From: Candidatus Helarchaeota ASGARD archaeon Hel_GB_B
GTDB taxonomy: Archaea; Asgardarchaeota; Lokiarchaeia; Helarchaeales; HEL-GB-B
Assembly (NCBI GenBank): GCA_005191425.1
Contig: SUPR01000012.1
Location: 1 to 32,000, forward strand
Reading direction: 5' to 3'
Length of the DNA: 32,000 nt
Made by a program: the position numbers and the translations under genes. Shown here one piece after another: positions 1 through 32,000 of the stretch. Under the pieces are notes generated by a model. It did no database searches and was not told where the DNA came from. It worked only from the letters and a program-made list of their open reading frames with translations. Every line of letters begins with the position of its first letter. The first letter of the stretch is position 1.

Positions 1-161
1 ATAATAATATTTATATTTATAATACATTTTTAAAATCATCTCATATTATGATTAAATAAAAATAATAGTTTGATATAAAAAAATCTTTTCTAATTTAGTC
101 GGAGAAAAAAAATTATATATTTATTTATATATTTTTGTCGGGCAAAGGTTTTTGTAAAATC

Positions 162-1115
162 TCATTGAGCATAAATATCATAATAAATTCCAGACCGTTT
201 ATCTTCCCAAGTAATAATTGCACCACCAGCGTTATCGCTAGTAAGTTGTGGGAAATCTTGGTCGTCTATTGCATTACATATTATAACTCCATTTTGTGTC
301 CACTGAACCACTCCGTTCAAGGATATTTTTTGTGTATAGATATTTTTGTTTGTAGCATTTCTAGAATTTGCCCAGATAATAATAAAATCATCATTACTTT
401 TTATTATTTCAGCGCTACTTTGTTCATTAGTAGCATTACAAATAACAGTACCATTTGATGTCAATAAAGAATTTCCATTTGCATCAATACGTTGTGCATA
501 AATATCGAAATCAACTCCGGATCTATAGTCAACCCAAACAATAACAGCGCCATTTTGTCCATCACTAACGATTTTCGGATAATATTGCCCGTTATCTTTA
601 GAACATATTAAAATTCCTTTAGTAGCCCATTGAACCGCACCTGATGAATTAATTTTTTGTGCATATATATGGGAAAAGGTGCCTCGATCATCATACCATG
701 TTATTATTGCACCTCCTGCTCCATCACTGCATATTTGGGGTTGATGCTGGTCTTCACTACTAGAACATATACATATCCCACCAGAACCCTATAATATATT
801 TCCAGCGGAGTCTACTTTTTGAACAAATATATTATAATCGATGCCATTTCTCTGCTCTTCCCAAACAATAATTGCACCATCGCTACCATCACTTATAATC
901 TGTGGATTGTTCTGTGTCCCATTTTCAGTTGAAACAAGTGTACCATTATTAGTCTATAATGTTTCAAGATATTTATGAATATTTAATGTAATTTCTTTTG
1001 AATAGTATAATGTTGTATTTTTTGGAAATAATGTAATTAATTCAGATAATGTTATTATTAACAAAAAGATACTATAAATGATGAAAATTTTATATTTTAC
1101 TTTTTTTAATTTAGC
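162..1115 (-). pseudogene. Secreted beta-propeller-like repeat protein (five ~55-60 aa repeats), interrupted by two in-frame TAG codons
   Basis: Manual translation: one frame runs from 1115 to the TGA at 162-164. It has a basic plus hydrophobic N-terminus (AKLKKVKYKIFIIYSIFLLIITL) and repeats of W-x-x-NG...Q-x-x-P-x-I-x-SDG-x-GGAII-x-W...DIYAQ. TAG codons occur at 954-956 and 789-791. The nearest ATG (1117-1119) is one base out of frame. ORF 162..464 is only the last two repeats. Confidence 0.8.
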
Positions 1116-1589
1116 TCATTTAATTTAAAATTTATTATATTTTGTCATTAGAATTTGTACCCCCATTTTTTTATGAATTTTTGAAAATATATTAGTAAAA
1201 ATTAGCCAGTTTTATTCTAATCATTACATAAATCTTTTTAAAATCTATTTTAAAAGTATAATTAAACTGTAAATCTCGATTGGTCAATTTATTTATCAAA
1301 TCATTGATTAATAATTTTAATATGAATTAACATAATCGAAATAAAAGAGTTGAAATTTAGTAATTATTTTAAAATTTACTTATTATTATTGAAGTTTTTC
1401 AAGTATTAAAAGTTCTTTATTAAAAAATTTTAATAACGAATAAATTATAAATGAAATTTACAAAATTTTGCTAATCATTTAAATTTCTGAATTAAATTTC
1501 TTGATTGTATTTATAACATTCTAAACAAACTATAAATATTTTAAATTAATTCAATTATTTAAATTTAAAAAATTTAAGAAGGTTATTAA

Positions 1590-2750
1590 ATGGATTTTTC
1601 ATTTTCTGAAGAGCAAAAAATGTTGAGAAAAATAGTCCGTGAATTTGCGGAAAAGAAATTGGCACCGCGAGTAAGAGAATTTGAAGAAAAAGGCATCGAT
1701 TATGACCTTGTAAGAGAATTATATAAATTAGGTGTAATGGGTTTACCCTTACCTGAAAAATATGGTGGTGCTGATGGTAGCTTTTTAGATGCATTGATAG
1801 TAATGGAAGAACTTGCAAGAATTGACCCTGCTTTTACGATGGCAGCAAATGATTCATGGGCAGGGGCTGTAGTAATCCATGCTTTTGGAAAAGTTTCGCA
1901 AAAGAAAAAATTCATTATTCCAAATTTAAAAGGTGAAAAATTCAGTTCATTTGCTACTACCGAAGCTGGAGCTGGAAGTGATATTTTCTCAATGAAAACT
2001 ACAATAGTTCCCGATGGTGATGGTTTTATTGTAAATGGTTCTAAAGCATGGATTACTAATGCAAATGTGGCAGATTATTATATAATTTGGGGTTATACTG
2101 ATAAAAAAAAGAGGGCAAGAGGAATTACCACAGCAATTCTGGAAAAAGGAATGGATGGGTTCACATTTGGTAAAAAAGAGGAACTATGTGGATTTAGAGC
2201 TAGTTATACAGGTTCCTTATTTTTTGATAATGTTAGAATACCTAAAGAAAATATTATTGGAAAATTAGGTGATGGACTTTTACATTTAATGACTTTATTA
2301 GACTCAGGAAGAGTTGCAATGGCATCTATAGCTAATGGTATTTCTCAAGCCGCTTTTGAAACTGTGCTAAATTATGTAAAAGAACGAAAACAATTTAATA
2401 GACCACTCGCCGATTTTCAATGGATAAGAATGACATTGGCAGATATGTGGACAGAGTTACAAGCAAGTAAATTGCTTTGTTATAAATGCGCAGCACTTGC
2501 AGATATAAATCCAATGGACGAAGAATTAATTAAACTTGCATCATCAGCCAAATATTATTCCAGCGAAACTGCTATGAAAATAACTACAAATGCACTACAG
2601 ATGTGTGGTAGCATTGGTTATTCAAAAGAAATGCTCCTTGAAAAATATTTCCGAGACGCAAAATTTATGGCAATCGGCGAAGGAACAACCCAAATTCAAA
2701 AGATGATACTTGCATCAAGACTAGTTGATTCTAATAAAGTTATTTTATAA
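1590..2750 (+). CDS. Acyl-CoA dehydrogenase (short/branched-chain type)
   Basis: Motifs MDFSFSEEQKMLR, ATTEAGAGSD, NGSKAWITN, GRVAMA, RKQFNRPL and YFRDAKFMAIGEGT (catalytic Glu). Confidence 0.96.
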   Translation: MDFSFSEEQKMLRKIVREFAEKKLAPRVREFEEKGIDYDLVRELYKLGVMGLPLPEKYGGADGSFLDALIVMEELARIDPAFTMAANDSWAGAVVIHAFGKVSQKKKFIIPNLKGEKFSSFATTEAGAGSDIFSMKTTIVPDGDGFIVNGSKAWITNANVADYYIIWGYTDKKKRARGITTAILEKGMDGFTFGKKEELCGFRASYTGSLFFDNVRIPKENIIGKLGDGLLHLMTLLDSGRVAMASIANGISQAAFETVLNYVKERKQFNRPLADFQWIRMTLADMWTELQASKLLCYKCAALADINPMDEELIKLASSAKYYSSETAMKITTNALQMCGSIGYSKEMLLEKYFRDAKFMAIGEGTTQIQKMILASRLVDSNKVIL

Positions 2751-2969
2751 TTTTTTTATATTAATTATGAACATTTTTTAATTTGTAGACGATTAAACCT
2801 CTTTTATAAACAGAAAATAATAGTTTTTTCAATTTAAAATAGTTTAATTATTAAGAATTTGAATGATTTTATTCTTATAGTTTATTATTGCCCAAAACAA
2901 TATTCAATTTTTAAATTAATTGACAAATCCTTAACCTTTTAAATTTATTTTTAAAAAATCTATTTTTAG

Positions 2970-3866
2970 TTATTTAAATTTGGCCATAGGATTTTTATCC
3001 ATACAAGGTACTCCGAATTGACAAAAAGCACAACCAACCGCTGGTCTGTGTTTTTCCCATTTACCATCAATTTTACGGAGTGTGGGTTTTAGAAATCCGC
3101 GGAGACGTTTATTCATGATTCGAGCAACTTTTTGTTCCTATATAAAACATGCAATTTTTTCATGCCCTTTCTCAGAAATTGCATTAGCAGGACACCGTTC
3201 AATACATTTCTTGCAAGTCCCTTTAGCATAAAACAGACAGTTTGCATATGGGTCATCACTTTTTCTAGGAGTTATTTCCAATGTTGCATTTGTAATAAAA
3301 GACCCAAATCTAACATTACAACCAAGTTCTGTTATTAGTCCTTCGTGTAAACCAAAAGTGCCAAGCCCTGCTGCAAAAGCAATATGCCGCTCAGACCAAT
3401 TTGAATATAATTTCCCTCTAATCACATGATTATATGGTGTGCTAAGAATAGGGACAATAGCTTCAAATCCTAAATCAATAAAATATTTGACTGATTTTTC
3501 TAATACATCTGCAATAAATTCATTGGCATAATTTCTACCGACACTATATATTTCTGCCGGTAATTTGGTCTGAGAGATACTTGCATCCCGAATTTTTTTC
3601 ACATAGGGAAATACGATGGAGACCACTCTAAGATTATTGTCCTTTTCTAATAAATTTAATTTCTGACCATTCCATATTTCTATTGGTGTTAAATGTTTTT
3701 CACCAACTACTTCTTTATATTTTTGAAAAATTAGGTCATTTCCAGCAGCTACATCAATAATTGGAGTAAAGAAAATTGGGCCTCCACCAAACTCCGCGGG
3801 GAGCCTGTTGAGCTCACCATTTTCTATTATTTGCTTCAAGAATTTCATAAATTTATTGTTGTACAT
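2970..3866 (-). pseudogene. Epoxyqueuosine reductase (QueG)-like cobalamin/4Fe-4S protein with one in-frame TAG (pseudogene or readthrough)
   Basis: Motifs WSERHIAFAAGLGTFG and CLFYAKGTCKKCIERCPANAI. After the TAG at 3138-3140 the same frame stays open for 55 codons (EQKVARIM...VGCAFCQFGVPCMDKNP) to TAA at 2970-2972, supplying the family's C-terminal CxxCxxxxPC motif. Confidence 0.8.
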
Positions 3867-4128
3867 TGTAAAATTATTTAAAAAGAAAATTAATAAATCT
3901 TTTTTATTCTATTTTTACTCAAGAAATTCATATAAAAACTAAATTATCGTTTGTGGAAGATTTATTTATTCAAAATAAAGGTAAAAATTCTAAAATCTTA
4001 AATTTTAAAATTATGAAATAGAAAATTACGATAAAATTGGAAGATATTTTTAATTAAAAAATATAAATAACTTTATTTTGGACGTTTGATATAAAAATAG
4101 AATTAATAATTAATAGAGCTAAAACAAT

Positions 4129-5004
4129 TTAAAATTTCTCAATTAATTCTTTCATTTTTACAGCATGAAAATTTAATCCTAGCTCAGCTGGAGGAATTCC
4201 TTGTGCTAATGCAATTAATTCAGTTAAATATAATACCGGAATTTTATAGTTAGTACCAAATTTTGAGTTAACTTTACGTTGATTCCCGTCTAATTGCATA
4301 TAACATGCTGGACAAATTACACAAATTAAATCAGCTTTTACCCTATCAATTTGTTCTAATTTATCTTTAAGTAAAATTAATTGAGAATCTTCATCAATTC
4401 CGCTTATTGCAGACCCACAGCAAGTATGTTTATTTAAGTACTCAACGCTTGTAGCACCTAGAGCTTCGACCACTCTATCTAGAGAAACAGGACGAATTGG
4501 GTCGTCAAAATCAACAATAGAGCTAGGTCTACCATAATGACATCCATAAAAAGTAGCGACTCTTAACCCGGTTAATGGTTTTACCACCGTTTCTTTTAAT
4601 TTTTCAGGTGTAATTATTTTATAAACATATTCCAGAAAATGAACGACATTTATACTACCCTTGAATTCCATATTAACTTTAGATAGAATTTTATTTACAA
4701 CATCTTTATGGTGAGGGTCATTTTTCATTTCTACATTAGCTGATTTTAATGTTTCATAACATCCATTACAGAATGTCAGTATGTCTAGGCCTTTATCTTC
4801 AGCTAAACATAAGTTATGAGCTGCAGCAGCAGTCCACGCCTCTCTACTTATTTGAAGGGTACCTGTAGGGTTAGGGCAGCAACCAAACTCAGGAATATCC
4901 TTAAACTTAATTCTTAAGTTTTCCAATACCATTCGCCCTGATTTCTCAAGGTGTGGGTATCTATTTGCAATTACACAACCAACAAATAATGCATATTCAC
5001 TCAT
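4129..5004 (-). CDS. hdrB: CoB-CoM heterodisulfide reductase subunit B
   Basis: Two CCG-type domains: FVGCVIA, GCCP, FCNGC, YGCHY, TCCGS, CPACYMQLD. ATGA overlap with hdrC. Confidence 0.95.
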   Translation of the reverse strand: MSEYALFVGCVIANRYPHLEKSGRMVLENLRIKFKDIPEFGCCPNPTGTLQISREAWTAAAAHNLCLAEDKGLDILTFCNGCYETLKSANVEMKNDPHHKDVVNKILSKVNMEFKGSINVVHFLEYVYKIITPEKLKETVVKPLTGLRVATFYGCHYGRPSSIVDFDDPIRPVSLDRVVEALGATSVEYLNKHTCCGSAISGIDEDSQLILLKDKLEQIDRVKADLICVICPACYMQLDGNQRKVNSKFGTNYKIPVLYLTELIALAQGIPPAELGLNFHAVKMKELIEKF

Positions 5005-5510
5005 TCATTGCCACCTTCTTCAGGAAGTTTCTCAATTAATTTTGGAAATCCTACTTCTTTCAAAATCGTTTGAATAACCTCCACGTTCGGAGTCATTAAA
5101 TTTTCTTTTAAACCCATTTTTGTGCGTCGTCTTGCAATTGCGGGATTATTCGGGAGATTTAAACCGGTATTAAAGACCCGCACACCTTCTTCACGGATAT
5201 TTTCTGGAATATTTCCAATAGCGACCGCCATGTGTCTCAAATCAAATAACATTTCTGAGACCAAAACGCCTTGCGGACAAACCTCAAGACATAAATGACA
5301 AGTTGTACACAACCAAATATTCTTATCGTTCAATAATTTATCTTTAAATCCAAGTAATATATCTTCAACTAATCTCCTTGGATTATAATTACTATTTACT
5401 CTAAAAGCAGGGCAAATTCCAGCACATGTCCCGCATTGATAACAATAATTAATAGTCTTTCCGATTTCTGTTTGTGACATCTCTTTTCTAAATGCAGAGC
5501 TTATCATCAT
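5001..5510 (-). CDS. hdrC: Heterodisulfide reductase subunit C (2x[4Fe-4S])
   Basis: Motifs CYQCGTCAGICP and IWLCTTCHLCLEVCPQGV; directly upstream of hdrB. Confidence 0.95.
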   Translation of the reverse strand: MMISSAFRKEMSQTEIGKTINYCYQCGTCAGICPAFRVNSNYNPRRLVEDILLGFKDKLLNDKNIWLCTTCHLCLEVCPQGVLVSEMLFDLRHMAVAIGNIPENIREEGVRVFNTGLNLPNNPAIARRRTKMGLKENLMTPNVEVIQTILKEVGFPKLIEKLPEEGGNE

Positions 5511-5965
5511 TTTTGATCACACTAAATTTTTGGATCATCTTTTTCTAATCCTCTTAATTTAAATCTATAAACTTTTCGTTAATAATATTGTATTACTTTT
5601 TTAATCTTTAAATTATAATTTTTGGATTTGTATAGAATAAATTTAGAGAATTTTTATATAAAATGAATTAAATTCGAATAGTTCATTATAAATTAAAATT
5701 CAAATAAATAAAAATATTTTTATTTAAATGAATGAACTTATGTAAAATTAAAAAACAGAATGATTTTATGATTATTTTACTATTTTAAAAGTAACTTTTA
5801 TAATTGACTTAACTATTTTTGAAATTAGAACATTTATTAAGGCTAAATATCATTAATAATAAGATTTAATTTTGATATTAATGTCAAATTTGTGGAATGA
5901 ACTTGGAACTTTTTTTAAAAAGGTAATTTAATTAAGACAAAATTAGTCAAATTTATTTTAAAAAT

Positions 5966-7435
5966 TTAAATTTGGATAAGTTTCCAGAGCGAAAACAAAT
6001 CACTAATTTGTTTAAATGTTTTACCTTTAATAAAATCAATTGGGTTCATTGAAATACCTTTTAATAATCGAATATTTTGTAATGCTTTAATAAGGCTAAT
6101 TTCACCGTTTGCATATTGGCAAAGATGCTTCAATGTACTCTGTAGAATTATATCAGATTCTTGGTGATAAGGACCGATCTTTATGTTAATAATCTTAGAG
6201 TAATTGGGTTGGCTACCATCGATAATTAAATTTAGAATACCAAGATCAGTAATTTGAAGAGAGATAATTTTGTGGAAATCTCTGATAACCGGTAATTTTT
6301 TAGGATTGTTTTGTAAATTAATAATAAAAAGGGTTTTAATAAGTTCTGCAAATCCTTCCATTGTCAATCTTTTAATTGAAAGAGTACCTGGGAAATCTTT
6401 TTTCTCATATAAACGGATTAGTACAGCTACAAGTGGTGCGATGATTTTGACAAATTCATGTAATTTAAAGATTTTTATTTGGTTAGAAGTAGCAATTTCA
6501 AACATTTCTAATTTTCCAAGTATTAAATTAACCACGACATCAACAGAATTAAATGAAATTAAAGGATCATTATTATTAATACCATTAGTGACATCAATCG
6601 CTTCTTCTAAAAATAGAATTGTAAAGGCGGTTCGATTTTTAATTTGTATACCAAATTTCTTGCTGTCCATAATTTTCAAGAAAAATTGTATTTCGGTGCG
6701 TTCTCGTAATATATGAATGGATTTTCTGAAATAGAAAAGAAAATCATTTATTCCCATTTTTATATCAGTTATAGAAGTATTAGTATGGTCATTAATAAGG
6801 TCTCGAATTAGATTTTCCATAAGGTACATTTTAACATATCTAAAAATCAGTTCAACAAAATTAGAGAAGACTTTTTGGACAATTAATTCTTCTTTTTTTA
6901 TCTTTAGTTCTTTATTTTTCAATTCGTTGGTTAATTTTGTATTTACTTCATTAAATATGGAATCTAAATTTTTAACATAATTGATACTTTTGTTGGTTTT
7001 TAATTGTTGATATGATGATTGATAGTTTCTAAATATTTTATTTTTTTCATCTGGTAAATTTCGGCTATAAAATGAGAAGTTTTCGATACCTGCTTCTTGT
7101 TCAATCAATTTTACTAATAGGGGCTGATTAAAAATTATGCTAGAAAATAATGAATCGCTTGCATTAATAAGTTCTATTGGTAAATCCTCTTCACCAAGAA
7201 TTTTCTCCTTTTTAATTAATACAATACTTAGGACTTCTCCGTATACAGCAAAAAGAATTTTAATATCATTCATTAAAATTTTATATATTCCTTGTTCATA
7301 TCTATCAAATTTGTTTACTATGTTTAAAATTGTTTTATTTATTAAATCCAGTGTATCTTCATCAAATTTTTCCAGTTCCTTACGGAAAACAAATTTTTTA
7401 CCATAATTGATAAAAATATAAACCCCTAATATCAT
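5966..7435 (-). CDS. Putative longin-like domain + helical linker + two SCP2 (sterol carrier/acyl-CoA binding)-like domains
   Basis: The N-terminal ~110 aa follow the longin pattern (MILGVYIFINYGKKFVFRK...DLI...IYKILMNDIKILFAVYGEVLSIVLI). DPLISFNSVDVVVNLILGKLEMFEIATSNQIKI (aa ~290-322) and DIILQSTLKHLCQYANGEISLIKAL (aa ~428-452) each match the SCP2 core. Judged by eye. Confidence 0.55.
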   Translation of the reverse strand: MILGVYIFINYGKKFVFRKELEKFDEDTLDLINKTILNIVNKFDRYEQGIYKILMNDIKILFAVYGEVLSIVLIKKEKILGEEDLPIELINASDSLFSSIIFNQPLLVKLIEQEAGIENFSFYSRNLPDEKNKIFRNYQSSYQQLKTNKSINYVKNLDSIFNEVNTKLTNELKNKELKIKKEELIVQKVFSNFVELIFRYVKMYLMENLIRDLINDHTNTSITDIKMGINDFLFYFRKSIHILRERTEIQFFLKIMDSKKFGIQIKNRTAFTILFLEEAIDVTNGINNNDPLISFNSVDVVVNLILGKLEMFEIATSNQIKIFKLHEFVKIIAPLVAVLIRLYEKKDFPGTLSIKRLTMEGFAELIKTLFIINLQNNPKKLPVIRDFHKIISLQITDLGILNLIIDGSQPNYSKIINIKIGPYHQESDIILQSTLKHLCQYANGEISLIKALQNIRLLKGISMNPIDFIKGKTFKQISDLFSLWKLIQI

Positions 7436-7456
7436 TGATTTACCAAATCCATTTAA

Positions 7457-9148
7457 TTATTTTAATCTAGCAATTTCTTCTTCAATTTTTTCAGGTAGTT
7501 CTTGTAAAATATTATTAATTAAGACTTGTTTTTTAATACCATATATCTTTTTTATATGAAATCTTTTTGCAATTTCCCTGATTTTAGTAGCAGTGAGCGA
7601 TTTTAGAACTTTTTCCAGTTCATTTCGCTTATCTTTCTGAGTAACTGGTATTTTATCAGATATTTTAATTGGATTTGGAACATAAATCTGTTTATCTGAG
7701 ACTATACCCTCCCATTTTTCAATATTTTTTGGTTTTTCATAAAATTGTATCCATTGTATCCCATTTTGATTGCAATAAGTTTCGATCCCATTTGCAAATC
7801 CAGGAGCAATCAATAACGCATTAATTACTGCATTCTTTTTCCGCTTTTTTTCATAATTTTTAAGATATAAAAGTTGGACTAAATAATCTTCGACATAATC
7901 TTTATCTACCTCGAGAATTGTAAATTGACCAACGGTTATTATCTCATTATCTTTAATTTTTTGCTTAAATCCGATTGCATCCCATTTGTAGTCTAAATAT
8001 TTTATATTTCTTTTAATGTTTTCAGATTTATAACCGCGAGCTTTAAGTTTTTCAATAAAGTTTTGAAAAGCTAATTTTTTATATTCATTTTCAATTTTTA
8101 AAAGATAAGTTGCATCTAAATTATAATTCTTGATATAATAAGAAGCTAATTTTGTAATTAATTCAGATGGAGTATAATTTTCGATTTCCTGGACTAGCAT
8201 AGCACATAGACCAGGAGTTGGTGGCATGATGTCAATTAAATATTTGAATGGAGCAAGTAAATATTTATAAATTTTATCTGCAACCTCAAAAAATTCATCA
8301 TCAGAAAATTCGTTTAGATATAAAATATATTCTCTAATAGTCCTCTCGACCTCAGGTACTATTAAAGGTATTTCATCAAATTTCTCTTTATCACATGTGA
8401 AAATTATGTAAATTTTTGGTGTCCCAGTCCCAATTGTTTTATCGGTTATAGCTCTTAAATAGGTACCTATAAAGGACTGCTTGGTCTTATCATCACTTAA
8501 AGTCATAAAACGCTCTAATTCGTCAAATAATAAAACTAAAAGATAATTATTTTTTCCAAGTAATTCGATAATTTCCTCTAATAAACTCAGAGCTTCGGAT
8601 TGGTGTAATTCACCATAATTTTCAGTAAATTCACCTTTTAATATCATTTTTCCTTTTAAAAATTCGTCGTGATCACCTATAAGTAAATTAATACCATCAA
8701 TTAATCGTTTATTTGCAATTGTTTTAATGCATTCCTTATTTTCCAGCAGAAATTCTCTTAACTTTTCAGCAATATTGTCTATAATTTCTTTATAAATCCT
8801 TGGAATTATAACAGCGGGCTTTTCACCCCCATATTTTGTCAACTCAATAAAAGCAATACAAGCATTTTTTACTCGACTTTGGACTAACTGAGCAGCTTGC
8901 CTTAATGTCATTGATTTACCGCTACCAAAAGTGCCAATGATCGGGCGGACAATTGAAAAATTTAGATAATAAATATTGTTGATATCTGTTTTGAACATTT
9001 CTGAAATTCTAATATTTTTTGAATTGGGTTCTATTACATGTTTTCCATCAATCATTCTATCAACAAGTATTTTTTCAAAGTTGGGAATAGGCTCGCCTCT
9101 TTTTAAAAGGTGTAAATCCCGTATTTTTTCTGTAAAAAAGTTTTTCAT
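7457..9148 (-). CDS. P-loop ATPase (AAA+/BrxD-like) with C-terminal REase-like fold and Rho-N-like helical tail
   Basis: Walker A GTFGSGKS and Walker B LLVLLFDELE. The C-terminal WDAIG...ALLIAPGF..GIETYCNQNGIQW resembles an Mrr/NucS-like fold, and LKSLTATKIREIAKRFHIKKIYGIKKQVLINNI resembles Rho-N. SD AGGAG upstream. Confidence 0.7.
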   Translation of the reverse strand: MKNFFTEKIRDLHLLKRGEPIPNFEKILVDRMIDGKHVIEPNSKNIRISEMFKTDINNIYYLNFSIVRPIIGTFGSGKSMTLRQAAQLVQSRVKNACIAFIELTKYGGEKPAVIIPRIYKEIIDNIAEKLREFLLENKECIKTIANKRLIDGINLLIGDHDEFLKGKMILKGEFTENYGELHQSEALSLLEEIIELLGKNNYLLVLLFDELERFMTLSDDKTKQSFIGTYLRAITDKTIGTGTPKIYIIFTCDKEKFDEIPLIVPEVERTIREYILYLNEFSDDEFFEVADKIYKYLLAPFKYLIDIMPPTPGLCAMLVQEIENYTPSELITKLASYYIKNYNLDATYLLKIENEYKKLAFQNFIEKLKARGYKSENIKRNIKYLDYKWDAIGFKQKIKDNEIITVGQFTILEVDKDYVEDYLVQLLYLKNYEKKRKKNAVINALLIAPGFANGIETYCNQNGIQWIQFYEKPKNIEKWEGIVSDKQIYVPNPIKISDKIPVTQKDKRNELEKVLKSLTATKIREIAKRFHIKKIYGIKKQVLINNILQELPEKIEEEIARLK

Positions 9149-9161
9149 TATATTTACTCCT

Positions 9162-9857
9162 TTATCTTTCCCTTAATAATAACCAAGATTTTGTTCTAGA
9201 ATGCTGAATACCAATCAATCTTGGATATTTCTCTTTTAATTTTAAAAAAAGTTCGTCAAAATGATTTGGTGGTATAATATAATCTCTAATTATTTTATCT
9301 CTAAATTTTTCAAACCAGACCAATCCTGTAGGGTCTTTTTCTGTAGACATATATTCAGTTTGTATGATTTCTTTAAATTCTTCTAATGAGATTTTCTTTA
9401 TAGTATATGTATATTTCCGATTTCTATTTAAGACGCCACACTTTACTAAAATATTTATATTATTCTTAAGTTCATCAAATGGGATGTTGACTTTAAATTC
9501 AACAAATTGCTTATTTATTTCCTCTATAGTAGGAATTTTTATTTTACTTAGTGCTTTTAATAATAATTCTCTAAAAGTATAATTAATATACCGTTTATTT
9601 AATATAGCCTTGGAAAGTATTCTATCATAATCTTGAAGTGCCTCTTTTCCTAATTTCGTAATCTTATAATTATTATCTAAAAATCCCAGTTTAATACATT
9701 TATTTATTAGATCTTTTCTTTTTCTTTTTCCCATTACCTTTTTCTCTTTTCTACCAGAGATAAAAGAAGATTCTTTCCCAATCGATTCCATTAGATCTAT
9801 TAATGATTCGGAATTTTCTGCTTTTTCTAATATTGTCCTAATTTTTTCATAGGTCAC
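9162..9857 (-). CDS. Putative multi-winged-helix DNA-binding protein
   Basis: Two wHTH-like recognition-helix/wing segments (KDLINKCIKLGFLDNNYKITKLGKEAL; DELKNNINILVKCGVLNR) plus a third helical domain. GTG start; ends 13 nt before the ATPase. Confidence 0.55.
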   Translation of the reverse strand: MTYEKIRTILEKAENSESLIDLMESIGKESSFISGRKEKKVMGKRKRKDLINKCIKLGFLDNNYKITKLGKEALQDYDRILSKAILNKRYINYTFRELLLKALSKIKIPTIEEINKQFVEFKVNIPFDELKNNINILVKCGVLNRNRKYTYTIKKISLEEFKEIIQTEYMSTEKDPTGLVWFEKFRDKIIRDYIIPPNHFDELFLKLKEKYPRLIGIQHSRTKSWLLLRER

Positions 9858-10004
9858 TATTAAACACTTTTAGTTCTAATTAATTATAAATATTAGATAT
9901 TAAGTAATTAATTTAAACTTTTTAAATTTAAAATAAAAGAGTTTCATATTATAAATTAGAAGTTCAACAAAAATATAAATTAAATCAATATTAAGTGATA
10001 TATC

Positions 10005-10799
10005 TTGAAAATAATAGTATGTATAAAGCAAGTCCCTGAAACTAATAATATAGACTTTAATCCAAGTGATCTTACTATAAATCGATCACATGTAAACGGG
10101 ATTATTAATCCATTCGATTTAAATGCAATTGAAGAGGCTGTTAGAATAAAAGAAAAATTTGATGACGTTACAATTTCGGTTATTTCGATGGGGCCACCAT
10201 CTTTTGAAAAGACTTTAAAGGAAGCTCTTACTTATGGACTAGATTCAGCGTATCTTATCTCAGATAAATTATTTGCGGGTTCCGATACTTTTTCTACTGC
10301 ATACATCCTTGCAGAATCTATTAAGGCAATTGGTGATTTTGATTTAATTTTGTGCGGAAAGCATGCAATTGATGGGGAAACTGGACAGGTGGGTTCCGAA
10401 ATAGCAGAAAATTTAAAAATACCTCAAGCTACAAATGTTAAAAAGATTGAATTCCATGAAAATAAAAAAATTATTAAAGTAGAAAGTGATACTGAAAATG
10501 GATATAGGGTCTTAGAAGTAAAATTACCTGCATTAATTACTGTTAATAAAGAAATTAATGTCCCTAGAATTCCATCTTTTAAAGACGCAAGAAAAGCCTT
10601 GAAAATTCCAATAATTAAATGGGATCTTGGGAAATTAAAAAATATCGACAAAACGAAAATTGGACTGACAGGGTCTCCGACTAAAGTAGTTAATATTGAG
10701 AAATTTCAAAAGAAAAAAGATACAAAATTTATTTCAGGAACACCTAATGAAATTGTGAATGAATTATACCAAATTCTAAAAGATAAGCACGTAGTATAA
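10005..10799 (+). CDS. etfB: Electron transfer flavoprotein beta subunit
   Basis: Motifs MKIIVCIKQVP, INPFDLNAIEEA, MGPP, FAGSDT, CGKHAIDGETGQVG, EINVPRIP, GLTGSPT. TTG start with GTGA SD. Confidence 0.95.
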   Translation: MKIIVCIKQVPETNNIDFNPSDLTINRSHVNGIINPFDLNAIEEAVRIKEKFDDVTISVISMGPPSFEKTLKEALTYGLDSAYLISDKLFAGSDTFSTAYILAESIKAIGDFDLILCGKHAIDGETGQVGSEIAENLKIPQATNVKKIEFHENKKIIKVESDTENGYRVLEVKLPALITVNKEINVPRIPSFKDARKALKIPIIKWDLGKLKNIDKTKIGLTGSPTKVVNIEKFQKKKDTKFISGTPNEIVNELYQILKDKHVV

Positions 10800-10827
10800 G
10801 ATTATAATATCAATAAAGATTATTTTA

Positions 10828-11838
10828 ATGGATGATTTAACCATGAATTTAGAAGATTATAAAGGTATCTGGATATTTGTTGAATATACCGAAGATAAAA
10901 TCTCTGAACTAACTTTTGAATTATTAGGAATTGGACGTAGATTGGCAGATAAATTAAAAGTTGAATTATCATCTGTTATTTTAGGCCATAATATTAAATG
11001 CGACTTAAATTTACTATTTCACTATGGATCAGATAAGATTTATAAATTAGACAACAAGCACTTAGAAGTTTATAGGACTATACCATTTACCGATGCACTT
11101 GAATATCTTGTAAATAAATATAGACCAGAGGTTCTAATTCTTCCAGCCACAAGTATTGGGAAAGACCTGGCACCAAGACTTGCGTGCCGATTAGAAACTG
11201 GATTGTCAGCTGATTGTACTGAATTAGATATTGGGCCAGATGGAAATTTAATACAAAAAAAACCGTCCTATAGTGAAAATGATTATATAACAATTTTGAC
11301 GCCAAATCATCGACCCCAAATGATAACAATTCGTAGTAAAATTTTTACTCCTCAAACTCCAGACCCAAATAGAACAGGTAAGATAATTGAAGAACATCTT
11401 GAATTAAATGAATCAGAAAATTGGACTAAAATTTTAGAAATTATAGAAGAAGACCAAGAAGATGCAAATATACAAGAAGCTGAAATAATTGTATCAGTAG
11501 GAAGAGGAATTAAAAAACCTGAAAATTTAGGTCTAATTAAAAAATTAAGCTCTTGTATTAATGCCTCAATTGGGGCTTCAAGGTCAATTGTTGATTTGGG
11601 TTGGATCTCACATTACCATCAAGTAGGGTTGACGGGAAAAACGGTAAAACCAAAAATTTATATTGCATGCGGAATATCCGGTGCAGTACACCATATAATT
11701 GGTATGAAATCTTCAGATTTTATTATTGCAATTAATAAAGATCCTGAAGCCCCAATTTTCCAAGTCGCTGATATTGGGATTATAGGTGATTTATTTGAAA
11801 TCATCCCTATTCTAATTGATAAATTAACTATAAAATAA
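10828..11838 (+). CDS. etfA: Electron transfer flavoprotein alpha subunit
   Basis: Motifs GLSADCT, RPQMITIR, AEIIVSVGRG, GASRSIVDLGW, QVGLTGKTV, GISGAVHHIIGM, AINKDPEAPIF. Confidence 0.96.
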   Translation: MDDLTMNLEDYKGIWIFVEYTEDKISELTFELLGIGRRLADKLKVELSSVILGHNIKCDLNLLFHYGSDKIYKLDNKHLEVYRTIPFTDALEYLVNKYRPEVLILPATSIGKDLAPRLACRLETGLSADCTELDIGPDGNLIQKKPSYSENDYITILTPNHRPQMITIRSKIFTPQTPDPNRTGKIIEEHLELNESENWTKILEIIEEDQEDANIQEAEIIVSVGRGIKKPENLGLIKKLSSCINASIGASRSIVDLGWISHYHQVGLTGKTVKPKIYIACGISGAVHHIIGMKSSDFIIAINKDPEAPIFQVADIGIIGDLFEIIPILIDKLTIK

Positions 11839-11972
11839 ATTTACCATAAATTTTCCAAAAATTATTTTATGTTTTCTTTAACTGAATTCTAACAAACTTG
11901 GATTTTTAAAGATTTAATTATTAAAATTAATTGAAATTTATATCAATGAACCTAAATGGATAGGAGAGAAAT

Positions 11973-13745
11973 TTGATAAGTTTTTTTATAATTCCATTTA
12001 TTTGTTCAATTATTACATTTATAATTGGACATCAAATACTCAATAAAAATTCAAAATCATATTTAAATCGTTTCTACTTTATTTTTTCAGTCATTGTATC
12101 ATTTTGGGGTTTTAATGAGGGACTTTTATATATTGCACCAACATATACTATTGCATATGTTTGTTTAAAATTAGATTCCATTAGTTTTTTTGTGCTCCCC
12201 CTCCAATTAAGGTTCATTCTTTTATATACTCGTAATAAAAAGATCCTTAAAAATAAATTAATTTTTTCTATAATATATGCTCCAGTAATTGTTTTTTTTA
12301 TTATTAATTTGACCACACCATTAATCTCAGAAGGTCTTCAAATGGAAATTTGGGGATGGTCAAGTATAATTCCTGATAACCCGATTATTTACTATATTAC
12401 ATTAATTTGGGCACTATCAATTGAAGTTTGCATAATTTATATTTCGACCAAGTATTATATAAATAATATTGAGACTGTTAGAAAAAAACAGATGTTTCTC
12501 ATCCAATATGGATTTACAACTCCGATAATTATAAGTTTATGTTTACAAATAATATTTAATTTATTGAACATATCAATACCAAATTTATTAATAATTGGTG
12601 TATTAATCGGAGATATTTCAATTGCATTTGCAATTATTAAATATAAATTATTCTATAAACCAAAATATAAACTAGTTTTTGACAAACTTATCGAAGGAAT
12701 TGCTTTTTTTGAAATTCAATTTGATAAATTTAATAGACCTATTGACCTAATTTTTTTGGATGTTAACAAATCCTTTGAATCCTTTACAGGTTTAAATAAA
12801 AGAGATATACTTTTTAATAAATTTTCGGATGTTATACTGAAAAATAAATTTGTAAAGTTTTCATGGTTAAATGATATTTTTAATTATGCATTGGAATTTG
12901 AAAATGTCAGAATTGAGCGATTTTCGGATTTTGATGAACGTTGGTTTTTTATTTCGCTTTATATTTTTGGTAAAAAGTTTGCTGTAATTTTAATTGAAGA
13001 TATTACCCAGAAGAAAGTACTTTTAAATGAACTTTACAGGCAATATAACGAACTACAAGAGATTAATCAATCTAAAGATGAAATATATTCAGAAATTGTC
13101 CATGAATTTAGAACTCCATTAACCGTTATTAAAGGATTTACTGAATTAAACTTAAAAAATAATAGGCTGGAAAAATTCTTAATTAATGATTTAAAAATTA
13201 TTCAAAAGAATATATTAAGATTAGAGGAATCAGTAAATGAAATATTAGAATATTCTAAAGCATTAGAAGTGGAAATGAAACTTGATAAAAAAGCTTGCGA
13301 TATACGAGATATTGTAAAGGAAATAATAGACAGAATTTCACCTCTAATAAAAGAAAAAGATCTTAAAATTATCAAAAGTTTTGATGATAATACATTATTA
13401 AAAGTTGATAAATATCAAATAGAAAAAGTAATTAAAAATTTCTTGACCAACGCAATTAAATTTTCTAATCCAAATGGAAATATACAAATAAAATCTGTTG
13501 TTAATGATAATATTTGGCGGTTTTCAGTAAAAGATGAAGGAATTGGAATAAGTCAAGATGATATTTCAAAATTATTTACCCGATTCATTATGCTAGATAA
13601 TTCCAAATCAATAAATAAAAAAGGGATTGGAATTGGTTTGGCATTATCAAAAAGAATTATTGAAATGCACCAGGGCAAAATTTGGGTTGAATCTGAAGGG
13701 ATTAACAAAGGCTCAGAATTTATTTTCGAAATTCCACTTGAATAA
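11973..13745 (+). CDS. Membrane sensor histidine kinase (N-terminal 7TM, PAS, HisKA, HATPase_c)
   Basis: About seven hydrophobic helices, PAS-like FLDVNKSFESFTGL, H-box VHEFRTPL, N-box NFLTNAIKF, G boxes DEGIG and GIGIGLALSK. Confidence 0.93.
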   Translation: MISFFIIPFICSIITFIIGHQILNKNSKSYLNRFYFIFSVIVSFWGFNEGLLYIAPTYTIAYVCLKLDSISFFVLPLQLRFILLYTRNKKILKNKLIFSIIYAPVIVFFIINLTTPLISEGLQMEIWGWSSIIPDNPIIYYITLIWALSIEVCIIYISTKYYINNIETVRKKQMFLIQYGFTTPIIISLCLQIIFNLLNISIPNLLIIGVLIGDISIAFAIIKYKLFYKPKYKLVFDKLIEGIAFFEIQFDKFNRPIDLIFLDVNKSFESFTGLNKRDILFNKFSDVILKNKFVKFSWLNDIFNYALEFENVRIERFSDFDERWFFISLYIFGKKFAVILIEDITQKKVLLNELYRQYNELQEINQSKDEIYSEIVHEFRTPLTVIKGFTELNLKNNRLEKFLINDLKIIQKNILRLEESVNEILEYSKALEVEMKLDKKACDIRDIVKEIIDRISPLIKEKDLKIIKSFDDNTLLKVDKYQIEKVIKNFLTNAIKFSNPNGNIQIKSVVNDNIWRFSVKDEGIGISQDDISKLFTRFIMLDNSKSINKKGIGIGLALSKRIIEMHQGKIWVESEGINKGSEFIFEIPLE

Positions 13746-13969
13746 CAAAAATGTATATTAATATACAAAATTAAATTAAATAGTCTTATTTAACTTTTAA
13801 CAATAACCAAAATTTAAAGCTAATTAACCTAATATGCTTTTCTCATCATCTTAAATCATCAAAAAATGTCATATATAAATGGGGCAAATAAATAAAATTA
13901 TTTCTTCATTATTTTATTTATATGACGACCTCTTTAACTCTTTATATATTTGAATATCAGATAAATTAT

Positions 13970-14098
13970 ATGATCAAAATGTCGGCAATTAAATTTCAAA
14001 AGTTTTTACCAAAATGTAGTGGTTGTGGTAAAGAGCTTAGCTTACTAGAATGGCGTGAAAATTTATTATGCTATAAGTGTCGAAATAAAAAGAACTAA
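13970..14098 (+). CDS. 42-aa C4 zinc-finger microprotein (below ORF-track cutoff)
   Basis: MIKMSAIKFQKFLPKCSGCGKELSLLEWRENLLCYKCRNKKN*, with CxxC-x14-CxxC. TTTATATA box at 13941-13948. Confidence 0.7.
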   Translation: MIKMSAIKFQKFLPKCSGCGKELSLLEWRENLLCYKCRNKKN

Positions 14099-14291
14099 TT
14101 TTTAAATTTTAAATCATGCCAATTTAAATTAAGTGAAAAAAATTGAACACCAGAAAATTTAATAAATTTTGGTATAAAAGAAGGTTACTTATTTATCATA
14201 AATCTAAAAAAAAGCAATCTAAAAAACATTAGGTTCTACTTATGACATATCAAGAAAAAGTAATTTAATTAGTTAAATCGTAATAAATATA

Positions 14292-15008
14292 ATGCCTTTC
14301 TCAAAAAAAAGAATCTTGATAATCGGCGGCGGTAAAGTAGGATTAGATGCCCTTAATTTTTGTATAGAAAATGATATTATTCCTTTTATAATTGATAAGA
14401 ACCCAGACTGTCTTGTAAATTCTAAAGTAAAATTATTTAAAATTGAAGGAACTTTGGATTTTGAAAAGGAGAAATTCGATAAACCGTTATTTCTACAGAC
14501 AAAACTGGATAAAATCCCAAATTTATTACAAAAATACAAATTTGAATATATAATACCAGCTATTCCTGTTCATATAATGGCAAAATTAGGAATTATCTAC
14601 TTGGAAAACAAAAATATTAAGATTAAACCAGCTCCTGATTTAATAGAAATCATAAAAAATAAAATTCCCCCATTTTTAATCCATAGTTACGATAAAAAAA
14701 GCGGGATATTAATACTTAGTTTTATGCCAAAAGGTGAGTTTTGTATTCCAGGTTGTACAGAACATATTAAATGCCCAAAAACAGGCATTATAAAAGAAAA
14801 ACCATTATACCAAATATTGGAGGACTTAACTGTAAATTTTCAATCAATTATTTTAAGAAGTGAACAATTAAGTCCAAATCTTGGAGGAATATCAAAGCAC
14901 TCAATTAAAAAGTTTTTAGATTTTATTAATTCAATAGATACTGAATTTATTATAGGAACTGCATGTATGTGTCATGGGGTTGTGAATGCTTTTGAGATTA
15001 AAATATAA
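14292..15008 (+). CDS. Uncharacterised Rossmann-fold (NAD-binding) protein with Cys/His-rich C-terminal domain
   Basis: ILIIGGGKVG dinucleotide-binding motif; IIPAIPVH, CIPGCTEHIKCPKTG, RSEQLSPNLGG, GTACMCHGV. Confidence 0.65.
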   Translation: MPFSKKRILIIGGGKVGLDALNFCIENDIIPFIIDKNPDCLVNSKVKLFKIEGTLDFEKEKFDKPLFLQTKLDKIPNLLQKYKFEYIIPAIPVHIMAKLGIIYLENKNIKIKPAPDLIEIIKNKIPPFLIHSYDKKSGILILSFMPKGEFCIPGCTEHIKCPKTGIIKEKPLYQILEDLTVNFQSIILRSEQLSPNLGGISKHSIKKFLDFINSIDTEFIIGTACMCHGVVNAFEIKI

Positions 15009-15265
15009 AAAGGTAATTCAAAATTAATGAAAAAAATAGATAATTGTAAGATTTTTTGATAAATTTAAATGCTTATTTTAAAAATTTATTAATTTTTGTC
15101 CAAAATTGATATTAAATTTATCCTTTATACAAATATAATACTCCTAAATTAAAATTACTAGCAATTCCTTTTTTGGTCTAAAGTAAATTTTTCAATAAAA
15201 AGTTTTGTTATTAAAAAAATCTAAAAATTATATAAAGAAAAAATAGATATTAAAAGTGATTAATC

Positions 15266-16819
15266 TTGAAAAAAGGAAGAATATTTTTAGTTATGTTATT
15301 CTTAATTTTACCGACATTTCTTATTCCACAGGTATTTTCAGACAATTCTGACCAGCCAAACATAATTTGGAATATGAGTGCAATTTATTTCTCTAATACG
15401 CATACTGAAAATTGGAGTGATTCAGGTAGTGATAGTTGGGATTATACGATGGAACTAGAAATAAATGATACGAAATATTACGTTAAGGTTTATGAAATGT
15501 GCAATTGGACATTTTCTGCTGTACATAACGCATATATTACCATGCTTATGTGCGATTATGACCATTCTTTATTTCCAGCTATACCATTTTTGGGTAATAA
15601 TATGAACGTAGGAGGACCACCCGACCAAGAAACTGCAAGATTGTTGTCATTATATATGACTGGCGATGAAATTGACACTGAATTTTCAATTTATCAGAAT
15701 GATTGCATTAACACTTGGAATTGGTCGAGGACGGTTATGTGGTATGATGAAAATATGACACAAACTGAAAAACCAAATTTATCTAAATTTGAGTGGTATC
15801 AAGGTGAGTGGGAGGATGATTCAGAAAGTTTTAACTGGAGCTGGACAATTTTCGGTTGGGAGCTCATGCAACATGTACCTACTTTAGAGTCCACATCAAA
15901 TATGTTAGTTACTCAGGAAATTAATTGGAAAGATATTGGAATTTCACTTTATAACGATACAAATGGTAATAAATATCCAGATATTATATTGGACACAGTG
16001 ACCTGGGAAAATAATGAAACAGAGCCAATTTTAAATTCGAGTGAATTAAAATATATCTTTTTTGCTAGAGATGCAAATATTGATATTATAACACCTGTAG
16101 TTTATGGTAATTCAATAAATTTTGGTGCTATTTTTGACCTTAATGGTTCTTGGCTACAAATAGAGCGCGGTAGTGGACTATTATGGCAATGGTATCATGA
16201 TTATAATAGTACAATCAACGCAAATATCGAAAATTATAGTGTAACTTTTACTGCCACACTTACTCCAAATGCTTTGAAAATTAAACAGAACCTTGGAATA
16301 GAGAAGATTTCTGCTCTTCCAAAAGATGGGCTTTCTCTATCATTTTTACAAAGTTTTAGTGTTGCAGAATCAAGAATTACATATAATGCAGTTAATGAAG
16401 GTGGATCTAATAACCTCCAAGAAAATATTCAAGAATCAGACGAATGTGATAGTTTTCATATTGATTTTAATAGTGGAACTTCTACCAAGGTACAATTAGA
16501 TATCACAGGAGTAAATTATCAATTGGGAAATAATGAATATGAACTTATAGGAAGTCAACTTCCAATTGGCCAATTTACTGGAGTTTTTACTGGTTCTAAT
16601 ATAAATGTCGGAACTGATTCGGGTTCATTATATATTATTTCAATAGGATGTCCTATTTATGATAAAAATCTTCAATTGATTATAGACCCAAAATTAACCA
16701 CATCTTTTAGTGCCAGTTTTCCTGTTATTTATGTAATAATATTTGGTGTCCCAACAGCCCTATCAATTACAATAATCTTGGCGTATATATATATCAGAAA
16801 AAAGAGAAAACATAAATAA
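15266..16819 (+). CDS. Secreted, C-terminally membrane-anchored surface protein of unknown function
   Basis: Signal peptide MKKGRIFLVMLFLILPTFLIPQVFS; Trp/Asn/Thr-rich ectodomain with many NxS/T sequons; C-terminal TM helix followed by RKKRKHK. Confidence 0.85.
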   Translation: MKKGRIFLVMLFLILPTFLIPQVFSDNSDQPNIIWNMSAIYFSNTHTENWSDSGSDSWDYTMELEINDTKYYVKVYEMCNWTFSAVHNAYITMLMCDYDHSLFPAIPFLGNNMNVGGPPDQETARLLSLYMTGDEIDTEFSIYQNDCINTWNWSRTVMWYDENMTQTEKPNLSKFEWYQGEWEDDSESFNWSWTIFGWELMQHVPTLESTSNMLVTQEINWKDIGISLYNDTNGNKYPDIILDTVTWENNETEPILNSSELKYIFFARDANIDIITPVVYGNSINFGAIFDLNGSWLQIERGSGLLWQWYHDYNSTINANIENYSVTFTATLTPNALKIKQNLGIEKISALPKDGLSLSFLQSFSVAESRITYNAVNEGGSNNLQENIQESDECDSFHIDFNSGTSTKVQLDITGVNYQLGNNEYELIGSQLPIGQFTGVFTGSNINVGTDSGSLYIISIGCPIYDKNLQLIIDPKLTTSFSASFPVIYVIIFGVPTALSITIILAYIYIRKKRKHK

Positions 16820-16829
16820 ATGATATGAC

Positions 16830-16845
16830 TTTTTTTTATTTTTTT
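16830..16845 (+). terminator. Archaeal oligo-T terminator-like tract between convergent genes
   Basis: T8-A-T7 starting 11 nt after the stop of the surface-protein gene. Confidence 0.4.
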
Positions 16846-16852
16846 AAAAATT

Positions 16853-17404
16853 CTATATTAATAGCATAAACCACCATAAAGATTCTGATATACCATGTGA
16901 AATTATTAAGGGCCATGCTGTTTTAATTTTGTCTAAAATAACACACCTAATTATTCCAATTATGAAAGTCATTATCAATTTTAATGGTTCAAATCCATGA
17001 AATAGTGAATATGATATCGAAGTTATTATAATTGCTCTCCATTTTGAACCATATTCAAATTTTAATTCATTAAATAAATAAGCACGCCAAATTAACTCTT
17101 CCACAAATCCTACAGTTAATCCACATGTTATACCACCGATTAAAACAATACCTAAATAAAGTCCTGTTATTTGATAATAAGTTTTGAAAAATAAAGAAGT
17201 AGTAATGGCTATACCAATTATAATGAAAAAGAATATCAAACTATAAATTAATATTTCTTTTATAGATATTGATTCTTTTTTTAATATTAATTTTAATGGC
17301 ATCTGTTTCTTTTTTAAATTAAACCACAAGTATAAAAATAAAATCCAGTCTATAGATAAAGTTATTATTATTGTATATATTAATAACCAGATATTGAAAA
17401 TCAT
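16853..17404 (-). CDS. CPBP/CAAX (Abi) family intramembrane metalloprotease
   Basis: EELIWRAY (EExxxR), YSLFHG and IISHG motifs in a multi-TM protein. Confidence 0.9.
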   Translation of the reverse strand: MIFNIWLLIYTIIITLSIDWILFLYLWFNLKKKQMPLKLILKKESISIKEILIYSLIFFFIIIGIAITTSLFFKTYYQITGLYLGIVLIGGITCGLTVGFVEELIWRAYLFNELKFEYGSKWRAIIITSISYSLFHGFEPLKLIMTFIIGIIRCVILDKIKTAWPLIISHGISESLWWFMLLI

Positions 17405-17812
17405 TAAATTTGAAAAGTAATATGGATAAATTGCTGAAAATGCTATAAATATGACTAAATCATTTACAATTACTGAAATAATTAATTAAAATAAGTTTTT
17501 CCCTTTTTTCCATTGTAAAACCCTAAATTCATGATTTATTTTTTAAATTTTAAGTAAAATATTATCTACATTTACTAATATTTATTTATTATCCAGTTAA
17601 AAATTAAAATTGTCTTATTTAAAAATGGAAATGATATTAAAGGAGAAGATTTATGAAAAAGATTTTAGTAATTAAAAAACAAAAAAACTGTTAATTAGAG
17701 TTAATTATGGACTTAAATAGTACAAAAATGGACGTTAAAATTAAATAAATATAATATATATTGGCTTAAAAAGAAATAAAATTTCATTATTATTCTTAAA
17801 ATACCACAATTT

Positions 17813-18322
17813 TCACTTATTTTGCAATTTTTCAATTACGGATTTTGCAAAATTTTTTGCATTTTCGAAATCTTCATCATTTGGATGGCCTTTCGAGAGT
17901 TCTATTGCTGGTTCTAATTCTGGAGAAGATTGAAGTAATAATTTCACAACTTTAGGATTTTTATTCTCGCCAATACAATCGAATGCCCCAATTATTTGAG
18001 AGCCCGCCCGTTTTATTATTTTCTCAACTTTTTTAAAGGCTTTTCCATAATATCTTGGGTCATTATTAGCATGAGTAGAGAATAATACAAAATTCTTAGG
18101 AAATGAAGTAGTATTCTTTATTAAATTTACTGCCGATTTACCAATTCCTCCGGCATAAATCCCAGACCCCAGAAAAACTACATCATAATTTTTCAATTCA
18201 TTTGGGTCGACATCTTTTGCAGGTCTTACCGATACCTCAAAACTTTCAAGACCTTTTGCTATTGATTCCGCAATTTTCTCTGTATTTCCAGTTTTAGAAT
18301 GATAACATATTAAAATATTCAT
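17813..18322 (-). CDS. Flavodoxin family protein
   Basis: YHSKTGNTEKIA FMN-phosphate loop; FLGSGIYAG; GHPNDEDFENAKNFA. Confidence 0.9.
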   Translation of the reverse strand: MNILICYHSKTGNTEKIAESIAKGLESFEVSVRPAKDVDPNELKNYDVVFLGSGIYAGGIGKSAVNLIKNTTSFPKNFVLFSTHANNDPRYYGKAFKKVEKIIKRAGSQIIGAFDCIGENKNPKVVKLLLQSSPELEPAIELSKGHPNDEDFENAKNFAKSVIEKLQNK

Positions 18323-18680
18323 TTAAATAACCTTCTTAATTGCGTTCTTTTTGTTATAAAATTATTTGTCCATCTTTTTAAAAATATCCTCTATTTTCTA
18401 ACATAATTATACTGCAATATAAAACATCTATTGACAAATATTTAAGAGATAAAAGACAATAAATGAATAAATTTCGATTAAATGAATATATGAATTAATA
18501 ATTGAAGATATTATTGTTTAATCGAATAATATATTTGAATCATAATATTAACAGACCAAGGAATAAGTTCGAGACCTTTTTTAAAGGGTCAGTATATAAA
18601 AAAAATTTTTAAGTGAAATAAATTCTGACCCACTTTTTTAAGATATTTTTATATGATAGAAACTTCATAGTATTATCATT

Positions 18681-19349
18681 ATGGGCGATTTTGGTTATAA
18701 CACAATAATTTGGACAATAGCAATTGGAACTTTAATTATATTGGGAATTTTTTTTTTATTGAAAAATAAAAAGGACAAAATCAATGAACAAAAAGGTATG
18801 GATTTAGGGCTAGGATTTTTTTTTATATTTTATGCCATTTGCAGAATATCATTTATTATATCGGATTATGCAGAAAATATTTTACTAGACAATATATTAA
18901 TGGAATATATGTGGCGTTTAGCAACTTTATTTGGCTTAATGGGGCTTACAATAATGACATTTGTAATTGAATTTTATATTTTGGAAAAAAAGACTAAATT
19001 CATTTTTTCAATAATCGGAGTAATAACAATAATAATTTCAGTGGTCGGGGGCTCAGAGATTGGAAGAATTGCAATACTATATGGTCCAGTAGCAATGGGT
19101 TTCATTATAATCATTTTATATTCATATATTGCTATAAAATCAAGTGGGTATGTACGAAAAAGGTCTTTACAAGCATTAATAGGCATTTTATTATTTTATT
19201 CAGGAATTACAATTGATAGCAACATAATTTCAGGGTTTTTAAATTGGATGTTTGGGGTTGAAACTATGTTAATTCGTGCAATTGCGGCAGTAATTCTCAT
19301 TATTGGAGTGGTCATATTTGGGCTATCATATAAGAAGACCGAAGAGTAA
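18681..19349 (+). CDS. Multi-pass (about 7 TM) membrane protein of unknown function
   Basis: 222 aa of alternating hydrophobic helices with short charged loops; no catalytic motif recognised. Confidence 0.8.
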   Translation: MGDFGYNTIIWTIAIGTLIILGIFFLLKNKKDKINEQKGMDLGLGFFFIFYAICRISFIISDYAENILLDNILMEYMWRLATLFGLMGLTIMTFVIEFYILEKKTKFIFSIIGVITIIISVVGGSEIGRIAILYGPVAMGFIIIILYSYIAIKSSGYVRKRSLQALIGILLFYSGITIDSNIISGFLNWMFGVETMLIRAIAAVILIIGVVIFGLSYKKTEE

Positions 19350-19488
19350 AAATTAAATATTTATTTTAGTTAGACCACATTATTAATGATTTTTATTAAC
19401 TAACATTGATTTTCATTAAAATTTTCAAAAATAATAAGTAATTTAAAATCAGAAATAAAAAAACAAATTAGAAATGAGATGAGATTAA

Positions 19489-28741: not shown

Positions 28742-29758
28742 GTGGATTTATCAGTAGTTGAAATTTTTTTATTTTTGATAACAGTTGGTATACTTTTAGG
28801 ATTAGCATCAGGGTTTGTAGGAGCATCAGCTGTATCTTTGGTAGTACCAATTTTATTTGTGTTCTTTAAATTAGATATATTAGTCTGTTTATGTACTAGT
28901 TTATTAGTTGATATAATAACTGCTTCAGTTGTCGCAGTGTTGTATTGGAAAAAAGGTAATACTGATCTGAAAATGGGCCTGATTTTTGGAATTTTATCTT
29001 TCAGTTTTGCTATTATAGGATCTTTAATAGCATTTTTATTAGCTTCATTTTCTGAACATATTTTATCCGGACTATTTGGATGGGCTCAAATCGGAGTGGG
29101 TATAATGATGATAAAAAGAGGTATTACTCCTATATTAAAAAATAAACGAGATAATAGAAATAATTCAAATACAATAGAGATTGGAGAATTAATTTTAGAT
29201 AAAAAAAGACCACAAAATTTAGAAAATAGTGACAGCAATAATAATTTTGTAGGATCAGAAGCGACTCAAATAGAAGTTAATGAGAAAGTTAACGGGCCGA
29301 CTAACGGGAACAAAATAATTAACAACAATATGAATGAGCAAAAAGGAATTACAAAATATTTAGATATGATACCTCATAAATGGAGGCGCGTAATTATGTT
29401 AATTATTGGAATTTTTATTGGATTAAATGCAGGGTTATTTGGTGCAGGTGGAGGGTTTATGGTAATGATACTATTAATATTTTTACTCAATTATCCTACA
29501 TTAAAAGCAGTAGGTACTGCTACTTTTATTATGATTTTAACTGCATTAGGTGCATTTATTTCGTATTATGTAAGATTTGGGTTTATTGGCGAATTTGTAA
29601 TTCAATATAATATTTTGTTTTTTGCATTAATAATTGGAGTTAGCGCAATTGGCGGTGCATTTTTAGGGACATATTCAGCCCACAAACTATCTGAAAATTA
29701 TTTAAAAATTGTAATAGGCGTAATAATTATTATATTTGGTATAATAATGCTGATTTAA
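28742..29758 (+). CDS. Sulfite exporter TauE/SafE (TSUP) family protein
   Basis: Duplicated GLASGFVGASA / GLNAGLFGAGGGF motifs and AVGTA; 8-9 TM helices with a long polar central loop. Confidence 0.88.
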   Translation: MDLSVVEIFLFLITVGILLGLASGFVGASAVSLVVPILFVFFKLDILVCLCTSLLVDIITASVVAVLYWKKGNTDLKMGLIFGILSFSFAIIGSLIAFLLASFSEHILSGLFGWAQIGVGIMMIKRGITPILKNKRDNRNNSNTIEIGELILDKKRPQNLENSDSNNNFVGSEATQIEVNEKVNGPTNGNKIINNNMNEQKGITKYLDMIPHKWRRVIMLIIGIFIGLNAGLFGAGGGFMVMILLIFLLNYPTLKAVGTATFIMILTALGAFISYYVRFGFIGEFVIQYNILFFALIIGVSAIGGAFLGTYSAHKLSENYLKIVIGVIIIIFGIIMLI

Positions 29759-29914
29759 ACTCTTAACAAATTATTTTAACGAATATAAATTATTATCAAG
29801 TCTTTTAATTTTGATTTGATATCTTAATATAAAAAATTTGATTATATATGTAATTTAAATTTGGAATTAACATCTTCATTTTATTTAGAGTAAATTTAAT
29901 AATAAAAAGATCAT

Positions 29915-31084
29915 TTAGTGTAATGGACTAATTTTTCTTAAATTGGATACAATATCTTTTAATTTGTTTAAGAAATAATCAGCTTCTTTAAATGTATTCC
30001 TTCTACTCAAGCTTATACGAATTGTCCCTTGTAAGCCTTCATCAGATGTTAGTCCGATTGCTTCTAATACATGTGATGGCTTGTTACTTTTGGATGAGCA
30101 TGCTGATCCTGTTGATACAGCAATACCTTCGTCGCTCAATTTTAATAGTATCGATTCACCTTCTATGTATTTCATTGCAATATTAACATTATTACATAAT
30201 CGTTTATCTCCTTTTGTATTAATGTCTGGCCCATTTAACCGGGTATGGGGTATTTCATCGAGAGTTGTTTTTATGATGTAATCCCTTATTTTTTGCATAT
30301 ATTTTACATGTTCTGGTCTTGCTATTTCAACTGCTTTAGCAAACCCAACTATACCAGGTATATTCTCAGTTCCAGCCCTTAAATTAAATTCATGCGCCCC
30401 ACCGTCTATTAATTTCTTTATTTTATTTTGTAAATCTTCTCTAATGTACAATGCACCAATACCTTTTGGGCCATGAATTTTATGGGCAGTTATAGAGACT
30501 AGGTCAAGATTATATTTTTTTACATCTAAAGGAACTTTTGTAAATGCTTGAACTGCATCTGAATGAAATAAAATATCATGTTCTTTACAAATTTTTCCAA
30601 TTTTTTCCAAATCTTGAATTGTACCTATTTCATTATTCGCATGCATTATAGAACATAATATAGTCCTTTTTGTAATCGAGTTTTCAAGCTGCTCAAAATC
30701 AATAAAACCTTCTTTATCAACATCTAAATAAGTCACTTTAAAGCCCATATCTTCCAAACTTTTTGTGGAATTTAAAATAGCAGGATGTTCAATTTTTGAT
30801 GTTATAATATGGTCTCTTTCTTTATCTTTAAAAAAATATGCTATGCCTTTTAAAGCAAAATTGTTACTTTCGGTACCACCTGAGGTAAAAATTAATTCTT
30901 CATCTTTTGCATTAATTTTTTTTGCTATTAGTACCCTACTTTTTTCAAGAGCTTCATGAGCCTCTTGTCCAAAAAAATGTAAACTAGAGGCATTTCCAAA
31001 ATATTTGTTAAAATATGGTATCATAGCAGATATTACTTCTTCGTCAACTTGCGTAGTCGCAGAATTGTCAAAATAGACCTTCAT
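29915..31084 (-). CDS. iscS: Cysteine desulfurase (IscS/NifS, group I)
   Basis: YFDNSATT, FTSGGTESNN, HSDAVQ, PLP-Lys in TAHKIHGPKG, RAGTEN, catalytic STGSACSS. Confidence 0.96.
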   Translation of the reverse strand: MKVYFDNSATTQVDEEVISAMIPYFNKYFGNASSLHFFGQEAHEALEKSRVLIAKKINAKDEELIFTSGGTESNNFALKGIAYFFKDKERDHIITSKIEHPAILNSTKSLEDMGFKVTYLDVDKEGFIDFEQLENSITKRTILCSIMHANNEIGTIQDLEKIGKICKEHDILFHSDAVQAFTKVPLDVKKYNLDLVSITAHKIHGPKGIGALYIREDLQNKIKKLIDGGAHEFNLRAGTENIPGIVGFAKAVEIARPEHVKYMQKIRDYIIKTTLDEIPHTRLNGPDINTKGDKRLCNNVNIAMKYIEGESILLKLSDEGIAVSTGSACSSKSNKPSHVLEAIGLTSDEGLQGTIRISLSRRNTFKEADYFLNKLKDIVSNLRKISPLH

Positions 31085-31453
31085 CTTTTTTAAACCTCAA
31101 AAAATTTTTTCTAATAATTTCTCATCAAGAAAAATCAAAAGCTCATATGTCTATAATAATGGTCTTTTAATAATATCAATATATAATTTATTAAATAAAT
31201 TTATTTTTATGACAAAATCTTCCCATATTTGAAATTATAGTGTTAATATAAAAATTGCATTAAAAAGTTAATGATTCTTATAAATACAAGAAAATTAAAA
31301 AATTATTGAAATAAAAAACTGAAAATATTCTTATATTTTTATTCATCTACTAAATTAAACGATTTTTTATTTATTGGTTTATATTTTTACAATCTAATAA
31401 TTCTTAAATCTTTAAAAAAATATGGTGATTTAAAATTAAAAAGGTGAATTTTA

Positions 31454-31834
31454 ATGCAATATAATGAGAAAATTTTAGACCATTTCAGAAACCCGAGAAA
31501 TATCGGAGAAATTGAAGATGCAGATGTTGTAGGTGAGATGGGAAACCCTGAAGATGGTGATTTGGTTTATATTTATTTGAAAATCAATAAAGATAAAGAC
31601 ATAATAGAAGAAATATCATTTCAGACTTTTGGATGTGGAGCTGCAATTGCGACAAGCTCAATGGTGACAGTAATGGCTAAAGGAAAAACTTTAGATGAGG
31701 CTTTAAAGATTACAAAACAAGATGTAGCAAAAGAATTAGGGGGGCTATCTCCACAAAAAATGCATTGCTCCAATTTAGCATCAGATGCATTACATATAGC
31801 TATTAAAAAATATCGTAAAATGCAAGAAAAGTAA
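31454..31834 (+). CDS. iscU: Fe-S cluster scaffold IscU/NifU-N (first conserved Cys replaced by Asp)
   Basis: YNEKILDHFRNPRNIG, GNPEDGD, FQTFGCGAAIATSS, KMHCSNLA. GGTGA SD. Confidence 0.93.
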   Translation: MQYNEKILDHFRNPRNIGEIEDADVVGEMGNPEDGDLVYIYLKINKDKDIIEEISFQTFGCGAAIATSSMVTVMAKGKTLDEALKITKQDVAKELGGLSPQKMHCSNLASDALHIAIKKYRKMQEK

Positions 31835-32000
31835 ATTATACAGTAAATAATTTTTATTTATTAAAGGAATTATATGATTTCTTTAAAATTATTTAAGTTT
31901 ACCTCTATTTCTTTTAGTATTTAAAAAAGTTTTAATAAATGCATTTAATTTCCGAAATTTTTCTAAATTGAATTATAAAAACTCTTTTAATAAAATAAAG

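Follow-up and report, generated by a model that had tools for sequence, protein, structure and literature searches.

A Helarchaeales operon encoding a candidate DNA-linked ATP switch with a hydrophobic-ligand subunit

STAND regulators such as MalT combine a P-loop NTPase switch with a ligand sensor and a DNA-binding part, and STAND/ORC-type ATPases oligomerise or alter their DNA binding upon nucleotide exchange. SCP2 domains, in turn, often serve metabolic enzymes (MFE-2, SCPx, alkylsulfatases) as escorts of their acyl-CoA or alkyl substrates. A 2026 preprint presents systems of an NTPase (ParA) and a winged-helix (wHTH) protein with profilin-longin-like elaborations, for which a role in immunity is predicted, and does not mention SCP2 (bioRxiv 10.64898/2026.10.19.760177).

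Here, we analyzed a 32,000-nucleotide stretch of DNA (hereafter, the window; contig SUPR01000012.1) from the Asgard archaeon Candidatus Helarchaeota Hel_GB_B, in which three consecutive genes, A, B and C, encode a multi-winged-helix protein, a P-loop ATPase carrying a degenerate PD-(D/E)xK domain followed by a Rho_N/SAP-like tail, and a longin-linker-SCP2-like-SCP2 protein, respectively. As in the ParA-wHTH systems of the preprint, a longin domain is thus found alongside a wHTH protein and a P-loop NTPase (bioRxiv 10.64898/2026.10.19.760177). Unlike in those systems and in longin platforms, however, B is an ASCE-type ATPase (BrxD/STAND-like) rather than a TRAFAC/SIMIBI GTPase or ParA, and the longin domain of C is fused to SCP2-type domains instead of a wHTH; no description of a longin-SCP2 fusion was found in the literature. 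With MalT, the trio would share the logic of switch, sensor and DNA-binding part, a likeness in the way of working only, with the functions split over three polypeptides and an SCP2-type lipid pocket in place of TPR or SUPR repeats as the sensor; STAND membership of B is suggested by sub-threshold Pfam matches, and the regulatory role of the trio is a prediction. PADLOC, Pfam and NCBIfam assign the trio to no known system, in agreement with the initial annotation, which had recognized no pathway.

Layout, distribution and conservation of the operon

Genes A (9162-9857), B (7457-9148) and C (5966-7435) were all called as open reading frames on the minus strand, with A and B separated by exactly 13 nt (AGGAGTAAATATA) and B and C by 21 nt; these coordinates agree with the tight, co-oriented trio described initially. 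The AGGAG noted ahead of the ATPase gene, a Shine-Dalgarno-like element, lies at 9157-9161 (minus strand), within the A-B gap and 8 nt ahead of the B start codon (ATG). The GTG start of A is supported by conservation among its orthologues, which begins at residue 2. The AT-rich spacers seen on both sides were likewise borne out: the A-side spacer (9858-10004; 147 nt), across which ETF beta/alpha genes diverge from the operon, has 12.2% GC, and the spacer after C (5511-5965; 455 nt) has 15.4% GC, compared to 26.6% for the whole window. A TATA-like TTTATA (9885-9890, minus strand) precedes the A start by 33 nt and may represent the operon promoter element, and no TATA-like motif is present up to 80 nt upstream of B or of C. 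The spacer after C is a possible termination zone, with T5 runs on the coding strand at 5960-5964 and 5917-5921, although such runs are frequent within genes as well.

The adjacency of the three genes is non-random, as the same order and orientation are held in all five Helarchaeales genomes having any of them, spanning two families (f1 and f2), and the genes are also adjacent, with consecutive locus tags, in three further metagenomic contigs. Co-occurrence in other genomes, chosen beforehand as the test on which the proposed unit would stand or fall, was thus observed within Helarchaeales in five of five cases. A search of 400 Asgard genomes detected full-length C in five, all of which also have a B orthologue, with one operon copy per genome; in the other 395, neither full-length C nor a full-length B orthologue was found, and C without A-B, or A-B without C, was seen in none of the 400. 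Conservation across Asgard genomes therefore holds in part: the trio is real, but limited to two families within a single order. Moreover, the operon is missing from two genomes of a third Helarchaeales family (94% completeness) and is thus not essential to the order. The B family is rare, with 12 matches only in 1.84 billion representative proteins.

B is 74% identical to its counterpart in the same-genus genome and 64-68% identical to those of the other family, compared to 76-78% and 50-51%, respectively, for the neighboring HdrC/B-like genes; between the orthologues compared, identities amount to 45-53% for A and 51-60% for C. By this measure B is better conserved than the adjacent Hdr-like redox enzymes, indicative of purifying selection, and the operon, following taxonomy, appears vertically inherited and Helarchaeales-specific. 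HdrC/B-like genes lie 0.5-5 kb from the trio in every locus with enough context, and no restriction, toxin, CRISPR or integrase genes occur in the window neighborhood. Judged by gene content, the neighborhood is stable rather than a variable island. Plasmid and phage collections gave no match to the operon proteins.

The ATPase B, its nuclease fold and its partner A

The initial assignment of B (563 residues) as an ATPase is supported by clear Walker motifs. Walker A (GTFGSGKS, residues 72-79; 8912-8935, minus strand) is invariant in 22 orthologues and retained in distant relatives, and in Walker B (VLLFDELE, residues 205-212; 8513-8536, minus strand) D209 and E210 are invariant in 31 of 31 family members. 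As the ATPase core is poorly modeled (pLDDT below 50 at residues 1-109 and 212-346), the class of B (STAND, ORC or BrxD-like) is read from Pfam scores close to or below threshold: on PF10923 (BrxC_BrxD), B lies just above the cut-off of 22.2 bits, with 22.4, while P0056 (52.8 bits) and P0052 (26 bits) from its family exceed it clearly, and weak matches also point to AAA_16, ATPase_2, NACHT, nSTAND1 and ORC-CDC6-like domains. B thus resembles BREX BrxD/BrxC and AAA_16/ATPase_2/STAND-ORC-like ATPases in its Walker A/B P-loop and DNA-associated context. However, it reaches 19.5 bits on the NCBIfam BrxD equivalog (cut-off 350), differs from BrxD/BrxC by its C-terminal PD-(D/E)xK fold and Rho_N/SAP tail, and is partnered by a multi-wHTH protein and a longin-SCP2 protein, with no PglX, PglZ, BrxA, BrxB or BrxL genes near the trio.

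The sole well-modeled part of B (pLDDT 75-91) is a restriction-endonuclease-like domain of the PD-(D/E)xK fold (residues ~350-472; 7733-8101, minus strand). In VIA-align, residues 356-472 match the NucS C-domain (2vld_B; Z 12.0, rmsd 2.9 Å, 106 aa), and the domain further matches AF1548 (Z 11.7), Card1 (Z 10.1) and Can2 (Z 9.8); NucS/EndoMS is also among the Foldseek matches. B has the fold and the first Asp (D390) in common with these proteins, but unlike NucS, Card1 and Can2 it carries Q408-F-T410 at the ExK site and an ATPase in front, and lacks the NucS N-terminal and CARF domains. QxT replaces ExK in all 22 Helarchaeal B proteins, with Q408 and T410 invariant, and nuclease catalysis has therefore probably been lost. 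Catalytic residues are relocated in some PD-(D/E)xK enzymes; read from the alignment and the predicted fold, Helarchaeal B is probably nuclease-dead. The domain is followed by a helical tail (residues ~510-556; 7481-7621, minus strand), presumably for binding DNA or RNA, that resembles Rho_N/SAP, with 21.3 bits for Rho_N (cut-off 24.9), a weak Fan1_SAP match, PF07498 precomputed on four B orthologues, and a match to the Rho N-terminal domain (1a62; Z 6.5, rmsd 1.8 Å, 47 aa).

The winged-helix identity proposed for A (231 residues) is right overall, although its Pfam matches, to wHTH-PRTase_assc (23.1 bits, cut-off 27) and HTH_45, are all sub-threshold. A profile of A orthologues matches the gene that immediately precedes distant B relatives (E 2e-13, 1.6e-7, 3e-6 and 1.9e-7). 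Indeed, every detectable distant B relative has an A-like gene directly upstream, and the C-terminal ~75 residues of A (~157-231) are the part common to all these partners. In contrast, no C-like third gene was matched at distant A-B loci. By these comparisons A-B is an old pair, and the ancestral module lacked C. Both Walker motifs are intact, and among the distant relatives a canonical D...GE-x-K is present in P0049, P0055 and G250. In family f4, an ATPase-domain B relative occurs in two of 135 genomes (G250 and G181), and a third, G020, yielded a match to the Rho_N-like tail only. The A'-B' pair of G250 is flanked on one side by a type IIG-like restriction-modification gene and on the other by an NB-ARC-TPR STAND gene, a setting that looks defense-island-like.

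These relatives bear on the possibility that the trio still serves in anti-virus or anti-plasmid defense, with A and B sensing or coating invader DNA, the dead nuclease domain as a DNA-binding or sensor module, and C as an effector or membrane-targeting part (lipid extraction, membrane perturbation or longin-multimer assembly). Apart from the G250 setting and the sporadic occurrence of distant relatives, the PF10923 scores and weak PADLOC matches to BrxD and a PRTase_III-A wHTH are in line with such a role, and wHTH, BrxD-like ATPase, nuclease fold and longin-like domain all belong to component types linked to immunity systems by a recent survey (bioRxiv 10.64898/2026.10.19.760177). However, no PADLOC system model fits, the neighborhood lacks restriction, toxin, CRISPR and integrase genes, plasmid and phage collections gave no match, the catalytic Glu and Lys are missing throughout the Helarchaeal sequences, and the Helarchaeal copy is single, syntenic and taxonomy-following, its B conserved above metabolic neighbors, unlike arms-race genes. 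The defense reading offered initially thus fits the distant A-B relatives and is unlikely for the operon in the window, which more likely represents a domesticated nuclease-dead ATPase module with a regulatory rather than a defensive function.

The longin-SCP2 protein C and its predicted contact with B

C (489 residues) had been described as longin-SCP2-SCP2, and its longin and C-terminal SCP2 parts are supported by model and fold search, while the middle SCP2 is unconfirmed. The longin-fold domain (residues 1-120; 7076-7435, minus strand) has a modeled topology of beta-beta-alpha-beta-beta-beta-alpha-alpha and resembles TRAPP synbindin (2zmv, Z 8.7) and sedlin (Z 8.0), the VAMP7 longin (4afi, Z 8.4), Sec22 (Z 8.3) and roadblock/MglB/LAMTOR proteins (Z 7-8); AP sigma and LAMTOR are among the Foldseek matches, and the language-model neighbors of the domain, a lead only, are Asgard longin clusters (0.87-0.89). 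A K/N/E-rich helical linker modeled with low confidence (residues ~121-180; 6896-7075, minus strand; pLDDT 33-50) leads to a middle alpha/beta domain (residues ~181-347; 6395-6895, minus strand; pLDDT 58-89) that may be SCP2-like in its predicted order of helices and strands. SCP2-labeled atlas clusters match across the middle domain, with TM values of 0.24-0.31 when taken by query and of 0.24-0.45 when taken by the matched row, and no significant similarity to the C-terminal domain was detected (hhalign probability 0.4); stand-alone paralogues of the middle domain itself occur in other Helarchaeales. The C-terminal SCP2-fold domain (residues ~348-489 plus stop; 5966-6394, minus strand) matches UbiJ-SCP2 (6h6n; Z 9.9, rmsd 3.2 Å, 113 aa), AF1534 (Z 9.1) and human SCP2 (Z 8.9), as well as SCP2 and the alkylsulfatase C-domain in Foldseek, and PF02036 is precomputed on six of 21 C orthologues. 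While it shares this fold with UbiJ, SCP2/SCPx, MFE-2, the alkylsulfatase C-domain and AF1534, C differs from these proteins in not being enzyme-attached, in the longin and divergent alpha/beta domains preceding SCP2, and in its operon with DNA-binding and ATPase genes.

The SCP2-bearing metabolic enzymes among these matches would suit a C that is functionally separate, an acyl or lipid carrier for beta-oxidation/ETF/Hdr-like enzymes, co-transcribed with an unrelated A-B pair solely through gene packing. So would the 430-aa ACAD-like gene adjoining C in six other loci, and the nearest paralogues of the two C domains, which form stand-alone gene pairs next to a metallo-beta-lactamase-fold gene. 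Yet the 21-nt B-C junction and the gene order are constant in every locus though the surroundings are rearranged, and in the window's genome the ACAD-like gene has moved to a different contig. In addition, C and A-B occur only together in the 400 Asgard genomes, C lacks a TATA-like motif of its own, and in co-folding the predicted B-C contact, while weak, lies well above controls. The prediction for B(1-500) with C gave a median ipSAE of 0.51, compared to 0.00 for the best control, a result classed by the tool as "weak support"; of 80 solved complexes 58 attained this mark, as did two of 110 mismatched pairs, and scores up to 0.60 comprise only seven of the 80 solved complexes plus both passing mismatches. 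The partners were modeled with pLDDT values of 65 or more, and 89% or more of the contacts recurred between runs. The suggested co-folding check thus lends the B-C contact weak support, and a separate function of C seems to us improbable.

The joining of a wHTH and a SAP-like tail to a lipid-binding fold and a longin platform could also denote chromosome handling or a DNA-membrane tether, with A and B as an ATP-dependent clamp or organizer on chromosomal DNA, C as an SCP2 link to membrane lipids, and its longin domain possibly contacting one of the many Asgard small GTPases. High conservation in single copy agrees with this notion, as do weak ScpB and EarA matches of the A-like protein of L010 and Arf-like GTPase genes at a distance of two genes downstream, from C in family f2 loci and from B' in L011. 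However, no GTPase gene lies next to the trio in the window or the same-genus genome, and, Asgard genomes being rich in small GTPases, such adjacency is likely due to chance. C is predicted to be soluble, without a membrane-anchoring segment, partners of the SMC, kleisin or ParA type are lacking, and two genomes of the same order do without the operon. We consider either role quite unlikely.

A candidate switch responding to a hydrophobic ligand

What the data show is how the genes are ordered, how well they are conserved, how narrowly they are distributed and which motifs and folds their products carry; complex formation, ligand, DNA binding and regulatory output are inferred. We tentatively suggest that the operon encodes a three-part DNA-linked ATP switch (A and B) with a hydrophobic-ligand subunit (C). 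In the Helarchaeales lineage, the catalytic Glu and Lys of an ancestral nuclease would have been replaced (Q408-x-T410), the tail of B would have turned Rho_N/SAP-like, and C would have been added to the A-B pair as a third gene. A and B would be positioned on DNA, with B acting as an ATP-driven switch, not as a nuclease. C would dock on B, its longin domain providing a dimerization or docking platform, while its SCP2 pocket would hold a hydrophobic ligand (acyl chain, acyl-CoA or lipid), the presence of which C would signal. The output would probably be control of DNA transactions or transcription, possibly tied to the nearby acyl-CoA dehydrogenase/ETF/Hdr-like electron-transfer genes; this possible link to acyl-CoA metabolism is one at the level of the neighborhood and is broken in the window's genome by the displaced ACAD-like gene.

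Of the two options in the initial annotation, a lipid-responsive regulatory machine is thus the better one, still as a proposal. The broader claim of that annotation, that DNA-binding and ATPase parts are joined to a protein of lipid-binding type, is borne out by a conserved three-gene unit that has no described counterpart. If our suggestion is correct, these Helarchaeales would possess an as yet undescribed ATP switch, linked to DNA and coupled with a hydrophobic ligand.

A conserved three-gene unit in Helarchaeales

The window represents contig C26 of a 3.5-Mb, 94% complete Helarchaeota (Asgard) MAG and carries three co-oriented minus-strand genes, A (9162-9857; 231 aa, GTG start), B (7457-9148; 563 aa) and C (5966-7435; 489 aa). 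A and B are separated by 13 nt (AGGAGTAAATATA) and B and C by 21 nt, an AGGAG motif lies 8 nt upstream of the B ATG, and the outer spacers, 147 nt upstream of A (9858-10004) and 455 nt downstream of C (5511-5965), have GC contents of 12% and 15%, compared to 26.6% for the window overall. Coordinates and base composition thus bear out the tight, AT-flanked unit described in the initial annotation. A TATA-like TTTATA is located 33 nt upstream of the A start, and no such motif occurs within 80 nt upstream of B or of C. T5 runs are frequent within the genes, rendering oligo-T uninformative as a terminator signal. The annotated start of A is supported by the conservation of its orthologues from residue 2.

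Chance adjacency of A, B and C could be rejected, because the gene order is conserved. The orthologues form small, tight families (21-22 clusters at the 90% identity level, sharing 49-78% of residues with the window proteins); those with names all belong to Helarchaeota and bear adjacent locus tags. Among 400 Asgard genomes, full-length orthologues of B and C are found in the same five, i.e. both sampled genomes of the family to which the window genome belongs (f1) and all three of a second family of the order (f2), and the A-B-C order is identical in all five as well as on three further contigs. The co-occurrence called for in the initial annotation therefore holds in every sampled genome of f1 and f2 and stops there: full-length B and C are absent from both genomes of a third family of the same order (f3; both 94% complete) and from every other family in the set. 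Moreover, when 1.84 billion representative proteins were searched exhaustively with a B profile, only 12 matched at E values up to 0.001.

Identities of the window proteins to their orthologues track taxonomy, with values for the same genus (f1) and for f2 of 74% and 64-68% (B), 53% and 45-47% (A), and 60% and 51-52% (C). The neighboring HdrC-like and HdrB-like proteins are 76-78% identical within the genus and 50-51% identical to their f2 counterparts; at long range, B is thus more constrained than the adjoining redox enzymes.

The neighborhood is stable, though rearranged. In the window, ETF beta/alpha genes (10005-11838, plus strand) lie divergently upstream of the operon, sharing the 147-nt spacer, the HdrC-like (Fer4_8) and HdrB-like (CCG) pair (4129-5510, minus strand) lies downstream, and an acyl-CoA dehydrogenase (ACAD) gene is found at 1590-2750. 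In the same-genus genome, A-B-C, an ACAD-like gene, Fer4_8 and CCG follow on one strand. In f2, NiFe-hydrogenase/Hdr-like genes, the Fer4_8 and CCG pair, a UDP-glucose dehydrogenase gene and a double-zinc-ribbon gene precede A-B-C, which is followed by a convergent 430-aa ACAD-like gene, an Arf-like GTPase gene and FixCX-like genes. The 430-aa ACAD-like gene directly adjoins C in six other loci; in the window, its usual place is taken by the 455-nt, 15% GC spacer, and its orthologue, 66% identical to the same-genus copy, resides on contig C161 of the same genome (L037, G000:C161:8988-10271). Taken together, the Hdr-like pair, ETF and ACAD resemble the electron-transfer set of Fe-S oxidoreductase and ETF that has been proposed for Helarchaeota beta-oxidation (PMC6478937).

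Two further features of the surroundings were observed. Beyond the ETF genes, the window encodes a histidine kinase of 590 aa (11973-13745, plus strand; HisKA_7TM, HisKA, HATPase_c) whose N-terminal region is of the 7TM type, and a 590-aa ORF without a Pfam match on record lies near the trio in an f2 locus (L008:15023-16795). Arf-family GTPase genes are situated two genes downstream of C in f2 (L008:16859-17380, L009:14633-15148) and two genes downstream of a distant B relative (L011:7214-7804), and are absent from this position in the window and in the same-genus genome; this adjacency could be due to chance, given the many small GTPases of Asgard archaea, or could reflect a link to the longin domain of C.

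Proteins A and B

The winged-helix assignment of A in the initial annotation was recovered at the level of sub-threshold Pfam matches, to wHTH-PRTase_assc (PF24409; 23.1 bits, cut-off 27) and HTH_45. A Pfam scan of the larger window ORFs revealed no phosphoribosyltransferase partner in the operon neighborhood, and the term "wHTH-PRTase" was found in no searchable paper.

The ATPase assignment of B is upheld by intact Walker A (GTFGSGKS, G72-S79) and Walker B (DELE, D209-E210) motifs that are invariant among the orthologues; as both conform to the patterns of active P-loop ATPases (GxxxxGK[ST]; hhhhDE), B is predicted from its sequence to be an active member of this group. Its affiliation within the group is less distinct. 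B scores 22.4 bits against BrxC_BrxD (PF10923; cut-off 22.2), with only short stretches aligned, and 19.5 bits against the NCBIfam BREX_BrxD equivalog (cut-off 350), and shows sub-threshold or weaker Pfam matches to AAA_16, AAA_22, nSTAND1 and nSTAND_NTPase5. More distant family members match BrxC_BrxD, ATPase_2, NACHT, ORC-CDC6-like and nSTAND1; for NACHT, the relative P0055 passes the cut-off of 26.7 with 28.8, and P0052 falls just short with 26.5. In an AlphaFold model based on a 22-sequence alignment (mean pLDDT 57), residues 350-470 are confident and the ATPase core is poorly modeled, so that the fold does not settle the ATPase class. Searching solved structures with the B profile retrieved nothing relevant (best match thermosome, E 0.17).

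BREX membership was rejected, given the score far below the equivalog cut-off and the missing gene context: the partners PglX, PglZ and BrxA/B/L were detected neither among the larger window ORFs, which by Pfam encode ETF, Hdr-like, ACAD, histidine kinase and similar proteins, nor in related loci.

Residues 356-472 of B (pLDDT 75-91) adopt, by model and fold search, the alpha-beta-beta-beta-alpha-beta fold of restriction endonucleases. The closest comparisons were to the NucS C-terminal domain (2vld_B; Z 12.0, rmsd 2.9 Å, 106 aa), AF1548 (1y88; Z 11.7) and Card1 (Z 10.1), and Foldseek agrees with the endonuclease-fold assignment. However, while B shares this fold with NucS-like PD-(D/E)xK nucleases, it lacks their ExK motif. 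D390 of the D...(D/E)-x-K triad is retained, and an equivalent Asp is conserved across all B-family members compared, but the ExK position is occupied by Q408-F-T410. Q-F-T is found there in 22 of 22 Helarchaeal B sequences; the same columns contain G-E-x-K in the relatives P0049, P0055 and the protein of the Lokiarchaeia genome G250, and E-x-T in P0046, P0047 and P0054. With the catalytic motif lost, an active restriction-like PD-(D/E)xK nuclease was rejected for Helarchaeal B.

The B tail (residues 510-556) gives a sub-threshold Rho_N match in Pfam (21.3 bits) and resembles the Rho N-terminal domain (1a62; Z 6.5, rmsd 1.8 Å), i.e. a Rho N-terminal/SAP-type helical domain. P0054, a metagenomic relative of 723 aa, is prolonged at its C terminus by a long stretch that weakly matches the histone fold (PF00125, E 0.015), and the B relative of G181, a genome of the sister family f4, terminates in a helix-hairpin-helix domain (HHH_5). 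Judging from these two proteins, lineages of this family seem to have exchanged the DNA-binding tail of the ATPase.

Protein C and its predicted contact with B

C of the window has no Pfam match, and PF02036 (SCP2) is present on 6 of 21 C orthologues. In a structural model (pLDDT 71), a domain spanning residues 1-120 is followed by a charged, low-confidence linker (about 121-180) and two alpha/beta domains. The N-terminal domain is modeled with the beta-beta-alpha-beta-beta-beta-alpha-alpha topology of longin domains, and residues 1-121 match those of synbindin (2zmv; Z 8.7), VAMP7 (4afi; Z 8.4), Sec22 (3egd; Z 8.3) and sedlin (2j3w; Z 8.0), middling values that are nearly equaled by roadblock domains (Z 7-7.9). 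Residues 343-489 match the SCP2 fold of UbiJ (6h6n; Z 9.9), AF1534 (3bn8; Z 9.1) and human SCP2 (8af2; Z 8.9). The middle domain (about 181-347) exhibits an SCP2-like order of helices and strands in the model and is covered by atlas matches to SCP2-labeled clusters at TM <0.5; it has no significant similarity to the C-terminal domain (hhalign probability 0.4). Of the longin-SCP2-SCP2 arrangement in the initial annotation, the longin and C-terminal SCP2 folds are thus confirmed at the level of modeled structures, and a second, middle SCP2 domain is plausible. By these fold comparisons, the operon proteins include longin, SCP2 and endonuclease folds. No published account of a longin-SCP2 fusion came to light; for Asgard archaea, the literature search returned one paper on START-domain lipid transfer, in which C is not described.

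Stand-alone paralogues of the C domains occur as adjacent small genes in other Helarchaeales (L018:942-2968, G006; L019:934-3286, G002; L020:1465-2477, G001), one member of each pair matching C profile positions of about 230-340 and the other about 355-484; those of the middle domain have no Pfam match. A metallo-beta-lactamase (MBL)-fold gene adjoins the pair in two of these three loci, recalling alkylsulfatases (MBL + SCP2), which are the top Foldseek matches of C. C may have originated by fusion of such a two-gene pair to a longin domain; no stand-alone pair was found in the window's genome.

Co-folding, as proposed in the initial annotation, was evaluated for the B-C pair. Predictions of B(1-500) with C from custom alignments gave ipSAE values of 0.51, 0.42 and 0.56 (median 0.51), compared to 0.00 for all three controls, with a pLDDT of 65 or more for the partners and agreement between runs for 89% or more of the contacts. 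The tool classified this outcome as "weak support". Among 80 solved complexes, 58 reached this mark, as did 2 of 110 mismatched pairs; at values of 0.60 or below, it was reached by only 7 of the 80 solved complexes and by both passing mismatches. As operon linkage had already made binding likely, we take the predicted interface as mild support for B-C binding. C might instead be a functionally separate lipid carrier that shares the operon; its SCP2 fold would suit such a protein, but alongside the conserved linkage and the predicted contact we consider this quite unlikely.

Ancestry and candidate roles of the operon

In L010, L011 and a 2.9-kb contig encoding P0046, a gene for 208-218 aa ends 2 to 5 nt upstream of a distant B relative, and in G250 a gene for 169 aa ends 11 nt upstream. 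A profile of A orthologues matches exactly these upstream genes via a shared C-terminal region of about 75 residues (E values from 2e-13 to 3e-6, each database comprising about 100 ORFs), and a search of 5.8 billion sequences again turned up A-like genes upstream of distant relatives. The gene in third place, which codes for 197 aa in L010 and 346 aa in L011, matches neither the C profile nor a Pfam family. Because distant B relatives are preceded by an A-like gene and followed by genes unrelated to C, sequence comparison indicates that A and B formed the ancestral pair, to which C was added in Helarchaeales. Distant B relatives are sporadic in f4, with an ATPase-domain relative in 2 of 135 genomes (G250, G181) and a third match (G020) that covers only the Rho_N-like tail. 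We found no description of the A-B family in the literature.

The pair in G250 (L031:564-15896, G250:C119; 169 aa and 535 aa, ExK intact) has a defence-island-like setting: it is flanked by genes for a 1255-aa N6_Mtase/Eco57I/TaqI_C (type IIG-like) protein and a 1083-aa NB-ARC-TPR-CSD STAND protein, and a gene for a 403-aa NAD-dependent DNA ligase follows farther along. The Helarchaeal operon could still be an active defence system, as the initial annotation had envisaged, and a 2026 preprint on predicted immunity systems that join ParA-type NTPases, wHTH and profilin-longin-like domains (bioRxiv 10.64898/2026.10.19.760177) keeps this idea alive. However, the NTPase class of those systems differs from that of B, and SCP2 is unmentioned in the preprint. 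In PADLOC-DB 2.0, the operon corresponded to no system model, yielding weak single-domain matches on A (PRTase_III-A, E 6.3e-5, confined to the C-terminal wHTH-like region of that model) and B (BrxD, E 1.9e-4) and none on C. The window contains no integrase, toxin, restriction or CRISPR genes; tblastn of P0049 against a plasmid collection and of B against a phage collection gave no match. Persisting defence activity thus appears improbable to us.

It is established that the operon is conserved and that it encodes a multi-wHTH protein, a longin-SCP2 protein and an ATPase whose nucleotide motifs are intact and which also carries a SAP-like tail and a nuclease fold devoid of the motif Glu and Lys. 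The operon appears to be an NTPase, wHTH and nuclease-fold module of the conflict-system type that was domesticated and joined by an unprecedented longin-SCP2 partner. In the mechanism we envisage, A and B would bind DNA, B would act as an ATP switch rather than as a nuclease, and C would bind B and a hydrophobic ligand. We tentatively propose, with low confidence, that an immune-type ATPase-nuclease was domesticated in a Helarchaeales ancestor to a nuclease-dead, DNA-bound ATP switch, gated by the longin-SCP2 subunit via a lipid or acyl ligand. A ligand-responsive regulatory role fits, circumstantially, both the nearby acyl-CoA dehydrogenase, ETF and Hdr-like genes and the alkane/acyl-CoA metabolism of Helarchaeota, which have been proposed to be anaerobic alkane/acyl-CoA oxidizers (PMC6478937). 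The same DNA-binding and lipid-type parts could also make up a DNA-membrane or chromosome-handling module, which we regard as distinctly doubtful.

Asgard archaea attract interest for eukaryote-like components, among them longin/roadblock domains, small GTPases and lipid-transfer folds. Here, a longin domain is fused to SCP2-type lipid-binding domains and, instead of a GTPase, has a DNA-binding protein and an ATPase as its constant genetic partners. In addition, the operon offers a clean, datable case in which a defence-type ATPase-nuclease lost catalysis yet has remained strongly constrained; this has the appearance of exaptation. As the family is tiny (12 matches in 1.84 billion proteins), its importance is conceptual and lineage-specific rather than general: the function is wholly inferred and the family occurs in just two families of a single uncultured order, but its architecture and exaptation story are unusual and testable. 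In particular, regulatory ligand sensing near acyl-CoA dehydrogenase, ETF and Hdr-like genes is directly testable with recombinant proteins. If the domesticated, lipid-gated switch is real, it would tie lipid or hydrocarbon-derived acyl status directly to Asgard DNA transactions, a coupling unknown until now, and would be the first instance in which a longin domain works together with an SCP2 lipid pocket and an ASCE-type (BrxD/STAND-like) ATPase.
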